Shown: positions 1 to 64,000 of the stretch, in pieces | Layout: each line of letters starts with the position of its first letter | How positions within the stretch are numbered: position 1 is the stretch's first letter | Virus record (IMG/VR): IMGVR_UViG_3300033757_000347 | Source of the DNA: a virus | Lineage: Duplodnaviria > Caudoviricetes | Reading direction: 5' to 3' (one strand) | Length of the DNA stretch: 64,000 bases | Program-made: the position numbers and the translations under genes | The notes under the pieces: model-generated | Database searches by the model: none | Told to the model about the DNA's origin: nothing | What the model saw: only the letters and a program-made list of their open reading frames with translations

Positions 1-464
1 CAGTAGGAAAAAAACCCTACGAATGGTTCGACGATCCAAAGTCTCTCGAAAATCACGAAACCGTATTTCCGATTCTCAACACGATCGAAAAGACTTGGGG
101 AGAGAACTCCAAGTACGAGAATTACCTCATCACTCACAGGGTTCTTGCGTGCAAGGAAGCAATCCTAAAGCTTCTCGATAAGAGCGCTTGCCTCTTTCAC
201 AGGGTTTACTTTCTCGGAAGAGAGGAATCCAAAGCAATGAAGCTTCTCGAGATCTTGGACATGAACCCTCAAGCAAAATCCTTGACCATATACGAGGATT
301 CCATGTGGGAAATCATACAGTACGCGCAAATTTTAGCAGACGAAGCACCGGAATTGGAGATCAATTTCGTTTTCGTTGATAAAAGTAAAGTAATAAAACT
401 GAGCTTAGCCTCAGTCGTCCCGCTTTGCGATTACAAGGACGTTGAAAGAATCAGATTATTATGA
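1..464 (+). CDS. HAD-superfamily phosphatase-like protein (5'-partial)
   Basis: The frame of ORF 237..464 is open back to the window start (VGKKPYEWFDDPKSL...YLITHR...IYEDS). LITHR and IYEDS resemble HAD motifs II and IV of Pnkp/RNA-repair-type HADs. Motif I lies outside the window. Confidence 0.5.
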   Translation, partial: VGKKPYEWFDDPKSLENHETVFPILNTIEKTWGENSKYENYLITHRVLACKEAILKLLDKSACLFHRVYFLGREESKAMKLLEILDMNPQAKSLTIYEDSMWEIIQYAQILADEAPELEINFVFVDKSKVIKLSLASVVPLCDYKDVERIRLL

Positions 465-1105
465 TACTATTCGTAGAAGGTCCGCGAGCATGCGGCAAGA
501 CTTACCTGATAAACGACTTGCTAGAGTCGGTAAACTTGGAATTGCTCAAGAGCCCGGAAAAGTTCGACACGGATCCGGACATTGAATACTACAAGTTCTA
601 CTTTGCAAATCACATTAGAACTTTAGGCTTGCACGACATTGACAACACGCCAGCTCTTCACTATTTCAGCTTGGGTAACATCATGACCATTCTCGAAATG
701 AACCAACAACCTCAGTACAGAGATAAGATCTGGATCTTCGATAGAGCCATCATCTCTGCTTACGTTTGGGCAGTCTTGAGGCAACGTTTGCTTCCAACGA
801 GAGCAAGACAAGAGTACGAAGCTTTGCTGTCGTCCGACCTCTATCGAAACTGCAAGACGATAATGATCACGGTAAACCAGGATCGCAGAGACCAGGATCT
901 AGCCAGAAACAAGGACGTTTTCGATGGAGCTCACTCCACCGACGAGGAACTTCACCAGTTCGGGCACTTCTTGGAGTTCGGAAAGGACCAGTTAGCTGAC
1001 CCAGCTAGAAAAAATGGTATCTCATTCATCACCAACAACTTTGACCAAGAATCGGTTGACCGTTTCGTAGCTGAAGGTAAAAAGCTTTTAGGCATCTCGG
1101 CTTAA
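461..1105 (+). CDS. P-loop nucleoside monophosphate kinase (thymidylate-kinase-like)
   Basis: Walker A EGPRACGKT and the FDRAIIS (DRxxxS) motif. Confidence 0.7.
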   Translation: MILFVEGPRACGKTYLINDLLESVNLELLKSPEKFDTDPDIEYYKFYFANHIRTLGLHDIDNTPALHYFSLGNIMTILEMNQQPQYRDKIWIFDRAIISAYVWAVLRQRLLPTRARQEYEALLSSDLYRNCKTIMITVNQDRRDQDLARNKDVFDGAHSTDEELHQFGHFLEFGKDQLADPARKNGISFITNNFDQESVDRFVAEGKKLLGISA

Positions 1106-1131
1106 TAAATAACAAAAATAGTCAAAATGAG

Positions 1132-1686
1132 ATGCTTAAAAAGTTCACGAAAGATTTCGGAGAATTTGTAAACGAATCCGTTGAATCCGATTCCAGAGGA
1201 TTACCTCTTTCTGAGTTCATGCCGCTCTTCTCTGAGTTGGTCATGATGTGCCCTAATTTGGAAGAATTTACTTATGCTAGCGACATACATGGACACGCTA
1301 GCCGCGTTATCGAACTCAGCAGAAATGGAAAAACTGGGGAACCGTGGATGTTCACCAAAGAATCAGGTTTAGCTGAGATGGAAAAACACCTGAAAGGAAT
1401 CGAAGATTTTTACGAAAAGCATTACGAGGGAAAAGACACTCCGGTTTTCTACGTTTGGACAGTAATCACTAGAGGATTAGGTTACAATCAATTGGAAAAG
1501 AGGCTTAAGGAAGTAGGTGGAATGCCAAAATCTCAGGATTTTAGGCTTCCTCAGCTTATCGACTTGTTGAAAAGCGATCAAGTGTTGAGAGACGCGGTCG
1601 TCAGAATAAATTCCTCTTTGGATTCAATCTCTTCTACTGAATTTGGCAAAGCAATGAGTAGAGGCGACTTTGGCCCACTAGACTAA
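1132..1686 (+). CDS. hypothetical protein with N-terminal FGEFVNE motif (possible virion protein)
   Basis: 184 aa ORF downstream of the AATAAATA late-type motif at ~1104. Confidence 0.6.
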   Translation: MLKKFTKDFGEFVNESVESDSRGLPLSEFMPLFSELVMMCPNLEEFTYASDIHGHASRVIELSRNGKTGEPWMFTKESGLAEMEKHLKGIEDFYEKHYEGKDTPVFYVWTVITRGLGYNQLEKRLKEVGGMPKSQDFRLPQLIDLLKSDQVLRDAVVRINSSLDSISSTEFGKAMSRGDFGPLD

Positions 1687-1699
1687 CAAAATTAAAAGC

Positions 1700-3835
1700 A
1701 TGGCAGGTTTATCGCATTTAAAGGACGTCTTAGACAAATACGGAAAAGACTTCGTCGACAACTTACTCAACAAGACGGTCATCGTAAACGAGAAGATGGA
1801 CGGAGCGTTTTTCGGTTTGATGAAGGACGATCATGGAAAGATAGAGTACTTCAAAAGAAACGGCCCAATATCGTACGTGGACAGAGTCCTTAGCAAGTAC
1901 TTTGAGCCTGCTATTTCCTACCTGGAAAGTAAGAAGAGCGAGATCGCTCCGAACATTCCGCCGAATTACTACTTCGGAATGGAATACTTTTCCGACAAAA
2001 AACCGCAGACCATATCCTACGACAACCTTCCGAAGAATCACTTGATCTTGAGTTACATACACATTCTCAAGAAAAACGGAGAGGTAAAGGAAACAATACA
2101 GAGCAGGGAAGAGCTCAACAAATGGGCAGACGTTTTAGGAATAGAACGACCTCCGATCATCTTCCAGGGCAAGCTAAGCCCAGAGCAAAAGAAGCAGATA
2201 CACGAATTCATATACACGCCGTTTGATGAGTTAGTAGAAAAATTCAAGACGACTTCTTTCACTAGGTACATAGTTTCAGTCCTCAACCCATCAATGGAAA
2301 AATCGTTCCTTCAGGATTCTTTAGACAAGGACATTGAGGGAATCGTTTTCAGGTTTTACGATGATTCGGCTAGAGGAGAAGAACCTGTGTTCTTGGCCAA
2401 GCTGATAGATCCTACCTTCCAGGAAGGAGCAAAGAAAAGATCGGCAGAAGATCGCAAGAAGAGCGATGATTACATCTGGATCATCGTGATCGACCTAATG
2501 AACTTCATCGAGCAGTATTCGGTTAGCGAGCTGAGAGAAATTCCTATGAAGGGCGAGACCTATGAGGAACGGTATGTGTCCCTGGTCAATCACATATACT
2601 TGGAATTCGTAAAGGAATTTGGCGAGAAGTACAGGGACTTAGACATTCAGATACCTGATTTTCTGCAAAGAGACGATTTCAACGTGAACTTCGGCCTCAT
2701 CGACAATCCTAGAGTAACATCGATGATCGAATCCAACCCTAATTTCAAGGAAATTTACAGGGTCTTCATCAACATGTTCAGAAAGAAAAAGATCAAGGTA
2801 AGTTCATCGTTCTTCACAAAAGAGATGAAAGAGAACCTTAACGACCAGATCGACAAAATTAGCAGAGTAATCATGGGAGATTCAATCTACGAAAATTACT
2901 TCCCAACGTTCAAAGAATTCGTCGGCGAAGAAAAGGATCCGGGCTACTTTGAGACATTCAAGCAGGTAGAGGATAGGAAAACTAAACCCGTAAACTTGAT
3001 CATCTCTGACTTTCAACCTATACACCCAGGACACATAAAATCAGCGCAGAGCTTGTTCAACGAGAACGGTCTTCCGTGCTTGTTAGTGTGCGTCCACCCA
3101 GGAAACACAAGCAAAGCTAGACCTTTCAAGAAAGAAACAGTCATAAACGGTCTGCAGAGACTTGCGAACGTTCACCGCAGTTTCATAGAAGGTTACGTTA
3201 TCGTTTCCGACGGAGAAGTGGAAAGCTTGCTAAAGACGATAAAGCCTAACTACGAACCCAACATCATAGCAGCCAACCGGAGTAGAATAAGAGACTTAGC
3301 TCTGCAGATAGAGCTTGCTAAGAAACGATCCAGAAACCTAAACTTGAAAAAGGACCTTAGGTTGATGGAACTTCCGTCCGCTGGCATAAAGGACGTCATA
3401 ATGAACACTGTCAAGAACGGAGATTACGCAGGATTCAAGTCAGCAGCTCCGCAGGAGATACACTCGGACTTTTACAGCATGAACCAGGACCTGATGGAGA
3501 AATTGAACGAATCACTTTCGCGGTTCAGTTCTCCAGGAATTTCGGTGATTGAGACCGACGAATCGTCTCAGTTGATCAACGAATCGATCGATCCCATCCT
3601 AAACGTTGAAACTGCAGAAGAGGACGATGTTCAGCAAGTAATAGTTCTATCCGAAAAGGACCAAGAGCTGTTAAAGGAAGCAAAGAAGTACGAAGAAGAG
3701 CGCAATCGCTCAATCGCAGAAGCTGTGAAAATAGCTAACGAACACCCAGAGGATCCTGGGCTATGGCCAAGTTACACTCAAATGACAAAGATGGGACCAG
3801 GTACTTCAGGTACTTCCGGAACAGCCCACACCTAA
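1700..3835 (+). CDS. ATP-dependent (RNA) ligase domain fused to HIGH-superfamily nucleotidyltransferase domain
   Basis: Ligase motifs I NEKMDG, III GMEYF, IV IEGIVFRF and V LAKLI. The C-terminal domain has FQPIHPGH (HxGH) and RPF. Confidence 0.7.
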   Translation: MAGLSHLKDVLDKYGKDFVDNLLNKTVIVNEKMDGAFFGLMKDDHGKIEYFKRNGPISYVDRVLSKYFEPAISYLESKKSEIAPNIPPNYYFGMEYFSDKKPQTISYDNLPKNHLILSYIHILKKNGEVKETIQSREELNKWADVLGIERPPIIFQGKLSPEQKKQIHEFIYTPFDELVEKFKTTSFTRYIVSVLNPSMEKSFLQDSLDKDIEGIVFRFYDDSARGEEPVFLAKLIDPTFQEGAKKRSAEDRKKSDDYIWIIVIDLMNFIEQYSVSELREIPMKGETYEERYVSLVNHIYLEFVKEFGEKYRDLDIQIPDFLQRDDFNVNFGLIDNPRVTSMIESNPNFKEIYRVFINMFRKKKIKVSSSFFTKEMKENLNDQIDKISRVIMGDSIYENYFPTFKEFVGEEKDPGYFETFKQVEDRKTKPVNLIISDFQPIHPGHIKSAQSLFNENGLPCLLVCVHPGNTSKARPFKKETVINGLQRLANVHRSFIEGYVIVSDGEVESLLKTIKPNYEPNIIAANRSRIRDLALQIELAKKRSRNLNLKKDLRLMELPSAGIKDVIMNTVKNGDYAGFKSAAPQEIHSDFYSMNQDLMEKLNESLSRFSSPGISVIETDESSQLINESIDPILNVETAEEDDVQQVIVLSEKDQELLKEAKKYEEERNRSIAEAVKIANEHPEDPGLWPSYTQMTKMGPGTSGTSGTAHT

Positions 3836-3842
3836 TAAAAGC

Positions 3843-3869
3843 AAAAAAGCTCCTTTCGGAGCTTTTTTT
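3843..3869. terminator. bidirectional intrinsic terminator
   Basis: AAAAAAGCTCC-TTTC-GGAGCTTTTTTT between convergent genes. Confidence 0.85.
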
Positions 3870-3889
3870 ATGCAGTTTTACACGAACCT

Positions 3890-5464
3890 TTAGAATAAAG
3901 TAGTGAACTCGCCGTTGATGAAATTCAGGTGCTGAGCCTTTCCGTCCTCGTGAACGATCACGTGAGACTGAAGCCAGCTGCTAGGGCCAATGTTGTAATT
4001 TACTCTGAGCTTGGTCGAAGTGCCGACTGCTAAAGCTCCATCCTTTCTTCCAGGAGAATGATAGTGACCAACAATGATCTTCGTGTTAAGGTTTCTGTAC
4101 TGAGACAGGGAACCGTACGTTCCGTTGGTTCCGATATCACCGTGCTGAGCAAGTTCCCAGTCCTTTATGATGAAACTATCGTTTCTATCGAGAGTTACGA
4201 AATTCGGAAATCTCTGCTTGATGATGTATGGAATGACTCCGTTCTTAGCTTTTCCGCTGAGAATCAGAGCTGCATACTCCATGTACTCTAGAGAATTCTT
4301 CAGAGTTCCGGCTTTTCTCCAATCTGAGGTCTGCAACCACCTATCGAGAAAATCGTCGTGATTTCCTCTGACAATTACTGTCGTAAAGTCGTTGCTGTCA
4401 AAGTCTTCCAGCCCTTCAAGAAGCGCCTCAACCTCGTCTTTCAGAGAATTTGTGCCGTTCATCTCTCGTTCGTACTGAACGAAAGGATTCTTCATGTCAT
4501 GGTGATTTATGGAAAGTCCATCGAACACATCGTGAAGAACGACGTGTTTTGGTTTCATCACGTTAAAGAAATCGAGAGTCTTGTCGATGATCTCCTGGTC
4601 GTGCTGGCCGAAGTGTATGTCACCGAATATGATGGCTGCTATCGTGTCCACCTTCTTTACTGTGCTGACCTTGAATTCTTCGTCGTACTCGACTTTGCTG
4701 TTCAGGTCGGTGAAGTTACCGTTATCGGTGGCAGTGATCTGCCTTACGAAGAAAGTATCATCGTCCTTGATCTCAATGATGACAAAACCTAACGTGTGGT
4801 GGAACTCGCCTTTCTTTCCAGATTTCGAATCTGTGTAGTTCTTTACCGTGCACGCGCCGGTCGTTACCATTATCTTAGGAAGGTTACCTTCCAGGACCGG
4901 AACGGTTTCCATCTGAACTTTTGGCGACCCGAACACGCAGGAGTGAACTCCTGTTAAACCACGAAGACCCGTCATCGGGTCAGTTGCAGTAGGTTGGATC
5001 TTGATGTCTGACATTATCCACATGTTCTTGTGGACGTTGTGCCGGTTAGCGTCGAGGTATTCCTCGATCTTTTCGTCCCACGTATCGTAATTCTTATCGG
5101 TGAATACTGATGTTGGGTTCTTGTACCGTCCTGCTATCACGTGAATGTCCGCGTTTATGTGCTCGGCGTACTTTTCGAGGTTAGAAACGAACGCTTCGTG
5201 AATCGGAGTGTCGTTCTGAGCCCAGGTGATGAGGAACCGCTTTTTAGTGCTCAACTGGCGTTCTTTTGCCTTTATGAGCTGAGGGGATTCTACCATAGCT
5301 TTTTCGGTTAAGCCTAACCGAGCCAACCACTTGGACACGGTTCGTTCCGATTTGTTTAGGTAGCTGCTTAATCTGTTCATTCGTTCATCCCAGCTGAGAG
5401 TAGGGTGCCAGTATATGGCTTTGATGTCTGAGATGTTCTCTTGGGTTAGATCTTCAAATTTCAT
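3890..5464 (-). CDS. T5 A1-like metallophosphoesterase/nuclease with N-terminal HTH
   Basis: Calcineurin-like motifs GDIHFG, HDVFDG, RGNHD, QHGD and GHYHS. The TTGACT..NY...K.G.K.EFHH block resembles the A1 family. Confidence 0.7.
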   Translation of the reverse strand: MKFEDLTQENISDIKAIYWHPTLSWDERMNRLSSYLNKSERTVSKWLARLGLTEKAMVESPQLIKAKERQLSTKKRFLITWAQNDTPIHEAFVSNLEKYAEHINADIHVIAGRYKNPTSVFTDKNYDTWDEKIEEYLDANRHNVHKNMWIMSDIKIQPTATDPMTGLRGLTGVHSCVFGSPKVQMETVPVLEGNLPKIMVTTGACTVKNYTDSKSGKKGEFHHTLGFVIIEIKDDDTFFVRQITATDNGNFTDLNSKVEYDEEFKVSTVKKVDTIAAIIFGDIHFGQHDQEIIDKTLDFFNVMKPKHVVLHDVFDGLSINHHDMKNPFVQYEREMNGTNSLKDEVEALLEGLEDFDSNDFTTVIVRGNHDDFLDRWLQTSDWRKAGTLKNSLEYMEYAALILSGKAKNGVIPYIIKQRFPNFVTLDRNDSFIIKDWELAQHGDIGTNGTYGSLSQYRNLNTKIIVGHYHSPGRKDGALAVGTSTKLRVNYNIGPSSWLQSHVIVHEDGKAQHLNFINGEFTTLF

Positions 5465-5567
5465 CAAATCTAGGTTATTACAGTTTAATGTATCTATATT
5501 TTACACGTATGCCATATAAAGTTTTGGGCACACTTTCTTCCAAGAATATCAGAATAAATAACCAAGT

Positions 5568-5753
5568 ATGGAAAAGACTCACCAGAATTACAAGAACTAC
5601 CGAGCAGGAAAAGAACCGCTTAAGAATGCAGTTCTGCAGCACCCAGAAGGAAACAGCGTTTACGATTACCTCAAGAGTAAAGTAAACCGGGATCTTTGGG
5701 TTATTCCGTTTGGCAGGTGGGAGAAGAAACAAAAAAAGCTCAGGTCAAGATGA
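5568..5753 (+). CDS. small basic hypothetical protein
   Basis: Follows an AATAAATA motif. Its stop overlaps the next start (ATGA). Confidence 0.55.
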   Translation: MEKTHQNYKNYRAGKEPLKNAVLQHPEGNSVYDYLKSKVNRDLWVIPFGRWEKKQKKLRSR

Positions 5754-6235
5754 TCGAAATCGAACAAATGCCGACTTTTCCGATAGAGCCGGAAGAAACC
5801 CAAGAAGTCGTAGCTGACGTTACAACTCCGCCAGCTGAGCAGGTAACCGAAGAAACCACAGTTGCTGAATTCATGCTATCGCTGTTTCAAATAGCCGATC
5901 AAGCGAAAATAATTCACCTGCAAACAGATTCTGACACCGAGCACCGTCACTTTGGCTTGTTCTACGACACGTTCACCGACCAGTTAGATGCTCTCATCGA
6001 GGGAATCGCTGGAAAGTACGGAGCCCAAACTCTTAAGTTTGGTCAAGCTCAGATCGTTCTGTACGACCGGGAAGAAGCGATTCAGATCTTCTTCGAAGTA
6101 GTTGACCAGACTTTGAGAATGAAGTTTGCTTCCCTGTTCGATAGGGAAGCGGATTCGGAACTGTACAACATGGTCGACGAGATGATCACTCTCAAGAACA
6201 AAGTGCAGTACCTTCTGCAGATGAAAAGAAACTAA
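5750..6235 (+). CDS. ferritin/Dps-like four-helix protein (DUF5856-like)
   Basis: HLQT...EHRHFG.FYD....QLD.LIE...GKYG pattern. The start was moved to ATG 5750, coupled to the upstream stop. Confidence 0.7.
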   Translation: MIEIEQMPTFPIEPEETQEVVADVTTPPAEQVTEETTVAEFMLSLFQIADQAKIIHLQTDSDTEHRHFGLFYDTFTDQLDALIEGIAGKYGAQTLKFGQAQIVLYDREEAIQIFFEVVDQTLRMKFASLFDREADSELYNMVDEMITLKNKVQYLLQMKRN

Positions 6236-6241
6236 TCGCGA

Positions 6242-7861
6242 ATGTTCAAAGTAAGAAAGTTTCAACAGTTCGAAAATTTGCTGCTGGAAGCAGACATCAT
6301 CAGGTTCGAAGATCAATTTTCTGGCATAAACCAGGATTTTCGTCACGGTTCAGGAAACGATAGTCAGGAAGAGGACGGCGATCCGAATGCGGAAGCTTGG
6401 AAGAGGTTAGATTACCTCATAGACATGCTTTTGGACAGAGGAATTGTTGACTTGGAACAGGCACTGAAGGATCCGATCTACCAGAAAGAATTTGGATCGG
6501 TTAGGGGAATGGAAATATCTACCGCTTACTTGGAGTACTGCCGAAAAAAGATACGCAGGCTCAGCATACAGCTGGACGAGGAATTCAAAAAAGAGGACCG
6601 TGACGTTGAAGCGATTCAGAGAATCGCAGCAGAACGGATCCAAGTAGCAGCAAGAGTTCAAGCTCTTGAAAGAATTTACGAAGCTTTCAAACTTTTGAGG
6701 CAGGAAGAGTTAGACAGGATAGCGGATGAAGTGCTTAAGAAAGTAGCTAGCATAAAGGATGAAGTTTCCTCGCAGAACGATAACACCATCGTGGAAGTAG
6801 GAAAGCTCATCCAGCCAGAAATGGCACAGATACTGGATTCTGACACTCAGCAGGAAGGAAAAGAACACAGCGCAGCTAAAGTGATAACCACTCTCATCGC
6901 GTTGGAAAAGGTTCTACCCTTTTACGGAGAAGAAACCAAAGCTTCTGCCGAAAAAGCAAAGGAAACTGTAGAGAAAACCATAAAGGATAAGATCGGAGAG
7001 GAACGGTACCAAACGCTGTACAGAACGATCCTATCCAACGACCAGGAGGTACAGATCCTCAAGAGAATACTGAACCTTCGACACCAGAACTTTACTAGCG
7101 AGCAAGATATTTTGAAGGAGATTGATAGCATCAAGATCTCGATAAACGGTCTGGAAGGAGTTCGAAACGGTCGCCCTCTGTCTAAACCGGAAGTCATAGA
7201 ATTCCTAAAAAAGACCCTCACCGAAGAAGCCAAGTACGTTCTAGAAAGAGCTAGGGAAAAGACAATAACTTTAAAAGACGCTAAGGGCATTCACTTCGAC
7301 TTTAGAACGAAGCTGAAACTTCACGAAGCGGTCGACCTTCCTGTGACAGGAAAACAGATAGCTGACGCTACCTGGCTGATGAAATTTAGGAAGAGATTCA
7401 CGTACATAATGAACCTTCTTCCGGTAGGCCAGACTCCGGTAACTCCAGCTGGACAAGCTTGGGCAAACCTAGGAAAGCAGACTCACAAGCTCTACGCTAT
7501 CGCTCTAAACAGCGCTGGCAAGTTCATCGGAAAGATGCTAAAGGGCCGCGAAGGTCAGATGAAAGGCGATGCAGTTACTCGACTGTTCATTCCGGACACG
7601 GGCGTTCTTGACGAACCTGGTCCGTTAGCGTCGAACGCTGTTTCGGAAGAAGTAGCTCCTGGAGTTTCGATGCAGGTCCCAGGTTCTATAGGTTCAATGG
7701 GCCCAATCGTTCCACCTACCGAAAATTCGATAGGCTCCGGAGATAATTTTAATCCAAAGAAGAAAAAGAAGAAAAGAAGAAGCGTTTACGAGGAAAGGAT
7801 GCAGATCATGAACTTCGACGCGTTCGTATCGAAAAATAACAGAATCGGAAATGGCATTTGA
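6242..7861 (+). CDS. hypothetical helical protein (possible virion protein)
   Basis: 539 aa ORF with N-terminal KFQQFENLLLE and C-terminal MNFDAFV motifs. Confidence 0.7.
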   Translation: MFKVRKFQQFENLLLEADIIRFEDQFSGINQDFRHGSGNDSQEEDGDPNAEAWKRLDYLIDMLLDRGIVDLEQALKDPIYQKEFGSVRGMEISTAYLEYCRKKIRRLSIQLDEEFKKEDRDVEAIQRIAAERIQVAARVQALERIYEAFKLLRQEELDRIADEVLKKVASIKDEVSSQNDNTIVEVGKLIQPEMAQILDSDTQQEGKEHSAAKVITTLIALEKVLPFYGEETKASAEKAKETVEKTIKDKIGEERYQTLYRTILSNDQEVQILKRILNLRHQNFTSEQDILKEIDSIKISINGLEGVRNGRPLSKPEVIEFLKKTLTEEAKYVLERAREKTITLKDAKGIHFDFRTKLKLHEAVDLPVTGKQIADATWLMKFRKRFTYIMNLLPVGQTPVTPAGQAWANLGKQTHKLYAIALNSAGKFIGKMLKGREGQMKGDAVTRLFIPDTGVLDEPGPLASNAVSEEVAPGVSMQVPGSIGSMGPIVPPTENSIGSGDNFNPKKKKKKRRSVYEERMQIMNFDAFVSKNNRIGNGI

Positions 7862-8564
7862 ACTCGGAGATAAAGTGATGGTCAGAGCAAACTCGGACGA
7901 GTTGGAAAGCGATCTCTTTCAAGCTATCGACGGAGTTCGTGCTGAGATAACTGAAATCTACTCTACCGACTACGAACCGGACGTTAAACGTTACGAAGTC
8001 ACTCTTGAGAATCCGGTGGAAATAAACGGGGAAAGATTGGCTGTCGTTCCGGGTTTGTACGAGGATAACTTGGAAAAAGCTGAAGGAAAGAAAAAACAGC
8101 TTTCGGAAAACAGAGCTGTTACTAAATTTGCACTGTTCGAAAACAAGATGGAAGAGTCTTCGTGGTATTACGGTTTAGCAGACTGTCACGGAATAGAATC
8201 GTTCATAAAGGAACCTGACGAAGCAAAGGACTGGACTGATTTTGAGGAACTGTTTACAGTTGGTGTTCTTTCGATCGATCCAACCGAACTTCCTGGGAAA
8301 AGAGCGTACAACACGCAGATCGGAATGATCATCAGACGAGCAAAAGCTAACATTCAAAGGTTTCCTGTTGTGTACAGAGCAAAGTTAAAGGGAAGCGATG
8401 CCATGGTAATCGACCGAATGCTAAACAAGGGACTGTACGAGGAAGCTCTGGTCTACCTTAAGGAAAAATCCGAGCACACTCAGTTGGCTAAGAGGCTGGG
8501 CGGAATGAACGCCGAACGTAATTGGGAAAAGATCCCTAACCCTGAGCTGGATCCAATGTATTAG
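7851..8564 (+). CDS. hypothetical protein with SH3-like N-terminus
   Basis: 237 aa ORF. The start FELGDKVMV resembles SH3/KOW folds, and there is an internal KFALFE motif. Confidence 0.6.
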   Translation: MAFELGDKVMVRANSDELESDLFQAIDGVRAEITEIYSTDYEPDVKRYEVTLENPVEINGERLAVVPGLYEDNLEKAEGKKKQLSENRAVTKFALFENKMEESSWYYGLADCHGIESFIKEPDEAKDWTDFEELFTVGVLSIDPTELPGKRAYNTQIGMIIRRAKANIQRFPVVYRAKLKGSDAMVIDRMLNKGLYEEALVYLKEKSEHTQLAKRLGGMNAERNWEKIPNPELDPMY

Positions 8565-8681
8565 GATCACCCAGAAATGATGCTCTTTTGAGTTAATGAT
8601 AACATAAGAACCTATTTTTAGGTTCACCTGAGTTCATCCTACCATTTGGAGGAAGGAAATCGAAAGACGCCGGCCTAGAAG

Positions 8682-8930
8682 CTAGGCGTTTTTTGCTTGG
8701 CCAGTTTTCCGGCTATAGTGAACTACCCACCCACGCCATAGGCGATGGGTTAGGCTTCTGACTAACGCACGAAAAGTTTTTAGATCAGTGGTGCTAACAA
8801 TTACAGGTCGTATCTGTCCAAACTTTTTGATGGACGTTTTTAACTTACTGAAATAATACGGATCTTCTTGTTTGTGCGTATTCAGTTGTATAGAATCTAT
8901 GGGTACATAAAGTAGTTTTGTCTCTATCAT
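8682..8930 (-). pseudogene. truncated ParB/Srx-like N-terminal fragment, read into the IS right end
   Basis: VPIDSIQLN...KLKTSIKKFGQIRPVIV resembles a ParB N-terminus. The DGxxR motif is missing, and the C-terminus is encoded by the IS right-end hairpin. Confidence 0.55.
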
Positions 8931-8943
8931 ATCTTTTCTGTTT

Positions 8944-8978
8944 ATCTACATTAGTAGAAATCTTAATGTGTTCCTAAC
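8944..8978 (-). CRISPR. solitary Cas12a (type V-A)-like direct repeat, no array
   Basis: Minus strand reads GTTAGGAACACATTAAGATTTCTACTAATGTAGAT (35 nt). It has a GT start and the ATTTCTACT-nnn-GTAGAT stem characteristic of Cas12a repeats. Only one copy was seen. Confidence 0.7.
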
Positions 8979-9117
8979 GTGAACTACCTATTGGCTAAAT
9001 ACCAATGGGCTTCGTGCTTCACAGCAACTTGCTTACTGCTCCGAAGAGTTAGAAGTCTTATTGTCGCTCCACACGTGTACTCGCAAGTCCCTTACGAGGT
9101 TTTAATGTCTTGTACTG
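8979..9117 (-). ncRNA. orphan TnpB-type omegaRNA (reRNA) scaffold
   Basis: The sequence ...GGGACTTGCGAGTACACGTGTGGAG...AATAAGAC...TGAAGCACGAAGCCCA...GTAGTTCAC resembles the 3' region of tnpB elements and sits directly behind a promoter. The 5' boundary is approximate. Confidence 0.6.
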
Positions 9118-9123
9118 ACAATG

Positions 9124-9155
9124 CAAATATACAACTTTTAATTTGAACTACCAAA
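9124..9155 (-). promoter_or_regulatory. Bacteroidota housekeeping-type promoter (-33/-7)
   Basis: TTTG-N20-TATATTTG on the minus strand matches the TTTG-N19-21-TAnnTTTG consensus. Confidence 0.75.
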
Positions 9156-9227
9156 TGTTTTTGTCGCTTACATCCCATAGGCTAAAGACCTATGGGTTTT
9201 ACGCTCCTTTCTATAAAAAAAGAATCT

Positions 9228-9746
9228 TTAGAAATTGAAGGTCTGTAACACATCCTGATAAAAACTTTCTAATTTTTTCTTGACTTCGTTAATCGGAACT
9301 ATTTTAGTACAATAAGAAGGATAGTCTGTCTCTTCGTCTTCCGTCCAACTAAAGACTGCGAACACAGTACTGCTTTTGTCATCATAATGCTCTAACATGT
9401 CCTTAAACTTTATGTTCTCACAACCATGTGTACGTAAAAATCTAGAAACCAATTTAATTTCTGTATCATCCGTTAAGTTTTTTGGTGTCCAAATAAAAAG
9501 TTTTTCAGAGGAAAGACGTGTATCTTGCCTTTCAAAGAGGAGGTGTATTAAAAGATTCAGTTGACTCCGAGACAAACTTTTGATTCTTGTAATTTGTACA
9601 TTTTTAAGTATGTATTCGTGTTTCAAACATTCCTCGGCTGTATCAAATTCAAATCCGTCCTCTGAAATGTATTTTGTAAATGTTTCTGAACCTACCTTTA
9701 CTGATTGTAAAGCGTATTTGTCTACTGTTTGTACAACTTCTTTCAT
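9228..9746 (-). CDS. hypothetical cargo protein (AT-rich)
   Basis: 172 aa ORF between two IS left ends. It has a YISEDGFEFDTAEECLKHE motif of a kind seen in small phage proteins. Confidence 0.7.
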   Translation of the reverse strand: MKEVVQTVDKYALQSVKVGSETFTKYISEDGFEFDTAEECLKHEYILKNVQITRIKSLSRSQLNLLIHLLFERQDTRLSSEKLFIWTPKNLTDDTEIKLVSRFLRTHGCENIKFKDMLEHYDDKSSTVFAVFSWTEDEETDYPSYCTKIVPINEVKKKLESFYQDVLQTFNF

Positions 9747-9894
9747 ATTTTTTGTTTTTTTATTCTAGCTTATTATACCTCAAATTTTATACTAAAGTAT
9801 TGTTTTTTTGTAAAATTTTTATATTCAAGGTTAATTACTATCTTTGTCGCTTACATCCCACAAACTAAAGATTTGTGGGTTTTACGCTCCGTAG

Positions 9895-9902
9895 TATAAA
9901 TA
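9895..9902 (+). promoter_or_regulatory. T4-like late promoter TATAAATA
   Basis: Exact T4 late consensus upstream of the baseplate cluster. 21 nt (9896-9916) are identical to 1105-1125. Confidence 0.7.
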
Positions 9903-9921
9903 ACAAAAATAGTCAACAGAG

Positions 9922-12039
9922 ATGGGCGGCGGTCCAGGTTTCAACAAACAATCAGCAAACACCGTAGCGAACGGCACTAACACGTGGTCGAGTAGTCAAA
10001 ATTCGTCGACTGTCGAGCTTCTAAAGGTTGAGCAGGCCTTTAGCGGAGTAAACTACTTGGAAGCACTATCCAAAAGAACTAAAGCTGAGCTGGGTCAGTA
10101 CTTGTCAGACGAAGCTCAAAACCAATCTGGCGGGTCTATCATATCGGCTGACACAGACTCAATATTCAATAAATTCTCCATCTTTAAGTACTCCAAGTTC
10201 ATAAACGGAGCAGCTTACCAGCCGGATGCTCATTTTATCGGTTACGCGGCAAAACAGAGCGGAGATCCTTACACCGACACCGTGAATCAAAATGCGGCCG
10301 ATGGATTGCAAGTATTGGTTGACAAGGATAAAACTAGTAAAGCAGCAGCAACTAATGCTAACCTGCAAGCTGCGTATCAGAAGGCTATCGACGATAATCT
10401 AAAGAGAATGCAGGCTCTAAAAAATTCTGCAAACAATTACGCGGTTAAGAATTACTCAGCTATCGCTAACCCGACTGCTAAAAATTTGATACAGTGGGCA
10501 AGCACTCAATCGATGGAAAGCGTTACCGGCTTTCAGCCGTACGCGATGACAGACTTCATGTTCTGCAAGAACTACGGAAAGATTCCTAACAACAGGTTAG
10601 TAACTCTTCGTAGGTACCCATTTCCTATCGATGATCTTATCAGAGCTCCAGGAAACCTAAACCCAATCCCAATTGCGCAAGCGGTAACTTGGTTCGGAGA
10701 AGGAACTGACAACGTTCTGTCGAACATAGGTTTCATGAACTGGGGATTGCGCTGGGAGACGGTAGGGCCTATTGATGATCCGCAGATACTAGAAGGAAAC
10801 GAAGTAACAGTTACCGATTTGATGAAAGTTTTCAAGGACATTCCGAAACTTCAGAAACTTGGCGAAAGGCTAGAAGCAGTTTACGTCGGTCTAAACGGAC
10901 AGGACGCGCAACTCACTCAGCTAAGCCGAGTCGAAGAAAAGCTACAAAAATACTCAAGGGAACTCTACACTCAGGGTCCTTACTGGAACAGGATATACGG
11001 TCCAGTGAACGTTGTGAACGCTTCTACCAGAAGAGCTAGGGGAATGCAGGATGGCTGGGACACGCCGTTCACGTTAAACTTTCATTATTCTTTCAGGTCT
11101 TTCAGCGGGTTGAGCCCAAAGATCGTTGCTCTGGACCTAATAGCAAGCTTTTTGAACTTAACTTACAACGATGCGACTTTCTTGGGCCAGTTAGCTAGGT
11201 ACTTTCCTAGGCTTGGCGTAAAATTCGACGAAACTACTACTCAGATGTTAGGAGAACTCTTAACTTCGTGGGGAACGGTGTTCAACGGTGACATCAACAC
11301 GATGATGAGTAAGATGGAAGCGGTCTTACAGTCAATACAAGCATCGGTTGGAGAAACGGTTAACAACATGGAGCAAGCAATAAAAAACGGAAAAGCTGGA
11401 GAAAAAGCGGAAGCCGCTCTAGTCAACACTTTTCAAGCAGGTACAGCTCTTGCTCTTGCGGATGCTATTCCAAACCTGATCTCCATCAAATCTGCCCTGT
11501 CAGACCGGCCTATCGGAGAATGGCACTTAGTAGTAGGAAACCCAATGAATCCGATCATGGTGATGGGAGACTTAGTCGTGTCGAACTGCATCCTAAAGTT
11601 CGACGAGGAAATGGGGCCTGACGATTTTCCGACCGGCTGCACGTTTACAATAAAACTCCAACAAGGAAAACCTAGGGATAAAGTGGCAATCGAGAGAATG
11701 TTTAACTTGGGAGAAGCTAAGCTGCTCTTCACCAAACTAAGAAATCCGTCGTCAGCTGACGATACGTTCGGAGAAACAAATAACACGAGGTTCAAACAGT
11801 TCTTTTCTACCAGCACAGGAGAAAAGGGAGCAAACGAACTAACGGATGACGACAAGCAAGCTATCCAGCAGCAGTTAGGAACGGGTTCCTTCGATCGTTA
11901 CAGAAACAGAATAAGAAAATCGTACGGGTACGCTCCGCAGATGAACGGCAAAAATCCAGTCTCAGGAGATTCGACGGTCGACCGGATGGACGATTCGTTG
12001 CTGTGGTTGTACTTCGATAAAGATTTGACTAAAACTTAA
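9922..12039 (+). CDS. putative baseplate/tail structural protein
   Basis: 705 aa, first gene of the baseplate cluster. The C-terminus (GNPMNP..MGDLVVSNC...DDFP...FTIKL) suggests a tube-initiator-like fold. Confidence 0.5.
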   Translation: MGGGPGFNKQSANTVANGTNTWSSSQNSSTVELLKVEQAFSGVNYLEALSKRTKAELGQYLSDEAQNQSGGSIISADTDSIFNKFSIFKYSKFINGAAYQPDAHFIGYAAKQSGDPYTDTVNQNAADGLQVLVDKDKTSKAAATNANLQAAYQKAIDDNLKRMQALKNSANNYAVKNYSAIANPTAKNLIQWASTQSMESVTGFQPYAMTDFMFCKNYGKIPNNRLVTLRRYPFPIDDLIRAPGNLNPIPIAQAVTWFGEGTDNVLSNIGFMNWGLRWETVGPIDDPQILEGNEVTVTDLMKVFKDIPKLQKLGERLEAVYVGLNGQDAQLTQLSRVEEKLQKYSRELYTQGPYWNRIYGPVNVVNASTRRARGMQDGWDTPFTLNFHYSFRSFSGLSPKIVALDLIASFLNLTYNDATFLGQLARYFPRLGVKFDETTTQMLGELLTSWGTVFNGDINTMMSKMEAVLQSIQASVGETVNNMEQAIKNGKAGEKAEAALVNTFQAGTALALADAIPNLISIKSALSDRPIGEWHLVVGNPMNPIMVMGDLVVSNCILKFDEEMGPDDFPTGCTFTIKLQQGKPRDKVAIERMFNLGEAKLLFTKLRNPSSADDTFGETNNTRFKQFFSTSTGEKGANELTDDDKQAIQQQLGTGSFDRYRNRIRKSYGYAPQMNGKNPVSGDSTVDRMDDSLLWLYFDKDLTKT

Positions 12040-12049
12040 CAGATGACGC

Positions 12050-12793
12050 ATGCTTAACTTAAGAACATTAATGAGTAAAACAAGCTTCACCAAGCTCAAC
12101 GGCGATACGATCGTCAATCTCGCGATGAGCACTGTGTCTTTTTTGGGTATCAGAGCTAACTCTGGGAAAGCTTACGTCGTTACGGAAGAAACTGCAATGA
12201 GGCCTGACCTGATCGCTAGCTATTTTTACCAGGACCCTGGCTACTTGGACCTCCTTTTGAAGTACAACGGGTACCCTAACCCGTTTGCTCTGGACGTTGG
12301 AGACATTATCCGAATACCGTCTATGGCTACTCTTTCTAAATTTGGAAGCACCGGAAAAGTAAACGATCCTAAACTCATGGCAGTTAGAAAGAAGTACACC
12401 AACTTGGTCATGGCTCCTAGGTCAAGGAAAGACCAGGTTAGGATGAACTACTTGCTCCAGAAAGGAACCGCTATCAATTCGAACTTAGCCAAGTTGAACG
12501 CGCTCCTTCAGAGCGGGAATCTGTCGAGCTTGAGCTTGTCAGCTTTAAGTTCGCAAATATCCAACATCATGCAGGGCGGGAACTTCTCAGGAACCGGCCC
12601 GCTTACCTCAGCTTACCAAGCAGGCGCTAGCGCTCCGGTACCGCCGAACATTGCTCTCGACAGCGGAGTAAAGATACAGAACGGAAAGATCCTGTTCGGG
12701 TCAGACGTTACTTCCGTAAAGAAGGAAGATTGCACCGAGCCTATTTCCAGAACAAAGCTGAAAGAAACTCTTCTAAAAAATAGGCTGGCATAA
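12050..12793 (+). CDS. baseplate wedge protein, gp53/LysM-like
   Basis: RPDLIASYFY...LLLKYNGYPNPFALDVGDIIRIP. Confidence 0.75.
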   Translation: MLNLRTLMSKTSFTKLNGDTIVNLAMSTVSFLGIRANSGKAYVVTEETAMRPDLIASYFYQDPGYLDLLLKYNGYPNPFALDVGDIIRIPSMATLSKFGSTGKVNDPKLMAVRKKYTNLVMAPRSRKDQVRMNYLLQKGTAINSNLAKLNALLQSGNLSSLSLSALSSQISNIMQGGNFSGTGPLTSAYQAGASAPVPPNIALDSGVKIQNGKILFGSDVTSVKKEDCTEPISRTKLKETLLKNRLA

Positions 12794-14400
12794 TGGCACA
12801 GGAGAACAGAGTAACGGTAAGATTTACGCCGACTATCACACCGACCAGAATCGAATTAGCTGATTTCGAAAGCAGCTTGAGCGAGGAGGATCGCAGGAAA
12901 CTGTTCGATGGAACGTACAGCAAGTTCAAGCAGAGAAGAGGTTTTTCTACTCCCCTAGTAATGATAGGAAAGGTTAAGATCCCGCCGGAAAAGATAAAAG
13001 CTTTGCACGTTCGTCAGGAAGATTTTACTCCGACGATATCTGTCACTTTCGTGGACGATGGTCACATTTTCAGCGCTAGGGGTTTTCCTCTGTCCAACAT
13101 CATAGTGAGCGTGTTCGTCAAGTCAACAGTTAAGAAGTTAAAATCGCTGTCTGCTGACTTTCTGATAAACGCGGTTTCATCCATGCCTATTCCTGGAACA
13201 GAAGCAGTTGTGTACACTTTCTCAGGAGAAATGCTAATTCCGACTCTGTACGGAAATTACTCAAAGTCCTACAGAAACATGACTTCGTTGGAAACTCTAG
13301 CTAAGGTAGCAGAAGAGCTCCAGTTAGGATTTGCTGACAACCAGGCGGAAGGAACTTCCGATGCTATGACTTGGATCATGCCGAACTACACGTACAAGGA
13401 GTTCATAACTCAAGTTTCGAAGTACGCTTACAAGGATGACGGGAACTTCTTCGACTGTTTCATCGATAGGTACTACGTGCTCAACTTCATAAACGTCGAA
13501 AAGCAGTTCGCTAGGGACGATGAAGTGGACACCGGGTACATAGCTATAGGACAGACGGAAATGAACAAGGATAGGTTCGATCCGGAAGAAGAGGAGAAAG
13601 AGGATGAGGTTGAAGTGCCGATAATCCTAACCAACTACCCTGAGGCCAGAGCATCCGAGTTCTACATCACCGATTACTCGCTTATGAGCAACCACGGTGA
13701 CATACTCAGAAACAATGCTATTCGCCGGTACATTTACTGGTACGATCACGGATCGGGAAAGGGCGAAGATTCTGAACCTAGGAAGATAGAGGAAATCATT
13801 GATGCTGGAAAGCCTAGCACTTACCCGTTCGAACAGTACGAACAGTTCAGGCTGCACTTCTTGGAACCGCTAACTTCAACGGTCACGAACGACGGAAAGA
13901 AACCTCACACGGTCGAGATACCTGAGTACTTAAGTAACTCAGATAACGATGATGATGGACCAGCAGTAGCAACCGGAGTGTGGTCCGGAATAGATTACGG
14001 TAACGCTCACCCATCTTACAAGTTTGCAGAACTCTTGAACTATCACAATTGGCTGGAAACTGAGAAAAATTTGCTCTTAGTAACGCTGAACGGGTTCAGC
14101 GCAAACGTTATCAGAGGAAGCCGAGTAAAGGTTGAAATTTACATGGACAAAGCATCTGCTATGCTTGGAAGAACGATGGCCAGCGACCAAGAAACGGAAG
14201 TTGACTTGGACGACATCGACACTGGAATACCAAGGATCGACGATCTTCCTCAGGGAGCTATTAGAGATAAAGCTCTGAGCGATTTTTACTACGTAAAATC
14301 GATCTCTTACTCGTACATTGACGGCGAATTTTCGACCAAACTAACCCTAGCTAGAAGGCACTGGTTGTTGCCGTTAGCTAAAAAAGACGTAAAAGTGTAA
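12793..14400 (+). CDS. putative baseplate hub protein (gp27-like)
   Basis: 535 aa between gp53-like and gp5-like genes. The C-terminus FYYVKSISYSY...FSTKLTLARR is typical of hub proteins. Confidence 0.55.
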   Translation: MAQENRVTVRFTPTITPTRIELADFESSLSEEDRRKLFDGTYSKFKQRRGFSTPLVMIGKVKIPPEKIKALHVRQEDFTPTISVTFVDDGHIFSARGFPLSNIIVSVFVKSTVKKLKSLSADFLINAVSSMPIPGTEAVVYTFSGEMLIPTLYGNYSKSYRNMTSLETLAKVAEELQLGFADNQAEGTSDAMTWIMPNYTYKEFITQVSKYAYKDDGNFFDCFIDRYYVLNFINVEKQFARDDEVDTGYIAIGQTEMNKDRFDPEEEEKEDEVEVPIILTNYPEARASEFYITDYSLMSNHGDILRNNAIRRYIYWYDHGSGKGEDSEPRKIEEIIDAGKPSTYPFEQYEQFRLHFLEPLTSTVTNDGKKPHTVEIPEYLSNSDNDDDGPAVATGVWSGIDYGNAHPSYKFAELLNYHNWLETEKNLLLVTLNGFSANVIRGSRVKVEIYMDKASAMLGRTMASDQETEVDLDDIDTGIPRIDDLPQGAIRDKALSDFYYVKSISYSYIDGEFSTKLTLARRHWLLPLAKKDVKV

Positions 14401-16445
14401 TGGCACGATCGTTAGAAGAAATAAGAAGAAAGAACCTTTTCGTAAAATCGTCAACCGACGATTTTCAGGACCCAGTGTTTCTAACGTTCAGGATAGACTT
14501 CTTTCCGGCTGAGGAAACTTACCCGTTCGGAGACGGTCTCACAAACTCGTGCCTTTTGAAACCGGTAGCAAGCGACATCGACAAAACCGGAGTTACTGCA
14601 GTTGGAGACAACAAGATAGTCGAGTACCCAACCATCCAGTGGCTGAACGATTACTACCCTATTGGCACTGCTCCGAAAAACTTACAGAACTTGACTCCAG
14701 CTGCTGCGTTAGCTCGCTTCAGAAATCTGTTGGAGGAAGTTCAGGATTCTCCTTGGTACTTCCAATCGATCCAGGGAATAGGAGACCTTTGGAAAGCGCT
14801 TCACCGAGTAAAAGAAGGAAACCAAAAAACGTCCTTGACCATAAACTGCATCGACTCGGTAAAACAGCCGTTGACAGAACTTGCAGAAATGTACAGGTAC
14901 GCGATCTACGATAACGAAAGATTGTCGTACAGAGTACCTGACAACATGAGGTGGTTCGACATGGTCATAGACCTCATAGAAATTAGGGACATTGCAGACT
15001 ACTCTGGCCAGTTCTTCCAAGCTGATTCAGAAGGAAACTTAAACTCTGGTTTGAGAATGGTGCAGTTTCGCTGCAAGATGTGTGAGTTCGATTTTAGCAA
15101 CTTCCTAGGAGGTTCGCAATCTGACCACAAGATCTACACCGAAGAAAAACCGTTTTCGCCTTCGTTCGGAATAAACGTCGGCTGGGTAATTCAGGAACCG
15201 ATATCGCTTAGAGATGCTTACGATTACCGGCAGCTTGGAATGTTCGCTGGTGCCTTGGGAACCTTAAACAACAGAATAAGCAGGTTCATACAGAACGCAA
15301 CTCGTTTGCCATCTGCAATAGTTGGGTCGGTTCTCAACGAGATACAGACAATGGCAGAAGTTACGGTGATGGGAAACGTTTACTCTGGAGCAAACGCTTT
15401 CTTAAACGACATGAACAACATAAGCGGTGAGCTGACTGGAAGAACTCCACCGGTAGGACCTCCTCTCGTCTCAAACCTCGGCGAGGACGTTTACCCAACC
15501 GTTCCAACTCAGCCTGTTCAGTCGATGGGTAGAGCATACGTAAACGAACCTCCAGTACCGCCGGTAGCTAACATGGGAGACCTTTACCAGGACGTCCCAA
15601 CCCCAGAAGTTTCTAACATAGGCGACATTTACGAACCGGTTCAACCAACCGAAGTTAACGACATCGGAGACGTCTACCCAACCGAACCGCCAGCACCGCC
15701 GATCGCTGAGATGGGAGACACGTACGAGGACATTCCTCCTACTCAAGTTAGCGAGATCGGAGACATTTACCCGGACGAACCGCCTGCACCTACGATCGGA
15801 GACATGGGAGACGTTTACCAGGACGTTCCACCTACGCAGGTCAGCGAGATTGGTGACGTTTACCCTGATCAGCCTCCTGCTCCGGCAGTTTCCGACATGG
15901 GAGACGTCTACCAGGACGTTCCTGGAACTCAAGTCGAAGAGATTGGGGACGTTTACCCTGACGAGCCGGCAGCACCGTCGGTTTCCGACATGGGAGATAC
16001 TTACTCGGACGAACCAGCACCGCCAAGCGTAGCTGAGATGGGAGACGCTTACCCAGTTGACGAAGCGACCGTTGGTGTTGGAGAGATAGGATCTACTTAC
16101 CCAGAGGCTGAAAAGAACCCAGAAATCGGAGAGATAGGAGACTCTTACCCGATCGACGAGGAAACCAAACCAGCAGAAGAACTTGGAGACGTTTACCAGG
16201 ACGTTAGAACGGAAGCGGTAGATTCGATAGGCGACGTTTACCAGCAGAGCGAAACGACCGAACCTGCCGAAGACTTGGGAACAGTTTACCCAGCAGCTGA
16301 TCAAGTTCAGCCGGTTGGAGAATTAGGAGACGTTTACCAGGACGTTCCAGCAAGCAGCGTTGATTTCATGGGAGATGCTTACCAGAACGACGAGGAAACT
16401 CAAAAAATAGACGATCTCGGCGAAATTTACAAAACGCAGAGTTAA
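14400..16445 (+). CDS. putative tail/baseplate protein with acidic Pro-rich C-terminal repeats
   Basis: The N-terminal domain (PWYFQSIQGI, LTINCIDS) may be tube-fold-like. The C-terminus consists of GDVY repeats. Confidence 0.6.
   Translation: MARSLEEIRRKNLFVKSSTDDFQDPVFLTFRIDFFPAEETYPFGDGLTNSCLLKPVASDIDKTGVTAVGDNKIVEYPTIQWLNDYYPIGTAPKNLQNLTPAAALARFRNLLEEVQDSPWYFQSIQGIGDLWKALHRVKEGNQKTSLTINCIDSVKQPLTELAEMYRYAIYDNERLSYRVPDNMRWFDMVIDLIEIRDIADYSGQFFQADSEGNLNSGLRMVQFRCKMCEFDFSNFLGGSQSDHKIYTEEKPFSPSFGINVGWVIQEPISLRDAYDYRQLGMFAGALGTLNNRISRFIQNATRLPSAIVGSVLNEIQTMAEVTVMGNVYSGANAFLNDMNNISGELTGRTPPVGPPLVSNLGEDVYPTVPTQPVQSMGRAYVNEPPVPPVANMGDLYQDVPTPEVSNIGDIYEPVQPTEVNDIGDVYPTEPPAPPIAEMGDTYEDIPPTQVSEIGDIYPDEPPAPTIGDMGDVYQDVPPTQVSEIGDVYPDQPPAPAVSDMGDVYQDVPGTQVEEIGDVYPDEPAAPSVSDMGDTYSDEPAPPSVAEMGDAYPVDEATVGVGEIGSTYPEAEKNPEIGEIGDSYPIDEETKPAEELGDVYQDVRTEAVDSIGDVYQQSETTEPAEDLGTVYPAADQVQPVGELGDVYQDVPASSVDFMGDAYQNDEETQKIDDLGEIYKTQS
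15478..16430 (+). repeat. ~21 coding tandem repeats of 15-16 aa, (M/I/L)GD(V/I/T)Y
   Basis: Examples: MGDVYQDVPPTQVSE and IGDVYPDQPPAPAVSD, alternating 15 and 16 aa. Confidence 0.9.
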
Positions 16446-16464
16446 AATTTAGTAGAAGAACAGC

Positions 16465-17271
16465 ATGAGACACAGCGAAGAAGGCATAGCTGGAATACCT
16501 GGCGAGGAAACTTTCGTATCGACTTACATGGGTGTGGTGGAGGACATTGACGACCCAAACTACGAGGGTAGGTGCAGGATAAGAGTGTTCTCTGTGTTCG
16601 ATGACCTGCCTACCGAGGACATACCTTGGGCAGTTCCTGCAGCTAAGCCGATGTTCTTCGGGCAGGACGCAAAAGCTGGATCTATTTCGATCCCTAAGGT
16701 TGGAGCTATCGTAAAAGTTAGGTTCGCAACTGGAGACATATACACCCCAGAATACATTCAGATCCAAGAGCTCGGAGACGACATCAAGGAACAGCTTAGA
16801 AAGGGCGGTTCCAAGTACGAGGGAGCTCACTTCGTCCTGTTCGACGGAGATGAGGAAATAAAGGTCTGGTTCGACAAGCAGATCGGCTTGCAGATCGAGC
16901 TGAAAAAATCCTTCGTGAGGATAGACAACGAAACTTCAAACGTCCTAATAGAGCACAAGGACAACCTGTCTTCCATATCCATGGAAGGTAACGTGATAAG
17001 AATAGTGTCGGATTCTGAAGTTAACGTGACTACTGGCTCAAAAGCGACGGTGTCAGCAAAAACCGTTCACTTGGACGGCGTCAACACAGTGGTAGGACAC
17101 AGCACCATACAGCACAGCGCAGTTCTTGGAGAACCGCTAATGGCTCTTCTCAAGACGATAGCAGCCGCGGTTGATGCAAAGATGCCGTCGACCGCTGGAG
17201 CTGTCTCAGCTGCAGTAGAAGCAGCAAAGCCAATGGTCCTTTCGAGATCAGTGACTATAGGCGCTTACTAA
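16465..17271 (+). CDS. baseplate central spike, gp5/VgrG OB-fold
   Basis: YMGVVEDIDDPNYEGRCRIRVF...DIPWA...IPKVGAIVKVRF followed by beta-helix-like repeats. Confidence 0.85.
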   Translation: MRHSEEGIAGIPGEETFVSTYMGVVEDIDDPNYEGRCRIRVFSVFDDLPTEDIPWAVPAAKPMFFGQDAKAGSISIPKVGAIVKVRFATGDIYTPEYIQIQELGDDIKEQLRKGGSKYEGAHFVLFDGDEEIKVWFDKQIGLQIELKKSFVRIDNETSNVLIEHKDNLSSISMEGNVIRIVSDSEVNVTTGSKATVSAKTVHLDGVNTVVGHSTIQHSAVLGEPLMALLKTIAAAVDAKMPSTAGAVSAAVEAAKPMVLSRSVTIGAY

Positions 17272-18098
17272 TAAATTATACCGAATTCGTTCTCGCACTG
17301 GAAGAGTTTCTGCTCTTCCCTAGGGTCGTTGGTATCGCCCAAGTGCGCTTTTGTGAACTTTAAGGAACCAGTTTCCACAGACTTTAGGACGTCCTTTTCC
17401 AGTTCCGGAAGAAGGTTTCTGTTTGGAAAGAACCTGCTCGAAGCAACGTACTTGCTTAGAAGATCCTTTCTTACCATCTCCATGTGGTGCATCGTGATGA
17501 ATTCCCTCTCGAAAACGAGAGTCTTCCTGTAAGATTCGTCAAGGATCCCACGAGTCGGATCTATTCCAGAAAAGTTAGTCTGGAGAACGTGGTGCCTTGA
17601 ATTTGGAAGGATTCGATAGATGAATGGAACCTTCCACCTTGAGTAACCGCGGTGAAGCGTCGGAGTGACGTAATTCACGTAGTGGACGGCGGTCGCGTCC
17701 AAGTTTTCTGCTTCTATTCGTTCCTTAGCTCTGGCGAATTCCTCAGATCGGTAAAACTCGTCAGCATCCATCGAAAGGTAGTGAGTGCAACCTTCCGATT
17801 TGGCAACTTCCAAGCATCCCTGTCGCTTGTTCAGCTCAAACTTCTTGGCATTCATAGCTTCCGCCGCGGTCTTTAGAGAAGTCGGCCTAAACATCGTGAA
17901 TTCGATGAGTTTGTCTATGAGCCCGGAATTCTGCAACGACTCGAGTGTTGGAATGAGCTCTGGTGAAGCTTTTGTTCCACCCCAAGAGATTTTCTGGTAC
18001 GAGACTATCACTAGGTCAACGTTAGCGCGAATCGCTTGTATCGACTGAGCCAAAGTCTCTAAACCGTCGAAAACTATGTAGCCTGCTGCTAGTTTCAT
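17268..18098 (-). CDS. GT2-like glycosyltransferase
   Basis: THYLSMDADEFY (DxD) with a GT-A-like N-terminus. Confidence 0.7.
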   Translation of the reverse strand: MKLAAGYIVFDGLETLAQSIQAIRANVDLVIVSYQKISWGGTKASPELIPTLESLQNSGLIDKLIEFTMFRPTSLKTAAEAMNAKKFELNKRQGCLEVAKSEGCTHYLSMDADEFYRSEEFARAKERIEAENLDATAVHYVNYVTPTLHRGYSRWKVPFIYRILPNSRHHVLQTNFSGIDPTRGILDESYRKTLVFEREFITMHHMEMVRKDLLSKYVASSRFFPNRNLLPELEKDVLKSVETGSLKFTKAHLGDTNDPREEQKLFQCENEFGIIY

Positions 18099-18403
18099 TT
18101 CTTTAGCTTCTCTACCAATTCAGCAATCTTTTGTATCGAATTGAAATTTGTTGGAACGATCTCAGATTCCGGGACGGTGATGTTGAATTCCTTTTCCAGA
18201 AAAACGACGATCGATACCATGGAAAACGAGTCGACGTACCCTCCGCTTATCAACGGAGTGTCAATCGATATCGCTTCACGGTCCCGGCAAGAGCACGATT
18301 CCCAAGGGAACATGCACGAGGATTCGTGAGTTTTTCTGTTTCCGACTTCTACGAACTCGTCGGTCACGTACTGGAGTATCTTGCTAACTATTTCGCTGTT
18401 CAT
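18095..18403 (-). CDS. acyl carrier protein
   Basis: GYVDSFSMVSIVVFLEKEFNITVP...NFNSIQKIAELV, with the conserved phosphopantetheine-accepting Ser. Confidence 0.8.
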   Translation of the reverse strand: MNSEIVSKILQYVTDEFVEVGNRKTHESSCMFPWESCSCRDREAISIDTPLISGGYVDSFSMVSIVVFLEKEFNITVPESEIVPTNFNSIQKIAELVEKLKK

Positions 18404-18936
18404 TTCGTTCTAAATTTTTTGCACGCTTCAAAAAACTCTTCGAAGCGATTAGAGCACAGTAATGGAATTATTTGATCGATTTCTACATCATCTAAATCCC
18501 ACCACTTTGCCTCCAATAATCTGTCGATCGTCGCTTGATCAAACCGAAAGTAATAAAATTTTGCCGGATTTCCGCCTACCACTGAATACGGTTTTACGTT
18601 TTCAACAACGTGCGAATTTCTGCCGATTACTGCACCATCGCCTATCGTAATTCCGCTCATTATGGTTACACCTGAACCTATCCAAACGTCGTTGCCGATT
18701 TTTACATCTCTGTTCTTTTTTAAAGGGTACCTTGACTGACTAGGTTTGTTCTTGAAGACGTCTGTGTGCTTTATGCCGAACGGGTAGGTAGTGATCCAAT
18801 CTACTCTGTGACTACCTCCTAAAAAGACGGTGACGTTATCTGCAATGGAACAAAATTTTCCTATCGTTAACTTAGCACCTTCTTCCCACAAAACTTTTAC
18901 GTGCTGCGACCCGTGTGTGTATTGTCCTACTTCCAT
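18400..18936 (-). CDS. CatB/Vat-related hexapeptide O-acetyltransferase
   Basis: LTIGKFCSIA, HRVDWITTYPF, IGNDVWIG, VGGNPAK and KWWD motifs. Confidence 0.9.
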   Translation of the reverse strand: MEVGQYTHGSQHVKVLWEEGAKLTIGKFCSIADNVTVFLGGSHRVDWITTYPFGIKHTDVFKNKPSQSRYPLKKNRDVKIGNDVWIGSGVTIMSGITIGDGAVIGRNSHVVENVKPYSVVGGNPAKFYYFRFDQATIDRLLEAKWWDLDDVEIDQIIPLLCSNRFEEFFEACKKFRTK

Positions 18937-18939
18937 CGA

Positions 18940-19641
18940 TTATTTAACTATTTCTGGTTTTTTGTAAGTAGTCCCACCGCCGTTTCTTTTAGCGGTGTTG
19001 ACATTCACAAAGACCCCATATTCGTCGCGATCTTCCATGAACTTTTTGATTCGATTCCACATGTCAGCATCAGCCGCGTAAGATTTGCCTGTTTCCTCTA
19101 TCATGTTTCTAAAAAACAGTCCAAAGTGCCGATAATTTACGCAAGTTGAAACTTTGAACAGTCGATTGGTTTCCGGTCGGTACTCGGTATAATGTTGGTC
19201 TGTTTCAATAGGCGGATAAGCTCCGCACTTAGTCGAAACAAAATTAGTTCCTGTTGCCTCTATGCAATCGGAAATTTCCATAAGGTGATTTTCCAAAAAC
19301 ATGTCATCGTGGTCCAAGTGGCAAACGTAATCGTAACCTTCACTGAGAGCTTTTCTGACCCCAACGTTCGAAGCGTTCACTCCGCTGGTCCGCCAAAGAT
19401 CCATTCCTGAGTACTTAATTCTTTCGACTGCAACCGGCAGATTCTCTACGTAAATTTTATCACGGTCAACGATCTTAGCCAACTCAAACAATTCATCAGA
19501 GTTGGAATAATCGTCTCCGATCAAAAAGAGCTTGTAGTCTTGGTGAGTTTGGTTTTTAACTGACTCCAGAGCTAATCGTAAGTGATTAGCGGTCGACCCA
19601 TCAAGTTTAAAGTACGTTGGCGTTACTATCGCTAGCTTCAT
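18940..19641 (-). CDS. GT2 glycosyltransferase
   Basis: IVTPTY, SVKNQT, YVCHLDHDD and ADADMW motifs. Confidence 0.85.
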   Translation of the reverse strand: MKLAIVTPTYFKLDGSTANHLRLALESVKNQTHQDYKLFLIGDDYSNSDELFELAKIVDRDKIYVENLPVAVERIKYSGMDLWRTSGVNASNVGVRKALSEGYDYVCHLDHDDMFLENHLMEISDCIEATGTNFVSTKCGAYPPIETDQHYTEYRPETNRLFKVSTCVNYRHFGLFFRNMIEETGKSYAADADMWNRIKKFMEDRDEYGVFVNVNTAKRNGGGTTYKKPEIVK

Positions 19642-20839
19642 CGAGTTTCTTCTTATTTTGAATGATGCTGAACCTTTTCTTTATTCCTGGAAAAGTTTGG
19701 TAAGGAACTCCGAGTTTTTCTGACACTGCTTTGCACATCGCTAACTCGTCAGCTCGGTGAGTATCGTCAAAGATCATAGTCACGTCGGTGTTGAATAGGT
19801 CCAAATTTTCAACAAAACCTGTGCGGTTTCCCTCTCCGATCCATGGACCGTCTACCAATATCACGTCGTAAGTTAAACCAGGTAGAGACTTTTCGAGAAC
19901 AGATCGATCGTACCATTCTCCTTTTAACGGAGCGTATATGTACTTCGATTTATCGGTTAAGTTCATCCACTCTGGATCGTTCTCTACGCTTATCATCTTG
20001 TACCTCTTGGCCAGATCGATAGTACCGTAACCGCTGCCTAACTCTAAAATAGTGGAGCCCGGCAGAATGTTACGAAATACCCAACCGTAAAGCTTAGAAT
20101 CGATAGCAAACCCAGGAGTCTTTTTTATGCCGTATTCCAGAAGCTTTCTATTTATCAGCGTTTTTGGAATTGCTACACCGCGTACCCGGTTTGAAATATT
20201 TTCGCCGTGAATGATCTGTAGAACCTCCAAGCTAGAAACCTTTGTCCCCATCATCTTTTCTTTTATCCTACCGTGACCAGAGTAAATACCGATCCCTGGA
20301 GAATCTGTAAGAATAGAAGTAAACGGAGACGTTCTGTCCCCGTACTTGGCAGTTGTAAAAACATTGGTCACTGGATCGTACATGTTGTAATGATCAATGT
20401 CAAAATAAAAATTTGAAGGTTCGTCAGCTTTACCTAAGTACTCATTTGCTTTCTTCTGAAGAGAATCGACAAAATCACGAGAATAACAGTCGTCTCTATC
20501 TAACCTAGAAAGCAGGTAAATTCGCTCTTCAACGTTTTTGGTTATGAATTTTTCTATCGCTGAACCAAGTTCAGAAACTTGACCGATTCTAATGATGTGC
20601 TCGTTTGGAAGAACCGGCCCAACGTCAACCACGCTCTCGTCGACGATAGTCAGCAGAATAAAATTCTTGTTACTCTGGTTCTTTAAAGAAGGTCGACAGT
20701 ACGTGTCGTACAGTCGTATGCTGTTTTTTAGCCATTCTTCCCATGTTAGACCCAACTTAGATTTGCAGATGAGCTCTCCGTTTTCGTCGTACCATTTCAT
20801 GGCTACTCTAGAAATGATGATGTGCTTGTATTTTTTCAT
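19607..20839 (-). CDS. glycosyltransferase (rhamnosyltransferase-like) fused to SAM-dependent methyltransferase
   Basis: N-terminal PSLKNQSNKNF and SRLDRDD. C-terminal ILELGSGYGT, VILVDGP and FDD. Confidence 0.75.
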   Translation of the reverse strand: MKKYKHIIISRVAMKWYDENGELICKSKLGLTWEEWLKNSIRLYDTYCRPSLKNQSNKNFILLTIVDESVVDVGPVLPNEHIIRIGQVSELGSAIEKFITKNVEERIYLLSRLDRDDCYSRDFVDSLQKKANEYLGKADEPSNFYFDIDHYNMYDPVTNVFTTAKYGDRTSPFTSILTDSPGIGIYSGHGRIKEKMMGTKVSSLEVLQIIHGENISNRVRGVAIPKTLINRKLLEYGIKKTPGFAIDSKLYGWVFRNILPGSTILELGSGYGTIDLAKRYKMISVENDPEWMNLTDKSKYIYAPLKGEWYDRSVLEKSLPGLTYDVILVDGPWIGEGNRTGFVENLDLFNTDVTMIFDDTHRADELAMCKAVSEKLGVPYQTFPGIKKRFSIIQNKKKLDEASDSNANVL

Positions 20840-22299
20840 TCGTCTATTTTTTCGTATTTTCCAGTTATCCTAGGAATAAAAACCTCCTCCGGTCGGTAGT
20901 GCGGTTTTATCATTTTTTTGTAGCTTTTGCGAAGATCCGATTCGAAACCGGTGCTTGGATTAAGCGTTAAGCTCTGCTGGTGAAGTCTCCTGTAAAAAAC
21001 GGAGTCCTTTAGCACTGAAACCGAAACTAATCCGCTGACTCTTTGAATGAATTCTGTGTCTGCTCCGCACTTCCATGCTTGGTACCCTCCAGCAATTTCA
21101 TCTATTACTTTCCTTTTTATGCACATGATTCCGTGAGCAACGTTCACCTTGGCTTCAACCGCTCCGCCAGTTCGAAAATTATTGTAAGAAAGTCTAAGAA
21201 CATCACTGTGCAGATTGTCAGCCACTTGCTTTACTAAAAATTCGCGCATGACATCATCTGAGTCAAACCTAATTATGTAATCTTTAGTTGCTTGAGAGAT
21301 CAGAGTGTTCGTCGTGATGTACGTGCCGGAATTTTCAAGCATCATGTACACAGATAAGTTTCGATACTTTTTCCTTATTTCTAAAAGCTTGTCTAGCGTT
21401 TCCTGACACCCATCAACCCCGACGAGAACTTCGAAATCATCGTATCCTTTGAAATACGATTGACTTTCTATGGAATCCAAACACTCCTCAATGTAATCAG
21501 CTGTCTTATATGCGGTTACAACTATGCTGAAAGTCTTTTTAATCGGATCTTCGGTAGTAGTAGTCGTCGTCGTTTGCGACGAAAATTCTGAAAATTTTGG
21601 GTATTTCTTTTTCTTCAGAGAGCTGAGAGTGATCAGGGTCTGTTTTCGACTGTAATCGTTGATCATAGTGTGAGCTCTTTTTGATGCGTGCTCTTCCATG
21701 TTGGTCGTGTCAATAGCTATGACGCTATCTGTCTGAAGAGCGGAAAGGTTGGAATCGTTAAGAAGTTTTCCGCTGACTATCTGTTTGGAACTAACGATCT
21801 TTGGAATCAAGAAATTGTTCTTTACAACGTACGAAAATTCAATCTCAGTTATCGAAGAAACGGAAGATCGCCTAACAGACGAAAAGGCTAAGTTAAACTG
21901 ATCGCCAGCCTTAACGTAGCACAGCTTGGTGGAAAGATTTCCCTGGTGTTGCCTAAAAAATAGACCGGCATTCTCCGGTAGAACGAATGTGCTGATTAAA
22001 AACATTCTAGGATCGACATAGAGACGATCGTGCTCGTGATAGGTCAGCAAAAATTCAACAAAGTAGGGATTTTCTTCGACTACGCTGGTTCCAGTAGGAG
22101 ATAAATGAACGTTAACTTCGACTAAAGAAGCGATAGCAAAGAATTTATCGACTAGCTCCAGCTCTCTATGGGGCATTCTCCCCCTAGTCATGATCACCAG
22201 TTCAAGATTTTCCCCTCCAAGCGCTGAAGCAATTGACCTGATTGACTTGGCAAAGAAATTTTTTGCCGAATCATCGTAATAAGTGAAAACCTTTAGCAT
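20836..22299 (-). CDS. two-domain protein with C-terminal GT2 glycosyltransferase
   Basis: FSIVVTAYK...ECLDSI...IIRFDSDD...GADTEF, preceded by a poly-Thr linker. Confidence 0.8.
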   Translation of the reverse strand: MLKVFTYYDDSAKNFFAKSIRSIASALGGENLELVIMTRGRMPHRELELVDKFFAIASLVEVNVHLSPTGTSVVEENPYFVEFLLTYHEHDRLYVDPRMFLISTFVLPENAGLFFRQHQGNLSTKLCYVKAGDQFNLAFSSVRRSSVSSITEIEFSYVVKNNFLIPKIVSSKQIVSGKLLNDSNLSALQTDSVIAIDTTNMEEHASKRAHTMINDYSRKQTLITLSSLKKKKYPKFSEFSSQTTTTTTTEDPIKKTFSIVVTAYKTADYIEECLDSIESQSYFKGYDDFEVLVGVDGCQETLDKLLEIRKKYRNLSVYMMLENSGTYITTNTLISQATKDYIIRFDSDDVMREFLVKQVADNLHSDVLRLSYNNFRTGGAVEAKVNVAHGIMCIKRKVIDEIAGGYQAWKCGADTEFIQRVSGLVSVSVLKDSVFYRRLHQQSLTLNPSTGFESDLRKSYKKMIKPHYRPEEVFIPRITGKYEKIDE

Positions 22300-22377
22300 T
22301 TACTGGCTTTTCTTTTATTTAATTCAAGTAAACTTGAAGCACATTTTTAGTAATATACTCGAAAAACAGAGATAGAT

Positions 22378-23289
22378 TTGGCCGAGGAAACTTATTATTC
22401 GATACTTGGGGTAAAAAAGGATGCCAGCCAGGACGAGATCAAGAAAGCGTTCAGAAAGCTTTCCAAAAAGTACCATCCTGACAAGAACCCGAAGGGTGAG
22501 GAGCAGTTCAAGAAGATCAACGAAGCGTACTCAGTCTTAAGCGATCCAAAAAAGAGACAGCTCTACGATACTACTGGTTCTGCCAAGGAAAGAGTGTCTC
22601 CGGTCGGAGACCCTTACTCTGACTATTTCAGCCAGTTCAGGAACGTTGCGTTCTCCATGATGAACCTTGAGTACCTGAACATTCACGTGGACCGGCACTT
22701 CAAGATTTCCGAGCTTATGAACGGCGTCGAAGACACGGTCACCTACTCTATCTCCAAAGCGAGCTTATCCGAATCAAAGGTCGAAGAAAAGACTATCAAG
22801 TATTCTGTCAACATGTCCGAACGAGGTTACCCGTTGGCCATGATAGGCAATAATATAGGAATAGTCGTGCGCGTCCGCGGGGGAGGTTCCAGCCAAGAGA
22901 TCGACGGGTTCGACGACGTTTTCAAGAGACGACACCATGGAGTAGCGACAGGCGATCTGTTCGTCAGGATCATCATAGACTTGGAGGGCTTGGAAATCAC
23001 CGAGACTTCCGATCTCGTTCAGACGGTCGACGTTTCCGTGTACGACGTCCTGTTCACCGAGGAGCTCGTCCTGGAGAACCCGTTCGGAAAAAAGTACAAG
23101 ATAAAGACTATCAATTCTCCAGCTCTTTCTAACATTCAAGTTAGAGTTCCGGAGCAGGGTCTCGTTTCCGCTATGGGAAAACGAGGGTCCTACATATTCA
23201 GGCTGAACGTCACCAGACCTGACATTTCCAAACTTAGCGAAGAAAAACTAGCCCTTCTTAAAGAATTACTTAGAGACCTTGATAAATAA
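22378..23289 (+). CDS. dnaJ: DnaJ-family co-chaperone
   Basis: J domain YYSILGV...KKYHPDKN...[21 protein letters not shown], plus a C-terminal GDLFV domain. TTG start. Confidence 0.9.
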
Positions 23290-23355
23290 AGTTAGCTGAG
23301 GGCCCGTATTTTGATACGAGGCTCGCTAATAAATATCAAAAAAGTCTCAACGAAG

Positions 23356-25338
23356 TTGACTAGTACACAGATCGGACTTAAAGACCCGGCACTTCTCCAG
23401 CAGGACGTAGTCCTCATTTTGGAGAGAGCGAACCAGCCTTTAGGTGTTTCTAAAAACGCCAACGGTGACATCATACTGGAAGGGACCTGCGCGGTCTTCG
23501 GAAAGATGAACGACAATCACCGAGTGTACGAAAAGCAAGAGTACCTTCCTCACCTGAGTTACCTCATGGAAAAGATCAAGAAGGGACAGCTTTTCGGCGA
23601 GTTAGACCATCCTCAAAGCTTCGACGTTTCTCTAAAGAACGTCTCCCACACAATCGAATCCCTAACTTACGACGAACCTTCTAACAGCGTTAAGATACGT
23701 TTGAGAGTTCTGGACACGCCAAGCGGTAGGATCGCTAAGACCCTAGTGGAAGCAGGGTGCACGATTTCCAGCTCCTCAAGAGCAGCTGGTCAAGTCCTGG
23801 AAAGTGGCAAAGTCAAGCTTCACAAGATATTCACGTACGACCTGGTGGCTGAACCAGGTTTCAACGAAGCTGCCCTATCACAGGTAGCTGAGAACCTGCA
23901 AGGAAATTACACAATGCTTTTCGAATCACTGAGCACCCTGAAGGCGAATTCCATCACAAATTCGCTAGTGGACATCTCAGAAAGCTTCGATTTCGAGAAT
24001 TCTGTGCGGGTTTACAAAATAAATAATCCAAACATTCAGACTCCACAAAATAACGAAAAGCAAATGGCTAATGACTTTGTAACAAAAGAGGAAATGAATC
24101 AGTACTCGCAGGTTGTTAAGAAAAGGTTTCAGACTCTTCAGGAAAAAATCAACCAGAACAACACTGATTTACTAGCTCTTGGTGAAAAGGCCGATCAGGA
24201 CCCAGTGACGGAGAAGCTCATTCAGTTCACCAACTACTTAGCTGGTGAAATGGAACAGATCGTCGAGTTTACCAACTACCTGGCCACCATGCTTAACAAG
24301 GGAATAGGTTACACCGAACACGTTGCCGAAAAGGTAAACAACGTGATCGATTACTCGGACTACTTGGCAGGCATGACGGAACAGAATATCGCCTTCTCAA
24401 ACTACTTGAGCGAAAAGCTGAACCAGGGTCTCAACTACACCGAGTACGTTGGCGAGATGACGGAAAAGAGCATCAAGTTCGGAAACTACCTGGCTGAACA
24501 GCTGGATAAAGGAATTCAGTACACCGAGTACGTTGCTGAAAAAGCATCGCAAGGTCTGAACTTCTCGAACTACTTGGCACAGAACATCAACGAAGCCATT
24601 AAGTACGCCGAGTACCTGGGCAGTAACATTAAGAAAGGTATCGCTTACAGTGAATACATTGCTGAAACGATGAACCAGAAGGTTGGAGCAGGAACAATGG
24701 CTAAGACTCGCAAGCTTCTATCAGATGTTGCTGCTCTCAACGAAAGTATCAACATCTCAGTTAACGAATCTTCCCCAGTCGATGATCTAGTCTCAGCAGT
24801 AGACGGAATACTTTCGAACATCAAATCAAACACTGCTAATGCAGTTCTTGAAAACAAGTACCCGTTCTTAAAACTCCTCACCGAGGAAAACAAAAAGAAA
24901 TTTTACGCGCTTGACCCGGAAATCAAAAAGGCAGTCGTTGAAACTCTACGTGGAGCGGTGTTCTTCAACGAAGGTGATGTCATTGGCATCATAGAAGCTG
25001 TCATGAACAAGCAGGAAGAAAATACACCGACCTACATTAGGTTCATGCCGGACAAGTACAAGGCTGTTTACGAACAGATGAACGACAACGAGAAAAATTG
25101 GATCGCTGCTCAAGCTTCTACCGTTCACATCAACACGCCTTACCAAGCTAAAGCGTTCTGGGATTCTCGTGATCTCAGAGGAATTCACGAAAGAATTGCA
25201 CAAAGTGCAAGTATAGATAACTCAGTTAACGAAAACCAAGGTAAAGAGGGTTACATCTCGTTACAAGCAGTAAACGAAAGCGTACGCGGATATTCTAACG
25301 CGTACATTGAGTCTCTCAAACGTAGAGCAAACTCATAA
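23356..25338 (+). CDS. prohead protease (gp21-like) fused to scaffold/core region
   Basis: N.NHRVY, FGELDHP, LDTPSGRIAK, SSRAAG and TYDLVAEPGF. The start was moved to TTG 23356, downstream of a TAATAAATA motif. Confidence 0.9.
   Translation: MTSTQIGLKDPALLQQDVVLILERANQPLGVSKNANGDIILEGTCAVFGKMNDNHRVYEKQEYLPHLSYLMEKIKKGQLFGELDHPQSFDVSLKNVSHTIESLTYDEPSNSVKIRLRVLDTPSGRIAKTLVEAGCTISSSSRAAGQVLESGKVKLHKIFTYDLVAEPGFNEAALSQVAENLQGNYTMLFESLSTLKANSITNSLVDISESFDFENSVRVYKINNPNIQTPQNNEKQMANDFVTKEEMNQYSQVVKKRFQTLQEKINQNNTDLLALGEKADQDPVTEKLIQFTNYLAGEMEQIVEFTNYLATMLNKGIGYTEHVAEKVNNVIDYSDYLAGMTEQNIAFSNYLSEKLNQGLNYTEYVGEMTEKSIKFGNYLAEQLDKGIQYTEYVAEKASQGLNFSNYLAQNINEAIKYAEYLGSNIKKGIAYSEYIAETMNQKVGAGTMAKTRKLLSDVAALNESINISVNESSPVDDLVSAVDGILSNIKSNTANAVLENKYPFLKLLTEENKKKFYALDPEIKKAVVETLRGAVFFNEGDVIGIIEAVMNKQEENTPTYIRFMPDKYKAVYEQMNDNEKNWIAAQASTVHINTPYQAKAFWDSRDLRGIHERIAQSASIDNSVNENQGKEGYISLQAVNESVRGYSNAYIESLKRRANS
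24226..24675 (+). repeat. ~11 x 14-aa coding repeats (F/Y)(T/S)(N/E)Y(L/V)AE in the scaffold region
   Basis: FTNYLAGEMEQIVE / YTEYVAEKASQGLN / FSNYLAQNINEAIK and similar units. Confidence 0.85.
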
Positions 25339-25356
25339 AAAAAGCCTCAAAAAACA

Positions 25357-27063
25357 ATGGCATCAGTAAAAATGTTCAAAAGACTGAACGATGCTTCCCT
25401 AAAGGAAACTTGGGTACCTATTTTGGAAAGTTACGGCGCAGATGAGGCCACTCTAAAGTCTCGTCCTTGGTTGGTTGACGTTGCTCACTACCACGCAATT
25501 TTCGATAACGCTGGTTCTCCGGTTAACGAAGCAGTTGTTCCTGGTCTATTCTACCAGCAGCCGGGTTCTATCAGTGCAATGGGTTCCATTCACGCCCCGA
25601 CTAACGCGATGACTCCGTTCTCCGGTTTTGGAACTGGAACGGCAGCAAAAGGCAGCTACTCGAACTCAGGTTCAGGGGACAAGTTCCCGAGCTTACTTCC
25701 AGTTGCAATCCAGGTTGCAGCAAAGACGATCGGTTTCGACCTCGTCGGCGTTGTTCCTATGGACGCTCCTGTCGGATTCATTCCTTACCTCGACTACGTC
25801 TACCAGGGCGGTAACATCGACACCCAGTACGAACCTTTCGTCATCAAGATCGAAGGAATCGTTGGATCGACCGTTCTAACAGCAGGTGGTACTTTCTCAC
25901 AGCTCATCAGCGGTGACAACCTAACCGTTTCTGACGGTACAGGTAACCTTACCATCCAGTTCGTTGGATTCTCACGTGTTGACGGTGTTGCGATGTTCAA
26001 AGTTCTGTCAGACTACAGCGATGGAACCAAGAAGATCACGGACTTCATCAAGACCGGCGGTGTTCTAACTACCGTTACAATCGGTGGTGCAGCATCAGTA
26101 AAAACCTACACGCTGCTCGCAGCTAACGTACCTGGCCTCGCATCGGCTCTGGAAAACCACATTTCAGGTTTCACCACGACCAGCGATGACGACTACGCTA
26201 CTCAGCCGTGGAACGGACCATTCCTTGGAGCAAACGGAACTCAGTACGAAGGTATGAAGAGGGAAGTTGCGGAAGTTTCCAAGTTCCGCCAGATGGGTCT
26301 GAAGATGTTCACCAAGTTCGTCGAAGCAAAAGGCGACCAGGTGGCTATCTCAGCAACTGTTGAACAGATCCAGGACCTTAACCGGGTATGGAACTTCGAC
26401 GTTATCTCCATGCTGGAGAACGTTGCTGTCAACGAAGTTGCACAGTCCATCAACAAAAAGCTCGTCGACAGAGTATTCTCTCTCGGAGCTCTCCACACGA
26501 CCAACATCAACGCAATTGAAGGTGCTGGTATCACTACTCTCGACCTAACCGTTGGTTCAGGTTTCGAAAACATCTCAACGTTACAGCGTAGGGTCGTTAC
26601 CAAGATCCTCGAAATGGCTAACCTGATTTACCACAGGGGTCGTTTCGGAGCTGCTACCCACATCGTTACCAACGGTCGTGTAGCTTCCGCTCTCGCAGAC
26701 GTTGCAGGTTACACCTTCGCACCGTTCAACAACGACCTGCCGTCAGGACCTGGTCAGCTTTACCCAGCTGGTAAAGTTCACGGTCTGACTGTGTACGTCG
26801 ATCCTAACCTGAAATTCGGAGACAACCGTATCCACATCGGACGTAAGGGTGCTGACGAAGAACCTGGTGTAAAGTTCCTACCTTACATCATGGCAGAATC
26901 GCTGCAGACTATTTCCGAAGGTACCTTCTCACCGAAGATCGGTCTCAAATCGAGGTACGCTATCACGGAAGCAGGATGGCACCCGGAAACTCAGTACATC
27001 ACCCTGACCGTCGCTGGTCTTGGCGTTCTGACCGGATCCGTCGCTCCGTCGACTGGTTACTAA
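25357..27063 (+). CDS. major capsid protein (T4 gp23-like)
   Basis: TIGFDLVGVVPM, EQIQDL, EVAQSINK, VYVDP, FLPYI and FSPKIGLKSRYA motifs. Directly follows the protease gene. Confidence 0.92.
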   Translation: MASVKMFKRLNDASLKETWVPILESYGADEATLKSRPWLVDVAHYHAIFDNAGSPVNEAVVPGLFYQQPGSISAMGSIHAPTNAMTPFSGFGTGTAAKGSYSNSGSGDKFPSLLPVAIQVAAKTIGFDLVGVVPMDAPVGFIPYLDYVYQGGNIDTQYEPFVIKIEGIVGSTVLTAGGTFSQLISGDNLTVSDGTGNLTIQFVGFSRVDGVAMFKVLSDYSDGTKKITDFIKTGGVLTTVTIGGAASVKTYTLLAANVPGLASALENHISGFTTTSDDDYATQPWNGPFLGANGTQYEGMKREVAEVSKFRQMGLKMFTKFVEAKGDQVAISATVEQIQDLNRVWNFDVISMLENVAVNEVAQSINKKLVDRVFSLGALHTTNINAIEGAGITTLDLTVGSGFENISTLQRRVVTKILEMANLIYHRGRFGAATHIVTNGRVASALADVAGYTFAPFNNDLPSGPGQLYPAGKVHGLTVYVDPNLKFGDNRIHIGRKGADEEPGVKFLPYIMAESLQTISEGTFSPKIGLKSRYAITEAGWHPETQYITLTVAGLGVLTGSVAPSTGY

Positions 27064-27092
27064 GAACTAATAACACCTTAATTGGTGATACT

Positions 27093-27120
27093 AAAAGGGC
27101 TCCAAACGGAGCCCTTTTTT
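27093..27120 (+). terminator. intrinsic terminator after the capsid gene
   Basis: AAAAGGGCTCC-AAAC-GGAGCCCTTTTTT. Confidence 0.85.
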
Positions 27121-27174
27121 AGTTTTGTAATATTGGCACTGATAAATAACTTAGCGAGCGATCGCGGTAAAAAA

Positions 27175-27603
27175 ATGAAAAACGACATGACTAAGTCTGT
27201 TCTGAGCTACGACGAGTTTATCCTAGAAAAGAAGATGAACCAGGAACTGTCAAAGGGAGCTCCGGCTAAAGGAAACAAAATTACCAAGCAGGTTGACGAC
27301 GAAACGTCAGACCTTCCAGCAGGAAAGGGAAAAGCTACCCAGAAAACGGTGAAGCCTAACATGGCTGACATGCCTAAGGGTAAGGGAAAAACGATCTCAA
27401 AGAGCGTTAAACCTGGAACCACAACTCTTCTTACGAAGAAAGGTTCTGCCCCTAAGAAGATGGTCGAAACCAAGGCCGAGACCAAGCTGGTCATCAAGGG
27501 CAAGCCTATCAACAAGGAAGTAAAACCGGAAATGGCAAAGCTTCCTATCGGATCGGTAAAACCTAACCCAGCAGTTAAGAAGGCATCTCCTCTTAAAAAA
27601 TAA
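27175..27603 (+). CDS. Lys-rich basic repeat protein (histone H1-like, possible internal head protein)
   Basis: ~19-aa repeats (P.GKGK...K.VKP) and an N-terminal SYDEFILE motif. ATG 27175 follows GATAAATA. Confidence 0.7.
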   Translation: MKNDMTKSVLSYDEFILEKKMNQELSKGAPAKGNKITKQVDDETSDLPAGKGKATQKTVKPNMADMPKGKGKTISKSVKPGTTTLLTKKGSAPKKMVETKAETKLVIKGKPINKEVKPEMAKLPIGSVKPNPAVKKASPLKK

Positions 27604-27614
27604 GCGAAGCTCTA

Positions 27615-28106
27615 ATGGGAAACAAGAACACGAAAGCTTACGCAACCTTCGAAGCGTTCGACAACAACGAAGCTAACGAACTTCGGCTGAACAACATCAT
27701 GGACGATCCTATCGAAGTTGTTTTTCGTGAAGGTCGCATGGGCTTGTCAAACGAGGACGATCCGGACACGGCTTACAGAAAAGGACTTGAAGACATGTAC
27801 CATTACATGCTCTCAAAAGTAGTTCCTGAAGTAGACGAGAACATCGTTACTGAGGAAAATTCTCTGAAAACGCTAGTAGGAAAGTCAGACGACGAAGAAC
27901 TCGACCTTGACGATGCTAGAACTATCGGAAAGAAGATCTCCAAGATGCACGGTGACGATAGGAAGAAATTCATCGGAATCGTTAACTTCATGGGAGCTTC
28001 CTGCCGAATCTACAACGAGATCTGGGCAAACTACAAGCCAGTTGACCCTACTAAGAAGAAATCCAACAAGGGAAAAGAGTTCCGCGGGGACAAAGAAATA
28101 GGTTAA
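27615..28106 (+). CDS. hypothetical protein
   Basis: 163 aa ORF in the late cluster with a TFEAF motif. Confidence 0.7.
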   Translation: MGNKNTKAYATFEAFDNNEANELRLNNIMDDPIEVVFREGRMGLSNEDDPDTAYRKGLEDMYHYMLSKVVPEVDENIVTEENSLKTLVGKSDDEELDLDDARTIGKKISKMHGDDRKKFIGIVNFMGASCRIYNEIWANYKPVDPTKKKSNKGKEFRGDKEIG

Positions 28107-28127
28107 AAAATTAACTAAGCATAAAAC

Positions 28128-29084
28128 ATGAAACAACTAATACTGGGTTACTCTCAGTTCGTGAACGAGATGTACAACGCTAACGAGGAAGCAGCAAACC
28201 AGCCTGCAAAATCTGTTATCCCAGAAGGATTCATAACCCCGGAAAACATAACCGACGCAGAAGGAGGAAAAGCAAAACTTTCCGAGCTTCAGAGCAAGTA
28301 CGCGTTCAAAGCAGACGGAAATCCTATCGCTATCGACAGCAATGACCTTGTAAAATTTTACCATGGAGCTCCGGGACCGTTCGCTCAGGCAAAGCAGGAC
28401 GTAATGTCAACAATCAATACTGACATTCGTGCTTACGAAATTCAGAATGCTAAGACTGGCATCTACTACCGGATCCTTAAGGGAAGCGGTTTGGAAGACC
28501 CAGCAGCAACGGTTGACGTAGTCGGTGTCCTTGCTGGACCTAACCAAGCTGAAGAAACTCCTACTGCAACGGAAACTCCAGCAGCAGAACCTGCACCAGC
28601 GGCAGAACCGCCAGTAGCTCAGACTGAACCGGTAAAAGAAGCAAAAACTGACCTTTTAGCTACTTACACTCAGCAACCCTTAAAAAAGGAACAGGTTCAA
28701 GAAATCATGCAGCAGTTATTGGCTGAAGGTTTCGAAAAACCGGACGGCACGGTACTTACCCCAGCCGAATTACCTGACGGCCAGTGGTACTGGTCAAGGT
28801 TAGTTGGTCGGGACAGAAAAACCAACGCTATGCTAATCCAGAAATCGCTGGAAGCAAAAGCTAACAGCTTAGCTGCAAAGAATATGACTACTGTCATGTC
28901 AGTAGTTCTAGTTGCTCCGCTTAGCTCTGACGAAGTCGAAGGAGTCGGTTTCATTTGCATGAATGCTCCTGCCGAAGCTTCAGCCGGTAGCCCAACCGGA
29001 GTAAGAGGACTGGAACAGACAGAAACTCCAGCTACTGCTTCTACTCCAGTGTACGAAGCAAAGCGCTACATAAGAAACAAGTAA
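28128..29084 (+). CDS. hypothetical protein (possible virion protein)
   Basis: 318 aa with an N-terminal YSQFVNE motif and a Pro/Ala/Thr linker. Confidence 0.7.
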   Translation: MKQLILGYSQFVNEMYNANEEAANQPAKSVIPEGFITPENITDAEGGKAKLSELQSKYAFKADGNPIAIDSNDLVKFYHGAPGPFAQAKQDVMSTINTDIRAYEIQNAKTGIYYRILKGSGLEDPAATVDVVGVLAGPNQAEETPTATETPAAEPAPAAEPPVAQTEPVKEAKTDLLATYTQQPLKKEQVQEIMQQLLAEGFEKPDGTVLTPAELPDGQWYWSRLVGRDRKTNAMLIQKSLEAKANSLAAKNMTTVMSVVLVAPLSSDEVEGVGFICMNAPAEASAGSPTGVRGLEQTETPATASTPVYEAKRYIRNK

Positions 29085-29088
29085 CACT

Positions 29089-30123
29089 ATGATAGGCGAC
29101 GGTGTAATCGCTGAGTCCGTAATCAGCTTCGAAATAACCTGGAAGAATCCAGGAAATGGGGAGCAGCCAAAATGGGATCAGAACGATCAGAAGATCTATT
29201 ACCATCAGGCTGACATCTACCCGGACCTGCTGTTCACTAAGGCTCAGGGCATAGCCACTTACTACACGTACACGACTATCGACGCAATAATTCACCTCCT
29301 AAAGGAGATCGACGAAATCATCGATGCAAAACTTTCATCTGCAGAAGTTTCCGAAGAAGTAAAACAGCTTGGGCCTGCCACCTCCGTACAGAGAGTTGGC
29401 CCTACCGGTTTGCAGACAGTACCTCGAGGAGAGATCCAAAGAGTTGGCCAGACCGCTCTGCAGAGAGTTCAGCCAGGAAACACTCAGTTACAGACAGTTC
29501 AAAGAGGTCAAGTTCCGGCTACCGTTCAAAAAGGTCAAGTGCCAGCAACTATTCAGAAGGGCCAAGTTCCAGCTGTCATTCAAAAGCAAAGCATTTCGAG
29601 TGACCCTGAGGAACCCGTTAAGCAGGATGAAGTTACTAATGAACCTGAGCCTAAACAGGGCCAGGAAGCATCTGGTTCGTCCAGGGCTTACACGGTGATA
29701 GTCTACGGTAAGGAACTTAAATTGATAGACGCTCAGTTAACTAGCGCTAACATCAGAGTAAGGCACAGAATATCGGCCAACCTTTTCCGAAAGATAAACG
29801 AAGAGATCGTTGACAACACCAAGAACATCTGGTTAGAAGTTCACTTCGGTTTGGGAAGAGTTGTGAAGATGGAGATGAAAGAGTTCGAAACCAAAGACGG
29901 TGTAAACCTGTTAGTTCAAGTACTCCCAACGATCGACCTAATTTTAACTCCTGACAAGAACGCAGTAACTCCAAAATCCGAAGAAACCATAAACGTCGAA
30001 GATAAGATAAAAAACCTAAGACGGTTAAGGTACGAAAGGGAAGAGAATCGGTTCGAAAGATCCAGATCCGAAACCGAAAAAGGGTTAAAAAGAGCGGGTT
30101 CTTACTGGAAGAAGTCCGAGTGA
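29089..30123 (+). CDS. hypothetical protein with Gln-rich ~9-aa repeats
   Basis: VQRGQVPAT / VQKGQVPAT / IQKGQVPAV repeats. Confidence 0.7.
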   Translation: MIGDGVIAESVISFEITWKNPGNGEQPKWDQNDQKIYYHQADIYPDLLFTKAQGIATYYTYTTIDAIIHLLKEIDEIIDAKLSSAEVSEEVKQLGPATSVQRVGPTGLQTVPRGEIQRVGQTALQRVQPGNTQLQTVQRGQVPATVQKGQVPATIQKGQVPAVIQKQSISSDPEEPVKQDEVTNEPEPKQGQEASGSSRAYTVIVYGKELKLIDAQLTSANIRVRHRISANLFRKINEEIVDNTKNIWLEVHFGLGRVVKMEMKEFETKDGVNLLVQVLPTIDLILTPDKNAVTPKSEETINVEDKIKNLRRLRYEREENRFERSRSETEKGLKRAGSYWKKSE

Positions 30124-30168
30124 AAATCCTAGAGCTCACGAATAAATAAACAAAAAACACAAGACAAG

Positions 30169-30771
30169 ATGGCTGGTCTACCACATTTCAAAAATCACAC
30201 AGCTGGTCCGAACAGGTACGAACCTATATACCTAAACCAGTTCGAGGTTATTATTACTCCACCTCCGGCGGTTTCGGCTAAGATCGGTTTCAACAATAAC
30301 TTAACTCTGGAGCACGTTAACAAGGTTGGTCCACTTCCTGAACTAGCAGGTAACGCAGGCGGACCGCTGCAGGTTCAGAGGTACAAATTCGCGGAAAGAG
30401 CTTACTCAGCTGCACGTCCAGCTACGACGCTGTCTAAGTTCACGATAGAATTCTCTCTGAACTTGAACGAGGATAACGACAACTACATCTACAACGCGTT
30501 CAGAGCATGGGCAGACTTGATCTACAATCCGATGACTGGTGCCCAAGGACTAAAAAGAGATTACGCAGGAACAACGGCTAACCCGGCTATCGTTCAGATC
30601 ACCCAGTTCAACAAAGCAGGTCTGATCTTCAGGGAATTCGTTTTCAATCCTGTGTTCCTGGACAGCGCTAAGTTCAACGAACTTCAGCTGGATTACGCAG
30701 GAGAGCAGATAGCTACTCTAACCGTTCCGTTCGTTGCTGACCGTTACGTTGAAACCAGAGTTGGTCAGTAA
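30169..30771 (+). CDS. tail tube protein (gp19-like)
   Basis: EPIYLNQFEV, WADLIYNPMTGAQGLKRDY and LDY...LTVPFVAD. Follows an AATAAATA motif. Confidence 0.8.
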   Translation: MAGLPHFKNHTAGPNRYEPIYLNQFEVIITPPPAVSAKIGFNNNLTLEHVNKVGPLPELAGNAGGPLQVQRYKFAERAYSAARPATTLSKFTIEFSLNLNEDNDNYIYNAFRAWADLIYNPMTGAQGLKRDYAGTTANPAIVQITQFNKAGLIFREFVFNPVFLDSAKFNELQLDYAGEQIATLTVPFVADRYVETRVGQ

Positions 30772-30788
30772 AAACACAGAACCAAGAA

Positions 30789-31478
30789 ATGGACATATTT
30801 GACGTAAAAAGAAGAGATTTTCCTAAGCTCGATCGGTTTGCCGGCCGGAATGCCAAACCTTTTGGCGGACCAGGTGAAAAAGAAGACTTTCAGGGAAATA
30901 AGCGCAAATCCCTTAATAAATATCAAAGAGTGATTGAGCGCGACTGGAAGACTGAAGGCAGCCTTCACAATCCTGTTACGGGAGAAGAAATGTTCCAGCC
31001 CAATTACGATAGCGCTTGGCACGCAGTGACAAGCGACAAAGTTAGCAGAGATGCAAAGAAAAAACCTACTGATGTCATGACCGCAAAAGCAACAATTTTT
31101 ACACAACCTGTCGAGGAAAACAAGATAATGAGATTCGAACAGTTCGTTAACGAAAATTTCGAAAATCCAGAAATTGGAAACGAAGAAGAATCAATGCAGC
31201 CTGAATACATGCAGACAGAAGAAGTCGACGACCAGGTAAATCTAGAGGATGAAATCGATTCCGGATACGAAGTTGACGAAGAACAACTCGAACAGCTCAT
31301 GGAAGAATACGGAGACGACCTAAACGAATTACTTGACAAGATCGTTACCGAAATGGAAATCGAAAAAGAAGAAGCTGGCGAATTACTAGCGGCTGCATTC
31401 GAAAAGATTTGCAAGGAAGAAGAAACTGAAGAAACCGGCGAGGAAACAGGTGATGAATCTACCGAAGAAGGAGCATAA
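30789..31478 (+). CDS. hypothetical protein with basic N-terminus and very acidic C-terminus
   Basis: 229 aa. An internal MRFEQFVNE motif separates the two halves. Confidence 0.7.
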   Translation: MDIFDVKRRDFPKLDRFAGRNAKPFGGPGEKEDFQGNKRKSLNKYQRVIERDWKTEGSLHNPVTGEEMFQPNYDSAWHAVTSDKVSRDAKKKPTDVMTAKATIFTQPVEENKIMRFEQFVNENFENPEIGNEEESMQPEYMQTEEVDDQVNLEDEIDSGYEVDEEQLEQLMEEYGDDLNELLDKIVTEMEIEKEEAGELLAAAFEKICKEEETEETGEETGDESTEEGA

Positions 31479-31504
31479 CATCAGAAGACTTACTATACAC
31501 TTAC

Positions 31505-31532
31505 AAAAAAGGGGCTTAACCGCCCCTTTTTT
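31505..31532. terminator. bidirectional intrinsic terminator
   Basis: AAAAAAGGGGC-TTAACC-GCCCCTTTTTT between convergent genes. Confidence 0.85.
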
Positions 31533-31929
31533 ATTGTGATTTGAGAATCTTTACGCTATTAGGAACTCGGAGTTCTCCGTCAAAATCCACTAGTATGGGT
31601 TCGAACTGGACGTCCGAGTACGTTCCTGACAGAAAGTCGATAGTGTTCAGAATCGTGTTGGTAGTAAGGTTTGAGTTTATGTAAACTATCCTCTTGTACT
31701 TGCGATTTCGAACGTTTATCGCTTTATCGATTATCTTTTTGATCTCGTAGTTTATCAAAAAAGCTTGGATCTTGTTTGGAACTACTATCTCGTGAGAGAA
31801 CTTGTCTCTCATGATCTTGTTAACGTTCAATAGGTAATCGGATTTACCTTTCTTGTGAAAGACCTGGATGAACTGTTTCTGGTCAGTCACGAATACTACC
31901 TGTAAAGCTCTTACTGGGTCTTCAATCAT
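31531..31929 (-). CDS. hypothetical protein
   Basis: 132 aa ORF translationally coupled to the deaminase gene. Confidence 0.65.
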   Translation of the reverse strand: MIEDPVRALQVVFVTDQKQFIQVFHKKGKSDYLLNVNKIMRDKFSHEIVVPNKIQAFLINYEIKKIIDKAINVRNRKYKRIVYINSNLTTNTILNTIDFLSGTYSDVQFEPILVDFDGELRVPNSVKILKSQ

Positions 31930-32381
31930 TCAGCTGGGTTTAGTTTCTTTATCTCAATTCCGGCTTTCTTCAGCAGTTCCAGACCGGTGACGTCCCGGTA
32001 CTCTTCTTCGTAAACCAGGCGTTTTATTCCAGCTTGCAGGATTAACTTACTACACTCAGCGCACGGCGAGCTAGTGATGTACAGAGTTCCGCCATCGCAG
32101 CTTTGGGTTGACTTAGCGACCTTTAGGATAGCGTTAGCTTCTGCGTGTAGAACGTACCACTTGGTTCGGTAGCCTACGAAATTTCCGTTTTCGTCATTGA
32201 CTACTTCCTCACACTCATTTTCAAAACCAGAAGGTGTACCATTGTAACCATCTGATATGATGGAGCCGTTCTTAACGATGAGAGCTCCTACTTTCAAACG
32301 CTTCGCGTAAGACAGTTTTGACCACGACTTGGCCATTTCCATGTAAACGTGATCAACTAAATCTTGCTTTGCTGGGTTCAT
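31926..32381 (-). CDS. dCMP deaminase
   Basis: VGALIV, GYNG, HAEANAI and SPCAEC zinc motifs. Confidence 0.92.
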   Translation of the reverse strand: MNPAKQDLVDHVYMEMAKSWSKLSYAKRLKVGALIVKNGSIISDGYNGTPSGFENECEEVVNDENGNFVGYRTKWYVLHAEANAILKVAKSTQSCDGGTLYITSSPCAECSKLILQAGIKRLVYEEEYRDVTGLELLKKAGIEIKKLNPAE

Positions 32382-32383
32382 TA

Positions 32384-33268
32384 TTACTTAGTCTTTGTGA
32401 TGTTTTTGTAAATCCATTCGCAAATATCATCTTCATCCTGGAAGATTAAGAATTCTGGAGTTCCGGTCTCGATGTGACTGGCCAGAGTTAAGAGATTGCT
32501 AGTCGGTTCTCCGTCGATATTTATCAGGTCATTTTTAACCATAGGCATCTTCACCGGAACGAACTCGTTCTCTAACATTTTGTTGACGAGATCGTAATGA
32601 CGATCGTACACGTGATACGAATCTGCAACGTGAGTGTAGGTGCCAAGTTCCAGGGTCGGGTAAACTTCTCTTAGGTGGTTTAGCATCTGCATCTGAAGAG
32701 AGCAGAAAAAAGCAGCATCGGTTGGAGTTCCCCAAACTGCATCGTTGCTCCTGATGTTCAGCTTTAAGTGAAGCTTGTTTTCGCGTATGTGAACGTTAAC
32801 GTTCATAGTGCACACGAAATCCTTATTGCCAAAGTACTGGTGGATCGGCATGTTGAAGTGCATGACCGCTTGCCTGGTGTAAGGATCCTTGATGAGGGAT
32901 TGGATAGCCCACTGGTACTGCGATAGACCGTGCTGGTTCTTCATCTTGAAGATGAGATTTCCGTACGCTGAATTAGCGGTACCGTCATCGTTCTGAATCT
33001 GTTCCCAGAACTTTGCCCACTTGGAAATGAAAGCTACGTCATTGCGACCGAGGTAGTACCATACCAGCTCAGCTGCGATGTATTTCATCTGCGAGCTTCG
33101 AGCTGGGTTTGTGTACAAGCACAGTCTCGGATCCTCAACTACGAGAGCAACGTTTAGCTGCTCTCTGCTTACTGTTCCCCTAGCATTGTTTTCTGAACAG
33201 TTGTTCATAACGTGATTCAAGGAATCACGGTAAGCTTCGCCAAAGGAATTTGCTTTAAATACTATCAT
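32384..33268 (-). CDS. thymidylate synthase-fold enzyme, dCMP (hydroxy)methylase-like
   Basis: TRQAV, catalytic Cys in DFVCT, RSNDAVWGTPTD and HVY motifs. Confidence 0.8.
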   Translation of the reverse strand: MIVFKANSFGEAYRDSLNHVMNNCSENNARGTVSREQLNVALVVEDPRLCLYTNPARSSQMKYIAAELVWYYLGRNDVAFISKWAKFWEQIQNDDGTANSAYGNLIFKMKNQHGLSQYQWAIQSLIKDPYTRQAVMHFNMPIHQYFGNKDFVCTMNVNVHIRENKLHLKLNIRSNDAVWGTPTDAAFFCSLQMQMLNHLREVYPTLELGTYTHVADSYHVYDRHYDLVNKMLENEFVPVKMPMVKNDLINIDGEPTSNLLTLASHIETGTPEFLIFQDEDDICEWIYKNITKTK

Positions 33269-33318
33269 TTGATCTTAGTTCTTTGTAACGTTCTTTTACT
33301 CGTAAAGTGATCGTCGGT

Positions 33319-34989
33319 TTACGAAAATTTGATGTCTGAGAAGTGATCTACCTTCTGAACTGACAATTTTCTATCGAAAAGTTCCTCCGGGAGAGGAGAA
33401 TGAGAAATGACGAACACAGTCATCTTGTACTTTTTGGAAAAAGTTTTAAGAAGGTCGACTACTCGGTATATCGATTCAACGTCCAGCGATGAAAATATCT
33501 CGTCCAGGAAAAGAAGGTTGATGCTGTTATTCTTTAGCTTGATAAGCTCAATGATTCCCAACAGGACTATGAGGTTCATCTTTTTCTGCTCTCCAGTAGA
33601 CAACGAATCCGGAGAGATCTGAACGCCTAGCTGGGTGATGACCGGCTCAAAATTCATGTCGAACTCAAAAGCAAACGGAAAATCCAGAACCTTAGCTGTT
33701 CTCAAGAGTTTCTTGTTCAGAACCGGAAGTATCTCTGCCATCAGCATGCGTTTCATTCCGTTGTCTGAAAGAAGGTCCTCCGATTCAACGGAAACCTTTA
33801 TCTGATCAACCAGTTTATCTCTTTCTATGCTTGCTTTTTCCAAAGCCTTCTTTAACGTTTCAACCACTTCGGCAAGGTAACTCGTACCATCCGTATCTAG
33901 ATCTTCTTCCATGCTCAAGCTGGAAAGTTCTTTCCTTAGCGGCGCAAGAAGGGCATCTATCTGGTAGAATCGGTTCTTTGCAAATTCCTGCTCTCCCTTT
34001 TTCTCGGAAAGAACGGTTTCTGCCTTTTTCACAGTTTCGGATAACACAGGAATCTGCTTTTCCTGAGAAGACTTCTGCTCAATTATGTCGTCCTTTATCT
34101 TGGAATGATTAGCATCGGTAAGGTCTGACAAGCAGTGAGGACACTTGTTGTTGTTCTTGTACAGTTGCAGCTTCTTGTCCAAATCCAAGATGTTCATCTG
34201 AGCCGCCGTCCTAACATCTCTGGCCTCAGTAACCGCTTTTTCTAAGGTCTGAACCTCCTTCGTGATGTTGTTGTAGCTGTCCTTGTAAAAATCCTTGTCC
34301 TTTGCCAGCTGCTCTATCCGGTCGGTTACTTCCTTCTTACGAGCTTCTTTCTGAACGGAAAGGTCTTCTTTCATCGTGTTCAGCTGAGTAAGAGAATTCT
34401 CAAGAGTTTTTCTGTTACTTTCCATTGACGAATCGAGAGTCAGCAGAGCAGCTTTTAACGTCTTCAGCTGTTCCTTGTTCTTCTTGGCCATGTAATTGAC
34501 AACTTCCAAGCCAAAAATCTTATCGATGATCTGACGTTTGTCCGCTGGACTGAGTTTGACGAAGCTCTTGAAATCGTTTATGGATAAGCTTATCGTGTTG
34601 GAAAAAACGTTGAATGGGATCTTCACTAGTTCTTCTTCGACAAAGTCGTCCATCCTTCTCTTGTCGGGAAGGTTGTGTTCCACGCCGTTGATAGCAAGCC
34701 TGGAGAAATTGGGTTCCAAACCTCTCTCTATTTCGATCCTGTCGCCGTTGTCCGTAATGAAATCTACAAACGTGTAACCGTTCTTGTTCAAACGGTTCGG
34801 CAGTTCCTTGGTCTTACGTATCGAAGATTTGCCGTACAGCGAGAAAGTGATAGCATCCGATATTGTGGATTTTCCGCCACCGTTCTTTCCCTCGACTAAG
34901 ATCAGCTGAGGATCCTCAGAAAAGGAAAAAGCTTGGATCTTGTTCCCGTACGAGCAAAGGTTCTTAAATGAAAAGTTTAGAAGCTTCAT
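33319..34989 (-). CDS. recombination nuclease ATPase subunit (gp46/SbcC)
   Basis: Walker A GKNGGGKS, zinc hook CPHC, signature LSTGE, FLDE and ISH. Confidence 0.92.
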   Translation of the reverse strand: MKLLNFSFKNLCSYGNKIQAFSFSEDPQLILVEGKNGGGKSTISDAITFSLYGKSSIRKTKELPNRLNKNGYTFVDFITDNGDRIEIERGLEPNFSRLAINGVEHNLPDKRRMDDFVEEELVKIPFNVFSNTISLSINDFKSFVKLSPADKRQIIDKIFGLEVVNYMAKKNKEQLKTLKAALLTLDSSMESNRKTLENSLTQLNTMKEDLSVQKEARKKEVTDRIEQLAKDKDFYKDSYNNITKEVQTLEKAVTEARDVRTAAQMNILDLDKKLQLYKNNNKCPHCLSDLTDANHSKIKDDIIEQKSSQEKQIPVLSETVKKAETVLSEKKGEQEFAKNRFYQIDALLAPLRKELSSLSMEEDLDTDGTSYLAEVVETLKKALEKASIERDKLVDQIKVSVESEDLLSDNGMKRMLMAEILPVLNKKLLRTAKVLDFPFAFEFDMNFEPVITQLGVQISPDSLSTGEQKKMNLIVLLGIIELIKLKNNSINLLFLDEIFSSLDVESIYRVVDLLKTFSKKYKMTVFVISHSPLPEELFDRKLSVQKVDHFSDIKFS

Positions 34990-34991
34990 AA

Positions 34992-35486
34992 TTATTGCTT
35001 AAAGTAAGTTAGTTCATTTCCTCTAGATACGAAACGAACCGTTTTGAAAACGCAGACTTTGCTGTCTTCGTGATACTCGCATATAAGGTTTGGAATCTCG
35101 CTGGTTCGGTAAAGCATGCCGTTCCCCAACATCACAACGTGCGATTTTGATTCAAGGAGAGCGGTAGGGTTCATCTTCGACATTAAAATTCTCCTAAATT
35201 CGTCTGGCGTTATCTCTCCTCGGTCCAACCGTTTTTCGAGTTCAAGTTCGCTAAGCTCAGCCAGCAGCTCGTATTCTTTCTTTAACACAGCTGCATCCGT
35301 AAAAATTTTTTCCTGAAAGGACGGGACGACCTTTCCCAGGATGATCGCTTCTTTCTTAGTCAAGATAGAAACTGGGCAAACTTCGACGATCTCGTCCATC
35401 GGTATGTCGGTCCGCGCTAGGACGACGTAGTTTGCTCCTCCTAAGTTTTTTACAAAAACGTAATCGCTGACGTAAGGGTTAAGCAT
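34992..35486 (-). CDS. divergent SET-domain-like protein
   Basis: VLARTDIPMDEIVEVCPV...GNGMLYRTSEIPNL...RFVSRGNELTY follows the SET pattern, but NHS is replaced by RTS. Confidence 0.6.
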   Translation of the reverse strand: MLNPYVSDYVFVKNLGGANYVVLARTDIPMDEIVEVCPVSILTKKEAIILGKVVPSFQEKIFTDAAVLKKEYELLAELSELELEKRLDRGEITPDEFRRILMSKMNPTALLESKSHVVMLGNGMLYRTSEIPNLICEYHEDSKVCVFKTVRFVSRGNELTYFKQ

Positions 35487-36597
35487 TGTTCTGTTCCTCC
35501 ATAACTTCTTTGTGAAGTTCAACGAACTTCGCAGCGATCTTTTTCTTAAAGTCCAACGGGTAATCCTTTGTCTTTAAGTAAGCTTTAAATATGTCAAACA
35601 AGTTAAAATCTTTGTCTGGATCAAACTCGTCGGCAGTTGCAGAATTTTCGACTTTTTCTTTGTCCGTGTAAGTGAAAAATTCAAGTCGTCTGTGAGTTGA
35701 GTTAGCTATCTCTTCCAAGAATCGAGGAACTGGAAATTTGTTAGCGAACTTCACATTTATCATCACGTCCACAAAATTGTTGGAGAATTGTTCTACGATA
35801 GCAGATTTTGGCATGTCCAAGATGTCGAAAATATCGTACTTTAAGAAGATCGGAGACTTCGAATTTCTTACGAAATGCTCCTGTATCTCTGGCGTGTCTA
35901 CTTGCAATCTGTAAAAACCTCTAGTGTTTCCGATATCACCCCTGTCCATCTGGTAAGGAGAGCCGGTGTACAGAATGTTGCCTTTTTCCTGCCGGATGTG
36001 AATGTGTCCGCTGTAAACTCTCTTGTACTCGGCAAACGCGTCCTTTTCTAGACCCTTTTCTATCGTCACCCACTTATTGTACTTGAAACCGACAATATCT
36101 GTGTGACACACCACGTACTGGCAGAACTTAAGGTGATCAGCTAAGATGTTCTTCACTTTGGCTGGATCGTCTACCCATGGAAGCATCAGAAAATCGTGCT
36201 GGTTGTTTATCGACAGGATCTCCGGCGTTTCAAAAACGTGAATGTTGTCTGCAAGGTTGCCTATCGCTCTTAGGGAGTGAACTTCGCTCTTGTCCTTGTA
36301 GTAAGTATCGTGATTGCCAGTGATTGCAAAAACCCCGCGCTTGAATTTTTTAGCTAGGATGGTGAATAAGTCCAAAACTTCGTTCTGAACTCTAACGTTT
36401 ACCGCTTCTCTGTAGTGAAATATGTCACCTTCGAAGATCAAGATGTCTCGATCCTCGTCGAAATCTGCATCGATCTTCTTCAGGAAAAAGTTCATGAAGA
36501 AATCTTTCTGGATCTCCGACCACTCCATCGAGTTGTTGCGTATCCCAAAGTGGGTGTCGCCGACGAGGTAAACGTATCTTATGTTGGTTAGCTTCAT
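35479..36597 (-). CDS. recombination nuclease subunit (gp47/SbcD)
   Basis: GDTHFG, GDIFH, GNHD, SGHIH and YTGSP motifs. Confidence 0.92.
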   Translation of the reverse strand: MKLTNIRYVYLVGDTHFGIRNNSMEWSEIQKDFFMNFFLKKIDADFDEDRDILIFEGDIFHYREAVNVRVQNEVLDLFTILAKKFKRGVFAITGNHDTYYKDKSEVHSLRAIGNLADNIHVFETPEILSINNQHDFLMLPWVDDPAKVKNILADHLKFCQYVVCHTDIVGFKYNKWVTIEKGLEKDAFAEYKRVYSGHIHIRQEKGNILYTGSPYQMDRGDIGNTRGFYRLQVDTPEIQEHFVRNSKSPIFLKYDIFDILDMPKSAIVEQFSNNFVDVMINVKFANKFPVPRFLEEIANSTHRRLEFFTYTDKEKVENSATADEFDPDKDFNLFDIFKAYLKTKDYPLDFKKKIAAKFVELHKEVMEEQNNA

Positions 36598-37271
36598 TAT
36601 TCGTAAATTCTAAATTCCTTTGATGCTTTGTCGAGGAAGTGATAGTCCTTGTCTAATTCGACCAGAAGGATCTCCTTGTTCTCGTAAGTTAGCATGTCGA
36701 ACAGCTTTTTTGTCTCAATCCCAGTAAGAGATTCTATCGAATCGAAAATGTAAATGGGATTGACAAAAATGCTCTGCTTTGATCCAGGACCTATGCCTGC
36801 TCTGATAAAATCGAACAGAAAGTTTATCTCGGTCTTAGTGAATTTTTTTCGTTCGGGCTCTCTTCCTAAAATTTCTTGAACTTCTGGAGACTCAGATATG
36901 AAATTGTGAATGTCTATTTGCGTGATCTTATAGTCAACGTAGTCGGAATGTTTATCCCGATCGTACATAACGAATTCCGGAGAACTTGGGTCTATCTTGA
37001 TCTCGCTTCTAGAGCTTGACATTTCTTCGTGTTCCTCAGTCGGCTGTCCTCCCATGTTGTAGGAATTGTTGAAGATCTTGTCCGTCTTTTTGAGCTGAGC
37101 ATACGCTACCCGGCGTCTTTCCAGCTCTTCGTGATCCTCATCTGGTATTTCTTCAGGAAGGTCATCTTCGCCAAAATCAACAAGGTCCGAAGACGGCACG
37201 AGTTCATCAACCAGGTCGTCTGACTGATCTTCGATTACATCATCGAATAAGGTTTCTTCATTATCTTTCAA
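36597..37271 (-). CDS. hypothetical protein with acidic N-terminus
   Basis: 224 aa ORF between the helicase and gp47 genes. Confidence 0.7.
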   Translation of the reverse strand: MKDNEETLFDDVIEDQSDDLVDELVPSSDLVDFGEDDLPEEIPDEDHEELERRRVAYAQLKKTDKIFNNSYNMGGQPTEEHEEMSSSRSEIKIDPSSPEFVMYDRDKHSDYVDYKITQIDIHNFISESPEVQEILGREPERKKFTKTEINFLFDFIRAGIGPGSKQSIFVNPIYIFDSIESLTGIETKKLFDMLTYENKEILLVELDKDYHFLDKASKEFRIYE

Positions 37272-37287
37272 AGTTTGGTTAGTTATT

Positions 37288-38856
37288 TTAGCTTATCTCA
37301 TTCAGTATGTCGTCATGAGACTTTTTTGGCCCTCTTGGTTTTTCAGGCGGTGGTTGCTGTAGGAAGTCCTCATCTATCGAAGGTTGCGGTTGTTGAAAAT
37401 CCTCATCGAGATTCAGGCCCAACGACGGAACGTCAGTCGTCTGAGCAGTTTGGTATTGACTTCGCATCTGTTCCTCCAGCGATTGAGTGTCATCATCGTC
37501 CGAATAGTACTCAGAAGCTGGGTCTGTTTCTTCTATCAATTTCGAATACTCGTAGTCCAACCTGAACATTTTGAAACTCTCGTTGTAACCTCCATCTCGG
37601 TTTGCGATGAGTTTTATCTTCATTCTTCTCTCAAGAGGACCTCTTATCAAACCGAACAGTGAGTCTACTGTGTGGATCAAACCGAACGATTCTGCAACAT
37701 CAGTCATTCCCAAGTCCTGATCGTCTACTGCTTCTCTTTTAATCTGAGTAGCTGAGATGATGCACCATTCGTTTCGTATAGCAACTGCTCTGAGTTCTTC
37801 GCTGATAACCTTGACGTTTCCGTACATATTTCCCTGATCGCGAAGAGGCCTCATCAAGTTCAGGTAGTCCACTATTATGACCTTGAATTTGATGCCGGTG
37901 TTCTGCTGAACCCGCAAGAAGTAGTTTTCTATGTCGATTGCTGTGGCCGATCCTGCTCCAAATTCTTTAACTTCCAAGTGTCCTAGATTGGTCACTTTTT
38001 CCCTCAGCGAATTTATTCGTTCATCGATACCTACCGCATCTTCTTTGGTCAAGTACGAATCGTATTCTTTGGTTCGAATGTTTAGTATCGTAGAACCCAA
38101 CCTCTTCATGTACTTTCTGTCCGAAAGTTCCAAAGTAGCGATACCAACATCAACTCCGCTCAAGAAAGCTCTGGCTCCGATGTTCGAAAGCACCATGGAT
38201 TTTCCTACTTTCGGTCTGCCTTGAAATATGACTAGCGTTTTTGGGTTCCATCCACCGTCTAAGACTTTGTTGAAAAATGGAAAGCCAGTAGGCGTTCCGA
38301 CCTTTGAAAGCTGAATGTGGTGATTAGCGTTGAAGAAATTTAACCCTGAATCTGCGCTGATAAAGGACAGATTGAGTTTATCGCTGAATTTCGTTCGAAC
38401 TTCGTTTGTGATGAGTTCGATGTTGTCAGGATTTACTTCGGCTGTTTTTAAGTACGAGAGAGTTTCGATGGTTACCTCGTTGAGGTTCTTCAGAAGAACG
38501 AAAGCTTTGGTGTACTTGACTAAGAAATCATAAGTCATCGATTTCAAGTCAATCTCAAACAGCTTGTCGAACTTATCGTCTGGAATGTCAAGGTTGGCTA
38601 AGTTAGACAACTCTCTGATCTCGTTTTTCGTTGGAACCTTTCGGTATTCAACGAAGAACTTTTTGACCTCCCTGTAAACTTTTTGAAGAATGTCATCGTT
38701 AAAATAGTGAGGCTTCACAGCAGCGATTACCTCACGCTTGTCGATCGCCTCACTATTCTTCGGTTTGATCACTACCTCGTTATCGTCTGGCATCAGAACG
38801 AAATTGAATATCAATTTCTCCAGCAGCTCGATATTTTCCTTAAAATCTATTACCAT
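37288..38856 (-). CDS. replicative DNA helicase (gp41/DnaB-like)
   Basis: GRPKVGKS, IIVDYLNLM, SATQ and AESFGL motifs. Confidence 0.92.
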   Translation of the reverse strand: MVIDFKENIELLEKLIFNFVLMPDDNEVVIKPKNSEAIDKREVIAAVKPHYFNDDILQKVYREVKKFFVEYRKVPTKNEIRELSNLANLDIPDDKFDKLFEIDLKSMTYDFLVKYTKAFVLLKNLNEVTIETLSYLKTAEVNPDNIELITNEVRTKFSDKLNLSFISADSGLNFFNANHHIQLSKVGTPTGFPFFNKVLDGGWNPKTLVIFQGRPKVGKSMVLSNIGARAFLSGVDVGIATLELSDRKYMKRLGSTILNIRTKEYDSYLTKEDAVGIDERINSLREKVTNLGHLEVKEFGAGSATAIDIENYFLRVQQNTGIKFKVIIVDYLNLMRPLRDQGNMYGNVKVISEELRAVAIRNEWCIISATQIKREAVDDQDLGMTDVAESFGLIHTVDSLFGLIRGPLERRMKIKLIANRDGGYNESFKMFRLDYEYSKLIEETDPASEYYSDDDDTQSLEEQMRSQYQTAQTTDVPSLGLNLDEDFQQPQPSIDEDFLQQPPPEKPRGPKKSHDDILNEIS

Positions 38857-38866
38857 GTGAATTGGG

Positions 38867-39205
38867 TTAACTTATTGAATAGTACCGCGAAAATTCCGAC
38901 TCGCTGATGTAAAGGTATTCGCCCTTTCTTTCTATCGCTTCGGAATCTATGAGGTCTTTCAGTATGACTTTTATACGTCCCAAGAATTCTTCGGATTTAG
39001 TGTTGTCGCCAAAAACGTACTTGAGAGTCTTTACTGAGAACTTTATGTCAGTTGGATCCCACTCCTTTTCGCGTGAGTCTGCTACCCTAATTAGGTGCGA
39101 GATCACGTCAAACATGAAATCCTGAGACGTTGGATAGTTTGGCATGCTCTGGTGCAAGCCCAAAGAATACTTTATCGGAAGAGTTTCCTGGATCTTAAAG
39201 TTCAT
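38867..39205 (-). CDS. hypothetical protein
   Basis: 112 aa ORF between the uvsX-like and helicase genes. Confidence 0.65.
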   Translation of the reverse strand: MNFKIQETLPIKYSLGLHQSMPNYPTSQDFMFDVISHLIRVADSREKEWDPTDIKFSVKTLKYVFGDNTKSEEFLGRIKVILKDLIDSEAIERKGEYLYISESEFSRYYSIS

Positions 39206-40391
39206 CGCCTGGTCCTTCCTCTTCCGAGTCAGCTAATTCTTCTGCTTCGAGTTCGGACAAACCTTCCACTGTTTCTGGGTACTTGAACTTCGGCTTTATG
39301 ACGTTCTCGTCCAATGCTTGGAGAACTTCCTGAGTGAAGAGACGAGAGGTAAAGAACTGTCTCACTGGCACTTCATCGCCGTTGTGGCTGATGATGTAGT
39401 TCTGAGCTTTTGGTCCTGGTTTGAAGTAGAAAGTCTCGCCGTTTACCGTGAAAGTTTTACAGTCTTTCTGGTCGTCCGGTTTTAACTTTAGGTACTCTTT
39501 CTCGGTCAATTTTTTTCCACGGCCAACGCCGCATCCGTTCCAATCAACGTAATCCTGCAAGCCAACGAACGGGTTCATACCTTTCTGGTGAGAGATGTGG
39601 AACTCTATCTCGATTGGACGAGCAAGACGGTTCTTTCTGGTCTTAGACCTAACGATGATTCCAGTTGCTGTCTTTTCGTCGTCTCTTAGTATTCCCTTGC
39701 TAAGCATGAGAATGATAGAAGCTGCGAACTCCGGACCACCTCCGCCGCTGGGGGATTTTCCGGTGTATGCATCGGTTCCGCTGTAAGTGTGGTTGGTGAA
39801 GATAAAAGGAATTGCCAAGTTGGAAAGGTCCAAGGTAAACGATTTGAACAGAGCCCTTAGTTCCTTAGCTCTGAGACCCATGTCAGCAGCGTTCTTTCCC
39901 TTCTCGATGTCAGCGATCGATTTGTCGGTGTCTAACATGCCGACCGAATCAACGAACAGAGCGATCTTAAGATCGGAACTTTCCTTCTTCGTCTTTATCA
40001 TACCATCGACGAAGAACTTAACATCGCTGATCAGTTTCATCCTGTAATACTTGAGCATTCCTAGATCGGCTCCGAACTTTGGAAAGTCGGTCGAGTCGAT
40101 AGCTCCCTCGGTGTCAATGTAAAACACGTAGTAACCCATCTTCTGGAGCTCTCTAACTGCATTCATGCAGAGGAAAGTTTTTCCAGCTCCTGGGTCACCG
40201 GCTATTCCAATGCTTCGAGTGTTTGGAAAACCTCCGAAGATTGAACCGGACAGCTGTGCATTTAGTAGGTAATTTCCGGTAGGAATGAACTCGCTTATGT
40301 CTGCGAATCCCTTTAATTCGACTGTGGATTTTACGCGTTTTTCTAAGTTATCTGTGAACTTCTCAAACGCTTCAAATGGTGTTTTTGCCAT
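39195..40391 (-). CDS. uvsX: RecA-like recombinase
   Basis: AGDPGAGKT, YIDTEGA, VDS, FTNHTY, SGGGG and KNR motifs. Confidence 0.9.
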   Translation of the reverse strand: MAKTPFEAFEKFTDNLEKRVKSTVELKGFADISEFIPTGNYLLNAQLSGSIFGGFPNTRSIGIAGDPGAGKTFLCMNAVRELQKMGYYVFYIDTEGAIDSTDFPKFGADLGMLKYYRMKLISDVKFFVDGMIKTKKESSDLKIALFVDSVGMLDTDKSIADIEKGKNAADMGLRAKELRALFKSFTLDLSNLAIPFIFTNHTYSGTDAYTGKSPSGGGGPEFAASIILMLSKGILRDDEKTATGIIVRSKTRKNRLARPIEIEFHISHQKGMNPFVGLQDYVDWNGCGVGRGKKLTEKEYLKLKPDDQKDCKTFTVNGETFYFKPGPKAQNYIISHNGDEVPVRQFFTSRLFTQEVLQALDENVIKPKFKYPETVEGLSELEAEELADSEEEGPGDEL

Positions 40392-40445
40392 GCGTAATGC
40401 GTATTTTTCGGTATACTGTATTGTACACCGAAGATCACGCGAGTT

Positions 40446-41048
40446 TTACGCAAAATAGGAAACTAGGAGAAAAGCTCCGGCTAATATCGTGACGTCTGGG
40501 TAATCGCCGTTGACGACTTGATGGAAACCTAACCTCACGATTTCCGATTCACCTCGGGTGAACGGGGACTTAGCTAGGGTCGTCGTAAATTCCAGCTGCT
40601 CGTCCGGCCGTACTACTTTGGTCAGGTCGATAGCATAGCACTTAAACTTTGCGCTGATCGGTTCGCTGAAAGTCATCGGACCCAAGTAAAAAAGGTCATC
40701 TTCAGTAACTCCGATCTCGTCTATGTTCAACCCAGCCTCTTCCAAAAGAGCTCTGCCTACCGAATCGTAAGCGGTTGAATCTCTTTCCGAGTCCAGAGTA
40801 TCGACGAGAAGAGAAACGTCCGACTGATCTATTGCGTGATTTTGAAACTTAACAGCGTAGATGTACGAGATCTTATCTTCCTCGTTCCGTTCGAACGGAA
40901 TGATAGCTATGAAATTCGATTTCGAAACCAGCCGGTTGTCCTTGTCCGTGTTTCTACTTAGAGAAACTAGGTCGAATTTTCCTCCTTCCAGCGGAGTGAT
41001 CGTCTTAACGATCTTTGCTGGTTCCAGAGGGTTTGAATTATTGGTCAT
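40446..41048 (-). CDS. NUDIX-fold-like protein (degenerate)
   Basis: Partial Nudix box: DSTAYDSVGRALLEEAG. Confidence 0.55.
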   Translation of the reverse strand: MTNNSNPLEPAKIVKTITPLEGGKFDLVSLSRNTDKDNRLVSKSNFIAIIPFERNEEDKISYIYAVKFQNHAIDQSDVSLLVDTLDSERDSTAYDSVGRALLEEAGLNIDEIGVTEDDLFYLGPMTFSEPISAKFKCYAIDLTKVVRPDEQLEFTTTLAKSPFTRGESEIVRLGFHQVVNGDYPDVTILAGAFLLVSYFA

Positions 41049-41742
41049 CGTCCTTTTTCTTTTTGTCCTGGCCCATGAACGTGCGCACGGAAGCCTTGAT
41101 AGCGTCTAACGTTATGCTGTTATTTATATGGGCGGACAGCTGGTCGAGGAACTGTTCCTTATCCTGGGAATTCGCAAACATCATTTTCAGAAGGTTCTTA
41201 GCTGGAAGCTGAACTGACACCTTAAGGTTTACGTCAGTTTCTTCGACTGAGAACATTCCGAACAGACCCTTTGTGTCGATCGGAACTTGCTGCCTCTGCT
41301 GAACTGGCTGAGAGCTTGAACCCGGAGCAAAGGTGGAATCATCTTGACCTGGCGCTCCCTGATTCTTTGGGGAAGCTTGCAAGGTTGACAGAGACTGCAG
41401 GTCATCCGGAAGATCCTTCTTGACCGCTTCCAAATCCAACTCCGGTTCAACGTAAATCGACAGTACTTCGTCTCTCGTCAAAGGCGGCTGATCCTCGTGA
41501 AGCATCATGAGGTTGTTTGTCAGAGCTTCCGATTCTATCCTTGATTGGTCTGACAGAACAGCCAAGTAAGTTTGAACCGGCCCGTTAACTGTGTTCACTC
41601 GCCGGCCAGGTATGACGTCAATGACGGTCACGACCGTTCCTAATTTCTGTCTCTCAGAAGCTGGCGGCTTTATCCACTGGAATCTCTGTCCCTGGTAAGC
41701 ATTTTTTATGGACATTAGTTCCTCTATGTCGAATCCTGCCAT
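41038..41742 (-). CDS. hypothetical protein
   Basis: ORF in the replication operon. The likely start is MAGFDIEE at 41742. Confidence 0.65.
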   Translation of the reverse strand: MAGFDIEELMSIKNAYQGQRFQWIKPPASERQKLGTVVTVIDVIPGRRVNTVNGPVQTYLAVLSDQSRIESEALTNNLMMLHEDQPPLTRDEVLSIYVEPELDLEAVKKDLPDDLQSLSTLQASPKNQGAPGQDDSTFAPGSSSQPVQQRQQVPIDTKGLFGMFSVEETDVNLKVSVQLPAKNLLKMMFANSQDKEQFLDQLSAHINNSITLDAIKASVRTFMGQDKKKKDDDQ

Positions 41743-41758
41743 GAAATTTCTGATTTTT

Positions 41759-43165
41759 TTAAGTAAGCTTTTGTTTTTCCGCTTTTTCACTTTCTAACTG
41801 AGCCTCCAACTTTTTCATCTCGTCCTTTGTGTCAACACGACCGCTGTACAACCTGGTAAGAATGGTTCGTGCAGCTGAATCGAACTTGTTCGTAAATAGA
41901 GTATCGTTCATAGTAAAGATGACGTCGTTCGGCACGTCAGCATCCCGGTTGGACATTCGTCCCATGTATGCGTCTGGCGACATGTTGAACTGAATAGTTA
42001 AGTTTGGGTACATGGAATTGAAGTCTCGAAGAGTGATGTACTTGTAAAAACCCGGAACGGGTTTCATCACGTAAGCTCCGTCGTACGTCGATTCCTCGTC
42101 GAGATCCTTCTTGTCGTTGGACATGTACCGTCCTCTTCCCAAGAATTCCCTGCACATGAGGGTCTCGGTGATGAACACCGCGCTGAAAACCTTTGAAACA
42201 TCGACTCTAGCGAACTTTGAGATAGCGAAAGCGACCTCAAGAAGCTGAAGCTTATCGTCCATCAACTTGACAAGGCATGTATCGATGATGTTGTACTTTA
42301 CGAAGTTGAACGTATCTGCCTGTGCTTCCAGCATGGAACCGTACTCGTGCTTCAACTTTCCGACTCCAAGAACGAGCTCAGCTATGTACTCCAGCTTGTA
42401 GTTTTCTACGACCTTGTAAGGTTTGGTGTTCATGAAAACTTCCATGTAGTCGAGAAGTCCCAAGTGAATCGGCATCTTTGCTTTTCCTATGAGTTTCTCG
42501 CACGGCATGTATTTCATCGGCTCGATCTTCAGTCGATCCGCCCGGTTGATCAGGTAAATCCAGTCGAATCCAATCACGTTCCAACCGGTCAAAAACGGTA
42601 TCTTCGGCAAGAGCTTGTGAAAGAACGTTTTCATCAGGTCCTCTTCCTTCTCGAAGTAGAGGTACTTGAGCGTGAAATTTGTCTCTATGTCAGCATCCTT
42701 GAAGTACTGGTTAACCTCATCGACGAGTCTCTGCTGAGTCTCAACGTCAAAGTCTTCCATTGTGGAAAGAGTGTAAATTATGTTGTTCTCTCCGACAAAG
42801 GTTATGAGGTTTACTTCCATGAGAGCCTTTGCTGGATCGGGAAAATCCTGAGAATCGAGCTTTACCTCGATGTCGAGGAAGTACTTCCTTGGACTGTAAT
42901 CTGAGTAAAGACGGGATAACTCGTCCGGCGTAAGCCTGGACTGAGTCAATTCTTCTAACCTAAATCGGCTTAGCCACTTGCTTGGAGATTTGCGTAAAAA
43001 CTTGTTGTCCCAGTTCCTAAATTCGGTAGGGTTTGCAGTAACGGTCCAGTTGAACTGATCCACTGCCGGTATTGGTTTCTGTATAAATGCAACTTTGCCG
43101 GTCTCATCGTAGTACGAGACGACCAGCATGGCTTCGTCGACTTTAAATTCGGTGCTTACTATCAT
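41759..43165 (-). CDS. family B DNA polymerase, N-terminal part (split gp43A-like)
   Basis: ExoI DIE, ExoII GWNVIGFD, ExoIII YNIID, YDGAYV and motif A DFNSMYP are present. The ORF ends before motifs B and C. Confidence 0.88.
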   Translation of the reverse strand: MIVSTEFKVDEAMLVVSYYDETGKVAFIQKPIPAVDQFNWTVTANPTEFRNWDNKFLRKSPSKWLSRFRLEELTQSRLTPDELSRLYSDYSPRKYFLDIEVKLDSQDFPDPAKALMEVNLITFVGENNIIYTLSTMEDFDVETQQRLVDEVNQYFKDADIETNFTLKYLYFEKEEDLMKTFFHKLLPKIPFLTGWNVIGFDWIYLINRADRLKIEPMKYMPCEKLIGKAKMPIHLGLLDYMEVFMNTKPYKVVENYKLEYIAELVLGVGKLKHEYGSMLEAQADTFNFVKYNIIDTCLVKLMDDKLQLLEVAFAISKFARVDVSKVFSAVFITETLMCREFLGRGRYMSNDKKDLDEESTYDGAYVMKPVPGFYKYITLRDFNSMYPNLTIQFNMSPDAYMGRMSNRDADVPNDVIFTMNDTLFTNKFDSAARTILTRLYSGRVDTKDEMKKLEAQLESEKAEKQKLT

Positions 43166-43451
43166 TTTCTTGATTTTCTTCTACGCAATACGGAGAACAG
43201 TCCAAGTAATCGAAAGCGAACAGCTTTCGTATGGATTCTTCAGGCAGCTTTCTTTCCTTCGAAAGAGCTGATATTGCCCAAGCGTACCACTCATCGTGCT
43301 GCGTTTTTGTGACAGGGTAGAGTTTGAACCACTCTGGGCTCTGAAGAACTTCTTTTGGCTGTTCGGCTATCACCTGCTCAACTGTTTTTCCGTGGTACTT
43401 TTTGAGCCACCAGTTCAGCATGTCATCCCGAGTTAATCGTTTCTTTTTCAT
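43143..43451 (-). CDS. hypothetical protein
   Basis: 102 aa Trp-rich ORF in the operon. Confidence 0.6.
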   Translation of the reverse strand: MKKKRLTRDDMLNWWLKKYHGKTVEQVIAEQPKEVLQSPEWFKLYPVTKTQHDEWYAWAISALSKERKLPEESIRKLFAFDYLDCSPYCVEENQENDSKHRI

Positions 43452-43468
43452 TAACTTACCAAAAATTT

Positions 43469-43948
43469 TTAACGGGTAGCTTCCAGGGCTTCAGCTTTAG
43501 AGTCTGTGGAACCAAACCCGCCATCGCCTCTTTCAGATTGAACCGGAAACACTTCTTCGAGCGTGCCGCACTCTTCCAGGTCAGCGTGAGCGACCGGAAT
43601 TAAGAGAAATTGAACCAGTTTCATTCCTGGAGCAATTTCAACTGCTCCGTCGGCTTTCGTGTTGTAAACGTGAATGTGTATCTCTCCCTGGTAATCGCTG
43701 TCGACCACGCAAGCTCCAACTTGAAGTCTCTTCTTGGTCGCTATGCCGCTTTTGTTGTGAGTTATGAGAGCGTAACCATCTGGTACCCTAGCTTTTATTC
43801 CGCTTGGGATCAGAATGTCCTCTCCTGGGTTTAATCTCTGTTCTGGAAAAGATTCTGGAACAAAAAAATCAATGCCGGCGGAACCTGGAGTTCCGTACGA
43901 AGGTGTCTTAACCTCTTTAGTCTTTATGAATCGCAGTTTAGGTTGCAT
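43469..43948 (-). CDS. dut: trimeric dUTPase
   Basis: SAGIDF, NKSG, VDSDYQGEI, KLVQ and RGDGGFGST motifs. Confidence 0.95.
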   Translation of the reverse strand: MQPKLRFIKTKEVKTPSYGTPGSAGIDFFVPESFPEQRLNPGEDILIPSGIKARVPDGYALITHNKSGIATKKRLQVGACVVDSDYQGEIHIHVYNTKADGAVEIAPGMKLVQFLLIPVAHADLEECGTLEEVFPVQSERGDGGFGSTDSKAEALEATR

Positions 43949-44114
43949 AAGTAGTCATTTTTATGACATCTTTTATTGAGAACCGCGAAACGGTTTAGGT
44001 TTGGTAGGTAAGGATCTGATAAATAACTTCAGTTGTGACCTGTCATTTTCCCAGAAAGTCGATTTTGGGAACAGGGTGATAAATAAATAACCTAAAAAAT
44101 AACGATAGCACACG

Positions 44115-47100
44115 ATGGCAGAAAAATTAAATCTGAACAGGTTCAAGTCAAGTGGCGTATACACAGTAGAGATAGACGAGAGCCAGAACTTAGCTCTCCC
44201 GATCTCAACAGGACGGCTTGTTATCGGTTCTAGCAAAAAGGGCCCTATCAACTCAGTTGTGTTGGTAGACAGCACTCGAACCAGCCAGATCGTATACGGG
44301 GAGCTTGACACCAAGCTAGAGAAAAACGGCAGCTACTTCCACAGGACGATTGATGTTGCTCTAAGGCAAGGACCTGTTTACGCTTTAAACGTCCTTCCTG
44401 TCTCCGCAACCGACGAAGCTTACTTCGCTACCTTCAACTCTGAATCAGCTTCCAACAACGCGGTTTGGGACAACACCAACTACAAGAGCAGCATGTCAAA
44501 TTTCTACAACACACAGAAGCTGTGGTTCGCAGACGTTGACATGGTGAACAAGTGGAAAAACATTGAGCTGGGAGATGACTACATTCTCAACCCATCCCAG
44601 CACGGATCAGCCGATCGCGATGCAAACAAGATCCTAACGGTAGTAAACCTTTCGAGGAAAGACGTTACCGCTTGGGTAAGAATAGCAGACGTTACAGGAT
44701 ACGACATAACTGTCAAGGAATACTACGCCCTCCTTGGTGATAAAGTTCAGATCCCAGAATTCTTGAACCCGGACGATATCGTTCAGGACTACTTCGTCGA
44801 AGTCATCGTCGTTGAAGGAGACTGGACTGATTACCTGAAGCTATCTAGCGATCCGATTTACAGCCAGTACTTCACAGCATCAGGTATCATCAGCTCAAAG
44901 ATCAACGATTTTACCGCTCTGAAGGAAGTTACTCTGTACGCCAAAGTTCAGGGATGCATCATCCCAGAATTCAGGGACCTCACCGGAACCATCGTAGCTA
45001 TAGACACTGTCTTCAATCGTAAATTCCCGGAAACCGGCATATTCGTAGCTCTTGACTACAAGAAAGTCGACATGATCGACCTAACGAACTCTACTTTCGA
45101 CAGCGGTTCAGACACTGAGCCTATGGCAGAGCAGAGAATCGACCTTATCGGTCACGGCGTTGACGAACTCAGCATCGCTAACGGAACTCACGCAGCTTAC
45201 GTGGTAGACGACGGCATCACAGCAGTTGACCCGGTCGCTATGATCGACACTCTCAGCTACAGGAAACCGATAGACTACACTTTCTACTTCAAGCTCACGA
45301 CTTACAACCCAACGTACGTTGACGGTCAGATTTACATAAACACCGGAACTCCTAAGGAAATCATCGCAACCGAAGCTAGCAAGCTTTACAAAGCTTGGAT
45401 GAAGGGTATCGTAAAGAACGGAGATTACCTGAAATACGGAACTCCAACTCCTACTACTCTCTACCTAGCGTCAGATGGTTTCATCAAAACTCAGGGAGCT
45501 GTTAAGTACATCACCTTCCAAGCATTCACCGACGTTACTAGGACAAACCAAGTTGATGCTCAGAAAATTACTGACGCAGGCTTAGACTACCTGTGGATCG
45601 TTAACCAAACTGCAGATTTCTACAGGATGGATTTCGACATGACCGACACCGATTACTTCATCTCCTACCAATACTTCGCACCGAACAGGCTGGTCTTTGA
45701 GATCGATCCTACTCTGTACGGAAATCCTAGCAGAAACGAAACTTCGAACGCAGCAGTCGGCTTCCCGTACGATGCAACGAAGAGAGCGAACATCGACACC
45801 TTCTTTAAAGTCGGTCGTTACCTCAAAGCTAACATCGTAGCTGGAACAGAACGTGGTCGTATGCTTCGCATCAACTCTGTATCAGCACAGAAAGTTACTA
45901 AGAGTTCCTACGGTCCTTCTGGAGTAACTGTAACTGTTCTGAAGTACACAGTAACAACATCAGCACCAGCTGACGTTAACAACCTTGGTATCAAGCTCAC
46001 CGGAACAACGGTTCGTGCTTACAAGGGAATAAAGAACTACATCACCAGCTTAGTAGGACAGAAAGTTCCTGCTATGAACCTCAACGACCTCAACTTGTAC
46101 CCTAACGGTACAGCTGATCGTCAGAACGACATACTAGACTTCCTGTTCAACGGAAGCAACCTAGCATCGACCTTGGCTGACAACGAAACCCTGGACTTCA
46201 GGTACCTTATCGACTCGTTCGAAGGACAGATCTACCCAGGATCGAAACAGCAACTAGCTCAGCTCGCAGCTGACCATGGAAAACTCTTCGTAATCGCAAA
46301 CGCTCCGTCGTTCGCTCAGTACGAAAGGTCAGTCAACCCAAGCTTCATCGACCTAACTACTCGCTTGGTATCGACCGAGTACATTTCCACCGGCGGTGAT
46401 CTGAGTTCAAACCCAGACTACCTGTTCTCCTTCGCAACCGGAGAGAAGAACGGAATACCTCTATCTTCGTACGCAGCTTACTTCATGCCGAACATCGTTA
46501 TCTTCGAAAACGGAAAGAACAAATCGATACCTCCGGCAATGTACGTAGCAAACGCTTTCATGAAGAAGTACAACAGCGGAAACACCTTCTCTATCGTAGC
46601 TGGTAAGAGAGGCATCCTGACCGATCCTGAAATCACAGGACTCGAATACGATCTCACAAACGAGGATCGCGATTACTTGGAACCAGCCGGTTTCAACCTG
46701 ATCGTTCGTCGTAGGGGATTCGGAGTCATGGTGTTCTCAAACAACACCGGTTACCAAAGAGTAAAATCGGCTCTGAACAACATTCACGTAAGGGAAGCTC
46801 TCATCACCATCGAAAGAGACGTTGAACGCATCCTCCTGAACTTCCTGTTCGATTGGAACGACGTCACGACTAGAATGAGAGTAAAGACCATGATCAAGAA
46901 TTACTTGGCAGCCGTACAGGACGCTCGCGGAATTTCCTGGTTCGATGTTATCTTCGACGATAGCAACAACACGACAGAAGTTCTCGAGAACAATGCAGGA
47001 GTTGTCGACATCTTGGTTGACTTCCCAAGAGGAATCCACAAGTTCATCAACCGTATCACTATCACACGGGTTGGAGGACAGCTTTCATCACAGTCAACAG

Positions 47101-47120
47101 GTTTTACCCCATCCTTCTAA
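44115..47120 (+). CDS. contractile tail sheath protein (gp18-like)
   Basis: SSGVYTVEID, GSSKKGP, PPAMYVA, NNIHVRE, FDWND and DDSNNTTEVLENN. Follows GATAAATA motifs. Confidence 0.9.
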   Translation: MAEKLNLNRFKSSGVYTVEIDESQNLALPISTGRLVIGSSKKGPINSVVLVDSTRTSQIVYGELDTKLEKNGSYFHRTIDVALRQGPVYALNVLPVSATDEAYFATFNSESASNNAVWDNTNYKSSMSNFYNTQKLWFADVDMVNKWKNIELGDDYILNPSQHGSADRDANKILTVVNLSRKDVTAWVRIADVTGYDITVKEYYALLGDKVQIPEFLNPDDIVQDYFVEVIVVEGDWTDYLKLSSDPIYSQYFTASGIISSKINDFTALKEVTLYAKVQGCIIPEFRDLTGTIVAIDTVFNRKFPETGIFVALDYKKVDMIDLTNSTFDSGSDTEPMAEQRIDLIGHGVDELSIANGTHAAYVVDDGITAVDPVAMIDTLSYRKPIDYTFYFKLTTYNPTYVDGQIYINTGTPKEIIATEASKLYKAWMKGIVKNGDYLKYGTPTPTTLYLASDGFIKTQGAVKYITFQAFTDVTRTNQVDAQKITDAGLDYLWIVNQTADFYRMDFDMTDTDYFISYQYFAPNRLVFEIDPTLYGNPSRNETSNAAVGFPYDATKRANIDTFFKVGRYLKANIVAGTERGRMLRINSVSAQKVTKSSYGPSGVTVTVLKYTVTTSAPADVNNLGIKLTGTTVRAYKGIKNYITSLVGQKVPAMNLNDLNLYPNGTADRQNDILDFLFNGSNLASTLADNETLDFRYLIDSFEGQIYPGSKQQLAQLAADHGKLFVIANAPSFAQYERSVNPSFIDLTTRLVSTEYISTGGDLSSNPDYLFSFATGEKNGIPLSSYAAYFMPNIVIFENGKNKSIPPAMYVANAFMKKYNSGNTFSIVAGKRGILTDPEITGLEYDLTNEDRDYLEPAGFNLIVRRRGFGVMVFSNNTGYQRVKSALNNIHVREALITIERDVERILLNFLFDWNDVTTRMRVKTMIKNYLAAVQDARGISWFDVIFDDSNNTTEVLENNAGVVDILVDFPRGIHKFINRITITRVGGQLSSQSTGFTPSF

Positions 47121-47145
47121 CCCGACATTTGGTTTTGTTGAAAAG

Positions 47146-47172
47146 AAAAAGGAGCTCGCTGAGCTCCTTTTT
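47146..47172. terminator. bidirectional intrinsic terminator
   Basis: AAAAAGGAGCTC-GCT-GAGCTCCTTTTT. Confidence 0.85.
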
Positions 47173-47225
47173 CGTTTTAGGCTGACCGATTTGGCCAACT
47201 CCACCACTCGGTTTAAGTCCGAGAA

Positions 47226-47897
47226 CTATGCGCCTTGATCGGCTGTTTCTTCTTCCTGTGGGGTTTCGTCAGCTTCTGTGTCTGGTTCTTCTTCAAACCC
47301 GCCTTGAAGCTTTGAAATGATTTCTTCCAATAACCTAATAGTATCTGTCGAATCATCGTGAAGGATGCCGGTGCCGCCGGCTGCGGTCCATTTTTCGATG
47401 TTGCTTTTCTTATCGTCTATCAGTATGTCGTTCGCTGTCTTGACAAAAAGTTCCTTCTTGTTGGAAAAGATGATTCTCTTTTCTGGTTCGGCTTCCAGTT
47501 CTTCTGGAGTTTCGATACCTTTTTTTTGATTTATGCCAAGGTTCAATTTTATCCACATCAGCTTACCTTCCTTGGAATACTCGCTTCGACTTGGAGCGGA
47601 AAGAATGTAAGGACTGTACCTTTTCAAGTAATCCCAAAGCTCGCGGCCGTCTCCTGTCCAAGGCAATCTCTTCCAGAACTTTTCCTTTCGCTTATCTACG
47701 ATCTGCCATATAGAATGACGACCGTGTTTCTTTTCGTACTCTTCCGGCGTGTGATGGTGCGGGTTCAGCTTCATTCTCTTAAAACCGCGGTCGAAGTCCG
47801 TTAGAACTCCATCCATGTCGCAAAATATCCGAACCGGTGAGGATTGGGATTTTTGCTCGGCTATGAATTGCGTGAACCTTAAAACTTTGTTATGCAT
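47226..47897 (-). CDS. 5'(3')-deoxyribonucleotidase (NT5C-type HAD)
   Basis: FCDMDGVLTDF, ILSAP, LIDD and W..AGGTGILH motifs. Confidence 0.88.
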   Translation of the reverse strand: MHNKVLRFTQFIAEQKSQSSPVRIFCDMDGVLTDFDRGFKRMKLNPHHHTPEEYEKKHGRHSIWQIVDKRKEKFWKRLPWTGDGRELWDYLKRYSPYILSAPSRSEYSKEGKLMWIKLNLGINQKKGIETPEELEAEPEKRIIFSNKKELFVKTANDILIDDKKSNIEKWTAAGGTGILHDDSTDTIRLLEEIISKLQGGFEEEPDTEADETPQEEETADQGA

Positions 47898-48213
47898 AAT
47901 CTTTGAGTTCGAACGATTTGTTTATAGACTTATCTATAATGCCAACCAAATCGTTTGCCATGACCAGGTGATAGATCTGGCCGTCGACTTCAACGTCAAA
48001 ACCAGCGTACCTCAAGTAAAGAACGTGGTCCCCTGGTTTTATCGGACAGTTCTTTTGGGAAACGAGGTGGCCTACTTCGACCACTATCCCTGTGTTGGGT
48101 CTCTTTCTTGATTCTACTGGCAGGATGATGCCGGTCTCAGTTCTTTTTTCAACCTCATCCGGTCTTATCATCACTCTTTCGAATAGAGGGGTAAATCCAA
48201 CTGCGTTTTCCAT
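47890..48213 (-). CDS. groES: co-chaperonin GroES
   Basis: PLFERVMI, TETGIILP, GIVVEVG and GDHVLY motifs. Confidence 0.92.
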   Translation of the reverse strand: MENAVGFTPLFERVMIRPDEVEKRTETGIILPVESRKRPNTGIVVEVGHLVSQKNCPIKPGDHVLYLRYAGFDVEVDGQIYHLVMANDLVGIIDKSINKSFELKDYA

Positions 48214-49322
48214 TAGGTCTTGTAATTTTTTTTGAACCTAAAGTAGTTGAAGCGTTTTCTGTTGTCCAGGTTAACCGAACGTTTCATCGCTTCCACCAGT
48301 TCCTTAGGCATGACCGCTGTGCTCAATCGTATAAGCTTGCGGTTTCGGTTCAGGTTGTTCAGGATCGTCTGGGATTCACCAGGATCACTTATCTTCAGAG
48401 TGTCACATATTACCTTATGCAAGAAATCCATGAACTCTGGGTCACCTGAATCAACTAGGTTTTTTACATCGTTCCAATCAACGGTTTCCTTTATCCGTTC
48501 CATAGCTTTAACAACTTTGGACGGAGTAAACTTTTCGTGAACTCTAGGAATGTTGTCAGAATTATCGCCTGCCAGGATCTTCGTTAGAATATCCGTGGAT
48601 GGGTTGATCCGGTGGTGCTGGTAATCTTTGGTGATCAAGTCGGTCAGAACGTTCACAACTGCTGAGTTGTCAACGCTTTCCAAGTCAAAATTGAACAGGT
48701 CAACGTCCTTGCGTTCGATAGGCTCAAACGTTTCGGTCGTGTAAATTTTCTTGAACTTGGTCATCATCTTTGGCATCAGAAGAATAACTTTTCGACCGTC
48801 ACTTTCTAGAAGCTGGGTAAGGTCCTTGTCTACTGACCAAAGGCAGATGTCTTCCTTAACGTTCTCGCAGATGTAAGCGATCAGATCGTCACCCTCTGCT
48901 CCAGGAACTCTGCTTGTGATTACTCCGTACTCTTCGACTAACATGGGTAAAAGTTCGTCCTGAAAGTAATCAAAGAACAGGTAGGACTTGTCATCGTACT
49001 TACGAGTACCTTTGTACGAAAAATCTCCATCTCCGTGTTCTTCGGCGTGATCCTTTATGAATTGCTTTCTCCAACTCTTAGAGTCGAAGACTATGAATAC
49101 TGACGTGATGTTTTCCTTGAAAGGCGCAAAGATACTTCCCAAGTAGTTCAGCGAGAATTTTTTGAACTGATCTTTGCTAGCTTGTTTTAGCATGAACTTA
49201 TCGTCAGACAGTAAATCGTTGACGTAATACCGTTCGCCGACTGAGCGATCGTTTGCGAGAATGTTCTTGACAATGCTGGTAGCTACGTTTAGGAATGCAT
49301 TACCATCTATTACTATGTTCAT
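48213..49322 (-). CDS. rnh: T4 RNase H-like 5'-3' exonuclease
   Basis: IDGN, VFD..SWRK, YKGTR, EGDD, DKDLTQL and GDNSDNIP motifs. Confidence 0.88.
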   Translation of the reverse strand: MNIVIDGNAFLNVATSIVKNILANDRSVGERYYVNDLLSDDKFMLKQASKDQFKKFSLNYLGSIFAPFKENITSVFIVFDSKSWRKQFIKDHAEEHGDGDFSYKGTRKYDDKSYLFFDYFQDELLPMLVEEYGVITSRVPGAEGDDLIAYICENVKEDICLWSVDKDLTQLLESDGRKVILLMPKMMTKFKKIYTTETFEPIERKDVDLFNFDLESVDNSAVVNVLTDLITKDYQHHRINPSTDILTKILAGDNSDNIPRVHEKFTPSKVVKAMERIKETVDWNDVKNLVDSGDPEFMDFLHKVICDTLKISDPGESQTILNNLNRNRKLIRLSTAVMPKELVEAMKRSVNLDNRKRFNYFRFKKNYKT

Positions 49323-49666
49323 GATTGTTTTTCTTCAGGCGGTGATTGCTGTGATTCTTCTTTGTTCTGAGCTGCTTGCATTGCTTCTTGAGTGTGGACC
49401 TTCAAGCGTTTTATCGCTCGTGATATTAGTTCAGACTCTTCCAGGTTGTACGCACCTTTAGCTTGAGCGTACCTAGCGGCAGCTATCAAAACGATTAGGA
49501 CTTGCTGGGAGGTCATCGTTGTTAAGAACAGTTCCCAATCCTCTTCGTTATCGTAACTAATAGACCCAAGCAATCTAGCGATTGGCTTGGTCTGATCAAT
49601 TTTCTCAGCTGAAACAGCTGCCTCCTTGTTAGGGGAGGCAGCTTCAGCGGTAGGATTTTCTACCAT
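49319..49666 (-). CDS. hypothetical protein
   Basis: 115 aa ORF coupled to the rnh-like gene. Confidence 0.65.
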   Translation of the reverse strand: MVENPTAEAASPNKEAAVSAEKIDQTKPIARLLGSISYDNEEDWELFLTTMTSQQVLIVLIAAARYAQAKGAYNLEESELISRAIKRLKVHTQEAMQAAQNKEESQQSPPEEKQS

Positions 49667-49686
49667 AGTAAGTCCGTTGTTAATTT

Positions 49687-50775
49687 TTACATGTCGGCCA
49701 GAAGGTCGTCAAGGTCGGTGCTCTTAGCACCGGTCTTTCCCTTTCCAGTTGTAGCTGGAGGTGCAGTTGGAGCTTCTTCCTGTTCAGGCTCGCCCAAATC
49801 TTCTGGGCTGCTGTCTGGTTCGTCCAATTCTACCGAGATAGACTGACTTTTTGACTGAGGCGCTGGCGCCGGAGTGAATTCGAGATCCTCACCAGCTGGA
49901 GCAGTACGCTTCATTGCCGGTTTTGTGGAAGTGAAGAGTTTCTTCATCTTCTCGTCTCTTAAACCTGCTACCAGGTTATCGATGATCTGCTTGTACGGAA
50001 CGATTGCTTTGATGAACTCTGCTATCTTCACGTATTCCTCTTCGGTCCATTCCTTTAGGAAGTACTGACTGAGGTCAGGCGAATTTTCGAGAAGGAACTT
50101 CTTGGTGAAATTCATCACCTTCGGATCCGATGATACTGGGATTTCCTTGCCGTTGTGAGAGATGATCAGCGGACTGACTTCTTTCATAAACTTGCTGGAC
50201 GCGTAGTCTCTCCACGATTTGGTCTTACGCTTTACGACGAGAACGAAGTCCTTACCCTCGGTGAGAGAGTAAGGGTTGATCGACTGCTCGACGACAAGCT
50301 CCGATTCTGGGTGAAGTTCCTGCTGGATGAGGTTATCGATACTGTAACCGAAAGAGTAAACTTTGATCTTTCCTTCGAGATTTTCGAACTGCGGATCTCT
50401 CTTGATGTAGATGCAAGAGAAGTAGTTGTAGTAACGGTTAAAGTACTTTTTGATTTCCTCAACTATCTGAGGTTCCGATTCCTTTAGGTTCTTGAGTTCG
50501 AGGTCAAGAGACCACAGGATTGATGGTGCTCCGGTCGTGGACGGGCAGTCAACGAAAATTTTCTCGTTGGTTAACGGGTTCTGAAGTTTTGCTGAGTACT
50601 TCTTGTACTTGCTCTTTGCCGGGTCTTGTGCCCAAGGAATGAAACGAATGATTGATTTGTAAACGCCGTTCTGTCCTTGATCTGGTCCTGGGTTGTAAAG
50701 GTTTTCGTCAACTTTTCGAGTGCCTCCTGATTTACCGGTAAAATCGTCTGGATTAAGATTAAAAAGGTCTTCCAT
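49687..50775 (-). CDS. single-stranded DNA-binding protein (gp32-like)
   Basis: IIRFIP, DP...EGKIKVY, P...EGKDF, Y..SKF and an acidic tail ending DLDDLLADM. Confidence 0.85.
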   Translation of the reverse strand: MEDLFNLNPDDFTGKSGGTRKVDENLYNPGPDQGQNGVYKSIIRFIPWAQDPAKSKYKKYSAKLQNPLTNEKIFVDCPSTTGAPSILWSLDLELKNLKESEPQIVEEIKKYFNRYYNYFSCIYIKRDPQFENLEGKIKVYSFGYSIDNLIQQELHPESELVVEQSINPYSLTEGKDFVLVVKRKTKSWRDYASSKFMKEVSPLIISHNGKEIPVSSDPKVMNFTKKFLLENSPDLSQYFLKEWTEEEYVKIAEFIKAIVPYKQIIDNLVAGLRDEKMKKLFTSTKPAMKRTAPAGEDLEFTPAPAPQSKSQSISVELDEPDSSPEDLGEPEQEEAPTAPPATTGKGKTGAKSTDLDDLLADM

Positions 50776-50912
50776 TTTTCAAATGTGATTTTTTAAGGGT
50801 GTTATTTTTACTTATTCTTTTTACAAGAAAGACGCCAAAAGTTTCACAAAAAATGGGCAAAAGTTTTCACTTCTGCCCATTCAGATTAAAGAAAGGAGGT
50901 ACTTTGATTCGC

Positions 50913-51098
50913 TTACTGTTTAGCGGAAGCCTTCACATTCTGAATGTCGTTGCGACCTTCCTGGGAAAGATGTTTAATGTCCTGCAGAAGCTTGCGGGCG
51001 CGGGTGCCGGCTGAGTTGTTTCCCTTGTTGTAGAATTTGTTGTGCTCAACTTCGAGTTCGCTGACCGCGGTTTTGATTTGTTCTAACCAATTTGCCAT
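50913..51098 (-). CDS. histone H1-like (Hc1-family) small protein
   Basis: KFYNKGNNSAGTRARKLLQDIK...R motif. Confidence 0.8.
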   Translation of the reverse strand: MANWLEQIKTAVSELEVEHNKFYNKGNNSAGTRARKLLQDIKHLSQEGRNDIQNVKASAKQ

Positions 51099-51155
51099 GT
51101 TCTTGTTGTTTATTTTAAGGATTTGGATTATTATATTTGTGAAAAGCGATCGGTT

Positions 51156-51887
51156 TTAAAGAATCCGATACTTTTTGCTTATTTTTGTTTCCGGGAAGTG
51201 TTTTACCGTGAATTTTACCCATCGGTCGATGACCTCTTCCATTTCCTCGGCCGTGATCAATCCTGAATCTTTGATCGGCGAAAGGTAGGTTTCGAACTCA
51301 ACGTCTACTGGTATGCCCTTCTTGTCGGAGGATAACCTCATTCCTGAAACCATTGCTGGGATTTCATCCGGTAAAAGAAAATACTTGTAGGAGGATTCGG
51401 ATTCCTTTCTGTTCTTGTCTACCTCCGGCCCTGAGTGATTTTTCTGCTTGTTCTGTCCCTTCTGAAGAAGGTGTTCAAGCTCGTGTCTAACGCAGTCCAA
51501 AAGACGAAAGTACAAGAGTTTGTGAGATTCTGGTTCTTTGGAAGGATCGATGACTATGTTTATTTCTATTTCCGGATCGGGAGCGTGATCCTCGTAAAAT
51601 ATGTAAGACCTAGCGTCTATCGCGAAACCATTTTTGTTAAAGTTTTCTTTTTCCCAAGGAACGCTGTAAAATGTTCGACTTTTACTGGGTTCGAAAGTCT
51701 TGCTTCTAGCGACAGTTATCGTTAGCAAAAATGTCGCAGGATCGACGTACTCAATAGTCCTAGCGATCCTGCCTTTGAAAGCTTCGGCTTTTTTGGACGT
51801 GATGAGTTTCATCAAAGTGTTGGCGATTTCTTCAGAAAAGGAATCGTATTTTGACTCGTACACGAACCGCAAAAAATCCTTTATCAT
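51156..51887 (-). CDS. HExxH zincin-like protein
   Basis: RHELEH with a downstream YFLLPDEIPA Glu. N-terminal FLRFVYE motif. Confidence 0.6.
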   Translation of the reverse strand: MIKDFLRFVYESKYDSFSEEIANTLMKLITSKKAEAFKGRIARTIEYVDPATFLLTITVARSKTFEPSKSRTFYSVPWEKENFNKNGFAIDARSYIFYEDHAPDPEIEINIVIDPSKEPESHKLLYFRLLDCVRHELEHLLQKGQNKQKNHSGPEVDKNRKESESSYKYFLLPDEIPAMVSGMRLSSDKKGIPVDVEFETYLSPIKDSGLITAEEMEEVIDRWVKFTVKHFPETKISKKYRIL

Positions 51888-52432
51888 TTTTTCGATGACC
51901 GAAGGAACACAACGTTCAGATCGTCAGTTGACGGATTGTCAAAATCCGTTTCGGAATCGAAGGTAATGTCGATCGGTCCCTTATCCGTTCCAAGAGTTCC
52001 GTCCATCACTTCTCTTTTGAAGTCTGAGTAAACGTTAGATGGCATGGGCCGCTTTCCGTTGAGTGCAGCTTTCACCAGTTCAGCGTTTTCCTCATCCTTG
52101 TGAGTGGTTAACCACTTTTCTAGCTCTTCCTGAGATACTTCGTAAACGGTGAATCGCTTGACTCCACCGTCCTTATCGAACTCACCGTGCCACTTTTTCT
52201 GAGGAGCATCCTGTATAAAAACAAAACGCAAACCAGTTGGCTCAGTTGGAGCTGGAGCTGGAGCATTCGGATCAGGAGGCAAAGTAGAAGAACCTGCTCC
52301 AAAATCTGCCGGAGGAGGCGGAGGTGTGTCGACCGCTGGTGAAGGTGGTGGCGGAGGAGCCCCAGCACCAAGTTCATCCTGTTCAAGTATCAGTATGGAC
52401 TTTCTAAATTCGTCAAAGCTGAGAATTTCCAT
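51884..52432 (-). CDS. Pro-rich hypothetical protein
   Basis: N-terminal SFDEF motif and poly-Pro segments. Follows TAATAAATA on the minus strand. Confidence 0.7.
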   Translation of the reverse strand: MEILSFDEFRKSILILEQDELGAGAPPPPPSPAVDTPPPPPADFGAGSSTLPPDPNAPAPAPTEPTGLRFVFIQDAPQKKWHGEFDKDGGVKRFTVYEVSQEELEKWLTTHKDEENAELVKAALNGKRPMPSNVYSDFKREVMDGTLGTDKGPIDITFDSETDFDNPSTDDLNVVFLRSSKK

Positions 52433-52463
52433 GGTAAAATGTCTTTTTCTGATACTATTTATT

Positions 52464-52492
52464 AAAAAACGGGAAGGATTTCTCCTTCCCGT
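52464..52492 (-). terminator. intrinsic terminator
   Basis: ACGGGAAGGA-gaaa-TCCTTCCCGT followed by a T run on the minus strand. Confidence 0.7.
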
Positions 52493-52649
52493 CTTAGGCC
52501 TAAGTATTCAAAATCGGATATGAGTGCTAGGTTCTTGACGAAAGTTAAGCTTGAAAATGTTCTAAATTGACTAGCTAGTTCGTCAACAAACTTGGTTTGT
52601 CTGAATGACTCATACCTTTAGATTATCTATCTAAGGATGAGTCAGAATA

Positions 52650-53831
52650 TTAGATGTCAATGAAGTCCAGCTTCAAGTTTTTGCGGATGGTGTCAACTCT
52701 GGTGATGGTGACATTTCCTGAGTTAGGTATTCGAATCTTACCTTTAAGGTGACTTACGTCAGTCCGGAACGTTGAATCCTCGTCAGGCATGTCCACTTCA
52801 ATGCGAAAGTCTGACTTATCGAGGACGTACCTGAGAGTCTTACCTTCGATCCTGGTCTTGAAGTCTTGCCATGCAAGCTTGTCCTTGTCAACTTTGCTTA
52901 GAGTGTCGGTGAGGATTATCCTCAGCTCACCTTTTTTGATGACGATGTCCTTTACGTACACGTCAATTTCAGGACCAGTCAGGTTTGAGCAGAACTTTTC
53001 GTAATCTGCGAATTCTGTCTGGTGAAGAAGTCCGGTGAAGTAACCGTTGATTTCGACGAAGATGCCGAAAGCGTACGGATCGTTGGTCATCACCCCAGTG
53101 TACTTCTTTCCGAATTCAAGTTCGTGAATTCTCTGAGGCAGAGTGTGTTTAACGTACTTTTTGTACGAAACGATGTACAAGTCGTTTGCTGCATCGTAAT
53201 TTTCGATCATGACTGGGATTTCCTTGTTCAGGTACTCGTCAAAATCTTTTATCACGTTAGCGGCAGCATGCGAACCTGGGAGGAAGCACTTGATGTTTCC
53301 CTTGTAGAGAGCAAGGTAACCGCCCTTTACGAGGCTAACGATCTTCACGATGAACCATTTGTCGCCTTTCATGAAATCGTTCAGGTGTTCGCGGTGAGTT
53401 AGAGTAGCGGTCTGTTTCTCCGAACCGTAATAGTCTCCGGAGTTTGCTTTGGTGATGATCACTCTGAATTCACGAGCAGATTCGTCTTTCAGAAGTACCT
53501 CAGGATCCTCGGAGTATTCCCGGAAAGGAACGACTACGCTGGTCTTTGAATACTTCTCTTCGGTCTGAATCATTTTGTTCGTAAAGTCGATCGTTTTTGC
53601 AACGACCACACACATCTGACCTTCCGAAAAGTCCTTCGACCATATCTCGTTAGTGACACCATTGTTCACGTAGAGATTGTACAGCTCCTGAGCGTACGGT
53701 TCCTTGCAAAAGATCCTAACTCGAGCTTTGCTGTCTCCGTCGATAAGGTTTAAGGTTTCGTTGAATTTTGTAGTCGGCTGGTTGAGAACGTCCGATCCTG
53801 GAACGGTAATGTCAACTAATTTTAAGCTCAT
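52650..53831 (-). CDS. ribosomal protein S1-like multi-OB protein
   Basis: KGGYL...CFLPGS...IVSYKKY and GIFVEI...TGLLHQTE S1 repeats. The start was moved to ATG 53831, downstream of a promoter motif. Confidence 0.8.
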   Translation of the reverse strand: MSLKLVDITVPGSDVLNQPTTKFNETLNLIDGDSKARVRIFCKEPYAQELYNLYVNNGVTNEIWSKDFSEGQMCVVVAKTIDFTNKMIQTEEKYSKTSVVVPFREYSEDPEVLLKDESAREFRVIITKANSGDYYGSEKQTATLTHREHLNDFMKGDKWFIVKIVSLVKGGYLALYKGNIKCFLPGSHAAANVIKDFDEYLNKEIPVMIENYDAANDLYIVSYKKYVKHTLPQRIHELEFGKKYTGVMTNDPYAFGIFVEINGYFTGLLHQTEFADYEKFCSNLTGPEIDVYVKDIVIKKGELRIILTDTLSKVDKDKLAWQDFKTRIEGKTLRYVLDKSDFRIEVDMPDEDSTFRTDVSHLKGKIRIPNSGNVTITRVDTIRKNLKLDFIDI

Positions 53832-53906
53832 GTTTGCGTTATTAAAGGATAACTCTTTCTTATTATACGGAGAACACACCTATGGTTTTTACCGGCCTCA
53901 AATTTT

Positions 53907-56900
53907 TTACATCATGTGAGGGGTAAGGTGATTTATCGGAAAGGTTGGAGAGTACGGTAAGACCGCTGGAGTTTTCGTTTGAAATATCAGAGAACCAGTT
54001 GCATAGATCGAACCTCTCCAAGCTATTTCGTCCAAGAAAATAGCAAACAGCGGATTTTTGTGAGTCAGCCTCTCCCAAGGCGGGAGGTCGTCCATGTTCA
54101 TGATTGGATGAATCAGCCTAGCTCCTGCAACAGTTATGTAGTTTGTTACTGGATTGCCCAAAGCGCACAGAGCTAGAACGCCGATCCAAGCGATCTGTTT
54201 TAGAACAGGTTCGATCGCTTCCAGCGCAGGTATCACGGTCAACTGAATGAGGTTGAACGCATCTGGGCTTATTATTTTCAGCTTTACCGAATTTGGGATA
54301 GCTGCATCTATCGCGATTTTCGCCAGTTTCAATATGGTTATCAACGGTAAAGCAGCCTCGACTATGTTGAAACTGTAACTGTTTAACGAGAGTGAAAGTT
54401 TCGATAGAAGGTCTACCACGGCTTTTAACGGAGCAACGATCATGTCAAAAACCGAATTCATGAGGGTTCTAACGAACTCGATTATGTCTGCTCCGGTTAT
54501 CAGGTGAAAATACCCGTAAAGATCAAGTGCAAGAAGAGGAAACGCAGCTAGGTTTACGATAGTACCGTCGGACAGACTTAGCGAAACTTTAAAAACAGGT
54601 GAATCTGTAGAAGATTTTTCGCCTGTCGCTGGATCTGTGAACACGTATTTTTGCCCAACTGGCGTGTTTGTTTCGTCAACCGTGACAGAAACAGTTGTTC
54701 CGAATCCGCAGGATGCAGAAAATACTTGCTTAGCAGATTCTTTATCTGCCTCCGACACTCCAAAAACTCCCTTTTGATCCTTAACTGGAACGGTCGGTGG
54801 GTCGGTAGGCGGAACCATCGAATCGGTCGTTCCACCAGCCTCTTCTTTGGCCTTTCGGTAGGAATCAGCAGCTTCGTCAATAAGAGAAAAGGTCGCAGTT
54901 ATTAGAGCAGCAATAAGAGACTTTAGAAGAGGTTTCAGTATTGGGTCCAATGGAATAGTTATGGAAATCGAAGGTGGCTGCAAAGGGTTGAAAGCCTTTG
55001 GAATCGAAATAAGAGAAAGAACTGGAACCAAGAACGATTGGATAAGAAGAAGAAGGTTGGCTGGGTCGGGTAGAGAAACGTTCGGTATCACGGAAATAAG
55101 GCTATCAAAAAGAGTCGTTAGGAACGACGCAGATACTTGCTTTCCTGATATTCCAAGAAATCCGATTATGCTATCAACTGTCAACCCATCGATGATTGCT
55201 TGCATCAACGCAGAAAGAACTGCGAACGCCATAGCTACTTCTGGTGGAACTCCGGAAAAAACTGGTTGCGATGAAATCTCGCAGCACTTTTTAGAAAAAT
55301 TGAACAGCGTTATCTTTGGCGGATTCAGCAGAGCAACCGCTGTGAAAGCTAAAGCATCTCTAGCTAATTCTTGAAGGTTGCGGTTAGCTATCATCATTTC
55401 CTTTGCCTCGTCCTCATCTTTAGCTTGAGAAAGGTCAAAGTTGACTGGATCGCCCTTTAAGTACTTTATCGTTTCCTGGACCATGTTGTTTAAGGAATCC
55501 TTAAGAGCGTCCAGATCTTCCTGCAATTCCAAGTTAAACGACGGTTTGGTTACCGCGCTGTTCATGTTTATCTTTGCAACTGCCTTTTTCATCTGAGCGT
55601 TTAAACTCTTAGCACTTTCCTCAACTTTAAAGTCTCCCAACGAAGCCATCGTTATCAGATCGATGATAGCTGTGATCGCTTCCGGTATTCCCGGGTTGTT
55701 CTTTGTTGAGTCCTTCGGAAATCGTATCGTCCCGAATTTGATGTTGTCAATGTGCTTGTTAAAATCATCGACTGTCGAATTTATCTTCTGCTGTATCGTT
55801 ATCGTGTTAAGCGACCTAGCTGCTTTTTTGTCTTTTCTCTTCTTGGCTAGGTTCTTTTCCGTTTCAGCCTCAGCTAAAGCTTCGGACCTAGCATTTCTCT
55901 GCTCTTCTCGAAGACCGTTCACCGATTCGGTTTGCATGTTTCCCAACTTGTCAAGCTGCTTGTTCAACGTGGCTTTGAGACGATCCAACTGCCTATCGAA
56001 TTCCTTTGATGGGTCTGCATCAACTATGTTTTTCATCATCTCAGTCTCGCTTATGTAGTACTTCGCATAATCGTCGCTGCTCATGTCAAACGGAAGCTGC
56101 TCTCCGTTTATGTTTGTGACGGTCGGCTGTTTTCCGCTGGCTATGTCGATCGCTAGTTTTGCGAGTCGAGTAGCTTTAGAGGATGCGGCTGATATGGCTA
56201 GAGGTTGAGTGAATGCTCCCTTTATTGGGTAGCCTTTGTAAGAATTGCTAGGGTTAAGGCCCAACGGATTTTGAGAATTTGACGATGTGTCTAGTTCGTA
56301 GCCGAACACTAAGTTTTTGGTGTTGCTCCAAAGCAAAGGAATGTTTACAGCTAACGGCAAGTACTTCGTACCATCTGGAGCAAAGTAGAACAGGTAGATC
56401 GAAGGTAAAGGTATGCCGATTGGAGCAATCGGCATGGTCAAGAAGCATATCAGAGTACCCACCGCGGTCGGTATGACGAAAAGTGGTTTCCAAATGGGTG
56501 GTACGGTTAAAAGAACTAGAGCTGGACCGGCTGGGATAACGCAGTTCACCGGCCAGTACCTAAATCCCAAGTTCGCAGGTGGCGGTCCGCTAAGATCCGG
56601 AAAAGGAAGCAGGCAGATTTTGTTCAGGGCCTTTGCAAACTCCTTCCAATAACACTGAGAACCGATATCCGGTAGGCCAAAGTTTATCTCCCCAAGAGTT
56701 CTAAGGTACAACGGATCGGTTCCAAGCTTTTTCTTAGTCTCGTCTTCACACCCAGGATCTGATTCTGGAACGATTGTGCCGGCTTTTGTGAAACACGGTA
56801 TGCCAAGGATCTTCTTTTTAGTAGCTTCCTCGTCCATGACGTTTTCCTTGATCAAATCATCCAACTTTTTCAACTGATCGTCGCAGTCCAAAATGAGCTG

Positions 56901-58070
56901 TTCTATCTCTGACTTAGCGCTCGAATAAAAATTAAGTATGACAGTGCTTCCCATGTTAGGGGATTTGCGAAAGACGTCTGCCGCTTCCCTTATAGCAAGA
57001 GCTTGAATGGCTTGAACGCTAGAAGAGATGACAGTTGGATAAATTTCTTCCTTTTCCTTCTTCACTCTCTTCGGGTACTCATCCTTCAAGCTATCGTAAA
57101 AAGATTCGTAAGTTGCTTGATTCTGAATGTAGTAGGTCGTCTCTCCTTCGCTTACCGAGGTCGGAGCGTCCTTTATTTCTTTGAGCTGAGGATCTATTAA
57201 GCTCTCGTCAACCGTCAACCCACGTTCATCCAGGGTGAAAAGGTACGATAATGGTTTAGACATCTTTCTGTACAGCCCTGGGTAACTATCAGGTGGGTTT
57301 CCGTTGTACAAAAAGCCAGGTAGACTATCGTAATCCGATATTTCCTTTGGTGGATTGCTTGACTTGTTAGGATCGTAAGCATCCTGGTTAACTAAGCTAA
57401 AAACTCTCTTTACTCCGAATAGGTCCTTTGTGAGAAACGGACTGTCAAATATTTGAACGGCAGTTTCCACAAGTTGGTTGGTTTCTGGATCTGGCAGCTT
57501 TACTGTTACGCCAGTCAAGCCAATAAGGCGAAGAGCAAACGTTGCTGTTCTACTAGGAACGGCCGGCGTTGCCTGGTTAGAAAAGTAAGCTATGAGCTGG
57601 CCTGTTATTTTTGAAGTAGCAGATTGAATAAGGTTAGATGTTTCGGTGTCAGCAGCAGGAAGAGCTTCTATCGATTGTATCTTCTGGTTGGCTTTGGCTA
57701 TTCCTTCTTTTACAAGCGTGTCGATAACTTCTCCTAGGAACCTGTGCCTAGCTTCGTAGTAAATTTTGACAGTGTCTAAATTGTCCCTAAGTTCCTGAAC
57801 TTTTGCTCGTAAGATTCCCTGCTTCATTCCGTCCAGAAGCTTTCCTTGCTGGTCCTCTAGCATCTTCTGAAGTTCCAAGATAGCAGACGGAAGACAATCC
57901 ATCTGAGAGGTATCGATGCTGAGATCTGCGGAAACTTCGACCGTTTCGATAGGTTTTACCTGATCTATGCAAGCTTTTACTTGGTCGAACTCTTCGTCGG
58001 TGAATCCCAAACTTGGAGATGTCCCGCACCTTACTGCATCTATCAGGCTCTTGTAGTCAGAAAGTTCCAT
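53907..58070 (-). CDS. large hypothetical protein with coiled coils and hydrophobic Pro-rich segments
   Basis: 1387 aa ORF with no recognisable catalytic motif. Confidence 0.75.
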   Translation of the reverse strand: MELSDYKSLIDAVRCGTSPSLGFTDEEFDQVKACIDQVKPIETVEVSADLSIDTSQMDCLPSAILELQKMLEDQQGKLLDGMKQGILRAKVQELRDNLDTVKIYYEARHRFLGEVIDTLVKEGIAKANQKIQSIEALPAADTETSNLIQSATSKITGQLIAYFSNQATPAVPSRTATFALRLIGLTGVTVKLPDPETNQLVETAVQIFDSPFLTKDLFGVKRVFSLVNQDAYDPNKSSNPPKEISDYDSLPGFLYNGNPPDSYPGLYRKMSKPLSYLFTLDERGLTVDESLIDPQLKEIKDAPTSVSEGETTYYIQNQATYESFYDSLKDEYPKRVKKEKEEIYPTVISSSVQAIQALAIREAADVFRKSPNMGSTVILNFYSSAKSEIEQLILDCDDQLKKLDDLIKENVMDEEATKKKILGIPCFTKAGTIVPESDPGCEDETKKKLGTDPLYLRTLGEINFGLPDIGSQCYWKEFAKALNKICLLPFPDLSGPPPANLGFRYWPVNCVIPAGPALVLLTVPPIWKPLFVIPTAVGTLICFLTMPIAPIGIPLPSIYLFYFAPDGTKYLPLAVNIPLLWSNTKNLVFGYELDTSSNSQNPLGLNPSNSYKGYPIKGAFTQPLAISAASSKATRLAKLAIDIASGKQPTVTNINGEQLPFDMSSDDYAKYYISETEMMKNIVDADPSKEFDRQLDRLKATLNKQLDKLGNMQTESVNGLREEQRNARSEALAEAETEKNLAKKRKDKKAARSLNTITIQQKINSTVDDFNKHIDNIKFGTIRFPKDSTKNNPGIPEAITAIIDLITMASLGDFKVEESAKSLNAQMKKAVAKINMNSAVTKPSFNLELQEDLDALKDSLNNMVQETIKYLKGDPVNFDLSQAKDEDEAKEMMIANRNLQELARDALAFTAVALLNPPKITLFNFSKKCCEISSQPVFSGVPPEVAMAFAVLSALMQAIIDGLTVDSIIGFLGISGKQVSASFLTTLFDSLISVIPNVSLPDPANLLLLIQSFLVPVLSLISIPKAFNPLQPPSISITIPLDPILKPLLKSLIAALITATFSLIDEAADSYRKAKEEAGGTTDSMVPPTDPPTVPVKDQKGVFGVSEADKESAKQVFSASCGFGTTVSVTVDETNTPVGQKYVFTDPATGEKSSTDSPVFKVSLSLSDGTIVNLAAFPLLALDLYGYFHLITGADIIEFVRTLMNSVFDMIVAPLKAVVDLLSKLSLSLNSYSFNIVEAALPLITILKLAKIAIDAAIPNSVKLKIISPDAFNLIQLTVIPALEAIEPVLKQIAWIGVLALCALGNPVTNYITVAGARLIHPIMNMDDLPPWERLTHKNPLFAIFLDEIAWRGSIYATGSLIFQTKTPAVLPYSPTFPINHLTPHMM

Positions 58071-58109
58071 CCAGCAAAATATCGTTTATTTTATCTATCG
58101 ATCGTCCCT

Positions 58110-58153
58110 AAAAAGCAAGTGCCTGGAACGGTTGCTCGCCCAGGCACTACTTG
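58110..58153 (-). terminator. terminator after groEL
   Basis: AGTGCCTGG...CCAGGCACT stem followed by a T run on the minus strand. Confidence 0.65.
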
Positions 58154-58168
58154 TCGATGGCTGTTGAC

Positions 58169-59797
<1,629 letters not shown>

Positions 59798-59843
59798 TTA
59801 ACCTATAGACAGCTGGAGCATTTCCAAGTCTTGGTATATGCTT

Positions 59844-60527
59844 GTTATGTGCCATTTTAAAGAGCGACACTGCTCTCAACTTCATTCCCCCAAACATCCC
59901 AACCTTCGTGCATTTCACGAGCAAATAATTCTATCTTGTTTTGTGTTGGAAACATTTGAAAAATCCTATTTCTTATTTCGTTTGGCTTGGCTGAATGCCT
60001 TGTTCTTTTTTCTGCCAAAAATTGCTTTATATTTCTTGCACCTCTTGGCGTTGGTATTTTTCCTTTTTTGCCTATCAAACAAACTTCGCATTCTGAAAGT
60101 GTATAAGAGCCAGGATTTGTTTTTTCTTTATACCACACAAAACCAATAGTGGAAAAATCAAAACCCCATTTATTCATTAAATCAATACCTATTTTTAAAA
60201 ATGGAGAAGTAACCCACATAAATAATAAGCAATCATTATCTGCTATTTCGTTTATTTTCATTTGTTCCATTTCTTTAATAGGCATTGCGTTATAGTGTAT
60301 ATCGGTTTTGCCGTTAATCATACTTTTTTTTGCAAGATGATTTGTCCCACATTGATACAACCACGGTGGGTCTGCATAAATTATTTGATATTTCTTCATA
60401 TTTCTAAATTAAATTCGTGAATAAAAAAACGGCACATAACAGCGTATATAAGAAATGGCACATAAACATTTGTGCTTAATTTCAACATTCTACAAGTGCC
60501 ACTTCTCATACACGCGGTACGATAACT
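59844..60527 (-). mobile_element. integron-like gene cassette with attC-type site(s)
   Basis: The gene is bracketed by GTTATGTGCC and GGCACATAAC. There is a long imperfect hairpin at 60431-60527 and a shorter degenerate one at ~59800-59853. Confidence 0.6.
59857..60399 (-). CDS. MT-A70 family adenine methyltransferase
   Basis: IIYADPPW, LFMW, HSAKP and KIELFAR motifs. AT-rich relative to neighbours. Confidence 0.9.
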   Translation of the reverse strand: MKKYQIIYADPPWLYQCGTNHLAKKSMINGKTDIHYNAMPIKEMEQMKINEIADNDCLLFMWVTSPFLKIGIDLMNKWGFDFSTIGFVWYKEKTNPGSYTLSECEVCLIGKKGKIPTPRGARNIKQFLAEKRTRHSAKPNEIRNRIFQMFPTQNKIELFAREMHEGWDVWGNEVESSVAL

Positions 60528-60834
60528 TTTCCTGCCTGTCTCGTTCCTCATCCGCGTAAACCTTTTCCATCAAGATGTGCGTGTACTTTCTTAATTCGTC
60601 GCTCGGCTCGATAAGAATGATGTTTTGGTTTTTTTCCGGCGGGATAACCGCTAATTTAACCACCGCACCAGCCGAACACTGTATCTCGTAAGTTCGCTTT
60701 CTGAGGTCTGCTAGTAAAAAAGCACTCTTCGCTGGATCGTGAACCCACGTGTTTAGCGGTAAAGCGCACAATCTACTCATTACGGCTTCCTCAACCGCTC
60801 GGGTGTTTGTTTTTTGGAAATGAGGTAGTGACAT
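60490..60834 (-). CDS. hypothetical protein (C-terminus runs into the attC-like hairpin)
   Basis: 114 aa ORF following the exonuclease gene. Confidence 0.55.
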   Translation of the reverse strand: MSLPHFQKTNTRAVEEAVMSRLCALPLNTWVHDPAKSAFLLADLRKRTYEIQCSAGAVVKLAVIPPEKNQNIILIEPSDELRKYTHILMEKVYADEERDRQEKLSYRVYEKWHL

Positions 60835-60841
60835 AGAACTG

Positions 60842-61588
60842 TTATTTGTAAATTATATCTGATTCTTCGAACTGGTTTAGCTTGCTAAGAGCAAAAACGA
60901 TGCGTACAAGAGCAATGACGTCCTTGTTGCAGTACTTTTGGATGTCGCTGATGTTACCGGCGTAATACTCTGAGTGAACTTGATCTCCGGCCATCTCGTC
61001 TTTCGGAGAAGGAAGGTCGAAGACTGCTGACAGAAGGTCCAACGAAGTGAACCCTTCCTGCCATGCGCCGAAGCTCCACAGCTCGGAAGAATCCTTAACG
61101 TCGATCTCCCACGGTTTCTTATCCCAAACCTGAAGAGGAATTGGCGGTTCCATTCCGTGAATGAAAGCTCTCTTGCAGATGTACGGAATGTCGAAGCGCT
61201 TGATGTTGTGTCCAAACGGAACGACTTTGTTCTTGTACATGCCGTTGAACACTTTGGTCGCTTGAACGAGGATCGCTTTTTCGTCTTCTCCTGAATAGGA
61301 AACTACCTGAACGATTGGCGAAAGGTCAGGATCGTCCTGGAACTTAACTTTTCCGAACGAAATACACACGATCTTTCCGAACTCAGCTTGAAGGCCTGCT
61401 TTTTCAAGCCAGAGCTGTTCGTCCGACATTGTCGCATTTTCTGGGTGCTTATCTATTGATCTCAGGTACTCGCACCTGCGGGACCAGAGTTGAGCCATCC
61501 TTTCGGATAGGTCGGTAGCAGAAGCTACACTGCCTGCTGTCTCTACGTCGAAAAATAAGAATTTTTCTATTTCAGATCTGCTGAACAT
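60842..61588 (-). CDS. DnaQ/PolB-like 3'-5' exonuclease
   Basis: FFDVET, GHNIKRFD and YCNKDV (DEDDy) motifs. Confidence 0.88.
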   Translation of the reverse strand: MFSRSEIEKFLFFDVETAGSVASATDLSERMAQLWSRRCEYLRSIDKHPENATMSDEQLWLEKAGLQAEFGKIVCISFGKVKFQDDPDLSPIVQVVSYSGEDEKAILVQATKVFNGMYKNKVVPFGHNIKRFDIPYICKRAFIHGMEPPIPLQVWDKKPWEIDVKDSSELWSFGAWQEGFTSLDLLSAVFDLPSPKDEMAGDQVHSEYYAGNISDIQKYCNKDVIALVRIVFALSKLNQFEESDIIYK

Positions 61589-61825
61589 AGTTGTGATTTT
61601 TGTTTCTTATACTTCAGAAAGTGAACTTGGTTTTGGCTCGGGCCCGCCCGTGGTAAATAAGATCTTAGGAATCAGATTTATTAACTTATTAGTAATAAGT
61701 AGACTAAGAGACTTATTCTCTTATCTACACCCACCCACCACCCTTATTCTATAAGGCACCCGCAAAAGGTTTCAAAACCGAGTGAAAAAATCGTGTAGAA
61801 TACTGACAAATCACTACCATGAAAA

Positions 61826-62515
61826 TTGATCGTTATTGGCATAGATTTTTCGATTCAGTTCCCAGCTGTATGCATCTCTAGAGACTTCAAAAGTTTCAAG
61901 TGGATAGCATGTGTCAATACTTCAATTTCAAAGTCGTACCGTAAATTTTTAGAAGACATCGAACTAGAGTACCGAAATCTTCATTTCGTGTACTTGACCC
62001 CTAGGCAAAAGCCAAAAGAAAACTATTCAGCAATAGAACGATCCAAGCTTGCGAATTATTCCAACTTGGTGGACGTGTTAGCATCAGAAATAAACCAAGA
62101 AATCGCCGGAGACTCAAGAATAATCGTAGCCATCGAAGGACTATCTTACGGAGCAAAGGGAAACGCTTTGCTAGACATCTGCCAATCAACCGGCATGATG
62201 AGAAAGGCGATTTTGGACAGAGTTTTAGCTGGGCACGAAGAGAAGGTGTTTATTTTCTCACCAGGAGAGCTGAAGAACGCGATAGGAGCGAAGGGCAACG
62301 CAGGAAAGTACGACGTTTACCGTGCAGTCGTTGAAAATCCCTCCCTAGCAGCATCCAGCCAACTGTTCAGTGCGATAAATAAGCATCACGAAACTATCGT
62401 CAAAGGGACTGTCGTGCAGTCTCCGTTCATGGACATGATCGATTCGTACTTAGCAGTACTTAAGGTTCATGAACTTCTAAAAAAACCAGCTGAAAATGTC
62501 GAAAGCAAAAGCTAA
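61826..62515 (+). CDS. RuvC-like Holliday junction resolvase
   Basis: IGIDFS, VAIEGLSY, P..LK...G.GNAGK and DMIDSY motifs. Confidence 0.75.
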   Translation: MIVIGIDFSIQFPAVCISRDFKSFKWIACVNTSISKSYRKFLEDIELEYRNLHFVYLTPRQKPKENYSAIERSKLANYSNLVDVLASEINQEIAGDSRIIVAIEGLSYGAKGNALLDICQSTGMMRKAILDRVLAGHEEKVFIFSPGELKNAIGAKGNAGKYDVYRAVVENPSLAASSQLFSAINKHHETIVKGTVVQSPFMDMIDSYLAVLKVHELLKKPAENVESKS

Positions 62516-62915
62516 CAAGTTCTACATAAACAACAGGGAATTTACAAACGAGATAATACGATGCAAGTATGGGTTGCTTAACGAGGAAACTGGTTACCAG
62601 CACAAAGCCGGAGAACTTTCTCCAAAGGCAATAGACTACTTCATCCTTCTAGCAAATAGAGCTATCCAAAAATTGACCTTTACTAACCCACTGGACAAGG
62701 AAGACTGCATTCAGTCAGCCATGCTTGATCTTTTAAGGTACTGGCAGAACTTTAACGAGGAAAAATCAAACAATGCCTTTGCCTACTTTACTCAGATAGT
62801 AAAGAACGGGTACGCGAAGGAGTACAAGAAGATTCACAAGCACATCGGGAAGGGCGAAAAGATAGAATTCGTGTCGTTAAGCTTCACAGGAGAGAGCGAG
62901 ATCTTTTCGATCTAA
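62496..62915 (+). CDS. late-transcription sigma factor (T4 gp55-like)
   Basis: YINNREF, EDCIQ and NFNEEKSNNAFAYFTQI motifs. Confidence 0.85.
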   Translation: MSKAKANKFYINNREFTNEIIRCKYGLLNEETGYQHKAGELSPKAIDYFILLANRAIQKLTFTNPLDKEDCIQSAMLDLLRYWQNFNEEKSNNAFAYFTQIVKNGYAKEYKKIHKHIGKGEKIEFVSLSFTGESEIFSI

Positions 62916-62961
62916 CACCTGTGATTTGCATGATAAATACTCGAAAGGTGCCGCTAGCCGC

Positions 62962-64000
62962 ATGAACGTCAACAACCTAGTTTTTTTCGATAAGAACGGT
63001 GAATCGTACAATCTTTCCTTGAACGCAGGTGGATATTGGGAAGGAGCTGACTATTTTTTGCCAGTTTCGTTAGCTCTGTTCGACGTGTCGAACATATTCA
63101 TTCTGGAGAACACAGCTCCTGGCGTCTACAAGTACCCTACAATGGAAACCGGATCAAGGTTCGAAATAAAGTGGGTAACTCAGGACGCGAAGCTAAACTT
63201 GTTCCTATTCACTGTTCAAAGAGAAGGTGTTCATTCAGATGATCCACCGTACATTCACAAGCAGGATTCCATCACCATAAATCACAGCGATTTTGGTCAG
63301 GTAGGAACTCTGGATTTAACTTACCCAATGCAAGTGAACGTGGCCTTCACTCCAAGCGAGGAAAGATCGTACACTAGGGTCATGGAAATCTATTACGTGG
63401 TCGGATCAACTTCGACGAAAGTGTTGGAGATGACCTTTTACGGCGAAGGAGAGGACGAGGATGAGAGATACCGCATTTGGTTGGAAAACTTTGGCATAAA
63501 GTTCAACCGTGAGGATGCTTTGCTTCTGAAGGATTACGATCTTAAGGAAGGTTTGCCTGACTGGTCACAGATAAACGCTGCTAGAAAGAGCATGCTCGTA
63601 ACGATAGACCAAGTTTACCCATACGTCGGAACTTACAAGGGTCTGATGAACCTCATCAACCTTTTGGGGTACCGGGACGTTCTACGGGTAAAGGAATACT
63701 GGCAGGACGTTGATCCAAACTCTTTGTACTACCAGAATTATGCAATGGTGGACGTTACCGACCTAATGACGGTCGGCGATTCATCTCAGGTTAACTTTGT
63801 CGACCTTAATGGCCAGATAAAAAAGGGCGGAAAGTTTAAGAAGACTGAATTTCTAGCTCTTACCTATGCTTTTACCGTACCTAGCGATACTTACGACGAG
63901 GATGGCTTGCCCGAAGTGGAATCCACTACTAATTTTACCGTGGAGGAAATTTTCTTCAAGCTACACGGAGTCGGAAGGAAATTAAAGCAGGAAATCCTTC
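62962..64000 (+). CDS. large structural protein, possibly baseplate wedge (3'-partial)
   Basis: Open frame MNVNNLVFFDKNG... runs to the window end after a GATAAATA motif. It contains YVGTYKGLMNLINLLGY, which resembles wedge/P2 gpI-type proteins. Confidence 0.55.
   Translation, partial: MNVNNLVFFDKNGESYNLSLNAGGYWEGADYFLPVSLALFDVSNIFILENTAPGVYKYPTMETGSRFEIKWVTQDAKLNLFLFTVQREGVHSDDPPYIHKQDSITINHSDFGQVGTLDLTYPMQVNVAFTPSEERSYTRVMEIYYVVGSTSTKVLEMTFYGEGEDEDERYRIWLENFGIKFNREDALLLKDYDLKEGLPDWSQINAARKSMLVTIDQVYPYVGTYKGLMNLINLLGYRDVLRVKEYWQDVDPNSLYYQNYAMVDVTDLMTVGDSSQVNFVDLNGQIKKGGKFKKTEFLALTYAFTVPSDTYDEDGLPEVESTTNFTVEEIFFKLHGVGRKLKQEIL

Follow-up and report, generated by a model that had tools for sequence, protein, structure and literature searches.

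Positions 8718-9895 of the window, as the whole analysed stretch of 64,000 nucleotides is called here, are best explained as two nested non-autonomous elements of the IS200/IS605 family in the genome of a large anaerobic-digester phage. The inner one is a mini element that carries a promoter and an omegaRNA and lies within DNA captured by the outer one, a composite whose two ends derive from different IS lineages. TnpA and TnpB would be supplied to both in trans, and the Cas12a-like 35-mer that directly follows the inner element would be merely its flank. Taken as a whole, this explanation is held to be probable.

The window corresponds to bases 6941-70940, minus strand, of a virus record of 174,479 bp, whose completeness is estimated at 67%, and the metagenome runs containing this record come from anaerobic digester and wastewater samples. 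An earlier note on this DNA had listed, on the minus strand, an IS200/IS605 left end, a promoter, an omegaRNA-like scaffold, a right end and, with zero gap, a solitary Cas12a repeat. All of these were found there, almost base for base (Table 1). A blastn search of 8400-10000 against GenBank phages returned no match.

Table 1. Features of the two nested elements and of the adjoining DNA, by position in the window
Feature	Position	Strand	Basis
Outer TTTAT target motif (TAM), just outside the outer element	9896-9900	-	L080 junction
Outer composite IS605-type element, 1,178 bp	8718-9895	-	blastn against L080
Outer left-end module LE', hairpin at about 9857-9879	9772-9895	-	88% identical to the inner left end
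ORF172, cargo gene	9228-9746	-	Homologs in IS-free phage loci
Inner TTTAT target motif	9213-9217	-	In L122, the empty allele, TTTAT is directly followed by the 35-mer homolog
Inner tnpB-less element of 234 bp (PATE-like), with left end, promoter, omegaRNA and right end	8979-9212	-	Exact borders, missing from L122; other copies
Inner left end, hairpin 9174-9196	9167-9212	-	34 nt (9167-9200) identical to the full tnpA+tnpB element
Bacteroidota-type promoter, TTTG + 20 nt + TATATTTG -7 box (9124-9131)	9124-9155	-	Pattern match and homology to tnpB promoters
omegaRNA scaffold, including right-end hairpin and TTCAC end	8979-9107	-	Covariance model R1 and covariation
GGTAGTTCAC, scaffold terminus	8979-8988	-	Sequence
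35-mer, zero gap after the inner right end	8944-8978	-	Sequence
Guide by position, first 16 nt past the right end, also the 5' part of the 35-mer	8963-8978	-	Position
19-nt Cas12a-type handle, stem UCUAC/GUAGA, loop UAAU	8944-8962	-	Consensus and V-A array matches
ORF82, first 56 codons of a captured ParB_N gene plus read-through into the right-end module	8682-8930	-	Weak ParB_N matches; tblastn
Outer right-end module RE'', hairpin and GGTAGTTCAC	8718-8761	-	42/44 nt match the L110 right end (our count)

The inner mini element and its copies

The inner unit had been described as a protein-free IS200/IS605 derivative with an omegaRNA, and this is borne out by its ends, by an empty site, by covariance modelling and by covariation. 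At 234 bp it is too short for any tnpA or tnpB gene. Its right-end hairpin and GGTAGTTCAC are held in common with a tnpA/tnpB element of the same record, and GGTAGTTCAC occurs five times in the genome against about 0.3 occurrences expected (reckoned from 4^10). The metagenome contig L122 is colinear with the window save for the absence of 8979-9212, which provides a precise empty site and exact borders; TTTAT is joined there directly to the right flank, and the insertion left no target-site duplication. TTTAT also stands at at least eight independent left-end junctions of the IS family, and its assignment as the target motif is confirmed by these junctions together with the empty sites.

An exact 32-mer of the scaffold was found in seven other viral contigs (L147-L153), all of them tnpB-less units of 234-239 bp, and this scaffold variant is tnpB-less in all eight known copies. 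At least five copies show the same full order of parts after a TTTAT, and at least one is without the left-end hairpin. The flank past the right end differs in all six copies where it is readable, none of these flanks being CRISPR-repeat-like, and a wastewater metagenome contig holds a complete mini element with yet another flank. In the metagenome runs, contig depth over the element core is greater than that of the phage.

These copies and the empty site bear directly on the junction with the 35-mer, for which chance insertion at a TTTAT site had been entered as a caveat. The caveat is now the favoured account, with L122 as the empty allele and with unrelated flanks in the other copies. Because a TTTAT happened to precede the 35-mer, as the empty site in L122 reveals, the zero-gap fusion is a normal outcome of insertion, and the joining of an omegaRNA to a Cas12a-like repeat is most likely an accident of insertion.

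A quite different significance of this junction was also considered, namely that it preserves the moment at which an omegaRNA and a CRISPR repeat came together, as an evolutionary intermediate on the way to type V systems. Transposon insertion beside a pre-existing array is indeed one of the proposed routes (PMC10691335), and the geometry here is that of an omegaRNA followed by a repeat-like unit. But the unit contains no effector gene or other nuclease, no array and no second repeat, and a scaffold followed by at least two repeats, or one linked to a nuclease, occurs in none of the eight copies. The repeat-like unit is moreover of the highly derived V-A type and unrelated to the scaffold, while ordinary TTTAT targeting explains the insertion. 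The notion of a snapshot of Cas12 origins thus finds no support here and is hardly credible.

The omegaRNA scaffold

Scoring with omegaRNA covariance models had been proposed in the earlier note as a check of the scaffold. The comparison set consisted of the 3' ends of diverged tnpB genes, whose proteins are about 70-99% identical to the resident TnpB. The window scaffold aligns over its full length to these tnpB 3' ends and retains the conserved single-stranded motifs, and the common structure given by RNAalifold has compensatory changes in 16 of its 34 pairs. A covariance model (R1), built from nine TnpB-linked sequences with the window sequence left out, matched 8979-9107 with 91.1 bits (E 7e-16) at full length, over model positions 1-123. 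Over the whole record the model found two sites only, this one and the tnpB-linked one. Covariation was assessed in 16 sequences, in which 97.9% of cells are paired and double changes occur in 19 of 35 pairs, against 32-38% of cells paired in slid controls, the alignment having been fitted to the model so that the structure is somewhat favoured in these figures.

Folded as a single sequence, the scaffold has an MFE no better than that of shuffles (z = -1.0), so the structure becomes visible only by comparative analysis. Rfam gave no match at the gathering threshold in the window, and nothing relevant at E values up to 10 in 8650-9950. As judged by sequence and comparative structure, 8979-9107 is a genuine omegaRNA. 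The only RNA-library contigs over the element cover 9004-9184; they reach upstream of the start predicted at about 9112-9118 and may be DNA, and so provide no evidence for the proposed transcript.

The promoter

The bipartite pattern TTTG-N20-TATATTTG is by itself not enriched in the window (2 found against 1.3 expected); it is homology to tnpB promoters that supports its reading as a promoter. Six diverged tnpB loci, the resident tnpB among them, were compared for the -7 box: in five of the six, TATATTTG with a C behind it stands 3-7 nt ahead of the tnpB start codon, and in L110 the distance is 15 nt. The inner element and the other mini-element copies retain this -7 box, while the spacer that separates it from the left end varies. 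Because of this retained tnpB box, the mini element looks like a tnpB element minus its reading frame, with the tnpB promoter now directly before the omegaRNA scaffold.

The TATATTTG box is of the Bacteroidota -7 type, which suggests Bacteroidota as the host phylum. The full IS was absent from three Bacteroidota genomes and from 400 sampled Bacteroidota genomes, a result that is uninformative on the host.

An autonomous relative in the same record

The virus record also contains, 14 kb beyond the window, a complete IS605-type element (L078:787-2528), which is ended by one of the GGTAGTTCAC copies. It encodes a Y1 transposase of 134 aa (Y1_Tnp, 1e-34; L078:2075-2479) and, divergent to this tnpA, a TnpB of 401 aa with OrfB_IS605, TNB and HTH domains (L078:792-1997, minus strand), an arrangement as in IS605. 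Outside the inner element, the record holds one Y1_Tnp and one TnpB. Other viral contigs carry near-identical copies of the full IS (98-99% protein identity), which occupy numerous different positions.

The earlier statement that tnpB is missing is accordingly true of the window, but a complete pair of tnpA and tnpB is present in the same record. The genome-wide search for tnpB that had been advised led to this full element, whose left end is identical to the inner one over 34 nt, and the view that any effector must act in trans is supported. The inner scaffold is about 80% identical to the scaffold of the resident TnpB. Because no tnpB linked to exactly this scaffold variant was found, we can only infer that the inner scaffold is compatible with the resident TnpB.

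The outer composite element and its cargo

The outer element was delimited by comparison with L080, a close phage relative of 88% nucleotide identity, in which the counterparts of window 3000-8717 and 9896-12996 are contiguous at 5948|5949. At this junction TTTAT runs directly into the right flank, with 8718-9895 absent and no duplication. Because L080 is entirely without 8718-9895 and the TTTAT junction is clean, the whole 1,178 bp represents one insertion. Its three parts are a left-end module of 124 bp, about 1 kb of captured DNA and a right-end module of 44 bp. The changes in the hairpin stem of LE' relative to the inner left end are compensatory. RE'' resembles the right end of a different tnpB lineage, and contigs from the wastewater runs continue from RE'' (with loose ends at 8758) into this L110-type tnpB lineage.

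The captured DNA is 97% identical to a native phage locus, L119, over 9771-9213 and 8963-8762, with the mini element nested within it; the homology to L119 begins at 9771. The figure of 97% applies likewise to the IS-free loci L120 and L121. A resemblance of the inner promoter region to the L119 intergenic region was also considered and was rejected as not significant (56/500 shuffles).

Native loci without IS ends show where the cargo comes from, the gene order there being QueD, QueC, ORF172 and a full ParB_N gene of 164 aa. The ORF172 protein is 95% identical in L119-L121, and 82-95% identical over the metagenome contigs L119-L122. There are also 29 distant homologs, and those in L123-L125 lie in tightly packed operons of small genes with no repeat-like unit downstream. 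ORF172 has no Pfam or PHROG match; its AF2 model has a pLDDT of 85, and searches of the PDB by sequence and with Foldseek, solved AcrVA proteins included, gave no match. Protein scans of viral contigs with ORF172 and ParB_N yielded no relatives; the relatives named here came from a large protein collection. ORF82 has weak ParB_N matches, with tblastn similarity over residues 1-66, and its DNA homology stops at 8762, whereas L119 and L122 hold the full-length gene of 164 aa; ORF82 is probably a non-functional ParB_N fragment. In our reconstruction of the order of events, the leftover ends of two IS copies would have bracketed foreign phage DNA, which was then moved as a unit.

Proposed mechanism

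Both elements are demonstrably mobile. The outer one inserted 3' of a TTTAT between structural genes, its left and right modules, from two IS lineages, bracketing about 1 kb that comprises ORF172, an intergenic stretch and 56 codons of ParB_N. The inner one inserted 3' of a TTTAT within this captured DNA. According to the preferred explanation, both would be moved as single strands by TnpA, the Y1 transposase of the full element. A compatible TnpB acting in trans would load the RNA of the mini element, with the 16-20 nt past the right end as its guide, and the resulting complex may cut only the mini-element-free allele, in which TTTAT is followed by the flank. Cleavage of this empty allele would favour retention of the mini element, or its homing during co-infection. 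That the flank beyond the right end forms the TnpB guide is established TnpB biology (PMC10055086), and the literature describes both standalone omegaRNAs and PATEs as partners of a TnpB supplied in trans (PMC10691335, PMC10055086). No second target with TTTAT and the guide was found in the assembled genome.

The 35-mer as a candidate Cas12a repeat

The handle at the 3' end of the 35-mer agrees with the consensus TTTCTACT-N3-GTAGAT without a mismatch, and likewise with a pattern of AUUUCUACU, a loop of 3-5 nt, GUAGAU and a 5-bp stem. V-A arrays at nine loci from eight genomes, with 2-39 repeats at a spacing of 62-66 nt, contain exact copies of its last 18 nt (8944-8961); these genomes are from Granulicatella, Kaiserbacteria, Saccharibacteria, Jingyaoa and Prevotellaceae MAGs. 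The identity reaches the 3' 21 nt of the 35-mer, that is, the handle and the two preceding bases, in the repeat of a Kaiserbacteria MAG. By contrast, ungapped comparison of the 5' 17 nt with same-handle repeats gives just 7-8 identities, and the exact 35-mer is absent from the viral contig and genome contig collections. Of the claim that the 35-mer is a V-A repeat, the part concerning its last 21 nt thus holds, but none of the collections searched contains the full 35-mer.

By chance, the handle consensus should turn up 0.002 times in the 174-kb genome and about 190 times when 16 Gb are scanned, and because of the latter number the match alone is no proof. The 18-nt handle was found in 28 viral contigs, where most instances look like chance occurrences in coding sequence.

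The position of the guide within a V-A-like sequence also allows a reading in which the omegaRNA serves as a weapon, directing TnpB against the type V-A repeats of the host and so destroying the array. The guide does form the 5' part of such a sequence, whose 5' half loosely resembles a Granulicatella repeat. TnpB, however, needs TTTAT directly 5' of its target, and array repeats follow the ends of spacers, so that they would have this motif by chance only. Besides the absence of the exact 35-mer from every genome and viral contig searched, the part that acts as guide is ancestral intergenic sequence of the phage, and all other copies of the element carry unrelated guides. An omegaRNA aimed at host CRISPR repeats is therefore not supported, and such a role is very improbable.

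Origin of the handle

In 13 related loci, falling into three allele types, a small ORF of 40-43 aa (ending in EILKM and a stop) has its final codons at the position of the handle, and its C-terminal residues are kept through synonymous and conservative codon changes. The handle-like version exists only in the window and in L122, and in L122 it carries two mismatches, at the stem and at the last base. The handle is consequently not conserved as a unit in related phages. Because its place is a small-ORF end in the 13 loci and the handle version is confined to the window and L122, the handle is, by this comparison of alleles, a derived and unconserved state in the remnant of a coding sequence. 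In L119, the same TTTAT is directly followed by a sequence that agrees with the start of the 35-mer at nine of 12 nt. The 35-mer, on these alignments, predates the insertion and is part of the captured phage DNA, not a sequence carried in by the mini element. A transcript designed for dual use by TnpB and Cas12a is not supported.

The window and L119 differ by three substitutions and one indel inside the 18-nt handle, although their flanks are 97% identical; a binomial estimate of our own, at 3% divergence, gives P of about 0.002. The window further shares the derived handle with L122, though the flanks of L122 are just 88-93% identical. Neutral drift fits these clustered changes poorly. Because the changes cluster relative to L119 and the derived version is held in common with the more diverged L122, the pattern points to recombination or selection at the handle site, and a Cas12a mimic that was selected for or acquired is conceivable.

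The main alternative is that 8944-8962 is a working mimic of the Cas12a handle and acts as an RNA anti-CRISPR, either as a decoy of the Racr type or as a regulator of the Cracr/CreR type. A precursor would be transcribed from the promoter of the mini element or as part of the ORF172 operon, and Cas12a would cut it 5' of the handle and be titrated or misdirected. Consistent with such a role, the 3' 21 nt are those of bona fide V-A repeats with the stem-loop intact, the handle is solitary and intergenic in a phage, the changes that created it are clustered well above the 3% divergence of the flanks, and two diverged backgrounds, the window and L122, share this derived allele. Precedents exist as well, since the solitary viral V-A repeats RacrVA1-3 are experimentally validated inhibitors (PMC10651486) and CracrVA1 needs just the handle part of roughly 20 nt (bioRxiv 10.1101/2024.10.29.618823).

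Against it stand the number of chance matches at the size of the scan and the lack of conservation already described. The native allele has neither a terminator nor a dedicated promoter, and no terminator was found after the handle in the window. The 5' half of the 35-mer is ancestral intergenic DNA and not derived from a repeat, and ORF172 is unlike any solved Acr. There is no array, and a cas_Cpf1 family search of the record detected no cas12a, a search in which the control genomes were equally silent. For the spacer-like stretch, two seed matches with a TTTV PAM, of 8-9 nt, were found in the examined loci, neither of them beside cas12a; an RNA of the Cracr/CreR type would be expected to show at least 9 PAM-proximal matches to a cas promoter. 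An RNA anti-CRISPR is on balance doubtful, though it deserves to be kept in view; the handle is most likely a perfect one without a demonstrated role.

A bolder combination can be conceived, in which the handle is a newly evolved Cas12a mimic from the remnant of the small ORF, was spread between phages by the composite element and is driven by the omegaRNA promoter, so that one transcript serves two RNA-guided proteins. Were this true, Cas12a cleavage at 8962/8963, 5' of the handle, would yield two RNAs, a decoy crRNA and an omegaRNA whose guide measures exactly 16 nt. The combination as a whole is considered improbable.

Implications

The nested elements with a flanking 35-mer, as preferred here, are of use beyond the junction itself. 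They define a well-bounded family of promoter-plus-omegaRNA mini elements among phages, for which there are a workable covariance model, TTTAT as a defined motif and a TnpB in the same phage. They also indicate that foreign phage DNA, here about 1 kb, can be carried into a region of structural genes by ends that belong to two IS605 lineages, and gene exchange between phages by a composite element has seldom been documented for the IS605-type family. The handle, in turn, calls for caution: because a perfect Cas12a handle can lie where most relatives have the end of a coding gene, calls of lone repeats in phages need comparison of the relatives. If the handle does bind Cas12a, the origin of an RNA anti-CRISPR could be followed here one mutation at a time, which is seldom possible.

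Comparison with known systems

Two groups of Cas12a-related RNAs resemble the 35-mer. Like RacrVA1-3, the viral solitary repeat units (SRUs) of Camara-Wilpert et al. 2023 (PMC10651486), it is a lone intergenic repeat-like unit of a phage with a V-A handle and without cas genes nearby. In contrast to RacrVA1-3, just its 3' 21 nt match known repeats, and it is unconserved and derived from the end of a small ORF; by our estimate, its exact core of 18 nt may miss the SRUFinder criteria of at least 90% repeat coverage and 41.1 bits. CracrVA1 and the bacterial CreR (Liu et al., bioRxiv 10.1101/2024.10.29.618823) are likewise degenerate single repeats that keep a handle of roughly 20 nt followed by a spacer-like stretch, and processing of the window sequence by Cas12a would similarly leave a 19-nt handle and a guide. 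Unlike in CracrVA1 and CreR, no terminator lies past the spacer-like part here, and the seed matches of 8-9 nt are not by cas12a.

The transposition features are those of IS605, IS608 and ISDra2, with insertion of the peel-and-paste style 3' of a short motif, no target duplication, hairpin ends and an omegaRNA that overlaps the 3' end of tnpB. The present elements differ from these in that the target motif is TTTAT, that both elements of the window are without tnpA and tnpB, and that the outer one holds about 1 kb of foreign phage DNA between the ends of two lineages.

The closest likeness is to the PATE-like and standalone omegaRNAs of OMEGA systems, such as the ISGst families of Geobacillus stearothermophilus (PMC10691335, PMC10055086). 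As in these, there is no protein gene, the ends are subterminal hairpins, the omegaRNA is kept at the right end, effector and transposase come in trans from a related element of the same genome, and multiple copies exist with different flanks. What sets the present element apart from them is its occurrence in phage genomes, whose hosts are apparently Bacteroidota, the direct fusion of a tnpB promoter box to the scaffold, conserved across copies, the restriction of the scaffold variant to tnpB-less copies and the nesting in a second element that carries cargo. In conclusion, the object is another standalone omegaRNA element of a known class, nested in an unusual cargo-carrying composite.

Further copies and remnants of the IS element

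The virus carries a complete IS605-type element, located outside the window, whose tnpA and tnpB genes are divergently oriented. Its left end adjoins a 303-aa ORF; the matches of this ORF to the Mom family and to Vsr-like proteins are weak, both being under the Pfam cut-offs. A third right end is cut off by a contig end, and its hairpin is identical, except for one loop base, to that in the outer element's left end, so the unassembled part of the phage genome probably holds another IS copy. In several other phage contigs the IS survives as 5'-truncated remnants that retain hardly anything beyond the right end and its omegaRNA region. Next to the right flank of the outer element, a hairpin followed by a T run is kept in L080, a close relative phage lacking that element; it is likely the terminator of the convergent gene.

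Coordinates of the features
Feature	Location	Genome position
Complete IS605-type element, tnpA (134 aa), tnpB (401 aa)	L078:787-2528	75786-77527
Third right end with hairpin	L079:2927-2980	174426-174479
5'-truncated IS remnants	L113:2430-2850; L116:2330-2461; L117:2540-2664; L118:2557-2682	
G+C-rich hairpin, then T run, between outer element and convergent gene (7851-8564)	window 8650-8700	
QueD (PTPS) and QueC genes	L119:49-1484; L122:193-1628	
Junction 5' of ParB_N gene	L119:3520-3745; L127:8060-8240; L141:1330-1500	
Solitary 18-nt V-A handles	L056:2074-2091; L059:6075-6092	

The ParB_N locus of donor-type phages

The junction upstream of ParB_N is a mosaic hot spot with at least five allele types, in which ORF172 is full, truncated or absent; in three of these types, what is common is limited to the final 17 codons of an ORF of 40-43 aa. 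Since QueD and QueC genes adjoin ORF172 and ParB_N in the IS-free donor-type phages, a 7-deazaguanine DNA-modification module is suggested there; neither gene was found in the assembled part of the window's phage. A phage-type QueC/ParB_N module also occurs on a 73.6-kb contig (L142; GCA_038874555.1, JAVZCD010000004.1) filed under a Nitrososphaeria archaeon MAG; it is probably a phage contig that was binned there wrongly.

Solitary V-A handles in Ruminococcus

Two solitary copies of the 18-nt V-A handle sequence seen in the window lie in one Ruminococcus MAG, each preceded by a near-identical 20-nt stretch, and no CRISPR array was found near them within the 8 kb examined. These solitary handles could be CreR-like regulatory units.
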